From contig JBBQBG010000001.1 in the NCBI GenBank assembly GCA_038317285.1, forward strand, positions 1 to 55,945: a stretch of 55,945 bases of DNA. The letters run 5' to 3'. Position 1 is the first letter of the stretch. Every line of letters starts with the position of its first letter. The DNA is from Burkholderiales bacterium (lineage in GTDB: Bacteria > Pseudomonadota > Gammaproteobacteria > Burkholderiales > Burkholderiaceae_C). Made by a program: the position numbers and the translations under genes. The notes beneath the pieces are model-generated. The model searched no databases, was not told the DNA's origin, and saw only the letters and a program-made list of their open reading frames with translations. Shown here piece after piece: positions 1 through 55,945 of this stretch.

Positions 1-458
1 GTGTAACCAGTGATGTCCAAACCCATACGCTTGGGTTGCAGCCTGTGTTTGCGCAGCACTTGTAGCAACGTGTCGATGCCCTCCGCTTCCTCCAACTCCA
101 CCAGCGTCTGGGCGCTGAAATTGACAAACAACTGGCCACCGGGCCGATCCACCAACCAGCGTTCGATGGCTACTTCCATGCACCCCAGTTCAAATTTGGC
201 CCGGCAGCGTTGTTCTTTGGCAGCGCGGATCAAATCTTCGTAGGACATTTCCGCTACGTTTCGCGGGATGCGGATCAGCGCCTCATGGCCCATGACCGAG
301 CCAGTGCGCAAGTCCACCATGGGTTGGAAAACGGTGGTCAGAGACTTGCGCTCCAGCAGGTCCATTACGTCGGGTAGCGAACTGTCCTCTTGGCCCTTGC
401 GGGCCTTCCACCAGTGTTGGATGGTTTGGGGCAAAAGTCGAATAGAAGGAGTTTTCAT
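1..458 (-). CDS. EAL-domain protein, 3' part outside window; possibly degenerate c-di-GMP phosphodiesterase
   Basis: Manual minus-strand translation from ATG at 458: MKTPSIRLL...TTVFQPMVDLRTGSVMGHEALIR...LFVNFSAQ...RMGLDITGY. FQP, EAL and FVN motifs present. Absent from ORF track because it has no stop in the window. Confidence 0.85.
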   Translation of the reverse strand, partial: MKTPSIRLLPQTIQHWWKARKGQEDSSLPDVMDLLERKSLTTVFQPMVDLRTGSVMGHEALIRIPRNVAEMSYEDLIRAAKEQRCRAKFELGCMEVAIERWLVDRPGGQLFVNFSAQTLVELEEAEGIDTLLQVLRKHRLQPKRMGLDITGY

Positions 459-571
459 TGCAGAAAAGGGTCGTAGCCCATGCCAGTTTTAGTTGTTTAC
501 ATTACATGCCAGCCCGATTCGAGCCGCAAACCTAACAGTCCACCGCTGAACAATCGGCTCAAAAATACGGG

Positions 572-1126
572 TTAACGCTTAGAAAGTATGGCGACCTGGT
601 GCGCCAAATCCTGCACCGCCTTGGTCAAAGCCAGCAATTCGCGCTCTTTCATCATGTCGATTTTTTCGTGCAGCAACTCGATTTCCAACTCCGCCTTGAC
701 GTTGATTTCGTAGTCGGTTTCCGCGTGCCGCCGGTCCATCTCGGATTGGCGGTTCTGGCTCATCATGATGGCCGGTGCCGTGTAGGCCGCCTGGAATGAC
801 AGCAGCAAATTCAGCAAGATAAAGGGATAGGGGTCCCATGCACCTGCGCCAAACCATATGTTGCCGCTGATCCACAGAACAATGGCGGAGCTTTGGAAAA
901 TAATGAAGCGCCACGAACCAATCGTGGCGGCCACACCGTCTGCCAGCCTTTGGCCCCGGGTGGGTCTACCCAAATCAGTCGCTTGCGGTATTGCATTTGG
1001 CTGGGGCGATCGAGTCGCCCTATAGGTTTTGCGGTGCGCCCTTCGGTGCTGCCGCAACAAGCTTAATTGGCTCGCATCCTCTGGGGAAATCAGCAGGGTG
1101 CTTGGGCTGGACGTTGCAGTTGACAT
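572..1126 (-). CDS. DUF1003 family membrane protein
   Basis: ADGVAATIGSWRFI...WDPYPFILLNLLLSFQAAYTAPAIMMSQNRQ...DYEINVKAELEIELLHEKID is the typical DUF1003 signature. Start placed at ATG 1126. Confidence 0.9.
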   Translation of the reverse strand: MSTATSSPSTLLISPEDASQLSLLRQHRRAHRKTYRATRSPQPNAIPQATDLGRPTRGQRLADGVAATIGSWRFIIFQSSAIVLWISGNIWFGAGAWDPYPFILLNLLLSFQAAYTAPAIMMSQNRQSEMDRRHAETDYEINVKAELEIELLHEKIDMMKERELLALTKAVQDLAHQVAILSKR

Positions 1127-1241
1127 GTGCAGTCTGACGCATAAAGTGCCAAGAGCCAAAGCACCATCGCTTGGGTATCCGGTGCCGCAGGGTAAGTGCA
1201 CTCACGTGCACCGACTGTGCGCCAGCGCGCACAGTCGGCCT

Positions 1242-2690
1242 TTAGCCAACGGCCAGATTGCCCAGCGTCTTGATGCCCTGCTCCATGTCACGGCCCCAGG
1301 GCCGCGCCACGTTGAGGCGCATGAAGTTGGTGAATTTGTTGGATGCTGAAAACAGCGCCCCAGGAGTGAACGCTATGCCCTGCGCCACTGCCAGGCGCAG
1401 CAGTGCCAGCGCATCCACCTGCGCAGGCATCTCAATCCACAGCCACCAGCCGCCGGCAGGGCTGACAACCTGGGTGCCAGCCGGAAAATACTTTCGCACC
1501 GCAGTCAGCGCCTGCGGCACGGTGGCTGCCAATTGCGCGCGCAGTTTGCGCAGGTGCAAGGGCAAACCGCCCGCCCGCATGAACTCGGCCAGCACGGCCT
1601 GGTCAAACAGCGGCGTAACCAGCGAGTTGCTGAGCTTGAGCGATTCAATCCGCGCGTGGTAGCGCCCACCCGCGATCCAGCCCACGCGAAAGGCCGGCGC
1701 CAGACTCTTGCTGCACGAGCCGCAGTAAATAACGCGGCCATGGCGGTCCCAAGCCTTGACCGGCTGTGGGCGCTCGTGGTCTTGGGTCTGCGCGTGCGAG
1801 AGGTCACCGAACACATCGTCTTCGATCAATGCAATGTCGTGCTGCTCCACCAACTTGAGCACCCGTTTTTTGGCCTTCTCGCTCATCGTACAGCCCAGTG
1901 GGTTTTGAAAATTTGGCATGGCCACCACGGCCCGAACGCCGGGGTGGTGCTCCAGCGCGTACTCCAATGCTTCCAAGCTGATGCCGCTGCCCGGCACACA
2001 GGGAACCTCCACCGCCTTGAGCCCGAGGTTCTCCACCATTTGCAACAGTCCAAAGTACACAGGCGATTCGACGATCACCGCATCACCCGGTTGCGCCACA
2101 GCACGCAGCGCCACGCTAAGAGCCTCGGTGCTACCGTTGGTGATCAACAGTTCCTCGGGCTGCAAGTCCACACCGCACAGCGCCAGGTGCTGCACCAGTT
2201 GCGCTTTGAAGTCGGGTAGCCCTGTGCCGACTGGGTAGTCGCCGATGGACTGCGGGTTATTGCGCAACTGGCGTTGGGCGATGCGGGCCAACGCCCCACA
2301 GGGATACCACTCAGGCGCCGCGTTGGCCAAATGCAAACCCAGGTGCAGCGGCTGGGCCGTCAGTGAATACAGCTCGGTCATGCGGTGCTGCAAAGACACC
2401 AGCTTGTCGTACTCCACCGGCGCTTGCAAGGCGGCCTGGCGGGCTCGGTCCATGGCCCGGCGATTGTGCTGTAGCGCCTTCCAGTCGGCCACGTAGATGC
2501 CCGATTTGGAACGGGCTTGCACCAAGCCCATACTTTCCAGGTACCGGTAGCATCGGGTAGTAGTGGATACGCTGACGCCCTGCGCGGCGGCGTAAGTACG
2601 TACCGACGGCAGGCGCTCGCCAATGGCGTAGCTGCCCGCCTTGATCTCGTCCATCAGGCCCTGGGCCAGTTGCATGTAACTGTGCTGCAT
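1242..2690 (-). CDS. MocR/GntR family PLP-dependent transcriptional regulator
   Basis: N-terminal wHTH (GERLPSVR...VSVSTTTRCY) plus aminotransferase I domain (NFQNPLG, IEDDVFG, SCSKSLAPAFRVGW). Confidence 0.93.
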   Translation of the reverse strand: MQHSYMQLAQGLMDEIKAGSYAIGERLPSVRTYAAAQGVSVSTTTRCYRYLESMGLVQARSKSGIYVADWKALQHNRRAMDRARQAALQAPVEYDKLVSLQHRMTELYSLTAQPLHLGLHLANAAPEWYPCGALARIAQRQLRNNPQSIGDYPVGTGLPDFKAQLVQHLALCGVDLQPEELLITNGSTEALSVALRAVAQPGDAVIVESPVYFGLLQMVENLGLKAVEVPCVPGSGISLEALEYALEHHPGVRAVVAMPNFQNPLGCTMSEKAKKRVLKLVEQHDIALIEDDVFGDLSHAQTQDHERPQPVKAWDRHGRVIYCGSCSKSLAPAFRVGWIAGGRYHARIESLKLSNSLVTPLFDQAVLAEFMRAGGLPLHLRKLRAQLAATVPQALTAVRKYFPAGTQVVSPAGGWWLWIEMPAQVDALALLRLAVAQGIAFTPGALFSASNKFTNFMRLNVARPWGRDMEQGIKTLGNLAVG

Positions 2691-2746
2691 AACAGATGCT
2701 CAATTTGCAAATCTGTACAGCATACGGCAGTTGGACTCTGCATACC
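2678..2746. promoter_or_regulatory. Divergent promoter with repeated CTGY/RCAG motifs, candidate MocR operator
   Basis: ACTGTGCTG, ACAGATG, ATCTGTACAG and CTCTGCATAC cluster in the short gap between the MocR and BenE genes. Confidence 0.45.
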
Positions 2747-2779
2747 TTTTACGTCGTACCCGCCGGCACGATGGAGGGT

Positions 2780-4081
2780 ATGACAACACCGACCTTACAT
2801 CCCAACGCCCCGTTACCTACCTCCCATTGCGCATCCCCGAATGGCGCCAAAGCCTCGGGCCACATGGGCTATGGGGCCATGGCGGTGGACTTGTTTCCTG
2901 CTGTTGTGGCAGGCCTGATCGCCGTGCTGATCTCCTATGCCGGGCCGCTGCTGCTGGTGCTGCAGGCGGCGCAGGCCGCGCATTTGACACAGGCGCAGCT
3001 AGCGTCTTGGGTCTGGTCCATCTCCATCGGTGCGGGCATGTGCAGCATCGTGATGAGCGTCAAACACAAGATTCCGGTCATCTGCGCATGGAACACCCCG
3101 GGTGCCGCTCTCTTGGTCAGCGGGCTCGTCACCCTGCCCTACAACCAGGCGATTGGCGCTTTTGTAGTGGCCGCTGCGGCCATGCTGCTGGTCGGTGTGA
3201 CGGGGGTGTTTGAACGCCTGATGGCGGTGATCCCCAAGAGCCTGTGCGCCGCCATGCTGGCTGGCATCTTGATGCGCTTTGGTGTAGACGCTTTTGCGGC
3301 CGCCCGCAGCACGGTCAGCGGTGCACCGTGGCTGGTGGGCAGCATGTTTGTGGGCTACCTGGTCTTCAAGCACCGCTCGGCGCGCTATGCCATTCCACTG
3401 ACGTTGCTACTGGGGGTGGCGCTGTGGCTCACACTGGGTTGGGGCGCTGTTCAAGGCGCTACCGAAACTACCGGGCAAGATGCTGCCTTGTTTAATATGA
3501 CCCGGCCGGTGTGGACCACCCCGGCGTTTTCGGTCAACGCCATCATCAGCCTGGGCCTGCCGTTGGCGGTGCTGTGCCTGACCGGTCAACAGGTGCCCGG
3601 CATCGCTGTGCTACGCGGGGCCAACTTTGAAGCGCCGACCAGCAAGCTGGTGTCGGGCACGGGATGGACCAGCCTGCTGCTTGCGCCGTTTGGTGCACAT
3701 GGGATCAACCTGGCAGCCATTACAGCAGCCATCTGCACTGGCCCCGAAGCCCACCACCAGCCCAGCAAGCGCTGGGTGGCGGGCGTGGCCTGCGGCGTGT
3801 TCTACATCTTGATTGGCAGCTTCGCTGGCGCCATCACCTACAGCTTTTCGCACCTGCCACCGGCGCTGGTGACGATGGTGGCCGGGCTCGCCTTGCTGGG
3901 CGCCATCCAGGGCGGCTTGGTCAACGCCTTTGCCGAGCCCAGCGAGCGCGAGGCGGCCCTGGTGACCTTTATCGTGACCGCATCCAATGTCAGTTTGCTG
4001 GGCTTGGGATCGGCCTGCTGGGGCATCGCCATCGGTCTGCTAACCTACGTCGCCTTGAGGCCGCGCGTTCGCCTGGCCTAG
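2780..4081 (+). CDS. Benzoate/H+ symporter BenE (YdcO-like) family transporter
   Basis: AGLIAVLISYAGP, PVICAWNTPGAALL, HGINLAAITAAICTG and EREAALVTF motifs. ATG 2780 follows GGAGG. Confidence 0.9.
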   Translation: MTTPTLHPNAPLPTSHCASPNGAKASGHMGYGAMAVDLFPAVVAGLIAVLISYAGPLLLVLQAAQAAHLTQAQLASWVWSISIGAGMCSIVMSVKHKIPVICAWNTPGAALLVSGLVTLPYNQAIGAFVVAAAAMLLVGVTGVFERLMAVIPKSLCAAMLAGILMRFGVDAFAAARSTVSGAPWLVGSMFVGYLVFKHRSARYAIPLTLLLGVALWLTLGWGAVQGATETTGQDAALFNMTRPVWTTPAFSVNAIISLGLPLAVLCLTGQQVPGIAVLRGANFEAPTSKLVSGTGWTSLLLAPFGAHGINLAAITAAICTGPEAHHQPSKRWVAGVACGVFYILIGSFAGAITYSFSHLPPALVTMVAGLALLGAIQGGLVNAFAEPSEREAALVTFIVTASNVSLLGLGSACWGIAIGLLTYVALRPRVRLA

Positions 4082-4099
4082 TATTTTTCTATTGATCGC

Positions 4100-6094
4100 A
4101 TGCCAATTCGCCGAGCGTTATATCTAAGCAACTTCATCCTGTGCATCGTCCTGCTGGGCGCCTGCACCACAGCCCCCACGCATCCCAGCCTGCGCAATGC
4201 CACCGCCGATCGTGCAGCGTTAGGCCCCTTGGTGCCGGTGCGCCAATACGTCGCCAACTGGGATGGCAACGGGGCCTACCAGATATCACCCGATGGGCAG
4301 CAATTGCTGTGGGCCGCCCGCAAGGGCCTGGGACAGGGCCTGTTTGTCAAGAACCTCAAGACTGGCGTGGCGCACAGCTACGGACTCCCCCAAGGCCAAT
4401 GGGCGCAAGACAGCCGCCACATCCTGCTGCAACTCGACAGCGGCAACGAGAACAGCCAGGTCTACCAGCTCGACAGCTTTTCAGACGAGCAAAGGCTGAC
4501 ATCTCTGACGCCGTTCGCAGGAACCCGGTCCTTCATCCAGTCCCAGGTACGGGGCAGCAATGACTTACTGATCGGCAACAACCAGCGGGACGCTAAGGTG
4601 TTTGACCTGTACCGCTATTCGTACGCCAGCGGCACGCTGAGCCTGCTGGCGCAAAACCCTGGGAGCGTGGCGCGCTGGCTGACGGACCGCGATGGCCGGT
4701 TGGTCGGCCGCGCGCGCAAAGACGGGGAGCAATGGGTCTATGAGACGCCGATGGGCGCTACCAGCAACACGGAAAGTGAAACGTCCTGGCAGACCGCCTT
4801 CCGAGTTAGCGTGCGCGACACTGTACTGGCGTTACAAATATCTGCCGACCAACAATTCCTTTGGGCGCTGTCCAACCGCGGGCGCGACAAGCTGGCCCTG
4901 GTCAAGATCACCCTGGGCGGTGGCGCAGAACAGGTGGTGTATGCCGACCCGCGCGTGGATGTGTCACAGGCCTTCATCAGTGCCAAGACGTTGGAGCCAT
5001 TGGCAATTGCATTGGACCCGGGCTACCAAGAATGGAAATTTTTTGACACACGGCTGCAAGCAGCAACTGAAAAACTGCTGGGCAGCGAACACGCCAGATT
5101 GGAGATTGGCAATATCAGCAACGACGAAAACCTGCTGATCGCAACAGTTACGCGTGGCGACGGCGGACAGCATGTGCTGGTGGACCTTGCGCAACAACAG
5201 GTCACAGTGCTGGGTGAGACGAGCCGCAGTCGCATCCACGCCCAAAGCCCCTTGCCCCAGCAGCAGCCCCTGGATTTCATGAGCCGCGACGGCATGGCGC
5301 TGCATGGCTTTCTGACCCTGCCTGCGGGCCACAACAACGGCAAACGCCTGCCCAGCGTGTTGTACGTGCATGGCGGTCCGTGGACGCGCGACGTGGCGCT
5401 GGAAGGTGATCTTATGCCGCTCTTTCTGGCCACCCGGGGCTATGCCGTGCTGCAGGTCAACTACCGCGGCTCAAGCGGCTACGGCCGCGCGTATATGGAA
5501 GCGGCGCGGGGTGAATTCGCCGGCAAGATGCAAACAGACTTGCTGGATGGCCTGGACTATTTGGTGGGCAAGGGCATCACCGACCCAAAAGCAGTGGCCA
5601 TCATGGGCACCAGTTATGGCGGCTATGCCAGCCTGGTCGGCTTGGCATTTACGCCGGAGCGCTTTCGTTGCGGGATCAGCATGGTGGGCATGTCAGACCT
5701 GGCCAGTGTGCTCAACGATGCACCATCTTACTGGGAGCTGGACAAGTCGCGCTGGATGGAATACGTGGGCGACCCTGCCAAGCCTAGCGAGCGAGCGGCT
5801 ATGGATGCCAAATCACCGCTATTTCGAGCCGCAGATTTCCAAGGCCCTTTGCTCATACTGCACGGTGCACGCGACCCACGGGTCAAACTCAACCAGGCTA
5901 CTCGCATGGTGGAAGCGCTGCGCCAATACGGCAAAGCGGTCGATTTTAATATCTATATGAATGCGGGCCATGGCCCGCACCGCTGGCCCGACACGCTGGA
6001 CTACTTCCGCAGGACAGAAGACTTTTTGGCCCAATGCCTGGGCGGGCGCAGCAGCGGCTTTGATTTTTTTGAGTTGGGGAGCTGGGCGTTGTAA
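4100..6094 (+). CDS. S9 family (prolyl oligopeptidase-like) peptidase, lipoprotein
   Basis: Lipobox LLGAC, YVHGGPW, VNYRGSSGYG, nucleophile GTSYGG, HGARDPRV, AGHG. Confidence 0.92.
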   Translation: MPIRRALYLSNFILCIVLLGACTTAPTHPSLRNATADRAALGPLVPVRQYVANWDGNGAYQISPDGQQLLWAARKGLGQGLFVKNLKTGVAHSYGLPQGQWAQDSRHILLQLDSGNENSQVYQLDSFSDEQRLTSLTPFAGTRSFIQSQVRGSNDLLIGNNQRDAKVFDLYRYSYASGTLSLLAQNPGSVARWLTDRDGRLVGRARKDGEQWVYETPMGATSNTESETSWQTAFRVSVRDTVLALQISADQQFLWALSNRGRDKLALVKITLGGGAEQVVYADPRVDVSQAFISAKTLEPLAIALDPGYQEWKFFDTRLQAATEKLLGSEHARLEIGNISNDENLLIATVTRGDGGQHVLVDLAQQQVTVLGETSRSRIHAQSPLPQQQPLDFMSRDGMALHGFLTLPAGHNNGKRLPSVLYVHGGPWTRDVALEGDLMPLFLATRGYAVLQVNYRGSSGYGRAYMEAARGEFAGKMQTDLLDGLDYLVGKGITDPKAVAIMGTSYGGYASLVGLAFTPERFRCGISMVGMSDLASVLNDAPSYWELDKSRWMEYVGDPAKPSERAAMDAKSPLFRAADFQGPLLILHGARDPRVKLNQATRMVEALRQYGKAVDFNIYMNAGHGPHRWPDTLDYFRRTEDFLAQCLGGRSSGFDFFELGSWAL

Positions 6095-6117
6095 GACTGC
6101 ATGGCTCGCAGAACGGT

Positions 6118-6588
6118 CTACAGCTTTGACTCCAGCCGCTTCAAAATAGTCTCCCAGTGCGCGGGCTCCACCGGTGTGATGGATAGACGACTGCCCTTCC
6201 TCAGCACCAACAGGTCTTGCAGCCCGGCATCTGCACGCAGCTCCGGCAAGCTGAGATTTCGGGTTTTTTGCACAACCTGCACATCCACCAACAACCAGCG
6301 CGGGGCCTCGGGTTTGGAGGCCGGATCACAGTAGGGTGACTTGGGGTCGAACTGGGTGGGGTCGGTGTAGGCGCCAGAGGCGACGCGGGCAATACCGACG
6401 ATGCCAGGTTCGGCGCAACTGGAGTGGTAGAACAACACACCGTCATCCAGTTGCATGCCGTCGCGCATGAAATTGCGCGCCTGGTAGTTGCGCACGCCAG
6501 TCCACGGCACCGTGGCATTAGGGGCGGCCAGCGCGTCGTCGACAGAGACCTCGCTGGGTTCGGATTTCATGAGCCAATATCTTTTCAT
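6118..6588 (-). CDS. EVE domain protein
   Basis: YWLMKSEP...WTGVRNYQARNFMR...FYHSSC...DPTQFDP...RLSITPV. Start at MKRYW. Confidence 0.93.
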   Translation of the reverse strand: MKRYWLMKSEPSEVSVDDALAAPNATVPWTGVRNYQARNFMRDGMQLDDGVLFYHSSCAEPGIVGIARVASGAYTDPTQFDPKSPYCDPASKPEAPRWLLVDVQVVQKTRNLSLPELRADAGLQDLLVLRKGSRLSITPVEPAHWETILKRLESKL

Positions 6589-6596
6589 TTCTTGCC

Positions 6597-6624
6597 TTGT
6601 CAATTTTTGACACCAGTTTGACAT
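6597..6624 (+). promoter_or_regulatory. Pho box-like tandem repeats upstream of phnC
   Basis: TTGTCAA (6597), TTGACAC (6607) and TTGACAT (6618) at 10-11 bp spacing resemble the CTGTCAT-N4-CTGTCAC PhoB box. Confidence 0.65.
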
Positions 6625-6663
6625 ATTGAGCCGATAACTTCCCTCCATTGACACGGAGGAACC

Positions 6664-7536
6664 ATGACCACTGCCATCCATATCCACGCTCTGAGCAAAA
6701 CCTTTCTGGGCGGCCGCAAGGCGTTAAAAGACATCCATTTGGACATCCAACCGGGCGAAATGGTGGCTTTGATTGGCGCGTCTGGCTCCGGCAAATCCAC
6801 CCTGTTGCGGCATATGGCTGGCCTCATGGCAGGCGACGCCAGTACCACTGGCTTGATCCAGATCCACGGAAAAATCGTCCAAGCCCAGGGCAAGATTGCA
6901 CGCGATATTCGCAAGACCCGCAGCGGCGTGGGCTTTGTGTTTCAGCAATTCAATCTGGTCGACCGCTTGCCAGTCATCGTGAACGTGTTAGCGGGTGCCT
7001 TGCACCGCATACCCCTGTGGCGCAGCCTGACGCGCTGGTTTAGCAGCGCCGAGGTGGCGCGCGGTATGGACGCCCTGCGCAGGGTGGGCATTGCCGAATG
7101 CAGCGCACAGCGCGCCTCCACACTATCGGGCGGTCAACAACAACGCGCGGCCATCGCAAGGGCCCTGGTGCAAGGCGCCAACGTGATATTGGCCGACGAG
7201 CCGATCGCATCGCTCGACCCCGAGTCGTCACGCAAGGTGATGGACATACTGTCCCGCGTCAACCAGGAAGACCGATGCACCGTCGTAGTGTCCCTGCACC
7301 AAGTGAACGTGGCCATGAAATACTGCCCACGCACCGTAGCACTGCACCAAGGTCGCGTGGTGTATGACGGCCCGTCGAACGCCTTGACCCCCGTATTACT
7401 GCGCGAACTATATGGTGCCGAGGCGGATGACATTTTGTCGTTGGGTGACCACATCACCAGCTTGCAAGACCACAAGCCCGGCGTTCCCCACCTCGTATGG
7501 CCTGTACCTGTAACGCCGCTAGCCGTTGCAGCCTGA
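6664..7536 (+). CDS. phnC: Phosphonate ABC transporter ATP-binding protein
   Basis: [42 protein letters not shown]; lies directly before phnD and phnE. Confidence 0.95.
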
Positions 7537-7599
7537 CATCTCGGCTCAATCGTATCTCTCTTAACCCACCAATCCCCTACCCTTTCCAAGGAAACCACC

Positions 7600-8568
7600 A
7601 TGCTAAAAAGTCTCGCATTCGGAGCCATTGCAGCCAGTCTGCTCGCCCTTAACCCCGTCAACGCCCAGGAGCTAAAGGAACTCAACTTCGGCATCATCTC
7701 CACCGAGTCCTCGCAAAACCTGAAGTCGGATTGGCAACCCATATTGGATGACATGGCCAAGAAGACCGGCATGAAGGTGAACGCCTTTTTTGCATCTGAC
7801 TACGCCGGCATCATCGAAGGCATGCGCTTCAACAAGGTCCATGTGGCATGGTTTGGCAACAAGTCAGCCATTGAAGCGGTGGACCGCGCCAACGGCGAAG
7901 TGTTTGCCCAGTATGTGAATTCCGACGGAACACAGGGCTACACATCCCACTTGATCGTGCACAAAGACAGCCCCATCAAGAGCGTGGAGGACATGATCAA
8001 GCAAGGCAAGAACCTGGCTTTTGGCAACGGTGACCCCAACTCGACATCCGGCTTTTTGGTGCCCAGCTACTACGTTTTCGCCCAGAACAAAGTTGACCCC
8101 AAAACACTGTTCAGGGTATCGCGCTCGGCCAACCATGAGACGAACGCCCTGGCCGTCGCGGCCAAGCAGGTAGATGTCGCCACCAACAATAGTGAGGTAT
8201 TGGAGAAGGTCAAAGAAAAGCAGCCCGAAAAATTCAACGACATCCGCATCATCTGGACTTCGCCCTTGATTCCATTGGACCCACTGGTCATGCGCAAAGA
8301 CCTGCCCGAAGCCACCAAGGCCAAAGTGCGTGACTTCTTCTATACCTACGGCAAGGGCGGCCAGCAGGAGAAAGACAACTTGTTCAAGCTGTCCAAACTG
8401 TCGGGCTTCAAGGCATCCACCAACAGCCAGCTCATCCCGATTCGCCAATTGGAACTGTTCAAAAACCGCAACAAGGCCGAGGCTGACGAGAACCTGGCCG
8501 TAGCCGAAAAGCAAGCCAAGTTGGCAGAGATCGACAAGCAACTGGCTGCATTGAGCACTGCCAAATAA
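7600..8568 (+). CDS. phnD: Phosphonate ABC transporter substrate-binding protein
   Basis: Signal peptide, [49 protein letters not shown]. Confidence 0.96.
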
Positions 8569-9386
8569 TGCAAGCCATGACACCGCAGGGCGCGGCGGTG
8601 CCGCTTTCGGCCGCACCCGCCACCAAGTTACCACGCACTTCACTACTGGGCTGGCTTAGCTGGGGGGTGTTGCTGGCCATGTTGGCAGGCTCCTGGAAAG
8701 GCGCCGACATGCGGCCTTTCGACCTGGTGCGCGACGCCGGCAACATGGCCACCTATGCGGCAGATTTTTTCCCGCCCAATTTCCATGACTGGCGCATGTA
8801 CCTGAGTGAAATGCTGGTCACGCTGGAAATTGCTTTGTGGGGAACTGCGCTGGCCGTGGTGTGTGCCGTGCCTTTGGGGTTACTGTCATCGGCCAACATC
8901 AGCCCGCCTTGGGTGCACCACCCGATCCGGCGACTGATGGATGCAGCCCGTGCCATCAACGAAATGGTGTTTGCGATGTTGTTCATCGTGGCCGTGGGGC
9001 TGGGGCCGTTTGCTGGTGTGTTGGCCTTGTTCGTGCACACCACGGGTGTGTTAGCCAAGCTTTTTTCAGAAGCTGTGGAGTCCATCGACACACAGCCCGT
9101 AGAAGGCATTCGGGCCACCGGGGCCAATGCGATGGAAGAGATTGTCTACGGCATCATTCCCCAGGTGTTGCCGTTGTGGATTTCCTATTCGCTGTACCGG
9201 TTTGAATCGAACGTGCGATCAGCCTCTGTGGTGGGTATGGTCGGTGCCGGGGGTATTGGCGTCATCTTGTGGGACATCATCCGCAGCTTTCAGTATGCCC
9301 AAACCTGCGCTGTGATGATCATCATTATTGTCACGGTATCGGGTATCGATCTGGTCTCGGCACGCATCCGCAAAGTGGTGACATAG
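8568..9386 (+). CDS. phnE: Phosphonate ABC transporter permease
   Basis: [53 protein letters not shown]. Confidence 0.96.
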
Positions 9387-9717
9387 CGCGGCTTTGGCCT
9401 GCTTGGCAAGTGGTTCGAGCGGGTTCGACACAAATACTTAGAAGCTTTGCACTGCGTCGCTTCGTCTAGATTGGGTTGAACTGCTGCTTGGCGTTTGTGC
9501 TGTGACTTATATCTACGATGTCGAACTTAAAGAAGCGTGGTAGCTGCAAATGGGCGATGGGCTGTTGATGGCAGAAAGCCAACTTCCAGATCGTCGTTAT
9601 GAAGCTCGCATGAAGCGTCGAAAGATGGCAACGTCTCTATGACTGCTGACTATCGCATTGCTGCATTTGGCGCACCGACAGACGTGGGAAGACGTGATCA
9701 CACAGGAGCGCTTTTGG

Positions 9718-9966
9718 GCCGTCGGAGCGCTGGAAGAATAATTTTGGCATGTGCTGTGCGATACCCTCGCCAAACCTCACTTGAAGGCGCTGGGAAGCTC
9801 GGAAGGGGTGGTGGCGTTGCGGGTGCGCAAGGAGGTGGTGGATTGCGTTGCCGCGCACACGCTCGCGCATTGGATCGAAATCTTCGATGTGTTGGACTGT
9901 TGCGTGACGCCGGTGCTTACACTTGCTGAAGCACAACAGCACACACTATTCAAGGAGTCCACATGA
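9718..9966 (+). pseudogene. C-terminal remnant of CaiB/BaiF (family III) CoA-transferase
   Basis: Reads AVGALEE*FWHVLCDTLAKPHL...[22 protein letters not shown]. In-frame TAA at 9739 sits where Lys is usual; N-terminal part is missing. Confidence 0.72.
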
Positions 9967-10724
9967 GCACATCCAACGGCAAAGTAGCCATCATTACAGG
10001 CGCGTCGGCTGGCATCGGCAAAGCATCTGCAGTAGCGTTGCTCAAGGCGGGCTATAGCGTGGCATTCGCGGGTCGCCGTCAGGCCGAGCTTGAGGCAGCC
10101 GTTGCGTCTGCGGGCGTGGACGCGGTGCGTGGCATTGCGGTGGTCACGGACGTGGCTGATCCCGCGTCGGTGAAAGCATTGTTTGAGAAGACGGTCGCCG
10201 CGTTTGGTCGCGTTGATGTGATCTTTAACAACGCGGGCATCGGTGCGCCCGCCGTGATGCTTGAAGACATCACGATTGAGCAGTGGAAGGCGGTGGTCGA
10301 CACCAATTTATCCGGTGCCTTTTATTGCACGCAAGAGGCGTTTCGCGTGATGAAAGGGCAGACGCCGCGCGGTGGCCGCATCATCAACAATGGGTCGATT
10401 TCCGCCCACGCGCCGAGGCCTAACAGTTCGCCCTACACATCAACCAAACACGCGATCACCGGCCTCACCAAAACCACTTCGCTCGACGGCCGAAAGTACG
10501 ATATCGCGTGCAGTCAGATTGACATCGGCAACGCCACCACCGAGATGACCGAGCCCATGGCCAAAGGCGTCATGCAGGCGAACGGTGAGATAGCCATCGA
10601 GCCGCGCATGGATGTGAAGCATGTGGCGGACGCCATCGTGCACATGAGCAATCTGCCGCTCGACGCGAACGTGCAGTTCATGACGATTATGGCGACGAAA
10701 ATGCCGTTCGTCGGGCGCGGTTAA
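9963..10724 (+). CDS. SDR family oxidoreductase
   Basis: [17 protein letters not shown] catalytic motif, IDIGNA. Confidence 0.93.
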
Positions 10725-10745
10725 ACAGGCTAAAGACCGCAGTCG

Positions 10746-10885
10746 TTATGCTGCGCGACGCGATTGCCCGCGCATCACTTTTCTTGCTTTTGAGCGATAC
10801 AGCTCACGGTCTGCCGCACGTAACGCTTCAGCAAGTTCGCTGGTGACGGCGGCGAATCGCGCCGAACCGTGGCTCACTTTAAGGA
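10746..10885 (-). pseudogene. C-terminal fragment of a GGDEF domain
   Basis: LKVSHGSARF...ALRAADRELYRSK resembles the GGDEF tail (SxG...ADxALYxAK). No upstream part is present. Confidence 0.6.
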
Positions 10886-11060
10886 TAAGAATTCCAACCG
10901 CATAAGCCCAAGTAGGCCCCAAAATTGGGCGGCAAAAGCACTCCCGCATACAGTCGCCAGTCCGATTGCCCAAGAATTTGCGCCGCCGTCACCACGATGA
11001 GCCTAAAAACCCCTGGCAAATCAGACTGGCGGCTGTGGATACGCGGGCCTTTTGAGGCTT

Positions 11061-11078
11061 TGGCGGAGTGGACGGGAC
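11061..11078 (-). mobile_element. tRNA-Asp 3'-end fragment, att-site relic
   Basis: Minus strand reads GTCCCGTCCACTCCGCCA, matching the T-arm 3' half, acceptor strand and CCA of betaproteobacterial tRNA-Asp as recalled. The rest of the tRNA is absent. Confidence 0.65.
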
Positions 11079-11152
11079 ACTCTGCGAAACTCCAGAAAGC
11101 CCAGTAAACACGCGGTTCCGCGCCTTTTGCCACTAAGCTGTGCTCCCCGTAA

Positions 11153-12184
11153 TCAGGGCAAGGTATTGGCATAAAACCAATCGATCAATTCGCCGTTGCT
11201 GTGACCGTAGGCCTCGTTCCATAGCCAATAGTGTGGCGCGTTGGTAACCGCCGTGAAGCGACTGCTGCTTGGCCAGCCGGCTGCAATCAATCGGTCATAA
11301 GCAGCCCGGCCAAAGCTAAACGGCACTTGCGCATCTGCCGTGCCATGCATAAACCAAATCTGGCGCTTGGGGCTGGCCGCGCCGATGCTGAAATTGCTAC
11401 CCAGAGGGTCGTAGCCCGCGCTCACGGCATACGCAGCAAACGGACTGCTCCACTGGCCATTAAAAACGTTGGCGTTGTTACTGGCCATGGCCATTGCCAC
11501 TGTGAAGCCTGCACCACGCGAAAATCCGGCGGCGTAGATTTTGCGCTTGTCGATGTTGTAACTGGTCCCTATGTCTTGCACGATGCGCGTGATCAACTGC
11601 AAATCATTGCCAAAACTGTTGCTGCTGCCGTCAGCACCAGGCCAACCCTGCGTCGCTGATAGCAACCAAGCCGAAACGCCAGAGCTCCCTATATAAGCGT
11701 CCGCCGCAACGAGCACGTAGTTTTTCGCGTCAGCACTCTGTGTCAAGCCGATATTGGTGACAAAGTTGTCGCCACGGTCCCCCGCCCCATGCAAAGCTAT
11801 GACGAGGGGAACTGGTTCAGACGTGGCAGACGCCCGCGCGTTATTCGGCGCATAAACAAAATAACTGCGTTGCACACCGTTAACTGAAACTTGGGCTTGC
11901 CGCGGCCCGGCAGCACCACCGCTGCCTAGCGTGCCATGGCCTGGTGCGGGTGCTGGCGCTGGCGCTGGCGCTGGCGCTGGGGCTGGGGCCGGGGCAGGTG
12001 CTAGCGGCTCAATAGGCGGCATTGGTGTGAGTGCAGGAGGGAATGGTGTTGCCGCCGGAGTGGGAACGGAATTAGGAGCGGGGTTCGGTTGAGACACGGG
12101 CTCACTTCCTCCCCCGCCACACGCCACCAAGTTGGCCAAGATCAGGCAAGCCAACAAGGCTCGAAGCAGTGAAAAAGATGACAT
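11153..12184 (-). CDS. PHB depolymerase/LpqC-like esterase lipoprotein with Pro-Ala linker
   Basis: Lipobox LVAC-GGGG, (PA)n linker, PLVIALHGAG, GFSRG nucleophile, HGTAD, APH. Confidence 0.82.
   Translation of the reverse strand: MSSFSLLRALLACLILANLVACGGGGSEPVSQPNPAPNSVPTPAATPFPPALTPMPPIEPLAPAPAPAPAPAPAPAPAPAPGHGTLGSGGAAGPRQAQVSVNGVQRSYFVYAPNNARASATSEPVPLVIALHGAGDRGDNFVTNIGLTQSADAKNYVLVAADAYIGSSGVSAWLLSATQGWPGADGSSNSFGNDLQLITRIVQDIGTSYNIDKRKIYAAGFSRGAGFTVAMAMASNNANVFNGQWSSPFAAYAVSAGYDPLGSNFSIGAASPKRQIWFMHGTADAQVPFSFGRAAYDRLIAAGWPSSSRFTAVTNAPHYWLWNEAYGHSNGELIDWFYANTLP
11940..12003 (-). repeat. Hexamer tandem repeat encoding about 10 Pro-Ala units
   Basis: GCTGGC/GCTGGG/GCCGGG tandem run on the plus strand. 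Confidence 0.85.
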
Positions 12185-12625
12185 GTCGGAAATCCTTTGA
12201 GCGGTGGCGTGGCTGGCAGTTTACAAGCGCTTGCGCGCGTTTCGTCTTCGATGAATGTGGGTCGGTTGCGGGCATAAGCCGAACCAAAGTCTATATCCGC
12301 TAAATGCCAGGTCTTGCCATTCAGTTTTTCATCAGCCCCGTTTGAGCGACCGCCACCGGCAAGTAGGCTGCGTTTGCGGTTGTTCAGGTTCGGCAGCTGT
12401 GTGACCGCAATGCAGCCAGACGCAGCCGTTCGCCAATGACCGCTATGGGGCGATTGATTTTTATCGTGTTGACCTGCGGAGATCAGCTCCAACTGGCAGG
12501 TTCCGGAGGTCGCAAAGGTGCTCTAAAGCGGGCAGTGGGTCACCCAAAGTGAATTCAAACGGGTGTTGAATTTAAACGGGTCTGCCGCTTCGCTCTTAGC
12601 AATATAGTGCCGGTATCAAAGTTGC

Positions 12626-12643
12626 TGGCACACCGGGTTTCAT
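12626..12643 (-). pseudogene. intI: Vestigial 5' end of an integron integrase gene
   Basis: ATG AAA CCC GGT GTG CCA (MKPGVP), after which similarity is lost. Context GGTTTCATGG-N11-LexA box parallels intI1 (GGTTTTCATGG-N10-CTGT...ACAG). attC cassettes lie divergently downstream. Confidence 0.5.
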
Positions 12644-12656
12644 GGAAAATTTATAT

Positions 12657-12672
12657 CTTCATATTTATACAG
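12657..12672. promoter_or_regulatory. Degenerate LexA (SOS) box
   Basis: CTTCATATTTATACAG versus CTG-N10-CAG, one mismatch in the conserved triplets, 13 bp upstream of the putative intI start. Confidence 0.55.
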
Positions 12673-12727
12673 TGGTTGGGCCGCAAAGCCAACAGGCAAG
12701 CCGTTTCCGGCGTTTTCTCAAAAAGCT

Positions 12728-13483
12728 GGGCAATGGCGCAACTCCAAGACCGATTACCTCGTACCGGTCAAAGCCCTCAGTGCGCTGTTTCGCGGCAAAC
12801 TCCTGGCCCACCTCAGCCACGCCTTGACCCACCAACGGTTGAAGCTGCCGCCCCAGCACACCTTGCAGCACTGGCGCCAGTGCATCCGCCAGCAATATGC
12901 CAAGCACTGGAATGTTGAACTCAGCCAGTCTTACGCGCACGGGCGGGGTGTGGCCCTGTACTTGGCACGCTACGTCAAGGGCGGGCCACTGGGCCCTGAG
13001 CGAGCCCTGCACCTGAACGCACAGGGCGTACACTTTGATTACACCGATCACCGCGATGGCCAACACAAACACATGACTCTGCAAACCGATGCGTTTATCC
13101 GGCGTGTGCTTTGGCATGCGCCCGTACAGGGCCAGCATCTGGTGCGCCACTGTGGTTTGTACGCCAGCGCGGCAAAAGTGCTGCAGCACAAAGCCATGAC
13201 TGCGTTGCGACCCGCATCCATGCCCGTGGCGCAAGAGCCACTGGCCTGTCACGCGCCACCGCAGCAGCCCATCACGGCCCACTTGTGTCCGCGATGTACG
13301 CAAGCCCTGGTGCGCATCAGCAGTGTCTTGCCTGCGCACCGCTTTGGTGAAATTTCTATAGCGGAGCACAGTCAGACCCCTTCAGGCATTGGCCCAACGG
13401 GTCGACCTAGCGGACAAACGACGGCAAATGACAATGGCGTCCTTCGACGACGTTCTTTGCGCCGTTGTTCGCCGCTAATCTAA
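12728..13483 (+). pseudogene. IS91-family (HUH/Y2) transposase, 5'-truncated
   Basis: Continuous frame GQWRNSKTDYLVPVKALSALFRGKLL...YLARYVKGGP...FIRRVLWHAP...VRHCGLYA...CPRC. YxxxY motif retained; HUH motif and N-terminal Zn domain missing. Confidence 0.85.
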
Positions 13484-13492
13484 ACGTTCGAC
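13392..13492 (+). mobile_element. Integron attC site 1 (101 bp)
   Basis: R'' GCCCAAC, 5 nt, L'' GACCTAGC, imperfect stem (ggacaaacgacggcaaa / tttgcgccgttgttcgcc), L' GCTAATC, 5 nt, R' GTTCGAC. Confidence 0.8.
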
Positions 13493-13550
13493 TGCAATAG
13501 CATAGTGTTCTAGGCTTGCCGCCATGTAGTCCATGGGATACAATCGTGCT

Positions 13551-13838
13551 ATGCGTGTGCAAACGACCAAGGTCTATCTCGATTGGATTAATTCCCTGAA
13601 TGACCGAGCGGGTCGTGCACGAATTCAAGTTCGCGTCGATAGACTCGTTCACGGGAATCCGGGGCAGCATAGGGCTCTGACTGACGGTGTTTGCGAGTTG
13701 AAGATCGATTTCGGACCAGGATACCGGGTCTATTACACGGAGCGAGCTGGCGTTGTCTTTGTGCTGCTGGCTGGCGGTGACAAATCATCTCAGCAGAAAG
13801 ACATCAAGACTGCGATCTCGTTGGCAAAAGGACTCTAG
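13551..13838 (+). CDS. Type II TA RelE/ParE-superfamily toxin (addiction module killer, HigB-like)
   Basis: ARIQVRVDRL.GNPG...GVCELKIDFGPGYRVYY...LLAGGDKSSQQKDI. Confidence 0.92.
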   Translation: MRVQTTKVYLDWINSLNDRAGRARIQVRVDRLVHGNPGQHRALTDGVCELKIDFGPGYRVYYTERAGVVFVLLAGGDKSSQQKDIKTAISLAKGL

Positions 13839-13848
13839 GAGCATTTTT

Positions 13849-14178
13849 ATGACAAAAGCAATTTCTAAAGCAAGAGCGTCGACCACCAAAGTGACCAGCA
13901 CCGTTGCGTATGACGTATCTGAACAACTCAGAACGCCAGAGGAGATGGCTGCGTATCTGGACGCATGGCTGGAAGAGGCACCGGATGACGCAACCGGAAT
14001 TGCCCGTGCACTAGGGGACATCGCGCGTGCCAAGGGGATGACGCAAGTGGCGCGCGACGCCGGGCTGAGTCGGGAAAGTTTGTACAAAGCCTTGGGTGAA
14101 AATGGAAATCCAACTTTCGCAACGGTTTTAAAGGTGGCGAGGGCATTGGGCGTTAGGTTTCATGCGCAAGTTGCCTAA
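13849..14178 (+). CDS. Addiction module antidote protein (HigA-like HTH antitoxin)
   Basis: YDVSEQLRTPEEMAAYL...ALGDIARAKGMTQVARDAGLSRESLYKAL...GNPTFATVLKV; directly follows the toxin. Confidence 0.92.
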   Translation: MTKAISKARASTTKVTSTVAYDVSEQLRTPEEMAAYLDAWLEEAPDDATGIARALGDIARAKGMTQVARDAGLSRESLYKALGENGNPTFATVLKVARALGVRFHAQVA

Positions 14179-14184
14179 ATTGCT

Positions 14185-14241
14185 TTCGGACAGGTCATTC
14201 CACACTGACGCCTGCGGCGCTGGTGAATTTCGACGTTCAAC
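14185..14241 (+). mobile_element. Integron attC site 2 (57 bp, R'' degenerate)
   Basis: R'' TTCGGAC (expected GTCGAAC), L'' ATTCCAC pairing with L' GTGAAT with an extra C, central CGCC-TGC-GGCG hairpin, R' GTTCAAC. Starts 6 nt after the antitoxin stop. Confidence 0.68.
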
Positions 14242-14430
14242 CAGAGCCTGTCGCTGCCAGCCGAACGACTGCAATCCCTACCGGGCTAGGTTAGCTCTCG
14301 CAGCTTTACAGTCATAGCGGCTATCCCAAAAAGCACTACTTTGCATCACATGCAGTCGAAGGGTGCGTAGCAAATCGACGAAAACCGGCTGACTGACAGA
14401 GCACTTTGAAAAACAACCTATACGTTGCCT

Positions 14431-14486
14431 TACTTCAAAAATGATAGCTGCTTACGCAATACCGACGAGGGCTAGGGCCGGATTTT
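14431..14486 (+). repeat. Dispersed ~55-bp REP-like repeat, copy 1
   Basis: ...GATAGCTGCTTACGCAATACCGACGAGGGCTAGGGCCGGATTTT; shares the TAGC...GC...CGAGGGCT core with the other copies. Confidence 0.75.
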
Positions 14487-14524
14487 ATGTATACCGCACT
14501 CCGCAGCCGCTGATATAAAGCCCA

Positions 14525-15070
14525 TCAGGGTGTCGACAACGCTTGCAGGTAATGCACCAATTTTTGCCCCGCCTGCTCCACGCTGTGCTCGTTGACGATG
14601 GTGCAGTCAGTGTGCAGTTGAGAAAACTGGGTATTGCGGGCCATGCGATCTGCAACTGCGTGGGGGGCGTCACGGCCGCGCTGTTGCAACCGTTGCGCCA
14701 GTACTTGTGCATCGGCAACGATTTGCACCACTCGTACGTCGGGTCTGCCGGCCAGCGCATTGGCATGCTCCCGCGAGCCATTGACCACAACTACACCACC
14801 GCCTTGCACGGTCTTTGCATAGTGCACTGCAATGCCATAGGCAAACCCGTGCGCGTGCCACTCCCATGCCAACCCACTCGCTTCGCGCAGTTGCGCAAAC
14901 TGCCCGGGGGTAACTGCGTCGTGGTCGGAGCCTGCATGGGGCTCGCGGGTCACCATGCGCCTTGCAAAGCCAATGCCGGCACTACCCCCCAGACGCTCGG
15001 CCGCCCAGTGCATCACGCTGTCCTTGCCCGCGCCCGATGCGCCGCACACAAACACCCACACGCCGCTCAT
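14525..15070 (-). CDS. phnN: Ribose 1,5-bisphosphate phosphokinase
   Basis: CGASGAGKDS, WHAHGFAYGI, VVNGSR, RLQQRGRD; located in the phn cluster. Confidence 0.9.
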   Translation of the reverse strand: MSGVWVFVCGASGAGKDSVMHWAAERLGGSAGIGFARRMVTREPHAGSDHDAVTPGQFAQLREASGLAWEWHAHGFAYGIAVHYAKTVQGGGVVVVNGSREHANALAGRPDVRVVQIVADAQVLAQRLQQRGRDAPHAVADRMARNTQFSQLHTDCTIVNEHSVEQAGQKLVHYLQALSTP

Positions 15071-15762
15071 GCGCCCAACTCCATGTCGGCCATTCGGGTG
15101 AAAGCATGCCCGTTGCCAGGCTCTACAAACAAGCACAAGCGATCCAAAACCAGGGGTTCTGTTGCATTGAGTTGCGCCACGCGGTCTTGCACGGCGTGCA
15201 CCACTGCCTCTGCATACGATGGGGTAACAGAGCCCGTCAACGAGAAGTGCAAGCGAAATCGCTCCATCACATACGGGTAGCCAAACTGATGCAACAACTC
15301 CAAGGCACGCGCATCAAGCTTTTCCGGCTGGCGTCGCGCCAGGTCCTCAGCACTCAACGGTCGGCGCAAATCGTCTAGGTCCGTGACGCAGCTTGCCGCC
15401 AGTTGGGCCAGCGCTTGCGGCACCTCACCTGGCACCAGCGCTACAAAGTTGCCCAGTACTGTGGGATGCAAATGCCCAAGATCCAAAGGCCGTAGTGTTT
15501 TGGCATGCGCCCGAAGGCGCCGTTGCAGCTCGGCCACGGTACAACCGGTGTGCAAGCCAAACGGCGCTTTGAGCGTAGCGTGAAAACCATAGCGGCGGGG
15601 CTCGGCCGTCATGGCGTGCAAAGCCTCGGACGAGATGTGGGGCAACTCCGGTTGCAGCAACGCACAGTCTCGGATTTCGTCCCGCCCCAGCCAATGCGCA
15701 CCAAACTGCCACCAGGCAGAGTGCGGTGGCGGTGCAAAGTACACCGCATGGCGCGCGGTCAT
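15067..15762 (-). CDS. DUF1045 phosphonate-metabolism protein (2H phosphoesterase-like)
   Basis: RHAVYFAP, PRRYGFHATLKAPF and GYPYVMERFRLHFSLT give two HxT/S motifs. Confidence 0.9.
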   Translation of the reverse strand: MTARHAVYFAPPPHSAWWQFGAHWLGRDEIRDCALLQPELPHISSEALHAMTAEPRRYGFHATLKAPFGLHTGCTVAELQRRLRAHAKTLRPLDLGHLHPTVLGNFVALVPGEVPQALAQLAASCVTDLDDLRRPLSAEDLARRQPEKLDARALELLHQFGYPYVMERFRLHFSLTGSVTPSYAEAVVHAVQDRVAQLNATEPLVLDRLCLFVEPGNGHAFTRMADMELGA

Positions 15763-16517
15763 GGCTCATCCCCTGCTGCAACCAAGAGTTGCACCCGATC
15801 ACCGGAGAAGACAACCTCACCATATTTGATGGGAGTGCCGTCCATGTCCACATCCAGGCTCTCCACGCACAGCACGGGCCGAGTACCCATTTGTTTGAGC
15901 AAGCGGGCCGTCTCGTCGCTGGGCATCTGCGTAGTGATGCGGCTTTGCGCACGCAAGTAGTCTTGCACGCCAAAATGCTTCAGGATATCCGTAGTGCGGT
16001 CGCCAGATGCCAACATTTCCAGCAGCCCGGCAAAGCGCTGGGCTGGGTAGTAGGCGGTGGCCAGGCCGATGGGCGCATCGTTGGCCTCGTCCAGGGTCTC
16101 CACCATCAGCACGGCATCCCCCTTGGCCAACCGCAGTTCCTTGGCAGCCCGGTCCGGGGCCGGCATTTGCCGCGCCGTCAGCAGTTGCTTGCTGGGCAAC
16201 AGACCTTGGCGCAACAGGTTCTCGCTAAAGCGGGTGCGCCGCGACAGGGCGTAGTCCATCAACTCGTGCTGGATGAACATGCCCCGCCCAGGTTCGATGC
16301 GCACCAGGCCATCGGTTTGCAAGGCAGCCAAAGCCTGGCGCATGGTATGGCGGTTGACCTGGAAGCGTGACGCCAGTTCCACCTCACCTGGCAGGCGGCC
16401 AGTCTCGGCGTAGATGCGGTTGCGGATTTCACCGCCCAAGGTGTCGGCAATCTGCTTCCACACCGATACGCCGCTGCGCCGCCCCGGCGCGCCGGTGTTG
16501 AGTTGTGCAAAGGGCAT
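15759..16517 (-). CDS. phnF: Phosphonate metabolism GntR/UTRA regulator
   Basis: RLPGEVELASRFQVNRHTMRQAL, RTRFSENL, UTRA domain. Confidence 0.93.
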   Translation of the reverse strand: MPFAQLNTGAPGRRSGVSVWKQIADTLGGEIRNRIYAETGRLPGEVELASRFQVNRHTMRQALAALQTDGLVRIEPGRGMFIQHELMDYALSRRTRFSENLLRQGLLPSKQLLTARQMPAPDRAAKELRLAKGDAVLMVETLDEANDAPIGLATAYYPAQRFAGLLEMLASGDRTTDILKHFGVQDYLRAQSRITTQMPSDETARLLKQMGTRPVLCVESLDVDMDGTPIKYGEVVFSGDRVQLLVAAGDEP

Positions 16518-16565
16518 GCAAGTCTCCTGATGTGGGGAAAGTCGTCGAATGTAGAGATGGATTTA

Positions 16566-16579
16566 GACATCTAGATGAC
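16566..16579. promoter_or_regulatory. Candidate PhnF operator palindrome
   Basis: GACATCTAGATGAC with perfect core CATCTAGATG, between divergent phnF and phnG. Confidence 0.6.
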
Positions 16580-16617
16580 AAAGCCTGAAATCCGCCGACT
16601 TTTTTTCTCACACGGGG

Positions 16618-16635
16618 TTGTCATAAATCGTACAT
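16618..16635 (+). promoter_or_regulatory. Pho box upstream of phnG
   Basis: TTGTCAT-AAAT-CGTACAT. Confidence 0.7.
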
Positions 16636-16658
16636 GTTGGCGCGGTGAACTCGTCTCC

Positions 16659-17123
16659 ATGACAACAAACACACATTCTCCTGCGCACCTGGCGCGCCCT
16701 GCGTGGCTGGCGGTGCTGGCACGCGCCAGCCTGGCCCAACTTGAGGCCCAACTGCCGAGCCTGGCAGCGCTACCCACCGTGACGCGGGTGCGCCCTGCCG
16801 AGGTCGGTATGGTGATGCTGCGCGGGCGCGTCGGCGGCACGGGTGATGCGTTCAACCTGGGCGAAGCCAGCGTCGTGCGCTGCGCCGTTCGCTTGGGCGA
16901 CGGGCCCTTGGGCGTGTCCTACGCGCTGGGCCGCGACAAGCGCCGCGCAGAGGCCGCTGCGCTGTGCGACGCCCTACTGCAAGACGCACACCACCACGAC
17001 CAATTGCAACAGTGTTTGGTAGTGCCATTGGCCCAGGGACAAGCGCAAGCAAAGGCGCAAAGGCACAACGCGGTGGCCCAATCCAAGGTCGAGTTCTTTA
17101 CCTTGGTACGGGGTGAAGCATGA
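16659..17123 (+). CDS. phnG: C-P lyase subunit PhnG
   Basis: RPAEVGMVMLRGRVGGTGDAFNLGEASV, SKVEFFTLVRGE. Confidence 0.95.
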   Translation: MTTNTHSPAHLARPAWLAVLARASLAQLEAQLPSLAALPTVTRVRPAEVGMVMLRGRVGGTGDAFNLGEASVVRCAVRLGDGPLGVSYALGRDKRRAEAAALCDALLQDAHHHDQLQQCLVVPLAQGQAQAKAQRHNAVAQSKVEFFTLVRGEA

Positions 17124-17746
17124 GCAGCGGCCCATCCACCAACGCCCTGGCCGCCGGTCTGCAGGATGCCGTGCACGAATCGCAGCAAGCCTTTCGCCAA
17201 GTGCTCGACGCGCTGGCCCGCCCTGGCCAAACCCGCCACATTGGCGCTGCGCTGCCCGGTGTAGCCCTGGGCGGTGCGATGGCGCGTCTGCTGTTGAGCC
17301 TGACCGACGACGAAACGCCCGTGCACTGGCAGCCGACAAGTCAAGGCACTAGTCACGACAGCGCGCTGCACAGCTGGCTGCAATTCCACACCGGTGCGCG
17401 TGCGATGGGGCAAGCCGACGCGGCCAGCTTTGCGGTGGTTACGGAGCCTTCGCAAGCCCCGCCACTGGTTGACTATGCGCAGGGCTCAGCAGCATCGCCC
17501 GAATTCTCTTGCACGCTGCTGATGGAGCTGCCCAGCTTGAATGGTGGCACCGCCTTGGAATGGCACGGCCCGGGCATCCAACACACACAGGTCGTCGGTC
17601 TTGAAGGTCTGCCCGAGGGCTTTTGGCAGCAGTGGCAGGCCAATCACGCCGCGTTCCCGCAAGGTGTGGACATCATCTTTACCTGCGGCGAATACGCGCT
17701 GGGCCTGCCCCGCACAACCCGCGTGCGCCGTTTGGAGGGCATTTGA
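17120..17746 (+). CDS. phnH: C-P lyase subunit PhnH
   Basis: SQQAFRQVLDALARPG, FHTGA, GPGI, FPQGVD, GLPRTT. Confidence 0.95.
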   Translation: MSSGPSTNALAAGLQDAVHESQQAFRQVLDALARPGQTRHIGAALPGVALGGAMARLLLSLTDDETPVHWQPTSQGTSHDSALHSWLQFHTGARAMGQADAASFAVVTEPSQAPPLVDYAQGSAASPEFSCTLLMELPSLNGGTALEWHGPGIQHTQVVGLEGLPEGFWQQWQANHAAFPQGVDIIFTCGEYALGLPRTTRVRRLEGI

Positions 17747-17747
17747 T

Positions 17748-18878
17748 ATGTATGTTGCAGTAAAAGGTGGTGCAGCGGCGATTGAAAGCTCTTGGCGCCT
17801 GTTAGACGCCCAGCGGCGGGGCGACAAGGGGATTGCAGAACTCTCCGTTGCGCAGATCCAATCGCAGCTGACACTGGCAGTGGACCGTGTCATGGTCGAA
17901 GGCTCGCTGTACGACCCCGAGTTGGCGGCCCTGGCCATCAAGCAGGCCAGCGGAGATTTGATCGAAGCCATTTTCTTGTTGCGGGCCTATCGCACCACCT
18001 TGCCGAGGCTGGGCTACGCGGAGCCGCTGGACACCGCGAAGATCGCTTTGTCGCGCCGGGTCTCGGCCACGTTCAAAGAAGTGCCAGGCGGTCAGCTGCT
18101 GGGTCCCACCTACGACTACACCCAGCGCCTGTTGGATTTTGCTTTGCTGGCCGAGGGTGCCGACCCTGAGGCCCAAGCAGCCGATGCGGCCCTATTGCCC
18201 GCACCCGAGGCCACCCACCACGTTGCGCCCCCCACCACCGTGCCGCGCATCAACGACTTGCTGGCACGCGAGGGCCTGCTGGAAACGCCACAACCGCAGG
18301 ACAAGGCTGCAACCGGTGATCTAACCCGCGAGCCACTGATGTTCCCAGCCGACCGCGCCGTGCGCCTGCAAGCCCTCGCGCGTGCGGACGAGGGGTGGCT
18401 GCTGGGTATGGGCTACTCCAGCCAGCGTGGCTACGCCAACGCGCACCCATTCGCAGGGGAAATTCGTCGCGGCCTGGTGCAGGTGGAAATGCAGGCCGAT
18501 GAGCTGGGTTTTGCGGTTGACATCGGCGACATTGAAATCACTGAGTGTCAGATGGTCAACCAGTTCAGTGGCAGCCGCGACATTCCACCGCAGTTCACGC
18601 AGGGTTACGGCCTGGCCTTTGGCGGTGCCGAGCGCAAGGCGATGGCCATGGCGCTGGTCGACCGCACCCTCAGAGCCGACGAATTGGGCGAGGCCCGCGT
18701 GGCGCCCGCGCAGGACGAAGAGTTTGTGCTCTCGCATGCCGACAACGTGGAGGCTTCGGGCTTTGTGCAGCACTTGAAGTTGCCGCATTACGTGGATTTT
18801 CAGGCCGAGCTGGAACTGGTGCGCAAGCTGCGCGCCAGCCATGCAGTCGCCACTATCGCCACCCAGGAAGCAGCATGA
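17748..18878 (+). CDS. phnI: C-P lyase subunit PhnI
   Basis: MYVAVKGG, LLRAYRTTLPR, GFVQHLKLPHYVDFQAEL. Confidence 0.97.
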   Translation: MYVAVKGGAAAIESSWRLLDAQRRGDKGIAELSVAQIQSQLTLAVDRVMVEGSLYDPELAALAIKQASGDLIEAIFLLRAYRTTLPRLGYAEPLDTAKIALSRRVSATFKEVPGGQLLGPTYDYTQRLLDFALLAEGADPEAQAADAALLPAPEATHHVAPPTTVPRINDLLAREGLLETPQPQDKAATGDLTREPLMFPADRAVRLQALARADEGWLLGMGYSSQRGYANAHPFAGEIRRGLVQVEMQADELGFAVDIGDIEITECQMVNQFSGSRDIPPQFTQGYGLAFGGAERKAMAMALVDRTLRADELGEARVAPAQDEEFVLSHADNVEASGFVQHLKLPHYVDFQAELELVRKLRASHAVATIATQEAA

Positions 18879-19783
18879 CCGACACCCACTACAACTTCGC
18901 ATTTTTAGACGAACGCACCAAAAAACGCATCCGCCGTGCGCTGCTCAAAGCCGTGGCCGTGCCGGGTTACCAGGTGCCTTTTGGCTCCCGCGAAATGCCC
19001 TTTGCCTATGGCTGGGGCACGGGTGGCGTGCAGGTGACCGCCAGCGTGATCGGTTTGACCGATGTGCTCAAGGTCATAGACCAGGGCGCGGACGATACGA
19101 CCAATGCGGTCAACATCCGTCGCTTCTTCTCCCGCACCACCGGTGTCGCCACGACTGAGAAAACACGCGAGGCCACATTGATCCAGACCCGCCACCGGAT
19201 CCCCGAGACGCCGCTGACCGAACAGCATATTCTGGTCTACCAAGTGCCCATGCCTGAGCCGCTGTACCGGCTGGAACCCAGCCGGCGGGAGGCTATCAAG
19301 ATGCACACCTTGCAGGAGTACGGCCTGATGCATGTGCGCTTGTACGAAGACATAGCGCAACTGGGCGCCGTCGCTCGGGCCTACGACTACCCGGTGATGG
19401 TGAATGAGCGCTATCTGATGTCGCCCTCGCCCATCCCGAAATTCGACAACCCCAAGATGCACATGAACCCCGCCCTGCAGCTCTTTGGCGCGGGCCGCGA
19501 AAAGCGCCTGTATGCCATCCCGCCGTACACGACGGTGCGCAGCCTGGACTTTGAGGACCACCCGTTTGAAGTGCAGCGTTGGGACCACAGCTGTGCACTG
19601 TGCGGCGCGAGTGAAAGTTATCTTGACGAGATGATTGTGGATGACCAGGGCAGCCGACTGTTTGTATGCTCTGACAGCGACTACTGCGAGGAACGTCGCA
19701 CCGCAGGCCACGTGGGTGGCCAACAGGCCGTGACCCTGCACGACGCATTGGACTCGGCCGAACCAGCGCAGGAGGCCGCATGA
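18875..19783 (+). CDS. phnJ: Alpha-D-ribose 1-methylphosphonate 5-phosphate C-P lyase (radical SAM)
   Basis: YNFAFLDE, YGWGTGG, DQGADDTTNAV, CALC...VCSDSDYC Fe-S cysteines. Confidence 0.97.
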   Translation: MTDTHYNFAFLDERTKKRIRRALLKAVAVPGYQVPFGSREMPFAYGWGTGGVQVTASVIGLTDVLKVIDQGADDTTNAVNIRRFFSRTTGVATTEKTREATLIQTRHRIPETPLTEQHILVYQVPMPEPLYRLEPSRREAIKMHTLQEYGLMHVRLYEDIAQLGAVARAYDYPVMVNERYLMSPSPIPKFDNPKMHMNPALQLFGAGREKRLYAIPPYTTVRSLDFEDHPFEVQRWDHSCALCGASESYLDEMIVDDQGSRLFVCSDSDYCEERRTAGHVGGQQAVTLHDALDSAEPAQEAA

Positions 19784-20586
19784 AGGCCCCGGTCTTGCTG
19801 TCGGTCCGCGGCGCTGGCAAAGCCTTTGTGCACCAGGGCCAACCCCGTTGGGCTTGTCGTGGTGTGAACTTTGATTTGTACCCCGGCGAGGTCCTGGCCG
19901 TGGTGGGCGAGTCTGGCTCCGGCAAGAGCACCTTGCTGCGCCTGCTGGCCGCACGTCTGGAATGTGACGAGGGCTCTGTGCACTATGACGTGCGCACTGA
20001 ATCTGCCGAGCAGGCCTCAACATTGATGGACTTGGCCACCCTCTCAGAGGCGCGCTTGCGCTGGCTGGCCCGCACCGATTGGGGCTTTGTAGAGCAACAC
20101 GCCCGCGACGGCTTGCGCATGAACGTATCGGGTGGTGCCAATGTGGGGGAGCGCCTGATGGCCCTTGGGTCTCGCCACTACGGCCAGTTGCGCAACGAGG
20201 CCACCGCCTGGATGCAACGGGTGGAGCTGGACACCCGCCGCGTAGACGACTTGCCCGCCACGTACTCGGGCGGCATGCAGCAGCGCCTGCAAATTGCCCG
20301 CAACCTGGTGACACACCCGCGCTTGGTCTTCATGGACGAGCCGACGACCGGCCTGGATGTGTCGGTGCAGGCCAAGTTGTTGGATCTGCTGCGCGAGCTG
20401 GTGGATGAATTGCAGCTTGCCGCCGTGGTCGTGACCCACGATCTGGCCGTGGCCCGACTGTTGGCCCAACGCATGCTGGTCATGAAAGATGGTGTGGTGG
20501 TGGAGCAGGGCTTGACCGACCGCGTGCTGGACGACCCGCAGCACCCCTACACACAACTGTTGGTGTCTTCTGTATTGACGCCCTAG
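19780..20586 (+). CDS. phnK: C-P lyase system ABC-ATPase PhnK
   Basis: GESGSGKST, RTDWGFV, SGGMQQRLQIARNL, GLTDRVLDDPQHPYTQLLVSS. Confidence 0.96.
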   Translation: MKAPVLLSVRGAGKAFVHQGQPRWACRGVNFDLYPGEVLAVVGESGSGKSTLLRLLAARLECDEGSVHYDVRTESAEQASTLMDLATLSEARLRWLARTDWGFVEQHARDGLRMNVSGGANVGERLMALGSRHYGQLRNEATAWMQRVELDTRRVDDLPATYSGGMQQRLQIARNLVTHPRLVFMDEPTTGLDVSVQAKLLDLLRELVDELQLAAVVVTHDLAVARLLAQRMLVMKDGVVVEQGLTDRVLDDPQHPYTQLLVSSVLTP

Positions 20587-20630
20587 CACGCCATGCAAGA
20601 GCACAGACCCACACATTTCAAAACCCGTTC

Positions 20631-21329
20631 ATGACCGCAATACTAGAAACCCACGCGCTGTCCAAGACCTTCACCCTGCATGGACGCGGTGGCATGCAAT
20701 TGCCGGTGTTTGCCGGCATCAACCTGCAAGTCCAGCCCGGCGAGTGTTTGGCACTAACAGGGCATTCGGGCAGTGGCAAGAGTTCGCTGCTGCGCTGCCT
20801 GTATGGCAACTACGGTGCCAGCAGCGGGGAAGTGCGCATTCGCCACCAGGGCGAGTGGCTCAGTTTGACCAACGCCTTGCCCCGCGATGTGTATGAGGTC
20901 CGCCGCCGCACCATGGGTTATGTCTCGCAGTTCTTGCGTGTCATACCGCGCGTTTCCACACTGGACATTGTGGCCGATCCCTTGCGCCGAAAGGGCGTCA
21001 GCGCAGAGGCGGCACGCACCCAGGCCGCGCACTGGTTGCAACGCCTGAACTTACACGAGCATCTGTGGCATCTGCCCCCTGCCACCTTCTCGGGTGGCGA
21101 GCAACAAAGGGTCAACATTGCGCACGGAATGATCAGCCAGTCGCCCCTTCTGTTACTGGATGAGCCCACGGCCTCACTCGATGCGGACAACCGCCGGGTC
21201 GTGGTCGATCTCATACACGCCGCTCGTGCACAAGGCAGTGCGATCGTCGGCATCTTTCACGACGACGAGGTCCGCGAGGCCGTGGCCACGCGCAGCTTCG
21301 ACGTCGAGCAGCACCGCAACCCTAACTGA
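20631..21329 (+). CDS. phnL: C-P lyase system protein PhnL
   Basis: KTFTLH, GYVSQFLRVIPRV, PATFSGGEQQRVNIA, GIFHD. Confidence 0.96.
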   Translation: MTAILETHALSKTFTLHGRGGMQLPVFAGINLQVQPGECLALTGHSGSGKSSLLRCLYGNYGASSGEVRIRHQGEWLSLTNALPRDVYEVRRRTMGYVSQFLRVIPRVSTLDIVADPLRRKGVSAEAARTQAAHWLQRLNLHEHLWHLPPATFSGGEQQRVNIAHGMISQSPLLLLDEPTASLDADNRRVVVDLIHAARAQGSAIVGIFHDDEVREAVATRSFDVEQHRNPN

Positions 21330-21348
21330 TATGCAAAGAGACTCTGCT

Positions 21349-22491
21349 ATGGACACCTACACCATCCGCAACGCCCGCGTTGTAACCGCTGACGAAGAAT
21401 TTACCGGCTGCGTCCATATTGCCGACGGCTGCATACGCGCCGTCGACCGGGGCGACACCTCGGTACCCGGTGCCCAAGATTGGGAAGGAGACTGGTTGAT
21501 GCCCGGCTTGGTGGAACTGCACACCGACAATCTGGAAAAGCACCTGTCACCACGACCCGGCGTACTGTGGAACGCCCATTCGGCCATGACCGTGCACGAC
21601 GCCCAATGTGCGGCAGCCGGTATCACCACGGTATTGGACTCCGTGGTGATTGGTGACCTTGACGAAGGTGGCCCCCGCACCCAAACCCAGCACACATCCA
21701 TAGCCGCATTGCACCAATGCCGCGACGAGGGCCTGATGCGCGTGGACCACTGGTTACACCTGCGCTGCGAAGTCTCAGCACCCGACATTTTGGAATCATT
21801 CAACCAGTATATTGACGACCCGTTGCTGCGCTTGGTCAGCGTCATGGACCATACGCCGGGCCAGCGCCAGTGGCGCGATCTCAAAAGCTACCGCCGCTAC
21901 ACCGAGCGCAACGGCCGCTACAGCGAGGCCGAGTTTGATGCCATGATCGCGCAGCGCAAGGTCGACCAACAGGCCTTCGCCCTGCCTCACCGGCAATTGA
22001 TCGTCAAGGCTAGTCAACAGCGCGCGGTGCCTCTGGCCAGCCACGATGACACCCTGCTGGGTGATGTGGAATTGGCGGTGACCGAGGGTGTTGGCATGTC
22101 CGAATTTCCCACCACCGTTGCGGCTGCGCAGGCCGCGCGCAAAGCGGGCATGGCCATCATCATGGGCGGCCCCAACATGGTCAAGGGCGGATCGCACTCG
22201 GGCAATGTGTCGGCGGCGGAACTGGCACAGCTGGATTTGCTGGACATTTTTTCTTCAGACTACGTCCCCAGCAGCCTGCTGATGGCGACTTTTATGTTGG
22301 GCCAGCTGGAAAATTGGTCATTACCCAAGGCGGTTCGCACCGTCACGCGCAATGCCGCCCACGCCATTGGCATGCAGGATCGCGGCGAGTTGGCGGTTGG
22401 CCTGCGTGCCGACCTGTTGCGTGTGCGCATGAACCGCGCGGGTATGCCCACGGTGCTAGAGACTTGGCTGGCCGGCAAGCGTGCGTATTAG
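21349..22491 (+). CDS. phnM: Alpha-D-ribose 1-methylphosphonate 5-triphosphate diphosphatase
   Basis: PGLVELHTDNLE, HLRCE, MDHTPGQRQ, ASHDD, GGSHSGNV, SSDYVP. Alternative start at 21331. Confidence 0.96.
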   Translation: MDTYTIRNARVVTADEEFTGCVHIADGCIRAVDRGDTSVPGAQDWEGDWLMPGLVELHTDNLEKHLSPRPGVLWNAHSAMTVHDAQCAAAGITTVLDSVVIGDLDEGGPRTQTQHTSIAALHQCRDEGLMRVDHWLHLRCEVSAPDILESFNQYIDDPLLRLVSVMDHTPGQRQWRDLKSYRRYTERNGRYSEAEFDAMIAQRKVDQQAFALPHRQLIVKASQQRAVPLASHDDTLLGDVELAVTEGVGMSEFPTTVAAAQAARKAGMAIIMGGPNMVKGGSHSGNVSAAELAQLDLLDIFSSDYVPSSLLMATFMLGQLENWSLPKAVRTVTRNAAHAIGMQDRGELAVGLRADLLRVRMNRAGMPTVLETWLAGKRAY

Positions 22492-22505
22492 AGGGCAACC
22501 GCACA

Positions 22506-23165
22506 ATGAAGACCACCACCGGCCACACCCACATCGACGCCCTCAACCTGCCCAACGCGGTGCGACTTAGCCTGGAGCCCAGCATTGCGGCCACAGCCAC
22601 GGTTCAAGAAAGCAGCTTCGGTCGCTACACGCAGGTAGGGGACCGCTCACGTTTGAACGATGTGGTGTTGGATGACTACTCGTACCTGCAGCAGGATTGC
22701 GACCTGATGTCAGTGGACATTGGAAAATTTTCCAACATCGCCTCCATGGTGCGCATCAACCCGGGCTTCCACCCGATGGATTACGCCAGCCTGCACCACT
22801 TCACCTACCGCCCCACGATGTATGGCATGGGCACGCAAGATGATGCGGACTTCTTCGCGTGGCGCCGCCGCCAGCGGGTAATCATTGGGCACGACACCTG
22901 GATCGGGCATGGCGCCGTCATCATGCCGGGGGTGCGCATCGGCAATGGGGCTGTTGTCGGTAGCAATTCAGTGGTCACCAAAGACGTGCCGCCCTTCACC
23001 ATTGTGGGTGGCGTAGCAGCCAAGCCAATTCGCCAGCGCTTCCCACGGGAAATTGCGCAGGCCCTAGAGGCCACCGCCTGGTGGGATTGGGACCACGACA
23101 AGTTGACCGAGCGCCTGCCCGACTTCCGCGACCTGCGCGGGTTTCTGGCGAAGTACGCGCCTTGA
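22506..23165 (+). CDS. Phosphonate-cluster hexapeptide-repeat acetyltransferase (CatB/Vat-like)
   Basis: IGKFSNIA, NPGFHPM, HHFTYR, IGHDTWIGHGA, WWDW; this family typically follows phnM. Confidence 0.9.
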   Translation: MKTTTGHTHIDALNLPNAVRLSLEPSIAATATVQESSFGRYTQVGDRSRLNDVVLDDYSYLQQDCDLMSVDIGKFSNIASMVRINPGFHPMDYASLHHFTYRPTMYGMGTQDDADFFAWRRRQRVIIGHDTWIGHGAVIMPGVRIGNGAVVGSNSVVTKDVPPFTIVGGVAAKPIRQRFPREIAQALEATAWWDWDHDKLTERLPDFRDLRGFLAKYAP

Positions 23166-23182
23166 AGGACTAACCTGGCGCG

Positions 23183-23884
23183 CTACAGATGCATCAGCTG
23201 CTTGAACTCCAACGCACGGCGGCGTGACATCTCAATCAGCAAGCCATCGTTCAACTGCAGCGTGAGTGCCCCGGTGCTGGACGGCGAGACGTTGGCTACG
23301 TGGTCCAGGTTCACGATGTGGCGGCGGCTGGCTCGAAAGAACAGCGCAGGGTCCAGTCGCTGCTCCAGTTGGTTCAGCGAGCGCAGGAGCAGTGGCCGGT
23401 TGCCGTCGAAGTAGACCCGGGTGTAGTTCCCCTCAGACTCCAGCAACGTGATGGCATCGAGCTTCACAAACCAGCAGCGCTCACCATCCTTGATAAAAAT
23501 CTTGCTGTCGCGCTGCATGGCCCGTTCGGTTGCTTGCGGTGCAGGCTTGATCTTTTGCAGAGCCAGCGCCAATCGGCTGGGCTCTATCGGCTTTAGCAAA
23601 TAATCTAGCGCGTTGGCCTCAAAGGCCTGCATGGCGTAGCTGTCAAATGCCGTCGTGAAGATAACGTCAGGCGCATCGGCCAACTGGCCCAACACATCGA
23701 AGCCGGTACCGTCTGGCATCTGGATATCGAGGAACACAAGGTCCGGGGTCAGGTCTTCAATCATCGCTTTGGCAGATGCAACGTCGACCGCCTCACCGAC
23801 GATCTGCACATCAGCATGCGCGGCCAGCAGGCGGCGCATTTCCATGCGCGCCAGGCGCTCGTCGTCGACGATGATGGCTTTCAT
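23183..23884 (-). CDS. LytR/AlgR family response regulator
   Basis: IVDDE, FLDIQMP, FTTAF, DYLLKP; LytTR domain FFRASRRHIVN. Confidence 0.95.
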   Translation of the reverse strand: MKAIIVDDERLARMEMRRLLAAHADVQIVGEAVDVASAKAMIEDLTPDLVFLDIQMPDGTGFDVLGQLADAPDVIFTTAFDSYAMQAFEANALDYLLKPIEPSRLALALQKIKPAPQATERAMQRDSKIFIKDGERCWFVKLDAITLLESEGNYTRVYFDGNRPLLLRSLNQLEQRLDPALFFRASRRHIVNLDHVANVSPSSTGALTLQLNDGLLIEMSRRRALEFKQLMHL

Positions 23885-24957
23885 CGGTTTTCCTCAGGCA
23901 GGCGGATGCGGGCAATCACCCATTCCTGTTCTTGCTGCACGGTGAGGCTGGCTTTACCATCGAACAACAAGGCCAATCGCTTAGCCGTGTTCTCCAAACC
24001 GATTTGCGTGGAACTGCCTGCCCGTTGTAGCACGCCCTGGTTGGCAACCGCGATGCAGACAAAGCCGCCCTCGCGCTCTGCGGTGATGCGAATCTCACAA
24101 CCCTGCGCACGCGCTTCCACCCCGTATTTGACGGCGTTTTCCACCAGCGTCTGGATCGCCATCACGGGCACGGCCATGCCGTTGAGCGTTGCATCAATCT
24201 GCTCGACGACAGACATACGTTCTTCAAAGCGAACCTTCTCCACCGCAAGGTAACTGCGCACGGCATTTAGCTCGCGCGCCAAGGGCACCGTCTCCACCTG
24301 GCCCATCTGCAGGTTGTAGCGCATCATCTCCGCCAGACGATCGACCACCTGCGCAGCGGCAGGCACGTCCTGGTACATCAGCGCGCGGATGCTGTTGAGG
24401 CTGTTGAAGAAAAAGTGCGGATTGACCTGGGCCTGCAGGGCGCGCAGTTCGGCATCCTTGACCTGAACTTGTAACTGCAGTTTTTCAATCTCAGCGCGCT
24501 TGGCACGGCGCACAGCCATTGCTGCACCGTAAAACGCGGTCCAGCACACAAACATGAAAAGCCAGAATGCGACAGCTCCTGGCAACCACGCGAGGTTGTC
24601 TGACCTCGGGTAATTTGGCCATGCCAGAAATGCGCAGAAAACCACAGCCACTTGCGCCGTGGCGAGCAGCGACACCCCCACCAGCAATCGTCCATACGGC
24701 AACGCGCCGCCATGCACAAACACACCGCGCGCACGCAGGTATCGCCGCCAACCATGCGACAGCACCCAGCCAGTCAGTCCGCCCCACAGCCAGATCAGGA
24801 TCAAGGGGTTGCGAAACTCCGGTGTGGCTGCCACAGAGAAACTGATGTTGAGCAGCGTGACCGCCGTCCAACCCACCAGCTGGCACAACCAGTACCACGG
24901 CGCTGGGCGTGGAGTAGGTTGGGAAGGCATCGTGGGAACAGTCGTCTGTGTCAGCAT
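23881..24957 (-). CDS. LytS-type sensor histidine kinase
   Basis: Transmembrane N-terminus, ELRALQAQVNPHFFFNSLN, QTLVENAVKYG, GLEN. Confidence 0.93.
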   Translation of the reverse strand: MLTQTTVPTMPSQPTPRPAPWYWLCQLVGWTAVTLLNISFSVAATPEFRNPLILIWLWGGLTGWVLSHGWRRYLRARGVFVHGGALPYGRLLVGVSLLATAQVAVVFCAFLAWPNYPRSDNLAWLPGAVAFWLFMFVCWTAFYGAAMAVRRAKRAEIEKLQLQVQVKDAELRALQAQVNPHFFFNSLNSIRALMYQDVPAAAQVVDRLAEMMRYNLQMGQVETVPLARELNAVRSYLAVEKVRFEERMSVVEQIDATLNGMAVPVMAIQTLVENAVKYGVEARAQGCEIRITAEREGGFVCIAVANQGVLQRAGSSTQIGLENTAKRLALLFDGKASLTVQQEQEWVIARIRLPEENR

Positions 24958-25835
24958 TACTTCAGGAAGTCATCCATGCGGGCCAACATCCATTGTGGAT
25001 CGTCGTACATGATGAAGTGTCGCCCAATATCGGACATTTCAACTTTCACGCCGGCCAATTTTGCGTATTGCGCTTTGTAGTTGGCTTCAAATGCAGCCTT
25101 GGGCGCATAGGCTTTGTAGGCTACCCATGAGCCGAGCACCAGCGTCGGTGCTTTGATATGCGCGATGTCTTGGCGCAGGTCGGTCGCGACGATGTCGTAC
25201 ATGGCGTCGGCCACCACCTTGCGGTCGGACTGGTTTCCCCACGCCACCACACGCTCGATGTCCTGCGGGGCAGTAACCATGTTGGTGACAACCGCGCGGC
25301 GGCTCGCCTCTTGCGCGCTGGCGTCACCTGTCAGCATGCCATCACGCATGCGGGTGGCCATGTTCTTCATCTGATCTGGCGTTGCATCGGGCATCTGCGC
25401 CGCGCCCAGGGCGGGCAGCGAATCGACGATAAGCAGCGGCCCCACTTTGGCGGGATAGTCTATGGCCATCTTCAGCGCCAGAAAGCCACCCAGGCTATGC
25501 CCCACGATCAAGGGATGGTCCAGGTGCTGTGCATCAATATAGGCGGCCAGCTCCTTCTCAACCGTCTCCAACAAGGGGGCTTGCACAGCAGGTGCGCCAG
25601 CAAAGCCAGCCAGTTGCAGCACAAAGCACTGGTAGTTGGGCGAGAAATGCGCCACCGTGGAATCCCACACCGCACCGGACGATGCCAAACCAGCTATCAG
25701 GATCATGGGCTTGCCCTTGCCCGAGGCCTGCACCGTGAAAGCCGTGGGCTCGGCGGCACGTGCGGCTGCTCCACTGACCAGCGCCACCGCCACTACCAAA
25801 CCCGACATCCATGGCTTCAAAACCTGCTTCAACAT
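24957..25835 (-). CDS. Secreted alpha/beta hydrolase
   Basis: Signal peptide, GHSLGG, RHFIMYDDP. Confidence 0.9.
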   Translation of the reverse strand: MLKQVLKPWMSGLVVAVALVSGAAARAAEPTAFTVQASGKGKPMILIAGLASSGAVWDSTVAHFSPNYQCFVLQLAGFAGAPAVQAPLLETVEKELAAYIDAQHLDHPLIVGHSLGGFLALKMAIDYPAKVGPLLIVDSLPALGAAQMPDATPDQMKNMATRMRDGMLTGDASAQEASRRAVVTNMVTAPQDIERVVAWGNQSDRKVVADAMYDIVATDLRQDIAHIKAPTLVLGSWVAYKAYAPKAAFEANYKAQYAKLAGVKVEMSDIGRHFIMYDDPQWMLARMDDFLK

Positions 25836-25887
25836 GTTTAATCCTTGTTAAGTTGATGCAGGGATCGTATTTTTGGTGGCCTTGGTC

Positions 25888-25931
25888 TGCGAGCGGTTTG
25901 GGTTGGGCGGTCGCAATCGATGATGAGCGGA
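25888..25931 (-). promoter_or_regulatory. AlgR-like LytTR direct repeats
   Basis: Minus strand TCCGCTCATC, ACCGCCCAAC and ACCGCTCGCA upstream of the hydrolase-kinase-regulator operon. Confidence 0.5.
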
Positions 25932-25932
25932 A

Positions 25933-26523
25933 CTACGTGCGTGGCGCTAGCAGCGCGCGCTTCTCCTTGGCTTCAATCAACCGCTGCACGATGGTGCAAA
26001 CGGCTTTGGCCTGGGCTTCGTTGATGTCAATGTTTTCGATCACCGAGCGTTTGAACTTGATGCCGCTGACGTGCCCGCTGACCTCGACAAAACCCAGCGT
26101 CAGCGTGCGATTCAGGAAGTAGTAAATCAGCGCGAAGACAAAGCCGGCAGCACCGGCCCCCAGAAAGATGGATGCCCCTCCACTGCGGGAACCATCTTGC
26201 ATGACTGCCGAAGCAATCGATGTGCCAAAGAAAAGACAAAATGCAACGATGCCGACCGCCGCCTTCCAGGGCTTGTGGTAGCCGTAATAGGTGGAGCAAA
26301 CGCTTTGCAACGGGATCAACCGTGACTGCGTTCCGGCCAATGATGAGCTGGAAAACTCGACGCGGTCCATCCCCACCCGAATGGTCGTGGTCGGGTCGAC
26401 ACCCATCAAGGACAGTACCCACGCGATCAAGCCGCTTTCACGACCCGTGATGCTGACGTAATTGTTCTTGTCGTCGATAGGCTTGCCTTCGGCTTTCCAG
26501 GCTTTGATAACCAGTGCGCTCAT
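25933..26523 (-). CDS. Hypothetical membrane protein
   Basis: 196-aa ORF, GC3-rich codon usage, two hydrophobic helices in the C-terminal half. Confidence 0.75.
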   Translation of the reverse strand: MSALVIKAWKAEGKPIDDKNNYVSITGRESGLIAWVLSLMGVDPTTTIRVGMDRVEFSSSSLAGTQSRLIPLQSVCSTYYGYHKPWKAAVGIVAFCLFFGTSIASAVMQDGSRSGGASIFLGAGAAGFVFALIYYFLNRTLTLGFVEVSGHVSGIKFKRSVIENIDINEAQAKAVCTIVQRLIEAKEKRALLAPRT

Positions 26524-26691
26524 GTGTTGGTGTTTCCGTTTTCGTGATTTGGGTAGATGAAGGGGTTGCCACTGGGGCCGCCAGAGGATACCCGCAGCGA
26601 CCTAGGGTCCATAAAGCATTTCGTATATGGAAAACTAGGGTTTACCCTATACTGCAACGCAACATCATCACTTTTACAAAAAGGAATTGTT

Positions 26692-26973
26692 TTGACCACC
26701 GCTACGTTGACAACCTCAACCCTCGCTTCGGCACCATCCTCTACCACCATTGGCGTCGCGCTGAAGCAGCTTGGCGTCGCCGCACTGAACCTGACCCGGG
26801 CTTTGTGGACGGCACTTGCCACCAGCTTCACTTGGGAGCACAAGGAGCCAACGGCTCAAGAATCCGCACAGGCGCTGCGCGTGTTTGCGAGCTCGGTCGC
26901 CGCCAGCGACCCAGGCTTCGCCAGCGACCTGTTCGCTGCAGCAGACCGCCACGAGTTCGGCGACAACTCTTGA
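26692..26973 (+). CDS. Small hypothetical protein
   Basis: TTG start after AAGGAA; ends DPGFASDLFAAADRHE, a motif recalled from small Comamonadaceae proteins. Confidence 0.6.
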   Translation: MTTATLTTSTLASAPSSTTIGVALKQLGVAALNLTRALWTALATSFTWEHKEPTAQESAQALRVFASSVAASDPGFASDLFAAADRHEFGDNS

Positions 26974-27001
26974 CCAAGCGCAATCTGGTTTTGGTGGTTA
27001 C

Positions 27002-27056
27002 GCTATAAGCTAGATAGCAGCATACGCTTATCCCACGAGGTCTGGAGGCACGAAAC
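27002..27056 (+). repeat. REP-like repeat, copy 2
   Basis: GCTATAAGCTAGATAGCAGCATACGCTTATCCCACGAGGTCTGGAGGCACGAAAC. Confidence 0.7.
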
Positions 27057-27104
27057 GTTCGCAGCTTGCAGGAATCGCCGTTCAATAACCCTCATTTGGG
27101 GTGT

Positions 27105-29027
27105 TTACCGGCTGTGGGATGTCAAATGCGCCAGCGGCCCCGCCGCGCTGACACCTGGCCCTTTGCGGCGCGCGCCTTGTGCCGCCTGCCCGCCGGGCGC
27201 AACCTCGTCCAACCCCGCAGTCGCGACGCTACCCAACGCCGGCACATTGGCGCCGCGATGCAGCGTCACGCCTACGACCAAAATGTCCACCATCAAGAGG
27301 TGCAGGATGCGGCTAATCATCGGAACCTGAGTGGCGATGTCTTCCACATGGTCGACGATCAGCGCCAAATCGGCTTTACGGGCCAAAGGCGACTGGCTTT
27401 CGGTAATCGCAATCACCTTGGCACCGCGCTCTTGTGCGGTTTCCGCCACGGTCAGCAACTCGGCGATGCGCCCGCTGCTGCTGATGATGAGCACCACGTC
27501 ATCCGGGCGCAGGAGGCTGGCTGACAAAGTTTGCAAGCGCGGGTCGGTATAGGCCACGGCAGACACACCCACACGCAAAAACTTGAACTGTGCATCACTG
27601 GCCACGGCGCCGTAGTGGCCCACGGCATAAATCTCAACTCGGCTGGAGCCTGCAATCATGCGCATGGCACGGTCCATGCTGTCGCGGTTCAGATGGTCGC
27701 GCGCTTGCAGGATGGCCGACGCCGTATTGCCCAGCACCTTGGCGCCCAGTTCCAGCATCGAATCATTGCCGGTGACCTGGGTGTGGGTGATGGGTATCGT
27801 GCCGGTCAGGCCAGAGGCCAGTCGCAGCTTGAAGTCCGACAAGCCTTCGCAGCCCAGCGAGCGGCAAAAGCGGATGACGGTTGGTTGGCTGACTTCGGCC
27901 GAACGGGCGATGGTTGCGATCGGGTCATTCAGCGCCGAGCGGGGCTGCGCCAAAACATGCTGCGCAACGCGTTGTTCGGCTGGCGACAAGCTGGGCAAGG
28001 CTCGTCGAATTTGACCCAGAATGGCCGAGCCGTTGGCCCCATCCAACTCGCGCAGCTGCGAAGCCAGAATGACGGAAGCACCCACTAGCGTGGCATCGGT
28101 CGCGGTGATGACAAAGGTGGGAATCCCCTTCATGTAGTCGGTGAAGCGGCCCTTGTCCTCAAAGCGCTCACGAAATGGCGACTGGTCAAAATAGAGCCCC
28201 AGGCGCGGCACGATGCCCCCGCCGATGTAGATACCGCCAAACGCGCCCTGACTGACTGCCAGATTGGCCGCCGCCGTGCCCAGAATGGCGCAGAAGACAT
28301 CAATCGTTTCCTTGCAGATGGCGTCACTACCCTCCAGTGCCAAGCGCGTGATTTCGGGAGCATCGAGCGGGCGTTCAGGTTGCCCGGCCCGGTCGCACAA
28401 AGCCTTGAAGATCAACTCGATCCCGGTGCCTGACAGCAGACGCTCGAACGACACGTGTGCGTAGGTGCGCCAAGCGTACTGCAGGATGGCGATTTCGCGT
28501 TCATCGTGCGGCGAAAAGCTGGTGTGGCCGCCCTCGGTGCCCAGCGCGATCCAGCCATCGTCAGCCGGGATCAGGCCCGACACGCCCAGGCCGGTGCCGG
28601 CACCAATCAACCCAACCACACTGCGCGGTACCGCAGCGCCCGCACCAAACTGGCGCCGCTGCTGCGGTGTCAGGCTGGGCACGGCCATGGCCAGTGCGGT
28701 GAAGTCGTTGACTACCACCAGGTTGTCTAAATGCAGGCGTTCACGCATCTGCTCGATTGAGAACTGCCAGTGGTAGTTCGTCATCCGGACCTGATCACCA
28801 GCCACCGGATTGGCTATGGCCACGGCCGCATGTTTGATGTCGCCAGCGGTAACGCCCTTCAGTTTAGAGAGATAGGCCGTGACGGCCGCATGAAAGTCCG
28901 CATAGTCCTGGCAGCGAAGAGACTCACTTTGCTCAAATACATGGGGCGCAACTTCCAGCGCGAACCGGGCGAATGTGCCGCCAATATCGGCAATCAGGCG
29001 CGGGTGGTCAAAACGCGGTTCGGACAT
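27105..29027 (-). CDS. glk: Bifunctional glucokinase / RpiR (HexR) transcriptional regulator fusion
   Basis: Glk domain (ADIGGT, VNDFTA, GTGLG, EGGH, GGGI) followed by RpiR HTH (LSPAEQRVA, VSQPTVIRFCRSLG) and SIS domain (ISSSG). Confidence 0.93.
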   Translation of the reverse strand: MSEPRFDHPRLIADIGGTFARFALEVAPHVFEQSESLRCQDYADFHAAVTAYLSKLKGVTAGDIKHAAVAIANPVAGDQVRMTNYHWQFSIEQMRERLHLDNLVVVNDFTALAMAVPSLTPQQRRQFGAGAAVPRSVVGLIGAGTGLGVSGLIPADDGWIALGTEGGHTSFSPHDEREIAILQYAWRTYAHVSFERLLSGTGIELIFKALCDRAGQPERPLDAPEITRLALEGSDAICKETIDVFCAILGTAAANLAVSQGAFGGIYIGGGIVPRLGLYFDQSPFRERFEDKGRFTDYMKGIPTFVITATDATLVGASVILASQLRELDGANGSAILGQIRRALPSLSPAEQRVAQHVLAQPRSALNDPIATIARSAEVSQPTVIRFCRSLGCEGLSDFKLRLASGLTGTIPITHTQVTGNDSMLELGAKVLGNTASAILQARDHLNRDSMDRAMRMIAGSSRVEIYAVGHYGAVASDAQFKFLRVGVSAVAYTDPRLQTLSASLLRPDDVVLIISSSGRIAELLTVAETAQERGAKVIAITESQSPLARKADLALIVDHVEDIATQVPMISRILHLLMVDILVVGVTLHRGANVPALGSVATAGLDEVAPGGQAAQGARRKGPGVSAAGPLAHLTSHSR

Positions 29028-29127
29028 ATGTCAACTTCCCTCTGAGATTACTAATGCACGTATCCATCAAGAGAGGGAGCTTAACGGAAGACGCAAGGCC
29101 CCACGCTGCTCGCCGGGCCGTGCCGGC

Positions 29128-30093
29128 TCAGGGCAAGGTATCGAGCGCGCAGCTTGCACCCACCAGCGCCGGCGTGGACGCCGTGATCACCCAGACCGGC
29201 AGCGTAGACAGCAAAGACTGGTAGCGGCCCTTGCTCTCAAAACTGTGGCGAAACACGGTCGCATCGAAAGCGGCGCCCAGGCGCGGCACAATGCCGCCGC
29301 CGATATAGACACCGCCCAGCGAGCCCAAGGTAAGCGCCAGGTTACCCGCCACATTGCCCAGAAAGCGGGTGAAGTAATGGACGGCCTGCACGCATTGCGC
29401 GTCCGTCCCGGCCACTGCCGCATCCGTTACGTCGGCAGGTTCCAGCGCACGTGGCGTGCAGCCTTCCATCGCGCAGATGGCCTGATAGAGATTGACCAAG
29501 CCCGATCCCGACAACACGCGTTCGGCACTGACATGCACGAACTGTTTGCGCAGCAGGCCCAGCAAGGTGGATTCGACGTCGTCAGTGGCGGACAGGGTGA
29601 CATGGCCACCCTCTCCAGCCAACGCACTGTAGCGGCCAGCCGCGTCGGGCACCAGACCCGAAACCCCCAAACCGGTCCCTGGCCCGAGCAAACCGATGGT
29701 CGATCCGGCCACAGCGATACCGCCACCCAGCGCGCGCAGGTCAGCCGGCCGCAGAGCAGGGAGGCTCATGGCAAGTGCCGTAAAGTCATTGACCACCAGG
29801 CAGCGCTCCAGGCCCATAGCCCTTTGGAACGCGTCGATGGAGAAACGCCAACTGCTATTGGTCAGGCGCACATCGTCACCCGTGATCACCGTAGCAATGC
29901 CAATACCGGCCCAGCGCGGGCTCTTGTGGCCATGTGCTTGCAAGTAGTTGGCTGCTGACTCCTGGATAGACACACTGTCTTCACACGGTTGCACCGAAAC
30001 GTCTTGCAGTTCGGCACCGGCGCTGGCCTGCCAGGCCCACCGGGCATTGGTACCGCCAATATCACCCAAAAGTCTTGGATAACCCTTATTCAT
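29128..30093 (-). CDS. glk: Glucokinase (stand-alone)
   Basis: GDIGGTNAR, VNDFTA, GPGTGLG, GEGGH, SAERVLSG. Confidence 0.93.
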   Translation of the reverse strand: MNKGYPRLLGDIGGTNARWAWQASAGAELQDVSVQPCEDSVSIQESAANYLQAHGHKSPRWAGIGIATVITGDDVRLTNSSWRFSIDAFQRAMGLERCLVVNDFTALAMSLPALRPADLRALGGGIAVAGSTIGLLGPGTGLGVSGLVPDAAGRYSALAGEGGHVTLSATDDVESTLLGLLRKQFVHVSAERVLSGSGLVNLYQAICAMEGCTPRALEPADVTDAAVAGTDAQCVQAVHYFTRFLGNVAGNLALTLGSLGGVYIGGGIVPRLGAAFDATVFRHSFESKGRYQSLLSTLPVWVITASTPALVGASCALDTLP

Positions 30094-30131
30094 TCGCAAT
30101 ACTCCCTGTTGCCATGGAAACGACAACTTAC

Positions 30132-30260
30132 ATGTAGTTTAACGACATTCAGTCTACACGAATTTTACCAATTTGTAATTTGCCTACAAATAGCCGATCG
30201 ACTTACGACAAAGTGCGCCTCAACCGAGCCTATTTTGCATAATTTCGTTGTAAATCGACA
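30132..30260. promoter_or_regulatory. HexR-like operators in the glk/TBDR divergent promoter
   Basis: TGTAA-TTTGC-CTACA (30174-30188) fits TGTAR-N5-YTACA. Weaker copies: TGTAG-TTTAA-CGACA (30132) and CGTTG-TAAAT-CGACA (30246). Confidence 0.65.
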
Positions 30261-30451
30261 AATAAAGATGTACTTTTTTCTACTTTCAGCACTTTGGAAT
30301 GCAAAACTAGTATTTACCCCTATGTCAGTAAATATCTAGTTTTGATACAAACTAGGCTGTGAGTAGGGAATCCGCCGTCCCTTCTACGTGTCTTTTGAGC
30401 CCCCGCGCAAAAGATGAATAGCCCGCCCCGAGCATCAGGAGAAATATCAAA

Positions 30452-33199
30452 ATGAGTTCAACCGTTCAGCGCTCCACGAGGACCCCCTCGCGCAGCTCCC
30501 TCTTCAAACTAGCCCCTGTGGCAGCCGGCTGTGCCGTGCTGATCGTGACTTCGTCTGCGGCCTTTGCGCAGGCCGCCGCACCTGCACCCGACCTGAATAC
30601 GGTGACCGTCGTCGGTATCCGCAAAGGTATTGAAGACGCGATCTCCGTCAAGAAAAATTCAAATTCGATTGTGGAGGCCATCTCGGCCGAAGACATTGGC
30701 AAGCTGCCCGACGTGAGCATTGCCGAGTCCATTGCCCGCCTGCCCGGTGTGGCCGCACAACGCGTGGCCGGTCGTGCACAAGCTATCAGCGTCCGCGGTT
30801 TAGCACCCGACTTTGCAACCACCTTGCTCAACGGCCGTGAGCAGGTCAGCACGGGTGACAACCGCAGTGTTGAGTTTGACCAATACCCTTCTGAGCTGCT
30901 GAGCGGTGTGACCATCTACAAGACGCCCGACGCAGGTCTGGTCGGCCAGGGTCTGTCCGGAACGATTGATTTGCAAACCGTGCGCCCTTTGAACTTCAAG
31001 GATCGCGTGGTCTCTATCAACGTACGCGGCGAGAAGCGCACCATTGGTTCGATTGCGGACACCAAGGACAGCGGCAACCGTGTCAGCGTGAGCTACGTGG
31101 ACCAGTTTGCCGACCGTACCATCGGTATCGCATTGGGCTTCGCGCACCTGGATTCCCCAACGCTGGAACAGCAAACCGGTATTTACGAGCCGTGGAAAAA
31201 TGAAACCCGTCCCGGTGTAACACCCGGTACTTATTTGCAAGACGGCATCAAGTCGCTTGCCAAGACCGGCAATCTGAAGCGCGACGCCTTTATGGGGGTA
31301 CTGGAGTTCCGCCCGTCCAAGCAGTGGACCAGCGTATTGGATATGTACGCCTCTGAATTCAAACAGTTCGACACCAACAACCAATTTGAAGTGAATTTGA
31401 GCGGCTACAACGGAACCAACCCGTACATTCCGTTCACGTACGCGAACCCCATCATTGTCAACGGTGCGCTGCAAGGCGCCCAGACCGTCAACGTGTATCC
31501 CCTGGTGCGGGGCCAGTCCTTTGACCGTAAGGACACCATCAAAGCCATTGGTTGGAACAACAAGTTTAAGTTTGACACCTGGTCCTTGCTGGCCGACGTG
31601 AACTACTCCCAGGCCAAACGCGACGAAGTGCAATTGGAAACCAATACCCAGTTGGCCGGTTCAAAAAGCGGATTTGCCAATGGCGCGAATCTGGATACCT
31701 TGACGGTGAACTGGGGTGGCAGTGGCTTCCCCACCATCAGGCCCGGTTTGAACTACAGCGATGCCAGCAAACTCTACCTGGGCGATTCCATTTACGGCCA
31801 AGGCTATGGCCGCAAACCGCAAGTAGAAGACAAACTGGCAGGCTACAAACTGGTGGCTACGTTGCCGATGTTCGGCGCCTTGCAAGACGTGTTCTCGGGT
31901 GTCGACGTTGGCTTTAACTATTCTGACCGTACCAAGAGAAAGCGCCAACCCGAAGATGAATTGAAGGCCAATGGCTCCCCTACCATTTCGTCGGACTTGT
32001 TGTACAGCCCCGTGGACCTTGGCTTTTCAGGCAGCGGGATAGTGCCTTCTTGGAACGTGCCCGGAGTCGTAGCCAAGTATTTCCAACCCTTCAACCCATC
32101 AGAAGTGAACTCGGGCGCGGTGGGGCGTGCCTGGGATGTTACGGAAAAGATCACTACCGGCTTTGTCAAGGCAGATATTGACACCCAATTGGGCGGTGTC
32201 AATCTGCGTGGAAACTTTGGTGTGCAGGTGCAGGCTACCGACCAATCGTCTGCTGCTGTGTACGTAGACAACTCTAACGGCGGCACACAGCGGCCTGTCA
32301 ACATTGGCAAGACCTACACCGACGTCCTGCCAAGCTTGAACCTCGCGTTCTCGTTGGGCAACGAACAGACGGTTCGTGTAGCGGCCGCCAAGCAAATCGC
32401 CCGGGCACGTATTGACCAAATGCGCGCATCGTTTGATTTCGACGTAAGCAAGACGACGTTCATCCCTAGCGCCAACGGTGGCAACCCCTTGCTCGACCCT
32501 TGGAAGGCCAACGCCCTTGACATTTCTTATGAAAAGTACTTTGGCACCAAGGCATACGTTGCCGCTGCCGCCTACTATAAGGATCTGCAAACGTTCATTT
32601 ATACCGAGGCCCGTCCGTTTAACTTTAGTAACTACACGCAGGGCACTATCGCAAAGACCAACCAAGGCAACTTTAGCGCACCTTACAACGGCAATGGCGG
32701 CACCTTGAAAGGCTATGAGTTGTCGGCATCGCTGCCGTTCAATATGCTCTCTTCCGCGTTGGACGGATTCGGGGCATCGTTCAGCTACTCTTACAACGAT
32801 AGCGCTATCAGCCTGCCTACCAGCGGCTTCAATAGCTCATCGGTAGGTGCCAACATCCCGTTGCCGGGACTTTCCAAAAACGTGTCGAACCTGACCGTGT
32901 ACTACGAAAAAGACGGCTGGTCCGCCCGGGTTAGCCAACGCAATCGCTCTGAGTTCATCGGCGAAATTGGCAACTTCGCTGGCGACCGCGCACTGCGTTG
33001 GGTAAACCCGGAAAAGGTGGTCGACATGCAAGTTGGCTACGAGTTCAAGACAGGCAGCTTGAAGGGCCTGGGCTTGTTGCTGCAAGTCAACAACGTGACC
33101 AATACGCCATATAGCACCTACGGTGATGCGCCTGATCATCCGCTGGAATATGTGAACTACGGCAGCACCTATCTGTTTGGTTTGAATTACAAGTTTTAA
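30452..33199 (+). CDS. TonB-dependent receptor (MalA-like sugar/maltodextrin type)
   Basis: TonB box TVTVVG, ISAEDIGKLPDVSIAESIARLPG, NGREQVSTGDNRSVEFDQYPSEL, C-terminal YKF. Confidence 0.93.
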   Translation: MSSTVQRSTRTPSRSSLFKLAPVAAGCAVLIVTSSAAFAQAAAPAPDLNTVTVVGIRKGIEDAISVKKNSNSIVEAISAEDIGKLPDVSIAESIARLPGVAAQRVAGRAQAISVRGLAPDFATTLLNGREQVSTGDNRSVEFDQYPSELLSGVTIYKTPDAGLVGQGLSGTIDLQTVRPLNFKDRVVSINVRGEKRTIGSIADTKDSGNRVSVSYVDQFADRTIGIALGFAHLDSPTLEQQTGIYEPWKNETRPGVTPGTYLQDGIKSLAKTGNLKRDAFMGVLEFRPSKQWTSVLDMYASEFKQFDTNNQFEVNLSGYNGTNPYIPFTYANPIIVNGALQGAQTVNVYPLVRGQSFDRKDTIKAIGWNNKFKFDTWSLLADVNYSQAKRDEVQLETNTQLAGSKSGFANGANLDTLTVNWGGSGFPTIRPGLNYSDASKLYLGDSIYGQGYGRKPQVEDKLAGYKLVATLPMFGALQDVFSGVDVGFNYSDRTKRKRQPEDELKANGSPTISSDLLYSPVDLGFSGSGIVPSWNVPGVVAKYFQPFNPSEVNSGAVGRAWDVTEKITTGFVKADIDTQLGGVNLRGNFGVQVQATDQSSAAVYVDNSNGGTQRPVNIGKTYTDVLPSLNLAFSLGNEQTVRVAAAKQIARARIDQMRASFDFDVSKTTFIPSANGGNPLLDPWKANALDISYEKYFGTKAYVAAAAYYKDLQTFIYTEARPFNFSNYTQGTIAKTNQGNFSAPYNGNGGTLKGYELSASLPFNMLSSALDGFGASFSYSYNDSAISLPTSGFNSSSVGANIPLPGLSKNVSNLTVYYEKDGWSARVSQRNRSEFIGEIGNFAGDRALRWVNPEKVVDMQVGYEFKTGSLKGLGLLLQVNNVTNTPYSTYGDAPDHPLEYVNYGSTYLFGLNYKF

Positions 33200-33221
33200 G
33201 TAGGTTGGGTTCTCAATAGCG

Positions 33222-33255
33222 TTTCCCCCATCGCGCAAGCGGTGGGGGTTTTTTT
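33222..33255 (+). terminator. Rho-independent terminator
   Basis: CCCCCATCGC-GCAA-GCGGTGGGGG followed by a T run. Confidence 0.85.
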
Positions 33256-33263
33256 ATGCCTGC

Positions 33264-34508
33264 TCAATGTTGCGCACGCCAATCCAAAACAGTCTTGAGT
33301 AGCGCGTTGGCCAGTGCGGCCGAAGACACTGCGCTGTTGACTGCTACAGCCGCATAGGCATTTGCCACGTGGTCATACAACAACGCAGCGTTGGCCGTGG
33401 GTATGCCGCCAAAATGGCCCAACCAAGTCCGTGGCCGCCCCGCGTCATCGGTCCATTCAGTCAACATCACACCTTTGCCAAACCACTGAATGCCTTGTCC
33501 TGGCTCTGCAGTTTGGGGGCCCAGTACATGGAGCACCTCCCATTGCGATTGCACCGTAGTCGGTGCCAACAAACGCCCCGACAGTACCGCCTGCCAGAAC
33601 ACGACCATGTCTTCGGCACGGCCCACCACATTGCCTGCGCCCAGGCGGGTCCACGCATTGGGGTCGGCCTGCGGGGTTTGCCCGTCGTGTGGCGTGGCCA
33701 GCGCAGCCGGAAACTCTTCGCCTGGGCGAAGCGCGCGCAAGTGTTGCAAACCCAAGGGCGCGGCGATACGGCGTTCCAAGGATTGGTGCAGTGGCCGCTG
33801 CTCAATCGCCTCCACCACCAAGGCCAGCAACACGTAGCCGGTATTGGAGTAACTGGCGCTGGTACCAGGGCAAAACAGCAGCGGCATACCGGCCATGTTG
33901 GCAGCCAGCGAGGCCGGCGTCGCCGCGCCCAAACCGGACGTACTGTTAACGTTGGTCTGCAAGCCGCTGGTGTGAGACAGCAATTGCCCGATGCTGATGC
34001 GCTGTGCATCCGGTATTTGCGGAAGCCAGCGCGACAGGGGATCGTCCAGGCGCAGCTTGCCTTCCTCCATCAGCTGCAGAACCAGCACGGCGGTCAGTGT
34101 TTTTGCCACACTACCCCAATAGAACTCTGTGCCATCGGTTACGGCCTGCGCGGGCTGGGCCTGGGCAAGGCCCTGCGTGCTACTCCAGCGACCAATGCCA
34201 GGCAGCGTGATGGCGGCTGAAATAGCTGGAGCGCCTGTTTTGTTTAACAGATCGCGGACCTTCTGATCCAGCGCTGCTGCCAACGCATCGGGCAGCAGCA
34301 CATCATCCGCGACCTTGCGTTCCGCCGCAGGGAATAAGCTGGCAGACAAGGGAGCGTGCGGCGTTGGCCCCACAAATGGCATGGCCGCCGGACAATGCAA
34401 ATTCACCGCGCCGCCCGCCGATGGGGTAGCGGACCCGGCAGCGCCGCCACAGCCTGCAGTGGCCAGGGCAAATGAAAGGGCAACGGTGAGTAAGATCATC
34501 AGCTTCAT
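33264..34508 (-). CDS. Serine hydrolase, beta-lactamase (class C/S12) family lipoprotein
   Basis: Lipobox TAGC, SVAK (SxxK), YSN, LLSHTSG, GHFG. Confidence 0.9.
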   Translation of the reverse strand: MKLMILLTVALSFALATAGCGGAAGSATPSAGGAVNLHCPAAMPFVGPTPHAPLSASLFPAAERKVADDVLLPDALAAALDQKVRDLLNKTGAPAISAAITLPGIGRWSSTQGLAQAQPAQAVTDGTEFYWGSVAKTLTAVLVLQLMEEGKLRLDDPLSRWLPQIPDAQRISIGQLLSHTSGLQTNVNSTSGLGAATPASLAANMAGMPLLFCPGTSASYSNTGYVLLALVVEAIEQRPLHQSLERRIAAPLGLQHLRALRPGEEFPAALATPHDGQTPQADPNAWTRLGAGNVVGRAEDMVVFWQAVLSGRLLAPTTVQSQWEVLHVLGPQTAEPGQGIQWFGKGVMLTEWTDDAGRPRTWLGHFGGIPTANAALLYDHVANAYAAVAVNSAVSSAALANALLKTVLDWRAQH

Positions 34509-34804
34509 AGTTGTTTCTCCTCGATGGCAGGGGACGCGGTAGAGGGCCCTGATGCGTTCCTGGCCTTGGCGCGCTCCTGCTGGTACCGGTCGTATTCGAC
34601 AAGTTCGGCGCAGGGTGCGTCGGTGGGTCTGCGCCTGAGCTGGCATTGATCGTTGCCATAGCGTGCGCCCTGGTAGGCCGCACGCTCCCAATGGGTGTCG
34701 GCACAGCCCACCAGACCCGACAGGGTGACACCAACCAGAGTGGCCACGCCCGCCACGGCGCGGATTTGGCCTATCGCACCCGAGACAAAAAGATGTGTTT
34801 TCAT
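34505..34804 (-). CDS. Small lipoprotein, hypothetical
   Basis: LVGC lipobox, C-x8-C then YDRYQQER; stop overlaps the hydrolase start. Confidence 0.7.
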   Translation of the reverse strand: MKTHLFVSGAIGQIRAVAGVATLVGVTLSGLVGCADTHWERAAYQGARYGNDQCQLRRRPTDAPCAELVEYDRYQQERAKARNASGPSTASPAIEEKQL

Positions 34805-34894
34805 GTGATAAATCTCGATAAAATGAATGTAATAAGACAAATTATTATTGTTTTACAATATTTTTGTAAAGCTATTTCTTTTGCGAGGCGCACC

Positions 34895-35461
34895 ATGAAT
34901 ACCTTTCCATCGACGGCGGTCAAAGGCCACCAACCGGTTTGGAGTCGACTTTTGGCTTGGGCCTGTTGGGCGCTGGCTGTAATGCTGCCGATGGCCGCCC
35001 TCTACAGTTACGGGCAGCTCACGCCGGTGGACATGTTGGTCCAAATGGGCATACGGCTGCCCTCGGGCGGTAGCCTGCAAAGCCTGCCCGTCGCCGTTTG
35101 GCAACATGTAGTGGCCGTAGCCATCAGTCTGTTACCGGTCATCGCCGTGTCCTATGCGCTGTGGCGGGCGGGCCAATATTTCAGCGGCTTCGTGCGCGGC
35201 GAGATCTTCCGCCTGACCACGGTGCGGCATTTGCGGGGCTTTGCTGCCGGGCTTTTGGTGTCCAGTAGCGCTGGGCTGGTGGCCCCCACTGCCATCGTGT
35301 GGCTGCTGACCATGGGCGCTCCGGCCGGTGGACGGGTTCTGACGGTAAGCTTGGGCTCACAGCAACTGCTAATGTTGTTGTTCTCCGGCATCGTGTGGCA
35401 GATGGGCCACGCCATGACCCGTGCGGTTGAAATCGCCGAAGACAACGCCCAGATCATTTAA
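34895..35461 (+). CDS. DUF2975 membrane protein
   Basis: Four TM segments, GEIF...VRHLR, C-terminal AVEIAEDNAQII; paired with the XRE gene. Confidence 0.85.
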   Translation: MNTFPSTAVKGHQPVWSRLLAWACWALAVMLPMAALYSYGQLTPVDMLVQMGIRLPSGGSLQSLPVAVWQHVVAVAISLLPVIAVSYALWRAGQYFSGFVRGEIFRLTTVRHLRGFAAGLLVSSSAGLVAPTAIVWLLTMGAPAGGRVLTVSLGSQQLLMLLFSGIVWQMGHAMTRAVEIAEDNAQII

Positions 35462-35475
35462 GCCCGCCCCACACC

Positions 35476-35727
35476 GTGCCCATCATTGTCAAGCTCGACG
35501 TCATCCTGGCCGAACGCAAGGCCAAGTCCAAAGACCTGGCCGAGTACATCGGCATCACAGAGGCCAACCTGTCCATGCTCAAGCAAGGCAAAGTCAAAGG
35601 GGTGCGTTTTGACACCTTGCTAGCCATATGCGAATACTTGCATTGCCAGCCCGGCGACTTGCTGGTGTTCAAGCCGGACACTGAACCGCTCGGGCCCCAA
35701 CAGGATGGACGCATGCGGATAAACTGA
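35476..35727 (+). CDS. XRE/YozG-like HTH regulator
   Basis: IIVKLDVILAERK...GITEANLSMLKQGKVKGVRFDTL...CQPGDLL. Confidence 0.92.
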   Translation: MPIIVKLDVILAERKAKSKDLAEYIGITEANLSMLKQGKVKGVRFDTLLAICEYLHCQPGDLLVFKPDTEPLGPQQDGRMRIN

Positions 35728-35755
35728 AACGACACCTAGACACCACTCCAAACCC

Positions 35756-36178
35756 ATGCCGACAAAATCCGAACTCTCCGCATTCCTGGTCAAGGAATTC
35801 CCACAGACACCATGCACCGTCGAAGCAGTAGGCGACAAAAGTGCCACGATACGGCACCCGGTGGGCGCAGCCGAACTGCGCCCCGGCGGCACGGTGTCGG
35901 GACCGGTAATGATGGCCGTAGCGGATGTGGCGCTCTATGTTGCCATCTTGGGCGAGATTGGCATCGTGCCCTTGGCTGTAACAACCAACCTCAGCATCAA
36001 CTTTCTACGCAAACCGGCGGGTGACCGCGCCATCATTGGTGTCTGCAAGTTGATGAAGGTCGGCAAGTCTTTGGCCGTCGGTGAAGTGTCTTTGTATTCG
36101 GAAGGACTGGACGACCCGGTAGCCCATGTGGTGGGTACCTACTCCATTCCGAAGGACCGTATGCCTGCAAAGGATTAG
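35756..36178 (+). CDS. PaaI family thioesterase
   Basis: LRPGGTVSGPVMMAVAD, AVTTNLSINFLRKP. Confidence 0.92.
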   Translation: MPTKSELSAFLVKEFPQTPCTVEAVGDKSATIRHPVGAAELRPGGTVSGPVMMAVADVALYVAILGEIGIVPLAVTTNLSINFLRKPAGDRAIIGVCKLMKVGKSLAVGEVSLYSEGLDDPVAHVVGTYSIPKDRMPAKD

Positions 36179-36180
36179 TT

Positions 36181-36987
36181 GGGCAATACACCATCATCCA
36201 CGCGAACGTCTCACCCAAGCCCGGCGACTACACCTTCTCACTCACGCACGATGGCCTGCTGCGCAAGTACCGGGTACACGTGCCACAAAGCTACGACGGC
36301 GCAAGCCCTGCGCCGGTGCTGATGGCCTTTCACGGGGGCGGCGGTGATATGGACCACCAGGCCTCGGACCGCAACTACGGCCTGATTTCCAAATCCGAGT
36401 CGGCTGGGTTCATCGCGGTGTTTCCCAACGGATTTAGCAAACTGCCGTCGGGAAAATTTGCCCCCTGGAACGCAGGGATCTGCTGCGCCGATGCGCGGGA
36501 CCGGCGGGTGGAAGATGTGGGCTTCGTACGCAAAATACTCAGCAATCTCGCAAGCCAACTTCACGTAGACCGTCGGCGTATTTACGCCACCGGCATGTCC
36601 AACCGGCCAATTCCTATCGTCCACATCCACGCGCAGAACGACGACCGCGTACTTTACGACGGCGGGGCCGGGCGCAAGTTTGGAGACCCGTCACAGGTGA
36701 CAGATTTCATATCCGTCCCGGTCAGTATCGCCAAGTGGGTAGGGCAAAACGGTTGCAAACCCCAAGCCCAGCCTACGCTGACCGTGGCGGGCGCCTACTG
36801 CGAGCGCTATACGCCTTGCCAAGGCCGTGCCGAGGTGCAGCTCTGCGTCACAGAGACTGGCGGACACTCTTGGCCGGGCGGCTACAAGGCGCTGACTGGC
36901 GAGCCTGCCTCGCAGGCGATCTCGGCCAACGTTGTGATGTGGGCGTTTTTCACGTCTCTGGCGACGGCACCTGTTTCAAACCATTAG
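36181..36987 (+). pseudogene. PHB depolymerase/LpqC-like esterase, 5'-truncated with internal deletion
   Basis: Homology starts at PGDYTFSLTHDGLLRKYRVHVP with no start codon or signal peptide. ATGMSN jumps directly to RPIPIVHIH, which breaks the GxSxG elbow and removes the following segment. Confidence 0.72.
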
Positions 36988-37059
36988 TGTGCGGGGTCCC
37001 GCAAGAACAATCCCACCCACTAGAGGTTTAATACCCCATCCAAAGCGCGTCTCATAGTG

Positions 37060-37113
37060 AAAACGGGCTCTAGCCCTCGTGGAATATTCGCATATAGCTA
37101 CAAAATGCATAGC
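37060..37113 (-). repeat. REP-like repeat, copy 3
   Basis: Reverse complement GCTATGCATTTTGTAGCTATATGCGAATATTCCACGAGGGCTAGAGCCCGTTT. Confidence 0.75.
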
Positions 37114-37216
37114 GGCCAATGGGAGCCAGCACTACCCTCTTCACCACGGGGGCAATAACCCGAATCGCCCCGACCGCCTAAACAACTACGCACTAACGTC
37201 AGGATTGACACCCCCA

Positions 37217-37639
37217 TCATTTTGGCTTTGACACCTGAGTCGTCTCGTAGCGAGGTTTGTATACGTCGTACCAGACTACAGGATCGCATTCTTTACCTGC
37301 CCCCAGCCCGCACCTCGCCTTGGCGGGGAAAAAGTCGTTCGAACTCCGCACGTAATCGTGCGTATGATTTTTGTATTCGTATTGGTAGTCTTCAAGCTTG
37401 TTGGTCAGCGCTGCGATATCTTTCTTGACCTTGGCCAATTCCTGCGCGAATTCTGCCTTGGCCTTCGCCAACTCCATATTCAATTTCTGGATTTCGTGAT
37501 CGTTGACCGACCCCATTTGCATAGGAGGACCTGAGGTCAAGGTTGCTGTTGCCGGTGGCGCTTTGGGAACAGGCTGGGAGATGCCGACCTGCGATGCAAG
37601 TACTAGAAAGCACACAAGTACGATTTTGAAGGGTTTCAT
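37217..37639 (-). CDS. Secreted hypothetical coiled-coil protein
   Basis: Signal peptide MKPFKIVLVCFLVLASQVGISQ, heptad region, NHTH motif, Cys pair. Confidence 0.7.
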   Translation of the reverse strand: MKPFKIVLVCFLVLASQVGISQPVPKAPPATATLTSGPPMQMGSVNDHEIQKLNMELAKAKAEFAQELAKVKKDIAALTNKLEDYQYEYKNHTHDYVRSSNDFFPAKARCGLGAGKECDPVVWYDVYKPRYETTQVSKPK

Positions 37640-37804
37640 GTTTTATCCCGGGGTGAAAATGGTTTCTGGTGACGCGCACCGTGTTTTACCACCCTGAGTC
37701 GTCAGAACTGTTCGCCGGGTTCAACAAAGGAAACTCTTGCAGAAAAATAGATCTGTAGTGAAGCAATCCGGCCCCCCTGCGCAGCTAAATTTCAAGACAC
37801 CCCC

Positions 37805-38707
37805 TCAGCGTATGCCCATCAGAAAGAGAATCGGCACCTCCAGCCGACTGGCCCACGCCTTCTCATTGTGACCCGCGCCCTCAAAAACCCGACTCATGTA
37901 ACTGGCGTCGGTGTAACCCGCGTCGCGCACCAAGGCATCCACAAAGACTTGGTACGGCGCATACAGTGCATCGAGCTCAACCGTTCCATGGTCCTGGTAA
38001 AGACGGTGCGTCTTGGGGTCGGGCAAATGGTCCCGCAAGTAATTGAATGCCGCCAGCGGCAAGGCAGCATTCGGTGTGTGGGTGCCGACCCAATGGGTCG
38101 ACAAGCCCGCTGCCCCGCCAAAGACCGCGGGGTATTCACTCATCGCATAGACCGATACCATGCCACCCATGCTACTGCCCATGATGAAGGTTGCACCGGC
38201 ATCGGTGCGCGTGGCATAGCGCTTGTCGATTGCGGGTTTGAGTTCTTGCACCAGGAAGCGCAAATAGTGGTCTGCCTGCGCCCTGCCCTGCAATGCGTCG
38301 CGTACGTGCGCCGCGCGAACGGCCCCGGATAAAAACTGCAGGTTCTTCTCTGGGAAATATTCGGCATGCCGGAACTTGCCGTTGTTCCAGATACCAACCA
38401 CGATGGTCGGAGCGATCTTTCCCTGGCGAATCAATCTGCTGAGTGTCACATCTACGCCCCAGGCCTGGTGGTTCCAGGTGGTCGCGGGGTCGAACAGCAT
38501 CTGCCCGTCCTGCATGTACAGCACGTTGTGCCGCTGCTGGGTGTTGTAGCCGGGCGGCAACCAGACATCAATATGCCGTGCATCGACAAATTGCGATGGG
38601 AAGTTTTCTAGCCGTTCGACGGTTCCCGCCGTGACGGCGGGAACGGGTTGCGCCAACAACTGCGTTCCCAGCAGCATGCCCAAGACGATCAGCAAAAACC
38701 GCGGCAT
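37805..38707 (-). CDS. Alpha/beta hydrolase (putative esterase), secreted
   Basis: VWLPPGY, YMQDGQMLFD, ELKPAID, GSSMGG, HNEKAW; follows malG. Confidence 0.9.
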   Translation of the reverse strand: MPRFLLIVLGMLLGTQLLAQPVPAVTAGTVERLENFPSQFVDARHIDVWLPPGYNTQQRHNVLYMQDGQMLFDPATTWNHQAWGVDVTLSRLIRQGKIAPTIVVGIWNNGKFRHAEYFPEKNLQFLSGAVRAAHVRDALQGRAQADHYLRFLVQELKPAIDKRYATRTDAGATFIMGSSMGGMVSVYAMSEYPAVFGGAAGLSTHWVGTHTPNAALPLAAFNYLRDHLPDPKTHRLYQDHGTVELDALYAPYQVFVDALVRDAGYTDASYMSRVFEGAGHNEKAWASRLEVPILFLMGIR

Positions 38708-38710
38708 GGT

Positions 38711-39601
38711 CTATCCCTTGACGCCACCCGATGTCAGCCCCGACACAATCCAGCGCTGCGCCACCAGAAACACCAGGGTAATGGGCAAGCCCGACAATAC
38801 CGCTGCAGCGGCAAAGTCGCCCCACAGGTAGCGCTGCTCGTAGAGGTAGTATTTGGAGCCGACAGCCAGCGTCAGATTGGGCTCTTCACGGAGCAGCACG
38901 GATGCAATGGGGTATTCAATGATGGTGCCGATAAAGGCCAGCACAAACACCACCATCAGGATCGGCACCGCCATGGGCAGCAGCACGCGGTAGAAGGTTT
39001 GCCATGAGGTAGCGCCGTCGACCTTGGCACATTCTTCAATCTCGGTCGGGATGGTTTCGAAGTAGCCTTTGATAGTCCAGATGTGCATGGCCACACCGCC
39101 GATGTAGGCCACGATCAAGCCGCCGTGTGTTTCGATACCCAGCCACGGAATAAAGCCACCAATGGCCTCAAAGATGGCGTAAATAGCGACCAGCGCGACC
39201 GCCACCGGGAACATCTGCAGTAAAAGCATGCTGTTCAAGATGGTGGATTTGAATCGAAAGCGTAGGCGCGCAAAACCATAAGCTGCGGTGGTCGAGATGC
39301 CCACGATGAGCAGGGACGAAATGGTGGCGATCTTGATCGAATTCCACAGCCACAGCAGCACGGGAAACGGTGGCTGCACCACCACGCCATCGGGCTGCGT
39401 ATAGGCGAAACCGAGTGCCAGCTTCCAGTGCTCCAGACTGATCTCGGTCGGTATCAATGAGCCTGTCGCAAAGTTGCCAGGGCGTAGGGATATCGACACC
39501 ACCGCCAACAGCGGGAACAGCGTGACAGCGATCAAAAGCCACAATCCCGCATGGGCTGCCGTGATGCGCCAGCGCTGGCTTTTTCCGGTAACAACAGCCA
39601 T
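38711..39601 (-). CDS. malG: Maltose/maltodextrin ABC permease
   Basis: [55 protein letters not shown]. Confidence 0.95.
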
Positions 39602-39603
39602 GC

Positions 39604-41181
39604 TTAGTGTCCTCCCTTGCGCTGGTCTTTGGATTGCGACAGCTTCAAATTGACCATCGACAGGATGGCGATCAAAAGGAAGATGACCGTGGAAATGGCG
39701 GCAGCCAGGCCAAAGTTGGCACCTGCATCGGTGAAGGCAATGCGGTAGGTGTAGGACACCAAAATGTCCGTGGTGCCAGCCGGCAACTTGGTATTGAGGT
39801 AGTCGGGTCGGCCATCGGTCAGCAAGCTGATCAACACGAAATTGTTGAAGTTGAACGCAAAGGCCGAGATCAGCAAAGGCGTCAACGGCTTGACAATCAG
39901 CGGCGCAGTGATGCGGAAAAAATTGGTCAGCGGCTTGGCCCCGGCTATGGCCGACGCTTCGTACAGGTCCGCGGGAATGGACTTGATCAGACCCGTGCAC
40001 AGCACCATGATGTAGGGGTAGCCCAGCCAGGTGTTGACGATCAGGATCATGGTCTTGGCCAAGGTGGGGTCGGCGAACCACGCGGGCTTGATGCCAAACA
40101 CGGCATCCAAGATGGCATTGATCTCGCCAAAGTTTTGGTTGAACAAACCCTTGAACACCAGGATGGAGATAAAACCCGGCACCGCATAGGGCAGGAACAG
40201 CAACGTGCGGTACAGCGTGCGGTACTTCAGCGCTTCCCAATTCAACAGCACCGCCAAGGTCATGCCGATGGCGGTCGAAAACAGCACGGTCAGCCCGGCA
40301 AACACCACGGTCCAAATGAAGATGGACACGAACGGGCCGCGCATATCGGCATCGCCAAACAGCCGCGCGTAGTTGGCGAAGCCCACGCCGACCTTGAAGC
40401 CGGGTTGCAGGCGGTCGCCCTTGGCATCTTCAAAGAAACCAGTGTCACGGTTGGCCTGGTAGACCGCGCCATCGCTCAGGCGCTTGAGCCCACCGTGTTC
40501 TTGTGCTTGCCATAGTGGCTTAAACACGGCGTACTCGTGCAGTCCTGCGTAGACGAGCGCGCTTTGGTCGGGTAGCGTCAGGCGCAGTGACATCAATGCG
40601 TCGCGGTGGGCAATGGTCTGACGCAAGGTATACGGCTGGCCTAGCGGCACATGACCGGCTAAACGCTGCATGGACACCGCCACGGCTTTGGTCTTGCCAT
40701 CCAATGCGAGGGGTGGTGACACATAACGCACGGTGGATGTACTCTCCCCGTGTGGCGTCAGTACCAGACGCACGTTGCTGCCATCGGCATGCACACTAAA
40801 GGCAAAGGCCCGCGATTCATTGACGTCAGCCTGGTCCAGCAGATAAGCGCGGGCACGTTCTTCACTCAGCAGGTTGTTGGCCGAGTAATTGGTGAAGCCA
40901 ATCTGGATCGTGTAAATCAGCGGAAAGGCCACGAACACCAGCATCGCCATGACGCCGGGGAACAAGTAGCGCCAGGCCAGAGTTTTGGCCGACGCATAGA
41001 CATACAGGCTCAAGGCACCCACGCTCAAGATCAGCGCGGCCCACACAGCTTGACCGCTGCCGTAAATAGCAAAGCTCAGCCACAGCAGGGCCAGCGCTAC
41101 AAGTGTGGCGACGGCCTTGGACAACATGGATGATGGGGTCTGCGTTGAAACGCCAGACGACGTGTGTAGGGTCTCTTGCAT
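39604..41181 (-). CDS. malF: Maltose/maltodextrin ABC permease
   Basis: [10 protein letters not shown], large periplasmic loop, [44 protein letters not shown]. Confidence 0.95.
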
Positions 41182-41182
41182 A

Positions 41183-42373
41183 TCACTTCACCAACATGCG
41201 TGCGGCTGCGCCGTCCAGCGCATCCTTGGGGCTCTGACGGCCCTGACTGATCGCCTCCAGGGCGGCGTCCATCGCCGGGAAGAAGCGGCCTAGTTCGGGG
41301 ATATTGGGCAGGGGCTCGCCGGTGCGGGCGTTCTCCATCGTGGCTCGGATATTGGCGTCACCCGATAGTTCGGCAAAGTAGGCCTTGTTGGCCGGTGTGC
41401 CCAAGGGCACGTCTGCGGAAATAGTCTTGAGCCCCTCAACGCGCAACATGTGATTCTCAATAAATTCGCGCGCAATGTCTTTGACCTTGCTGGGCGCAGC
41501 GATCATGCAGCCCAACACGCCCACGAACGATTTGGATGGCTTGCCGGCAATGACCGATGGCACCGGCGCCACGATGAAATTGATCTTGGCCTTGCGCGCG
41601 TTGTCCCAGGCCCAAGGCCCGGTGATCATCATCGCAATTTCGCCGCGCGCAAAGCCGGCTTCCATCTCGGCATAGCGCGCGCCGCGGGGCATATAGCCCT
41701 CTTCGATCAAACGGGACAGCATATTCGCACCGGCCACCGCGCCTGGGGAGTTGACACCGACGACCGATGGGTCGAGCTCGCCGCCGCTGGCGCGACCAAA
41801 CACCTGCCCACCAGCTCCGGCCAACATGGGCCAGGTGAAAAATGACTTGTTGTAATCCCACAGAATGGCCTTTTTACCCTGCTTTGAGAGTTGCTTGTCC
41901 AGCGCCATGACTTCGTCAAATGTGGTGGGTACGGTCTTCACCAAGTCTCGGTTTACCACCAGCCCCACGGCCTCTATGGCCAATGGGTAGCCCCAGACCT
42001 TGCCCTTGTAAGTGAATGCCTTCCATGCGGACTCATCTATCTCATCACGCACACGCTTGGGTGGGTGTATGGGTACCAGCAGGCCCGAGCGCGCCCATTC
42101 ACCGGTGCGGTCATGGGGCCAGCAAAAAATGTCCGGGCCTTTGCCTGCAGCGGCTGCAGCTTGAAACTTATCGGTAGCGCCCTCGGGGTGTTGCACCACC
42201 ACCGTTACGCCCGATTCTTTGGCAAAGGCATCACCCACCTTCTGCAGTCCGTTGTAGCCCTTGTCGCCATTGATCCAGACCAACAATTTAATGGCGTCCG
42301 CAGCATGCACGGGCAACGCCAATGTTGCAGCCATGGCAGCAGCCAAACCCACTAACGCACAACGCCGCATCAT
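41183..42373 (-). CDS. malE: Maltose/maltodextrin-binding protein
   Basis: [31 protein letters not shown]-like FFTWP, GPWAW, FVGVL, PNIP. Confidence 0.95.
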
Positions 42374-43485
42374 GCCGCTCCGTTTGCAGACACCATGCGC
42401 TTGAAGGCATGGCCGGCCGCATCGAACAGGTAACAGCGATCGGGCTCCACGCCCAGCTCCAGTGTGTCGCCCGCCTTCACGCGCACCACGCCGGTCAGCT
42501 CGCACGTCAGGTCTTCTTGCACACCCGGGAAAGCGCAGTAGGCGTGGGTGACGCTGCCCAGCGATTCCACAAAAGTCACCTTGGCCGTCAAACGGTTGGC
42601 AAATGGCACCCGTGTGATGTGTTCGGGTCGAATGCCCAGGGTCACCTTATCGCCCGGTTTAGCGGTTGAAGCATTGACCGCGCATTGGATCAACGCACCA
42701 TCGTGCAAGCGCACAGTCACGTCATTGGCATTGGCATTGGTCGACACAAATTCGGCGGCAATGAAGTTCATGCCCGGCGAGCCAATGAATCCGGCAACAA
42801 ACAGGTTGTCGGGGTGCTCGTACAGATCCAACGGCGAACCCACTTGTTCGATCTTGCCAGCTGACAACACGACAATGCGGTCAGCCAGCGTCATGGCTTC
42901 GACCTGGTCGTGCGTCACATAGACCATCGTTGTCTTCAGGTCGGCGTGCAGCTTTGCAAATTCGTAGCGCATGCGCACGCGCAGAGCCGTATCCAGGTTA
43001 GACAGGGGCTCGTCAAACAGAAACACGTCGGGCTTGCGCACAATGGCGCGGCCAATGGCTACGCGCTGGCGCTGACCACCAGACAAGTCCTTGGGTTTGC
43101 GATCCAACAGGTGCTCAATGCCCAGAATTTTTGCGGCCTGTTGCACCAGCCGGTCCACCTCGTCCTTAGGCACTTTCTTAAGCTGCAGGCCAAAGGCCAT
43201 GTTGTCGTAGAGGCTCATGTGCGGGTACAGCGCGTAGGACTGGAACACCATGGCAATGCCGCGCTCGGCCGGCGGCACGTCGTTGACCAGGCGGTTACCG
43301 ATATGCAGCGTGCCGCTGGTGATGTCTTCCAGGCCGGCGATCATGCGCAGCAGGGTGGATTTGCCGCAGCCCGATGGCCCGACAAACACCACGAATTCGC
43401 CGTCACGGATGTGCAGGTCGACACCTTGCAATATTGCTACGTCGCCAAACGACTTGCCCACACACGTTAACTTTACGTCCGCCAC
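42370..43485 (-). CDS. malK: Sugar ABC transporter ATP-binding protein
   Basis: [40 protein letters not shown]; GTG start after GGAGG. Confidence 0.92.
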
Positions 43486-43580
43486 GTTGTACCTCCGTTC
43501 CGCAGGCAGGCTGCGGTTGCATTGATTCATTCAGCCCGGTCGACGCGACGCAAGGACAGCCCTGAGTATACTCAGCAAAA

Positions 43581-43682
43581 AGTAGTAATACAACACATAA
43601 AAATACCCAATAGACAGATCGTTTCAGGTGATTTATTTGAATAAATCAAGGGTTTTCCCGCAATGAATGTATTATTACTACT
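43581..43682. promoter_or_regulatory. HexR-like sites upstream of malK
   Basis: AGTAG-TAATA-CAACA and TGTAT-TATTA-CTACT, imperfect matches to TGTAR-N5-YTACA. Confidence 0.45.
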
Positions 43683-43759
43683 TACGTTTAAGACGACTAC
43701 CTATACCAATGCACCACAGGTGTCGCGCAACAGAAGAGCCTGATACACCCCAATAGACT

Positions 43760-45139
43760 ATGACCGCATCCGCGAAGCATTCTCCGCCGCCCAGCCCGCA
43801 TGTGTTGGCCGTGGCCTGGCCCCTGCTGGCCGAATTGGTACTGGGCTTTGGCGTGGGTTTTGTGGGCATGTGGCTGGTGTCCAAAGAGTCTGACACCGCC
43901 TCCGCTGCCTTTGGCTTGGCCAACCATGTGCAGGGCGCTTTCTTTCTGCTGTTTCGCATCATCAGCATGGGCGTAGGCGTGGTCATCACACAAAACCTGG
44001 GTGCCGGCAACCGCCGCGACGCCGACCGCACAGCCTTGGCCAGTCTGGGTGCCAGCACGTGGCTGGGGCTGGGCAGCGCACTGGTTCTGTTTGCCGCTAC
44101 CGGCCCCTTGCTGACCGCCATGCAGGCCACTGCGGACGTACGTGCGTTGGCCGCGCCCTATCTGCACGTGTTGGCCTTCGCGCTGTTTCTGGATGCGTTC
44201 AACGCCAGCATGGCAGCCGTGATGCGCTCACACCTGCGCACGCGCGAGACCATGCTCAACATACTGTCCATGCATGCATTGCACCTCGCGCTGTGCTTTC
44301 CTCTGATGCGCGGTGTTGGCCCTGTACCGCCATTGGGCATGGTGGGTTTTGCGCTGGCACTGGCCATCAGCCGAGGCTTTGGTCTGGGCGTGCACCTGTG
44401 GCTATGGCGAGCGGTATTGGGGCTTTACCCCAGCTGGCACGATGCGGTGGTGGTGCGCTGGGATACGCTTCGCAGCTCCATCGCCATAGGGCTGCCCGGC
44501 GCAGCGGAGAACATTGCCTACCGCGTGGCCATGCTGGTGTCGGTCACGGTGGTCTCCGGCATGGGCACGGCCCAATTGGCCACGCAAGGCTACGCCATGC
44601 AGATCATGAACGTCATCGTGCTGTCCACGGTGGCATTGGCCTTTGCAGGGGAGATATTAGTAGGCCATCTGATAGGCGCCGGTGAACTGCGCGCCGCGTG
44701 GAAGCTGGTGCGCAAATGCCTGTTCTGGGGTTTGGGCGTTGCAGTCAGCGTCGCCGTGCTGACCGCCGCAACCGCGCACTGGACGCTACGCCTATTTACA
44801 CACGACCCCGCCATCATTGCCCAGGCCACCACGTTGTTGTGGATCACCGTCTTGCTGGAGCCGGGCCGTACCTGCAATATCGTGGTCATCACCGCGTTGC
44901 GGGCGGCGGGCGATGCGCGCTTTCCGGTGATGGCTGGGGCCGCTTCCATGGTGCTGGTGATGGGTTTTGGCTCGTGGTTATTGGGCGTGCATTTTGGCTT
45001 GGGATTGACCGGTGTGTGGATTGCCTATGCCCTGGACGAATGGGTACGCGGCGGCATCATGGCGGCGCGCTGGTTTGGGCTGGGGTGGGTGAAGCAGGCG
45101 GTGGCTTCGCGCAGGCTGGTGAATCGGCAGGTGGCATAG
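43760..45139 (+). CDS. MATE family efflux transporter
   Basis: About 12 TM segments, QNLGAG, IGLPGAAE, GHLIGAG, ALRAAGDARFP, DEWVRG. Confidence 0.92.
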   Translation: MTASAKHSPPPSPHVLAVAWPLLAELVLGFGVGFVGMWLVSKESDTASAAFGLANHVQGAFFLLFRIISMGVGVVITQNLGAGNRRDADRTALASLGASTWLGLGSALVLFAATGPLLTAMQATADVRALAAPYLHVLAFALFLDAFNASMAAVMRSHLRTRETMLNILSMHALHLALCFPLMRGVGPVPPLGMVGFALALAISRGFGLGVHLWLWRAVLGLYPSWHDAVVVRWDTLRSSIAIGLPGAAENIAYRVAMLVSVTVVSGMGTAQLATQGYAMQIMNVIVLSTVALAFAGEILVGHLIGAGELRAAWKLVRKCLFWGLGVAVSVAVLTAATAHWTLRLFTHDPAIIAQATTLLWITVLLEPGRTCNIVVITALRAAGDARFPVMAGAASMVLVMGFGSWLLGVHFGLGLTGVWIAYALDEWVRGGIMAARWFGLGWVKQAVASRRLVNRQVA

Positions 45140-45219
45140 CCCTCAAAGGGCAACTGTGGGTGGGGCAGAGCGTGGGGCAGTGAAGGCCTGCAAAGAGTGG
45201 TTAAGCCGTTCGATGGGTT

Positions 45220-45666
45220 TCATCTTGCTGGTGCTCGCCGTTGCACGTCCATGTGCCTCAAAATGACTCGGCTGGTGGTGTCCTTGACCCCGGCCTCCGA
45301 GCGCAAGGCCTCGATCAGCCGCACCAGATCGGCCTGGTCGCGACAGGCCACGCGCAACATGTAGTCGTAAGAGCCAGTGACCAGAGATGCTTCCATCACG
45401 CCGGGTATGGCGGCAATGGCCTCTTCAAACCTGGCGGCGGATGTGTCGCGCGACATTTTGACGTCCACTAGCGCCTGCAACGGCAGCCCCAGCGCAGTCA
45501 GATCTACTTCGGCGTGAAAACCCCTTAGCACTTGCTCATGCAAAAGCTTTCGCACCCGTTCGGCCACCGTGTTCGCGCTCAAAAAAACTTGTTCACCCAG
45601 CTCGCGGTAACTCAAGCGGGCATCGCGGCGCAGCAAATCCACAATAACTCTGTCAATTTTATCCAT
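45220..45666 (-). CDS. Lrp/AsnC family regulator
   Basis: MDKIDRVIVDLLRRDARLSYRELGEQVFLS, VTGSYDYML. Confidence 0.93.
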   Translation of the reverse strand: MDKIDRVIVDLLRRDARLSYRELGEQVFLSANTVAERVRKLLHEQVLRGFHAEVDLTALGLPLQALVDVKMSRDTSAARFEEAIAAIPGVMEASLVTGSYDYMLRVACRDQADLVRLIEALRSEAGVKDTTSRVILRHMDVQRRAPAR

Positions 45667-45812
45667 GACCGATTTTACTAACGTTATCAATCCAAAATTG
45701 CCAAGCAAAACGCGGAAATTAAGGCATTTCGTTACATACAATCTTTTTCGAAATGGGCGTTGCAGCAATTACCCCGTTAGAACACAGAAAAATTAACACA
45801 GAGGACTTCAAT

Positions 45813-46961
45813 ATGCGCTTTCTCGAACACTGGCCCCGAACACCCATGCTGATACTTGCCTTGCTGGTTATAGGGGGCGCCCAGGCCCAACCAACACCTG
45901 GGTCCGGCATGGACAGTGTCGCGCGCCCAGACATGAAGCTGGACGCCGCGCAACGCAGCCATTTGATCGCCACGCTAGCGCAGAAGATGCGCGCCAACTA
46001 TGTCTTCCCTGAAGTCGCCGAGAAGATGGCAACGGCAATCCTTGCCCAAGACAAACGCGGCGACTATGCCAAAGACGGCAGCGCCAACGCCCTGAGTGAG
46101 CATCTCACCACCGATCTACAGAAGCTCAGTATGGACAAGCACATCCGCCTGCGGTACTGGCCAGACGTGTTGCCCGAGGACATACCCGAAGCGGATAGGG
46201 CCAAGATCAAACCCAGCGCTGCGGAGCGTGAAAGGGATTTGGCGAAGGGCAAGTATTACAACTTTGGCGTGGAGAAATTTGAGCGACTTCCCGGCAACAT
46301 TGGGTACTTAGAGCTGAAAGGATTTCTTGAACCCGAATACAGCGGAGAGGCGATTGCCTCCGCCATGACGTTGGTGGCCGACAGTGAGGCTCTGATCATC
46401 GATGTGCGCCGCAATGGCGGGGGTGACCCTGCCACCGTTGCACTGGTCAGTAGCTACCTCTTTGACAGCGACCCGGTTCATCTGAACGACTTGTACTACC
46501 GCTGGGACGGCCAGATCCACCAGTACTGGACGCAGGCCTGGGTACCGGGCAAGCGATTCGGTCCGAACAAGCCTGTCTATGTGCTGACGAGCCCACGCAC
46601 GTTTTCCGCGGCAGAGGAGTTCGCGAACAATCTGAAAACACTTAAACGTGCCACCATCGTTGGTGCCACCACTGGCGGAGGAGCCAATCCTGGCGGTGTA
46701 TTCAAGCTGGCCGAACATGTGGGCGTTTTCATACCAACCGGGCGCGCCATTAATCCAATCACCAAATCCAATTGGGAAGGCACTGGTGTTGTGCCCGACG
46801 TCGCAGTCCCGCACGACCAGGCACTGCTGACCGCCCAGGTGTTGGCCATGCAGCCGGTAGTAGCCGCCATGTCCGACCCCTGGCGCAAGGAAGAAGCCAA
46901 CAAGGTGCTGGTTGACTTGAAGGCAAAGCTGGATGCACTGAAGACAATTGCGGACAAATAA
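45813..46961 (+). CDS. S41 family peptidase (IRBP/tricorn-like), secreted
   Basis: DKHIRL, GNIGYL, DVRRNGGG, TFSAAE, GGGANP, WEGTGVVPD. Confidence 0.92.
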   Translation: MRFLEHWPRTPMLILALLVIGGAQAQPTPGSGMDSVARPDMKLDAAQRSHLIATLAQKMRANYVFPEVAEKMATAILAQDKRGDYAKDGSANALSEHLTTDLQKLSMDKHIRLRYWPDVLPEDIPEADRAKIKPSAAERERDLAKGKYYNFGVEKFERLPGNIGYLELKGFLEPEYSGEAIASAMTLVADSEALIIDVRRNGGGDPATVALVSSYLFDSDPVHLNDLYYRWDGQIHQYWTQAWVPGKRFGPNKPVYVLTSPRTFSAAEEFANNLKTLKRATIVGATTGGGANPGGVFKLAEHVGVFIPTGRAINPITKSNWEGTGVVPDVAVPHDQALLTAQVLAMQPVVAAMSDPWRKEEANKVLVDLKAKLDALKTIADK

Positions 46962-47149
46962 GTTGGCCAGCGCGTTTCCTTAGCACGCATTCCGGTGTGG
47001 CGTGCTACGCCAATTGCGAACACACATCTTCAATTTTTGTGCTTGGTCCGGGGGTCCTGCGCGCAAGGCGCATTCGACAGGCTTGACACAGCTGAGCCAT
47101 GAAAAATCATGGCCAAGAGAACTTTTGGACGTCCCGGAATCTGCTGATT

Positions 47150-48349
47150 TCAGCGAGACAGCAGCTTGCCAACGCCGTCCACCATGCTCTCTGAATAGGT
47201 CTGGCCAGTCTTCTCAGACTCCCGAATCAACTCACGCCAAACAAGCGGTGTGGCAACCGGCAGCTTCAAGAAATTCTGCAAACCACATGCGTATGCAAAA
47301 CGGTACGCCGCAGGCGTGTCCTTAACGCGATCACACTCTTGTTTGGCCATATCCTGATAGGCTGCGACCCGGTCAGCAGACCAGACCCCAGTGTTTAGGA
47401 GCGCATCCATGGCCATGGCCTCCGCGCCGCCTTCGTGGACCCAGGGAGCGTCGGGGCCAATCCCGCCAGCGGTGACGTTTTCCTGCCAGATGTGGGCCAT
47501 CTCATGGGTGACCACACGGCTAACCATGGCGCGCAATTCAGGTTGCTCTTTGACCAAGGCTTTGCCCGCAATACGGTAGGTAATCTGGCCATTGGTGGCG
47601 CCGCCCTTCATGGAAAAGCCAGAGGACTCCAGATCGGCTACTGAAATCATAATAAACAGTTCGCGCAGCAAAGAGCGTTGGTAGGTCTTCGCGTAATAGG
47701 TGGACATCTTGTTGCTGGTGTCCAAAATCAGCTCAGTAGCCCAGTCAGGCAAAGCTGGGTCCAAGATCAGCTTGGCTGCACCCGCCTGGACGGGCTTCTG
47801 TGGCCCAAAGTAAGCATAGGCCAGGAGGCTACGCTCCTTGTCTTGAAAGTGCGGTGGTGGAATCACGGTTTCGTCACCCAGCCCTTGGTAGGTCGCGCTC
47901 GGTTCCACCTCCCGTTCGGGCACATTTGGCCTCGCACCCCGCACACTTCCCACAAAGAAGCCCATATAGATCGCCGCACCACCATCAGAAAAATGATTGT
48001 TGGGAGCGTAATTCTTGGGTGCGAACTTGCTGTAGGCACTGACCTCCACGCTGATCTTCTTGACAGCCTGTTCAGCGACGTAAGACTCCGTGACGTCACC
48101 AGCTTGGTAGCGCACTCCGGGTGTCAGCACTTTCCAGGCTGTTTGACGATAGTCGCCCACGGTAGAAAATTCGAGGGCCGTTATGGGCTCAGAAAACTCA
48201 TAGTCCACACGCCACTTGCCCTCGGCCACATGCGCCAGGTGGATGCTTGCTGGCAGCTTCTTTACTTCTTCCGCCGAGGCTGGCTGGGCCAGCGCGGCAC
48301 ACAAGCCCAAGGACAAAAACAGCCACTGAATGGCGGGAAAGTCAGTCAT
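47150..48349 (-). CDS. Secreted putative zinc metallopeptidase (gluzincin-like)
   Basis: Signal peptide; HEMAH followed about 19 residues later by WVHEGGAE. Confidence 0.75.
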   Translation of the reverse strand: MTDFPAIQWLFLSLGLCAALAQPASAEEVKKLPASIHLAHVAEGKWRVDYEFSEPITALEFSTVGDYRQTAWKVLTPGVRYQAGDVTESYVAEQAVKKISVEVSAYSKFAPKNYAPNNHFSDGGAAIYMGFFVGSVRGARPNVPEREVEPSATYQGLGDETVIPPPHFQDKERSLLAYAYFGPQKPVQAGAAKLILDPALPDWATELILDTSNKMSTYYAKTYQRSLLRELFIMISVADLESSGFSMKGGATNGQITYRIAGKALVKEQPELRAMVSRVVTHEMAHIWQENVTAGGIGPDAPWVHEGGAEAMAMDALLNTGVWSADRVAAYQDMAKQECDRVKDTPAAYRFAYACGLQNFLKLPVATPLVWRELIRESEKTGQTYSESMVDGVGKLLSR

Positions 48350-48979
48350 CTTTTCTCCAGTGATAGCGATGGAAATTTCCAACCTGTACACAACAGTATC
48401 GCAGTTGAAAAGTAACGACTCGATACCGCATCGAGCGCGGAATGACATTCAACTTTCCATTCATGCTTGGACTCAAGTCATCGATATGTATGAATCACCA
48501 AATCACCTGTGCAGTTGATCATTCCACTAGTGCGCCACTAAACTCTCCACTTTGCAGTTTTTGACCCAGTGAAGCTTCCACTTATCCGCGCACGGCATTT
48601 GCGCATTCTTTAACTTTGATTGCGCCCAAGACCCGAAGTAAACGTCCGACAACAATGCTGAAGGTCCTGCCGTTAGATACCCTGGAGATCTCTAAAATTC
48701 TGGCGTCCTGCGATTGGTGCACAGCAACGCGGCAACGATTGGCACTCCTTCCAACATTTACGCGGCAAAAAGAAGTGCATCGATACCAAGCTCCCAACCT
48801 CAAAACCAACTCGCTCAGGTAGTCTCAGGTCCGGAGATCACGCCTCATGACGCCCCTTCCTCGCGGCGTCTTGGCCATTTGTGTTGCGCGTTCTGAATGC
48901 GGTGGTGATTAGCCTTCAGAGCGCTTTCCAGTCCGCCCGGATTTGCGAGATGGTCGTCGCGCTTTCAGGTCTGTGCTTT

Positions 48980-49480
48980 TCAGTTGATTGCCGTGGAGTT
49001 GCCGGTCGTTGGTTTGACCTGCTGCACGCCACTTCGCGCACTGCCATTGTTCACTGACCACGGAATAACGGTCGCCTGATCCAGGGGCTTGGCCTTGGTA
49101 AACAGCGCCTGCCAAAAGAAGCCGCTCTGGAAGGCGATCACTTCAAACAAAATATAGCTCTGCGAACTGCTGCTGAGCCACAGGTTGTAGGTGGGGTAGA
49201 ACACGATGGGTGAGACCAGCAGTGGCAGGATGATGCGCTCTACCTGCACGGCGTCCAGGCCCTTGCCCAGGTTGAACAAGTCCCAGTAGTAGTTGGAGAA
49301 CATGCCCAGCGTCATCCAGCAGGCCAGGTGCCACACGAACACAATGCCGTGGTTGCGGGCCAGCATGCTGATCCAGGGGGCCGATGATTCGTCGACGTTG
49401 ACGATGAGGACCATGAACGCACCCGTGGTGATAAACACCACGAAGTAAATGAACATCAGGAATTTGAGCGCTCTGGACAT
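48980..49480 (-). CDS. Hypothetical membrane protein
   Basis: Four hydrophobic segments; GGGGAA upstream of the start. Confidence 0.65.
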   Translation of the reverse strand: MSRALKFLMFIYFVVFITTGAFMVLIVNVDESSAPWISMLARNHGIVFVWHLACWMTLGMFSNYYWDLFNLGKGLDAVQVERIILPLLVSPIVFYPTYNLWLSSSSQSYILFEVIAFQSGFFWQALFTKAKPLDQATVIPWSVNNGSARSGVQQVKPTTGNSTAIN

Positions 49481-49533
49481 GAATTCCCCCGGTGTAATAG
49501 TTCGCGCTATCTTACTCGGGGTTCAGTGCGCTT

Positions 49534-50172
49534 CTAGATCAATTTCACCCCAGTTTTGGCCTGCACATCTTCGAGGCTGACGCCCGGTGCCAGCTCAACC
49601 AGCTTGAGCCCTTCGGGCACGACATCCATCACCGCCAGATCGGTGATGATGCGGTCCACCACGCCCACGCCGGTCAGTGGCAGCGTGCAGGTCGGCAAAA
49701 TCTTCAGGTCAATGGTGCCGTCTTTTTTCTTGGCCACGTGCTCCATCAACACGATGACGCGTTTGACACCGGCCACCAGGTCCATGGCGCCGCCCATGCC
49801 CTTGACCATCTTGCCAGGGATCATCCAGTTGGCCAGGTCACCTTTTTCGCTGACCTGCATGGCACCCAGGATGGACAGGTTGATCTTGCCGCCGCGGATC
49901 ATCGCAAAGCTGTCGTGGCTGCCAAAGATGGACGAGCCCTTGATGGTGGTCACGGTCTGCTTGCCGGCGTTGATCAGGTCGGCATCCACTTCGTCTTCAG
50001 TGGGGAACGGGCCAATGCCCAGCATGCCGTTCTCGGACTGCAGCCAGACTTCTTTGTCGGCGGGTACGAAATTGGCAACGAGTGTGGGGATGCCGATGCC
50101 CAGGTTCACATAGAAACCGTCTTGCAATTCTTGTGCAGCACGCGCTGCCATTTGGTCTTGATTCCAGCTCAT
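49534..50172 (-). CDS. scoB: 3-oxoacid CoA-transferase subunit B
   Basis: VNLGIGIPT, catalytic [14 protein letters not shown]. Confidence 0.93.
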
Positions 50173-50174
50173 AG

Positions 50175-50882
50175 TCAGACTCCAGCCTTCTCGGTGATGG
50201 TGCGTTTCTCAATGCGCTTTTCAGGGTTGGCATTCAGCACAATGCGGTGCACATAAATGCCTGGCAGGTGCACCTGGTCGGGCACCATCGTTCCGGTCTC
50301 CACGATCTCTTCCACCTCCACAATGCACACCTTACCGGCCATGGCCGCAGCGGGGTTGAAGTTGCGCGCAGTCAAGCGGAACTGCAGGTTGCCGGATTTG
50401 TCGGCGCGGTGGGCTTTGACCAGGGCCACGTCTGGCACCAGGGCGCGTTCCATCACATAGGTCTCGCCATCGAATTCGCGCAGATCTTTGCCATCGGCGA
50501 CGATGGTGCCAACGCCAGTCTTGGTGAAGAACGCGGGGATGCCAGCGCCCCCGGCGCGCAGCTTCTCGGCCAGCGTGCCCTGGGGAGTGAACTCCAGTTG
50601 CAGCTCCCCCGCCAGGTATTGGCGCTCGAACTCTTTGTTCTCGCCCACATAGCTGGAAATCATTTTCTTGATCTGGCGGGTCTCCAACAATTTGCCCAGA
50701 CCAAACCCGTCGACACCGGCGTTGTTGGATATGACGGTCAGGTCTTTGACGCCGCTGTCTTTGAGCGCTTCAATCAGTGCCTCGGGAATGCCGCACAGAC
50801 CAAAACCGCCAACCGCCAACAACTGGCCGTCTTTGACGACGCCGTCAAGCGCAGCAGCCGCGCTGGGAAATATCTTGTTCAT
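50175..50882 (-). CDS. scoA: 3-oxoacid CoA-transferase subunit A
   Basis: [41 protein letters not shown]. Confidence 0.93.
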
Positions 50883-50962
50883 TGCACCGGACTCCTGTGA
50901 AAATTCAACTGACGTACGATACTACTTATTTACCTACGTAGTTCTTCGTAAAGCCCAACCCT

Positions 50963-51517
50963 ATGGACATAGATTACCGTCTCGGCTTCGACCTGGCCCC
51001 CATCGGCTTGGCGCTGTCGCGCAACCGCAGCATCATGGACTGCAACCAGCGTCTGTGCGAGATGTTTGGCGCTACGCATGACCAATTGGTGGGCCAATCG
51101 TTTCAGGTGTTGTACCCCAGTGCTGACGAGTTTGAGCGGATGGGTGCACGCATCGCCCCCATTCTGAACCGCAACGGAACCTATGCCGACGACCGCATCA
51201 TGCGCCGGGTCGACGGTCGGCTGAAGGGTGAGGCATTTTGGTGCCACGTGTCTGGTCGGGCTCTGAACCGCGAGACCCCGCACGAGGCCGGTATCTGGAG
51301 TTTTGAAGACCTCAGCGCGCAACGCCCCGTCACGGCCGAGCTGACGGCACGCGAACGCGAGGTCGCCGCCTACCTGATGCAGGGCCTGACCTCCAAGCAA
51401 ATTGGCAAGACGCTGGATATCAGCCACCGCACGGTGGAGATCTACCGGGCACGGCTGATGCGCAAATACAAATCATCGACCACCGGGGACTTGGTACACA
51501 AGCTCATGGCGGGGTGA
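50963..51517 (+). CDS. PAS-domain LuxR-family regulator
   Basis: PAS domain (CNQRLCEMFG...DRIMRR...FWCHV) plus HTH LTAREREV...ISHRTVEIYRARLMRK. Confidence 0.92.
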   Translation: MDIDYRLGFDLAPIGLALSRNRSIMDCNQRLCEMFGATHDQLVGQSFQVLYPSADEFERMGARIAPILNRNGTYADDRIMRRVDGRLKGEAFWCHVSGRALNRETPHEAGIWSFEDLSAQRPVTAELTAREREVAAYLMQGLTSKQIGKTLDISHRTVEIYRARLMRKYKSSTTGDLVHKLMAG

Positions 51518-51577
51518 ATCTGGGCCCGCGGTTCAGCGGTAACCGCTCGGTACCAAAACCCCACGGCGATCGGGGAC

Positions 51578-51599
51578 TTAAATCAAACGATTGATTTAA
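51578..51599. promoter_or_regulatory. Palindromic TetR/CecR operator
   Basis: TTAAATCAAACGATTGATTTAA, near-perfect inverted repeat 20 bp upstream of the TetR gene. Confidence 0.75.
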
Positions 51600-51619
51600 C
51601 TAGGTTATCATCGCGCCCC

Positions 51620-52396
51620 ATGACCCTGGCTCCTCCCTCCCCCACACAAGCCAAGACCCTGCGCAGCGATGGCGTCGAGGCGCGCAACCGCTTGCTGGAT
51701 GCCGCATTGGCCCTGTTTGCGGAGAAGGGGTTTGCCAAGACCTCCACCCGTGAGATCGCGTTGGCTGCACAGATCAACATCGCGTCCATCAGCTACTACT
51801 TTGGCGACAAGGCTGGCCTGTACAAGGCCGTCTTCACCGATCCGCGCAGCAACCCTACCCTGCCACCCGAGCAAATAGACGACCCTGCACAGCCACTGGA
51901 ATGGGCGCTGGTTAACCTCATGCGCACGTTCGTCGAACCGCTCAAGCAGGGCCACTTGGTGCAGCAATGCAAGCGACTGCACTTTCGCGAGATGCTGGAG
52001 CCCACCGGCATCTGGCAAGAAGAAGTCGATTCCAACATCAAGCCCGCCCACAATGCGCTGGTCGCAGCCTTGTGCCGCCACTTACATCTGGCACAGCCGG
52101 ACGACGACATCCACCGTTTGGCACTATCGATTGCCGGCTTGGGTGTGATGCTGCAAATCTGCAGTGATGTGACGGCCGCCGTGCGGCCTTCCTTGATTGC
52201 GTCGCACGCCGCGCTGGACGTGTACTGCGACAAGCTGGTCGGTTATGCCATGGCCTTGACCGCCGCCGAGGGTGTGCGCCGTGCAGCGCTGCCCAAGAAA
52301 CCTGCAAAGCCCCATAAGCCAGCCTCCCCTGTCAAAAAAACTGTTCAGCCACCGACTCTGTCGCGGCGCTCCAAGCCACCCAAAACACCAACATGA
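51620..52396 (+). CDS. TetR family regulator with CecR/DUF1956-type C-terminus
   Basis: RLLDAALALFAEKGFAKTSTREIA...ISYYFGDKAGLY; REMLEPT. Confidence 0.9.
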   Translation: MTLAPPSPTQAKTLRSDGVEARNRLLDAALALFAEKGFAKTSTREIALAAQINIASISYYFGDKAGLYKAVFTDPRSNPTLPPEQIDDPAQPLEWALVNLMRTFVEPLKQGHLVQQCKRLHFREMLEPTGIWQEEVDSNIKPAHNALVAALCRHLHLAQPDDDIHRLALSIAGLGVMLQICSDVTAAVRPSLIASHAALDVYCDKLVGYAMALTAAEGVRRAALPKKPAKPHKPASPVKKTVQPPTLSRRSKPPKTPT

Positions 52397-53817
52397 TGAC
52401 AATGATGCCGCACTCTCTTCAAAAGCTCGCGCCCTTCGGCGTGGCGCTGGCGCTGTCCGCCTGCGCCACCTTCATGCCGCCCATCCAAGTCGACGTGGTG
52501 ACACCAGCGCAGTGGCAGGCGCCGCTGCCCCACCAGGGCACGGTGGTCTCATTAACCCAATGGTGGGAACAGCAAGGCGACCCGCTGCTGGTTGAGTTGA
52601 TTGCTGCGGCCCAGGCGGTCAGCCCTTCGATATCGCAAGCCCTGTCACGGGTCGAGGCATCGCGTGCACAACAAGCGACGGCACGTGCAGCCCTGCTGCC
52701 CAACCTCAACGCCCAGTATGCGGCCAGCCGCGGCGTCAGCCAGCCCAACTTTCCGGTAACCAACACCCAGCAGATCGGACTGCAATCGGCTTGGGAAATT
52801 GATGTTGTCGGCGCCAACCGCGCGGTAAGCCGCGCCGCGCTGGCCAATGTGGAAGGCGCCCAGGCCCAGTGGCACGACGCGCGCGTGTCGGTCGCGGCCG
52901 AGGTAGCCAATCTGTACTACAGCCTGTCTTCCTGCCGGCAACAGCTGGCGCTGGCGCAACGCGACGCCGCTTCGCGCGTGGAGACCTCCCGGCTGACCGA
53001 TATCAATGCCAAGGTAGGCTTCCTCGCCCCGTCCATGGCTGCCATGGCGCGGGCCAGTGCAGCTGACGGCAACAGCCGCCTGACGCAGCAAAGCGCGCTG
53101 TGTGACATCGAGACCAAGGGGCTGGTGGCCTTGACGGCCATTCCAGAGCCAGCCCTCAAGGAAAAACTGACTGTAGCCCTCGTCCATACTGCACAAGCCG
53201 CTCCTATTTCTGTAGCATCCGTACCGGCTGAGACGATTCGCCAACGCCCCGACGTGTTCAGCGCCGAGCGCGATGTCGTGGTGGCCAGCGCCCAGGTCGG
53301 CAACGCCAAGGCACAGCGACTACCACGCCTGGCCCTCAACGGCTCTATTGCGGGCATGCGATTGACCACCGGTGGGGTCGACCAAGAAGGCACCACCTGG
53401 TCGTTCGGTCCATTGGCGATCAGCCTGCCGCTGTTCGATGCCGGGCAGCGCGCTGCTGCGGTCACGGCGTCCGAGGCCAATTACGAAGCCGTGGTCATGG
53501 TCTACCGCGGCAAGGTGCGCCAAGCCGTGCGTGAGGTGGAAGAAGCCCTGGTCAACCTCAACAGCACAGAAGCCCGCACGCAAGACGCCATCGTCTCCAC
53601 GCGCGGCTATGCCGAATCCTTGGCGGCCACCCAGTCCCGCTTTGGCCAGGGCCTGGCCAGCCTGGTGGAGTTGGAAGACGCACGGCGCAATGCGCTGGCG
53701 TCCGAGTCGGCCCAGCTGGCCCTCGCGCTGGAGCGCAACCGCGCATGGGTGGCGCTGTACCGCGCATTGGGCGGCGGCTTCGCGCCTGATGCGGTGACCA
53801 AGACCGCGGCCAACTGA
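52393..53817 (+). CDS. RND efflux outer membrane factor (NodT/OprM-like lipoprotein)
   Basis: LSAC lipobox, WWEQQGDP, AWEID, RPDVFSAER, LYRALGGG. Confidence 0.93.
   Translation: MMTMMPHSLQKLAPFGVALALSACATFMPPIQVDVVTPAQWQAPLPHQGTVVSLTQWWEQQGDPLLVELIAAAQAVSPSISQALSRVEASRAQQATARAALLPNLNAQYAASRGVSQPNFPVTNTQQIGLQSAWEIDVVGANRAVSRAALANVEGAQAQWHDARVSVAAEVANLYYSLSSCRQQLALAQRDAASRVETSRLTDINAKVGFLAPSMAAMARASAADGNSRLTQQSALCDIETKGLVALTAIPEPALKEKLTVALVHTAQAAPISVASVPAETIRQRPDVFSAERDVVVASAQVGNAKAQRLPRLALNGSIAGMRLTTGGVDQEGTTWSFGPLAISLPLFDAGQRAAAVTASEANYEAVVMVYRGKVRQAVREVEEALVNLNSTEARTQDAIVSTRGYAESLAATQSRFGQGLASLVELEDARRNALASESAQLALALERNRAWVALYRALGGGFAPDAVTKTAAN
53162..53217 (-). repeat. REP-like repeat, copy 4, inside the outer membrane factor coding sequence
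   Basis: Reverse complement TGCTACAGAAATAGGAGCGGCTTGTGCAGTATGGACGAGGGCTACAGTCAGTTTTT. Confidence 0.7.
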
Positions 53818-53868
53818 CCTGCGCACCCCCAAATACCCATTTACTTATTGATGCGACGCGACACCACC

Positions 53869-55095
53869 ATGACACTCCAATCAAACTCCTTGATCCGCAA
53901 CCTGCCCGTCAAACCCCTTACCCTAGGCCTGATCACGGCCAGCCTGATCACGCTGACCGCCTTGGGCCTGTTCGCCACCCGAAGTTACGCTGCCGATCCA
54001 GCCAAGCCAGTGGTCGCCAAACCCGCGTTGACGGTCGCCCTGACCCAGCCCAAGAACAGCATGCTGACCATCAAGCTTGCCGCCAACGGCAGCGTCGCCG
54101 CCTGGCAAGAAGCCAGCATAGGGGCAGAGGCCAATGGCCTGCGCGTGGCCGAGTTGAACGCCAATGTGGGTGACACCGTGAAGCGCGGTCAGGTGCTGGC
54201 AAGCTTTGCCGCCGACAGCGTGCAGGCCGACGTCGCTCTGGCGCGTGCTGCCGTAGCCGAGGCCCAGGCCAACGCCGCCGAATCGGCCGCCAACGCCGAC
54301 CGCGCCCGCGCCGTGCAGGGCAGCGGCGCCATCAGCGCGCAGCAGGTCAACCAGTACTTGACGCAAGAGCAAACTGGCAAGGCCCGCGTGGCGTCGGCCC
54401 AGGCGCAACTTGACTCGCAACAGCTGCGTCTCAGGAATACCAAACTGGTGGCGCCCGACAGCGGCATCATCTCGGCGCGCATGGCCACCGTGGGATCGGT
54501 GGTGGGCGCGGGTACGGAGATGTTCAAGCTGATCCGCCAAAGCCGTCTTGAATGGCGTGGCGAGGTCACCTCGACCGAAATCGGCCGCATCACCCCTGGC
54601 ACTGCCGTAACGGTAACTGCGCCCAGTGGCGCGCAACTCAAAGGCAAGGTACGCATGTTGGCACCCACCGTGGACGCGGTCAGCCGCAACGGCCTGGTCT
54701 ATGTGGACCTGCCCACTACCGACAAGACCGGCGACAAAACCGCAGCGGCCAACTTCAAGCCAGGCATGTACGCACGCGGTGAGTTCGAGTTGGGCAGTTC
54801 GGGTGCGCTGACCGTGCCACAAGCCGCCGTGGTGGTGCGGGATGGCTTCAGCTACGTGGTGCGTGTCGGTGCCGACAACCGTGCCGCCCAAGTCAAGGTG
54901 CAGACCGGCCGTGTGGTCGGCGACCAGATTGAAGTCATCAGCGGCGTGAAGCCTGAGGACAAGTTGGTGGCCAGCGGTGGTGGTTTCTTGAGCGACGGTG
55001 ACCTGGTCAAGGTGGTTGAGGCCGCCAAGCCGGGAGCTTCTGCACCAAACAGCGCCCCAGCCCTCGCAGCACCTGCTTCTGCAGCTAGCAAATAA
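53869..55095 (+). CDS. RND efflux periplasmic adaptor (membrane fusion protein)
   Basis: ANGSVAAWQEA, VGDTVKRGQVL, APDSGII, FKPGMYARG. Upstream alternative start near 53848. Confidence 0.92.
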   Translation: MTLQSNSLIRNLPVKPLTLGLITASLITLTALGLFATRSYAADPAKPVVAKPALTVALTQPKNSMLTIKLAANGSVAAWQEASIGAEANGLRVAELNANVGDTVKRGQVLASFAADSVQADVALARAAVAEAQANAAESAANADRARAVQGSGAISAQQVNQYLTQEQTGKARVASAQAQLDSQQLRLRNTKLVAPDSGIISARMATVGSVVGAGTEMFKLIRQSRLEWRGEVTSTEIGRITPGTAVTVTAPSGAQLKGKVRMLAPTVDAVSRNGLVYVDLPTTDKTGDKTAAANFKPGMYARGEFELGSSGALTVPQAAVVVRDGFSYVVRVGADNRAAQVKVQTGRVVGDQIEVISGVKPEDKLVASGGGFLSDGDLVKVVEAAKPGASAPNSAPALAAPASAASK

Positions 55096-55101
55096 GGAGC
55101 A
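55047..55101 (-). repeat. REP-like repeat, copy 5, forming the adaptor C-terminus, its stop and the next RBS
   Basis: Reverse complement TGCTCCTTATTTGCTAGCTGCAGAAGCAGGTGCTGCGAGGGCTGGGGCGCTGTTT. Confidence 0.62.
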
Positions 55102-55108
55102 ACGAATT

Positions 55109-55240
55109 ATGAGCCCCCACATTCACATCCGTTCATTGCCCCCCGAGGGGGCGTTTGCCGCTCTGAAACTTTGCGGGACAGATCTTCAGCTCTGTCCTCA
55201 ACCGTTTGAGGGTGTCGCGGCTCGGCAGGAGGCAATATGA
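55109..55240 (+). other. 43-aa small ORF containing a CCCCCCGAGGGGGC (LPPEGA) palindromic repeat
   Basis: AAGGAG RBS, MSPHIHIRSLPPEGAFAAL...; its TGA overlaps the permease ATG. Confidence 0.4.
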
Positions 55241-55945
55241 ACGTCTCCGCCTGGTCCATTAAAAACCCGATTCCAGCGGTCATGCTGTTTGTGCTGCTGA
55301 CCATAGCCGGAATAATGTCCTTCAACGCCATGAAGGTGCAACAGTTCCCGGATCTGGAGCTGCCCACCGTCACCGTGTCCGCCAGCCTGCCCGGGGCCGC
55401 CCCCGCGCAGTTGGAAACTGAAGTGGCCCGCAAGATTGAAAACGCCATTGCGCCGCTGCAGGGTCTGAAAAACATCTACACCAACGTGCAGGATGGCAGC
55501 GTCTCGGTGACGGCCGAGTTCCGCCTGGAGAAGCCCACGCAAGAAGCAGTCGACGATGTACGCAGCGCCGTGCAACAGGTGCGCAGCGACCTGCCCAGCG
55601 ACTTGCGCGACCCCATCGTCAGCAAGATGAATTTGTCGGGCGCACCCATCCTGGCCTTCACCATCCGCTCCGCGCGCATGGACGACGAAGCGCTGAGCTG
55701 GTTTGTCGACAACACCATCTCGCGCGCCCTGCTGGGCGTGCGCGGCGTGGGCTCGGTCGGCCGTGTCGGTGGTGTGACACGTGAAGTGCAGGTTGCGCTG
55801 GACCCGCTCAAGCTGCAGAGCCTGGGTGCGACCGCAGCCGATATCTCGCGCCAACTCAAGATGGTGCAAACCGAGAGCGCAGGCGGTCGTGCCGACTTGG
55901 GTGGCTCTGAGCAGCCCATGCGCACGCTGGCAACGGTAGCTACTG
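55237..55945 (+). CDS. RND efflux permease (AcrB/AcrD/AcrF family), 3' part outside window
   Basis: MNVSAWSIKNPIPAVMLF...QQFPDLELPTVTV...PGAAPAQLETEVARKIE; GGAGG RBS. Confidence 0.93.
   Translation, partial: MNVSAWSIKNPIPAVMLFVLLTIAGIMSFNAMKVQQFPDLELPTVTVSASLPGAAPAQLETEVARKIENAIAPLQGLKNIYTNVQDGSVSVTAEFRLEKPTQEAVDDVRSAVQQVRSDLPSDLRDPIVSKMNLSGAPILAFTIRSARMDDEALSWFVDNTISRALLGVRGVGSVGRVGGVTREVQVALDPLKLQSLGATAADISRQLKMVQTESAGGRADLGGSEQPMRTLATVAT

What the first reader, a model, noticed from the sequence alone, without database searches (positions are those of the whole stretch)
12626..14241. Decayed integron whose first cassette is an IS91-like HUH/Y2 transposase, followed by a TA cassette
Seen in sequence: two attC-shaped sites (13392-13492 and 14185-14241), each closing a gene unit. 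The Y2 transposase ORF reads through attC1 and stops (TAA 13481-83) in its L'-R' spacer. R' of attC1 (G/TTCGAC) is not complementary to its own R'' (GCCCAAC) but matches R'' of attC2 (TTCGGAC versus expected GTCGAAC), which is the signature of an integrase-inserted TA cassette. Upstream and divergent are MKPGVP plus a LexA box in the same arrangement as the intI1 promoter. Established knowledge: attC recombination uses folded single-stranded DNA, and IS91/ISCR enzymes generate ssDNA by rolling-circle transposition. Inference: a rolling-circle transposase packaged as a cassette could have supplied ssDNA substrate or mobilised cassettes, coupling two ssDNA mobility systems. This copy looks dead, since intI, attI and the HUH half are missing.
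Basis: partly seen in the sequence, partly recalled or inferred. Interest (0 to 1): 0.8.

Follow-up and report, generated by a model that had tools for sequence, protein, structure and literature searches.

The report
Dead IS91 transposase cassette in integron
This is the wreck of an integron (a gene-capture platform) holding the back half of a rolling-circle jumping-gene enzyme, whose intact relatives in many bacteria are packaged exactly like integron gene cassettes and likely use the host's integron recombinase to move while their own enzyme may copy them.

Summary
attC1 (13392-13492) scores 42.6 bits (E 3e-7) with a model built from 30 unrelated attC sites; attC2 is decayed (18.1 bits). 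MKPG and its upstream box are the 5' end of the genus's intI; a deletion at 12724/5 removed attI and the front 40% of the transposase. Contigs from three studies span this junction. The toxin-antitoxin unit is a true cassette in relatives. Intact homologs (about 420 aa, Zn + HUH + Y2, dN/dS 0.15-0.3) form a recombinase-less IS91 clade across several phyla. They begin at G|TT, end in their own attC, show covarying R'/R'' boxes (72 of 80 positions), and sit at attI or behind other attC sites, sometimes in several or tandem copies. They also carry terIS-like and, more weakly, oriIS-like motifs. Best reading: a selfish cassette moved by IntI and likely amplified by its own enzyme; no activity was tested. 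'First cassette' cannot be proven because attI is deleted. In print I found only a one-line Shewanella remark and a differently arranged ISCR28 case. This scan reported the same theme before on other DNA (43 notes). This copy is dead.

The parts
12626..12643 (-). 5' stub of intI (MKPGVP; homology to IntI ends after about 5 codons; frame closes after 15 aa)
   Evidence: genus IntI proteins start MKPG(A/T/V/I)P
12644..12724 (-). intI promoter and intI-attI intergenic region, orthologous to that of genus integrons
   Evidence: 72-80% identity over about 100 bp
12657..12672 (-). degenerate LexA-type box (one half-site changed), 13 nt upstream of the intI ATG
   Evidence: alignment
12724..12725 (.). 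deletion junction (2-nt AG microhomology) joining the intI intergenic region to the middle of the transposase gene; attI and the cassette's 5' part (at least about 670 bp) are lost
   Evidence: contigs of three studies span it, and one short contig continues here into attI-type sequence instead
12725..13483 (+). 3' 60% of an IS91-family transposase gene: Y2 motif YLARY (12959-12973) kept, Zn-binding and HUH parts missing, no start; stop inside attC1
   Evidence: 84% identical to P0003 aa 170-421
13351..13360 (+). oriIS-like motif (IS1294 right-end core with one base missing), 31 nt upstream of R''
13392..13492 (+). attC1: R'', L'', L' of the transposase cassette; crossover G|TT at 13486/7; R' tail from the TA cassette
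13487..14235 (+). toxin-antitoxin gene cassette
13533..13838 (+). RelE/ParE-family type II toxin (TIGR02683)
13849..14178 (+). HTH addiction-module antidote (TIGR02684, PF21716)
14185..14241 (+). attC2, decayed (R'' TTCGGAC instead of GTCGAAC, invariant AAC lost), likely no longer recombinable

Best explanation
The locus is a decayed chromosomal integron (intI stub, attI deleted) that holds the 3' part of an IS91-family transposase cassette and a TA cassette; intact relatives are recombinase-less IS91 elements with cassette ends, which are likely excised and inserted by the host's IntI and likely copied by their own HUH-Y2 enzyme. SHOWN: the anatomy G|TTRRRY, short palindrome, tnp (Zn, HUH, Y2), oriIS-like motif, own attC; a clade separate from the recombinase-paired IS91 elements; copies whose flanks change exactly at G|TT; location at attI or behind attC; purifying selection on the enzyme. 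INFERRED (about 0.75): movement is IntI recombination at G|TT. INFERRED (about 0.4): on the excised circle the enzyme would nick at the oriIS-like motif and roll towards the gene's 5' end, across the rejoined attC, giving unit-length bottom-strand circles, which is the strand IntI uses; the cassette would thus amplify its own integration substrate. In this genome the element is dead, and the TA pair probably explains why the remnant persists (inference from established knowledge of TA cassettes).
For: Closest intact relative L091/L092 (84% aa) reads attC-G|TTGAGC-palindrome-tnp-GCCCAAC...G|TT. A model hit overlaps or follows the stop within about 400 nt in 24 of 44 recombinase-less loci (L006-L049; two hits weak) and 6 of 6 metagenome loci, against 0 of 33 loci labelled recombinase-paired and 0 of 3 IS1294-type records. 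The recombinase-less rows form one 38-row branch with 100% SH-aLRT (quick tree, midpoint root). 5' heptamer versus R'': 72 of 80 variable positions complementary in 20 lineages, shuffled mean 45, maximum 66 in 100,000. Left flank of 33 elements: 9 attC by rule or model (+1 by eye), 6 attI with divergent intI 254-716 bp away, 4 more with nearly the same site sequence, 13 unclassified. After the right-hand GTT the next bases vary freely, the reverse of canonical IS91, whose target tetranucleotide is at the oriIS side (PMC13181058 passages). Four copies in each of three genomes (some truncated) and head-to-tail copies in L038/L169 and L017/L170. dN/dS 0.15-0.32 over the Y2 part and 0.09-0.34 over the Zn/HUH part; HxH and YLARY kept in all 6 relatives aligned. 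IS1294 begins GAAC + palindrome and ends AATTTCCTATACGT; the cassettes begin GTT-GAAC/GAGC/GCAC/GTAC/AAAT + palindrome (7 of 9 with independently fixed 5' ends fold at <= -3.5 kcal/mol, against 8 of 109 ordinary cassettes) and carry an ori-like match upstream of R'' in 7 of 20, against 6 of 104. LexA-type boxes lie in the leader of 7 of 33, against 1 of 109. IS91 inserts its bottom-strand circle (PMC13181058 passages).
Against: No recombination, nicking or circle was observed. IntI co-occurrence is not discriminating: over the cut-off in 21 of 32 genomes with the solo element against 13 of 27 with paired elements; many genomes are incomplete. 13 of 33 left flanks could not be assigned to attI or attC. 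The ori-like motif is poor in 13 of 20 lineages and is not followed by a conserved target tetranucleotide at the IS1294 nick position. A working terIS at the 5' end would stop rolling before attC and yield attC-less copies, which I did not see, so read-through must be assumed. The extrahelical C is at the usual L'' position in only 11 of 19 sites. 5' ends were picked partly by hairpin energy (27) or by eye (6), so the 16-of-20 hairpin figure is inflated; lineages are related, so the permutation test overstates.
Confidence: 0.55

Rival explanations
1. Autonomous IS91 element that mimics a cassette: its own Y2 enzyme cuts 5' of the GTT of attI/attC sites and inserts the element there; the attC-like hairpin is its oriIS end and IntI is not needed.
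For: IS91-family enzymes insert next to GTTC/CTTG-type tetranucleotides without target duplication (PMC13181058 passages); a cut before G and a crossover after G give the same sequence. The 5' end resembles terIS. 11 of 32 genomes show no full IntI. 13 of 33 left flanks are unclassified. Recombinase-paired relatives end in a similar hairpin followed by TAAAC.
Against: 20 of 33 left flanks are integron sites, far more than a bare GTT target would give; R'/R'' covariation and attC spacing fit selection on a folded attC in the circle; the oriIS-side tetranucleotide is not constrained beyond GTT.
Confidence: 0.2
2. Passive cargo: an IS91 gene was once captured into a cassette and is shuffled by IntI; the enzyme does nothing for the cassette's spread.
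For: All junctions are explained by IntI alone; many copies are broken (window, L009, L011, L018, L093). Markkanen et al. offer this reading for ISCR28 (PMC12772301 passages).
Against: Purifying selection and intact HUH and Y2 motifs across a clade spanning 33-85% identity; conserved non-coding ter- and ori-like motifs; LexA-type boxes; multiple and tandem copies.
Confidence: 0.15
3. Non-autonomous partner: the element borrows the tyrosine recombinase of recombinase-paired IS91 elements, not IntI.
For: The sister group carries an IntI-related recombinase and a similar terminal hairpin; the own genome has a broken element of that type on C265.
Against: Paired elements' ends score below the attC model (0 of 33) and most are not followed by GTT, whereas solo elements sit at attI or attC.
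Confidence: 0.07
4. Chance hairpins or an assembly chimera.
For: Fragmented assembly (399 contigs); folding energies not significant and attC2 weak.
Against: Model hit E about 3e-7; homologous cassettes elsewhere; single contigs from three studies span the 12724/5 junction and attC1.
Confidence: 0.02

Closest known systems
Integron gene cassettes with attC; chromosomal integrons of Betaproteobacteria
   Same: G|TT boundaries, R''-L''-L'-R' site at the gene's 3' end, complementary R boxes, location at attI or in arrays, divergent intI with a LexA box, TA cassette.
   Different: The cargo is a replication-type HUH enzyme with ter- and ori-like motifs; in the betaproteobacterial subclade the reading frame runs through the whole attC.
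Canonical IS91 family (IS91, IS801, IS1294)
   Same: Zn + HUH + Y2 transposase (NF033538; about 30% identity to IS1294 TnpA); left end tetranucleotide + palindrome; similar motif near the right end.
   Different: The element extends 130-170 nt beyond the ori-like motif to an attC and G|TT; the constrained flank is on the ter side; IS1294 records have no attC.
Recombinase-paired IS91 elements (e.g. ISMno24; ISAzo26 and ISShvi3 placed in this group from recall only)
   Same: [quoted passage not shown]
   Different: They encode their own tyrosine recombinase, lie on a separate branch and their ends are not picked up by the attC model (0 of 33).
ISCR28 (ISCR family)
   Same: IS91-like element reported with attC sites at or after the gene in sul4 modules (PMC12772301 passages); terIS begins GAAC + palindrome.
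   Different: Only 23% identical to P0003; in NZ_KY883660 the attC overlaps the terIS end on the opposite strand, and none follows the gene. The sul4 copies were not examined.
IS1111-attC elements and group IIC-attC introns (named in the PMC9229058 passage)
   Same: Mobile elements specialised on integron sites.
   Different: They interrupt an existing attC; this element brings its own attC and leaves neighbours intact.

Membership tests
Integron (complete) | intI gene | tested here: not met
   Only a 5-codon stub; no TIGR02249 match over the cut-off in the 83%-complete genome
Integron (complete) | attI site | tested here: not met
   Deleted at 12724/5; relatives have it about 60 bp further on
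Integron remnant / CALIN | two or more co-oriented attC sites, each closing a gene unit, without intI | tested here: met
   (attC2 decayed); own model, not IntegronFinder's
Integron gene cassette (transposase unit, judged on intact relatives) | starts at G|TTRRRY and ends in own attC | tested here: met
Integron gene cassette (transposase unit) | R' at the 5' end complementary to own R'' | tested here: met
   72 of 80 positions
Integron gene cassette (transposase unit) | extrahelical bases of attC | tested here: inconclusive
   C at L'' position 4 in the window and 11 of 19 relatives
Integron gene cassette (transposase unit) | excised and integrated by IntI | not testable with these tools
   needs a recombination assay; co-occurrence inconclusive
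IS91 family | Y2 transposase domain with two tyrosines | tested here: met
   PF04986, NF033538, YLARY
IS91 family | HUH motif and Zn-binding domain | tested here: not met
   Absent from this copy; present in intact relatives
IS91 family | terIS: tetranucleotide plus subterminal palindrome upstream of tnp | tested here: inconclusive
   Deleted here; look-alike in relatives; function untested
IS91 family | oriIS at the right end directly followed by the target tetranucleotide | tested here: not met
   Motif is internal, and the unit ends at the attC G|TT
IS91 family | rolling-circle transposition | not testable with these tools
   no assay
Recombinase-paired IS91 subgroup | co-oriented tyrosine recombinase gene directly upstream | tested here: not met
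   none in L006-L049 or L091-L096
Type II TA, HI1419/HI1420 type | RelE/ParE toxin followed by HTH antidote | tested here: met
   both over curated cut-offs; toxicity not tested

The most novel reading that the evidence does not exclude
A widespread class of selfish integron cassettes: recombinase-less IS91 elements that have outsourced excision and insertion to IntI and use their HUH-Y2 enzyme as a rolling-circle replicase on the excised circle, mass-producing bottom-strand circles with a folded attC under SOS control, and possibly exposing neighbouring attC sites as well.
Probability: 0.33. Interest if true: 0.85.

Novelty: new variant of a known kind. Interest (0 to 1): 0.58.

Why it matters
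Cassettes are regarded as passive, non-replicating cargo. A cassette that encodes a conserved rolling-circle enzyme and keeps ori- and ter-like motifs would be a self-amplifying parasite of integrons and would link the two ssDNA mobility systems directly. It would give a simple test of how cassette circles can be multiplied, and a clue to how attC sites relate to IS91 ends. The intact relatives L091/L092 and the Thiolapillus plasmid copy (L164) make this testable. The window's own copy adds little beyond a clear record of decay.

Tried and rejected
Rfam: no hit in the window. Folding energy does not separate either attC from shuffles. No promoter excess over shuffles; one 9-of-12 site before the toxin. 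No solved structure matches P0003 by sequence; no fold was run. IntI co-occurrence was inconclusive. ISCR28 as a member of this clade: rejected for the NZ_KY883660 copy. A conserved nick tetranucleotide right after the ori-like motif: not found. Protein-level constraint on the attC-encoded tail: not supported; dN/dS ranges 0.13-1.5 on 19-31 codons, and in many relatives the stop lies 170-220 nt before attC. No solo-clade transposase in 158 other genomes of the genus at E <= 1e-62 (two 35%-identity hits), and 2 of 400 in the family. The upstream esterase gene (11153-12184, minus strand) has no attC and is not part of the array. Tree labels were set by list: L076 was labelled recombinase-paired though no recombinase hit was found, and L058 solo though it falls among paired elements; the careful tree did not finish. 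A motif search of the papers returned only unrelated hits. Yuan et al. 2024 (ISCR28) and Loot et al. 2024 (attG sites) were seen only as cited in PMC12772301.

Full report
1. Observation. The sequence shows both sites at the stated coordinates. A rule-based scan found attC1 (13392-13492) as the only site scoring 15 or more in the window on either strand; its score of 17.5 was not reached in 20 shuffled windows. I built a covariance model from 30 attC sites taken from arrays beside intI genes of relatives, none linked to a transposase. It gives attC1 42.6 bits (E about 3e-7) and attC2 18.1 bits (E about 0.07), the two best of 4 hits. Folding energy alone is not significant for either site. The frame 12665-13480 matches Y2_Tnp (E 1e-37) and stops at TAA 13481-83 in the L'-R' spacer. 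The two genes after it are a RelE/ParE toxin and its antidote.

2. The integron remnant. The region 12627-12728 matched 29 of 158 other genomes of the genus. In these, ATG-MKPG opens IntI proteins of 331-341 aa or further stubs, followed upstream by a LexA-type box and, about 140 bp from the ATG, attI. In the window the box has lost one half-site. Homology to these regions ends at 12724 and homology to the transposase starts there, with AG shared. The deletion therefore removed attI, the cassette leader and about 169 codons including the Zn and HUH motifs; it may have removed more cassettes. Single contigs from three studies span the junction and attC1 with few differences, and one short contig continues at 12725 into attI-type sequence, so this is not an assembly error. 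No full intI was found in the genome (83% complete).

3. The TA cassette. Ten genomes of the genus match it. In L152, L153, L155 and L157 it starts at G|TTCGAC behind four different attC sites, and R'' is GTCGAAC in L152-L157. The window's R'' TTCGGAC is a decayed form, so the cassette is probably locked in place (inference).

4. The transposase family. 261 proteins matched; the best 120 were listed. Full-length ones are about 420 aa with Zn-binding and Y2 domains, and many of the first 60 end in the same attC-encoded tail. Of 88 loci examined, those with a co-oriented tyrosine recombinase upstream and those without fall on two sides of a well-supported branch (38 solo rows, 100% SH-aLRT; quick tree, midpoint root, two label caveats). 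The solo clade spans Beta-, Gamma- and Alphaproteobacteria, Acidobacteriota, Bacteroidota and Planctomycetota. The attC model hits at the 3' end of 24 of 44 solo loci and 6 of 6 metagenome loci (not all independent), and 0 of 33 paired loci; several misses are contig ends or gammaproteobacterial sites visible by eye. The closest intact relative, L091/L092, lies between two attC sites and starts G|TTGAGC 100 bp before its start codon. A plasmid of the isolate Thiolapillus brandeum has the same structure in a small array. Copies within one genome share the element and differ exactly at G|TT on both sides; two loci have head-to-tail copies. The 5' heptamer and R'' covary (GTTAAAT/ATTTAAC, GTTGTAC/GTACAAC, GTTGCAC/GTGCAAC, GTTGAAC/GTTCAAC): 72 of 80 positions against a shuffled mean of 45. 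Left flanks of 33 elements: 10 attC (one by eye), 10 attI-type (6 with divergent intI, 4 by near-identity of the site), 13 unclassified.

5. Is the enzyme alive in the clade? dN/dS is 0.15-0.32 in the Y2 part and 0.09-0.34 in the Zn/HUH part over six pairs. IS1294 records start with GAAC plus a palindrome and end in AATTTCCTATACGT before the target. Solo elements have a palindrome just after the heptamer (7 of 9 with independently fixed ends, against 8 of 109 ordinary cassettes) and an ori-like match before R'' (window 10 of 10 with one base missing; 7 of 20 lineages against 6 of 104 controls), also where this stretch is non-coding. Seven of 33 have a LexA-type box in the leader, six of them in one gammaproteobacterial branch, against 1 of 109; LexA control of ISCR transposases is published (PMC13393415, abstract).

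6. Mechanism. Sequence alone cannot tell an IntI crossover after G from an HUH cut before G. The pattern favours IntI: the left flank is an integron site, the right flank is free after GTT, and the R boxes covary as expected if the excised circle must fold a full attC. Canonical IS91 shows the opposite constraint (PMC13181058, passages). That paper also shows that the bottom strand is the inserted one; that attC recombination uses the bottom strand is established knowledge (recalled). Rolling from the ori-like motif around the excised circle would therefore yield IntI's substrate. This last step is inference, needs read-through at the ter-like end, and echoes a reading I saw in an earlier scan note. 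IntI co-occurrence did not discriminate (21 of 32 against 13 of 27).

7. What is known. Nine literature searches found no description of this clade; most subscription papers are not held. Seen: PMC9229058 (one passage: ISShvi3 next to an attC forming a cassette-like structure); PMC12772301 (passages and supplement passages: attC at or after ISCR28, read as passive shuffling, data not shown); PMC13181058, PMC6218425, PMC7923331, PMC8876359 (passages); PMC5620268 (passages, section 8); PMC13393415 (abstract). ISCR28 in NZ_KY883660 is 23% identical and has its attC at the opposite end and strand. Supplementary figures of the Shewanella and sul4 papers were not seen and may show more. This scan holds 43 notes with the same key words in at least 32 genomes; they are not independent evidence.

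8. Verdict. Real feature, dead copy, member of a barely described recombinase-less IS91 cassette clade: a new variant of known kinds. Anatomy about 0.9; full mechanism about 0.55; self-amplifying replicon about 0.33. Interest 0.58.

Noticed in passing
own genome C143:8400-9260 (minus strand): A second integron remnant: MKPGMP stub, promoter region, attI-like site, one cassette and an attC-like site.
   Followed up: partly
own genome C265:300-1910 (L001): A 3' remnant of intI fused back-to-back, at the shared HxFATHLL motif, to a broken recombinase-paired IS91 element that ends in an ori-like motif, an attC-like hairpin and G|TT, followed by a cassette-like gene.
   Followed up: partly
L093/L095 around 2150-2350: An independent decay of the same kind: an intI 3' fragment abuts a truncated copy of this transposase that also has an internal stop.
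   Followed up: no
L006:5729 and L130 attI: The same IS110-like element sits exactly before the GTT of the transposase attC in one genome and of attI in another.
   Followed up: no
window 14432-14490: A dispersed REP-like repeat with more than 20 copies in the genome closes the remnant on the right.
   Followed up: no
L022, L023, L025, L027, L039, L045 leaders: Consensus LexA boxes just before the transposase start in one gammaproteobacterial branch.
   Followed up: partly
window 11153-12184 (minus strand): A proline-rich lipoprotein-like PHB-depolymerase-family esterase gene upstream of the remnant; rare in the genus (2 of 158 genomes match parts of its sequence beyond the repeat).
   Followed up: partly
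window 6664-9386 and 14525-22491: The remnant and neighbours interrupt a phosphonate gene cluster (transporter genes on the left, C-P lyase genes on the right; names from recall of the translations).
   Followed up: no
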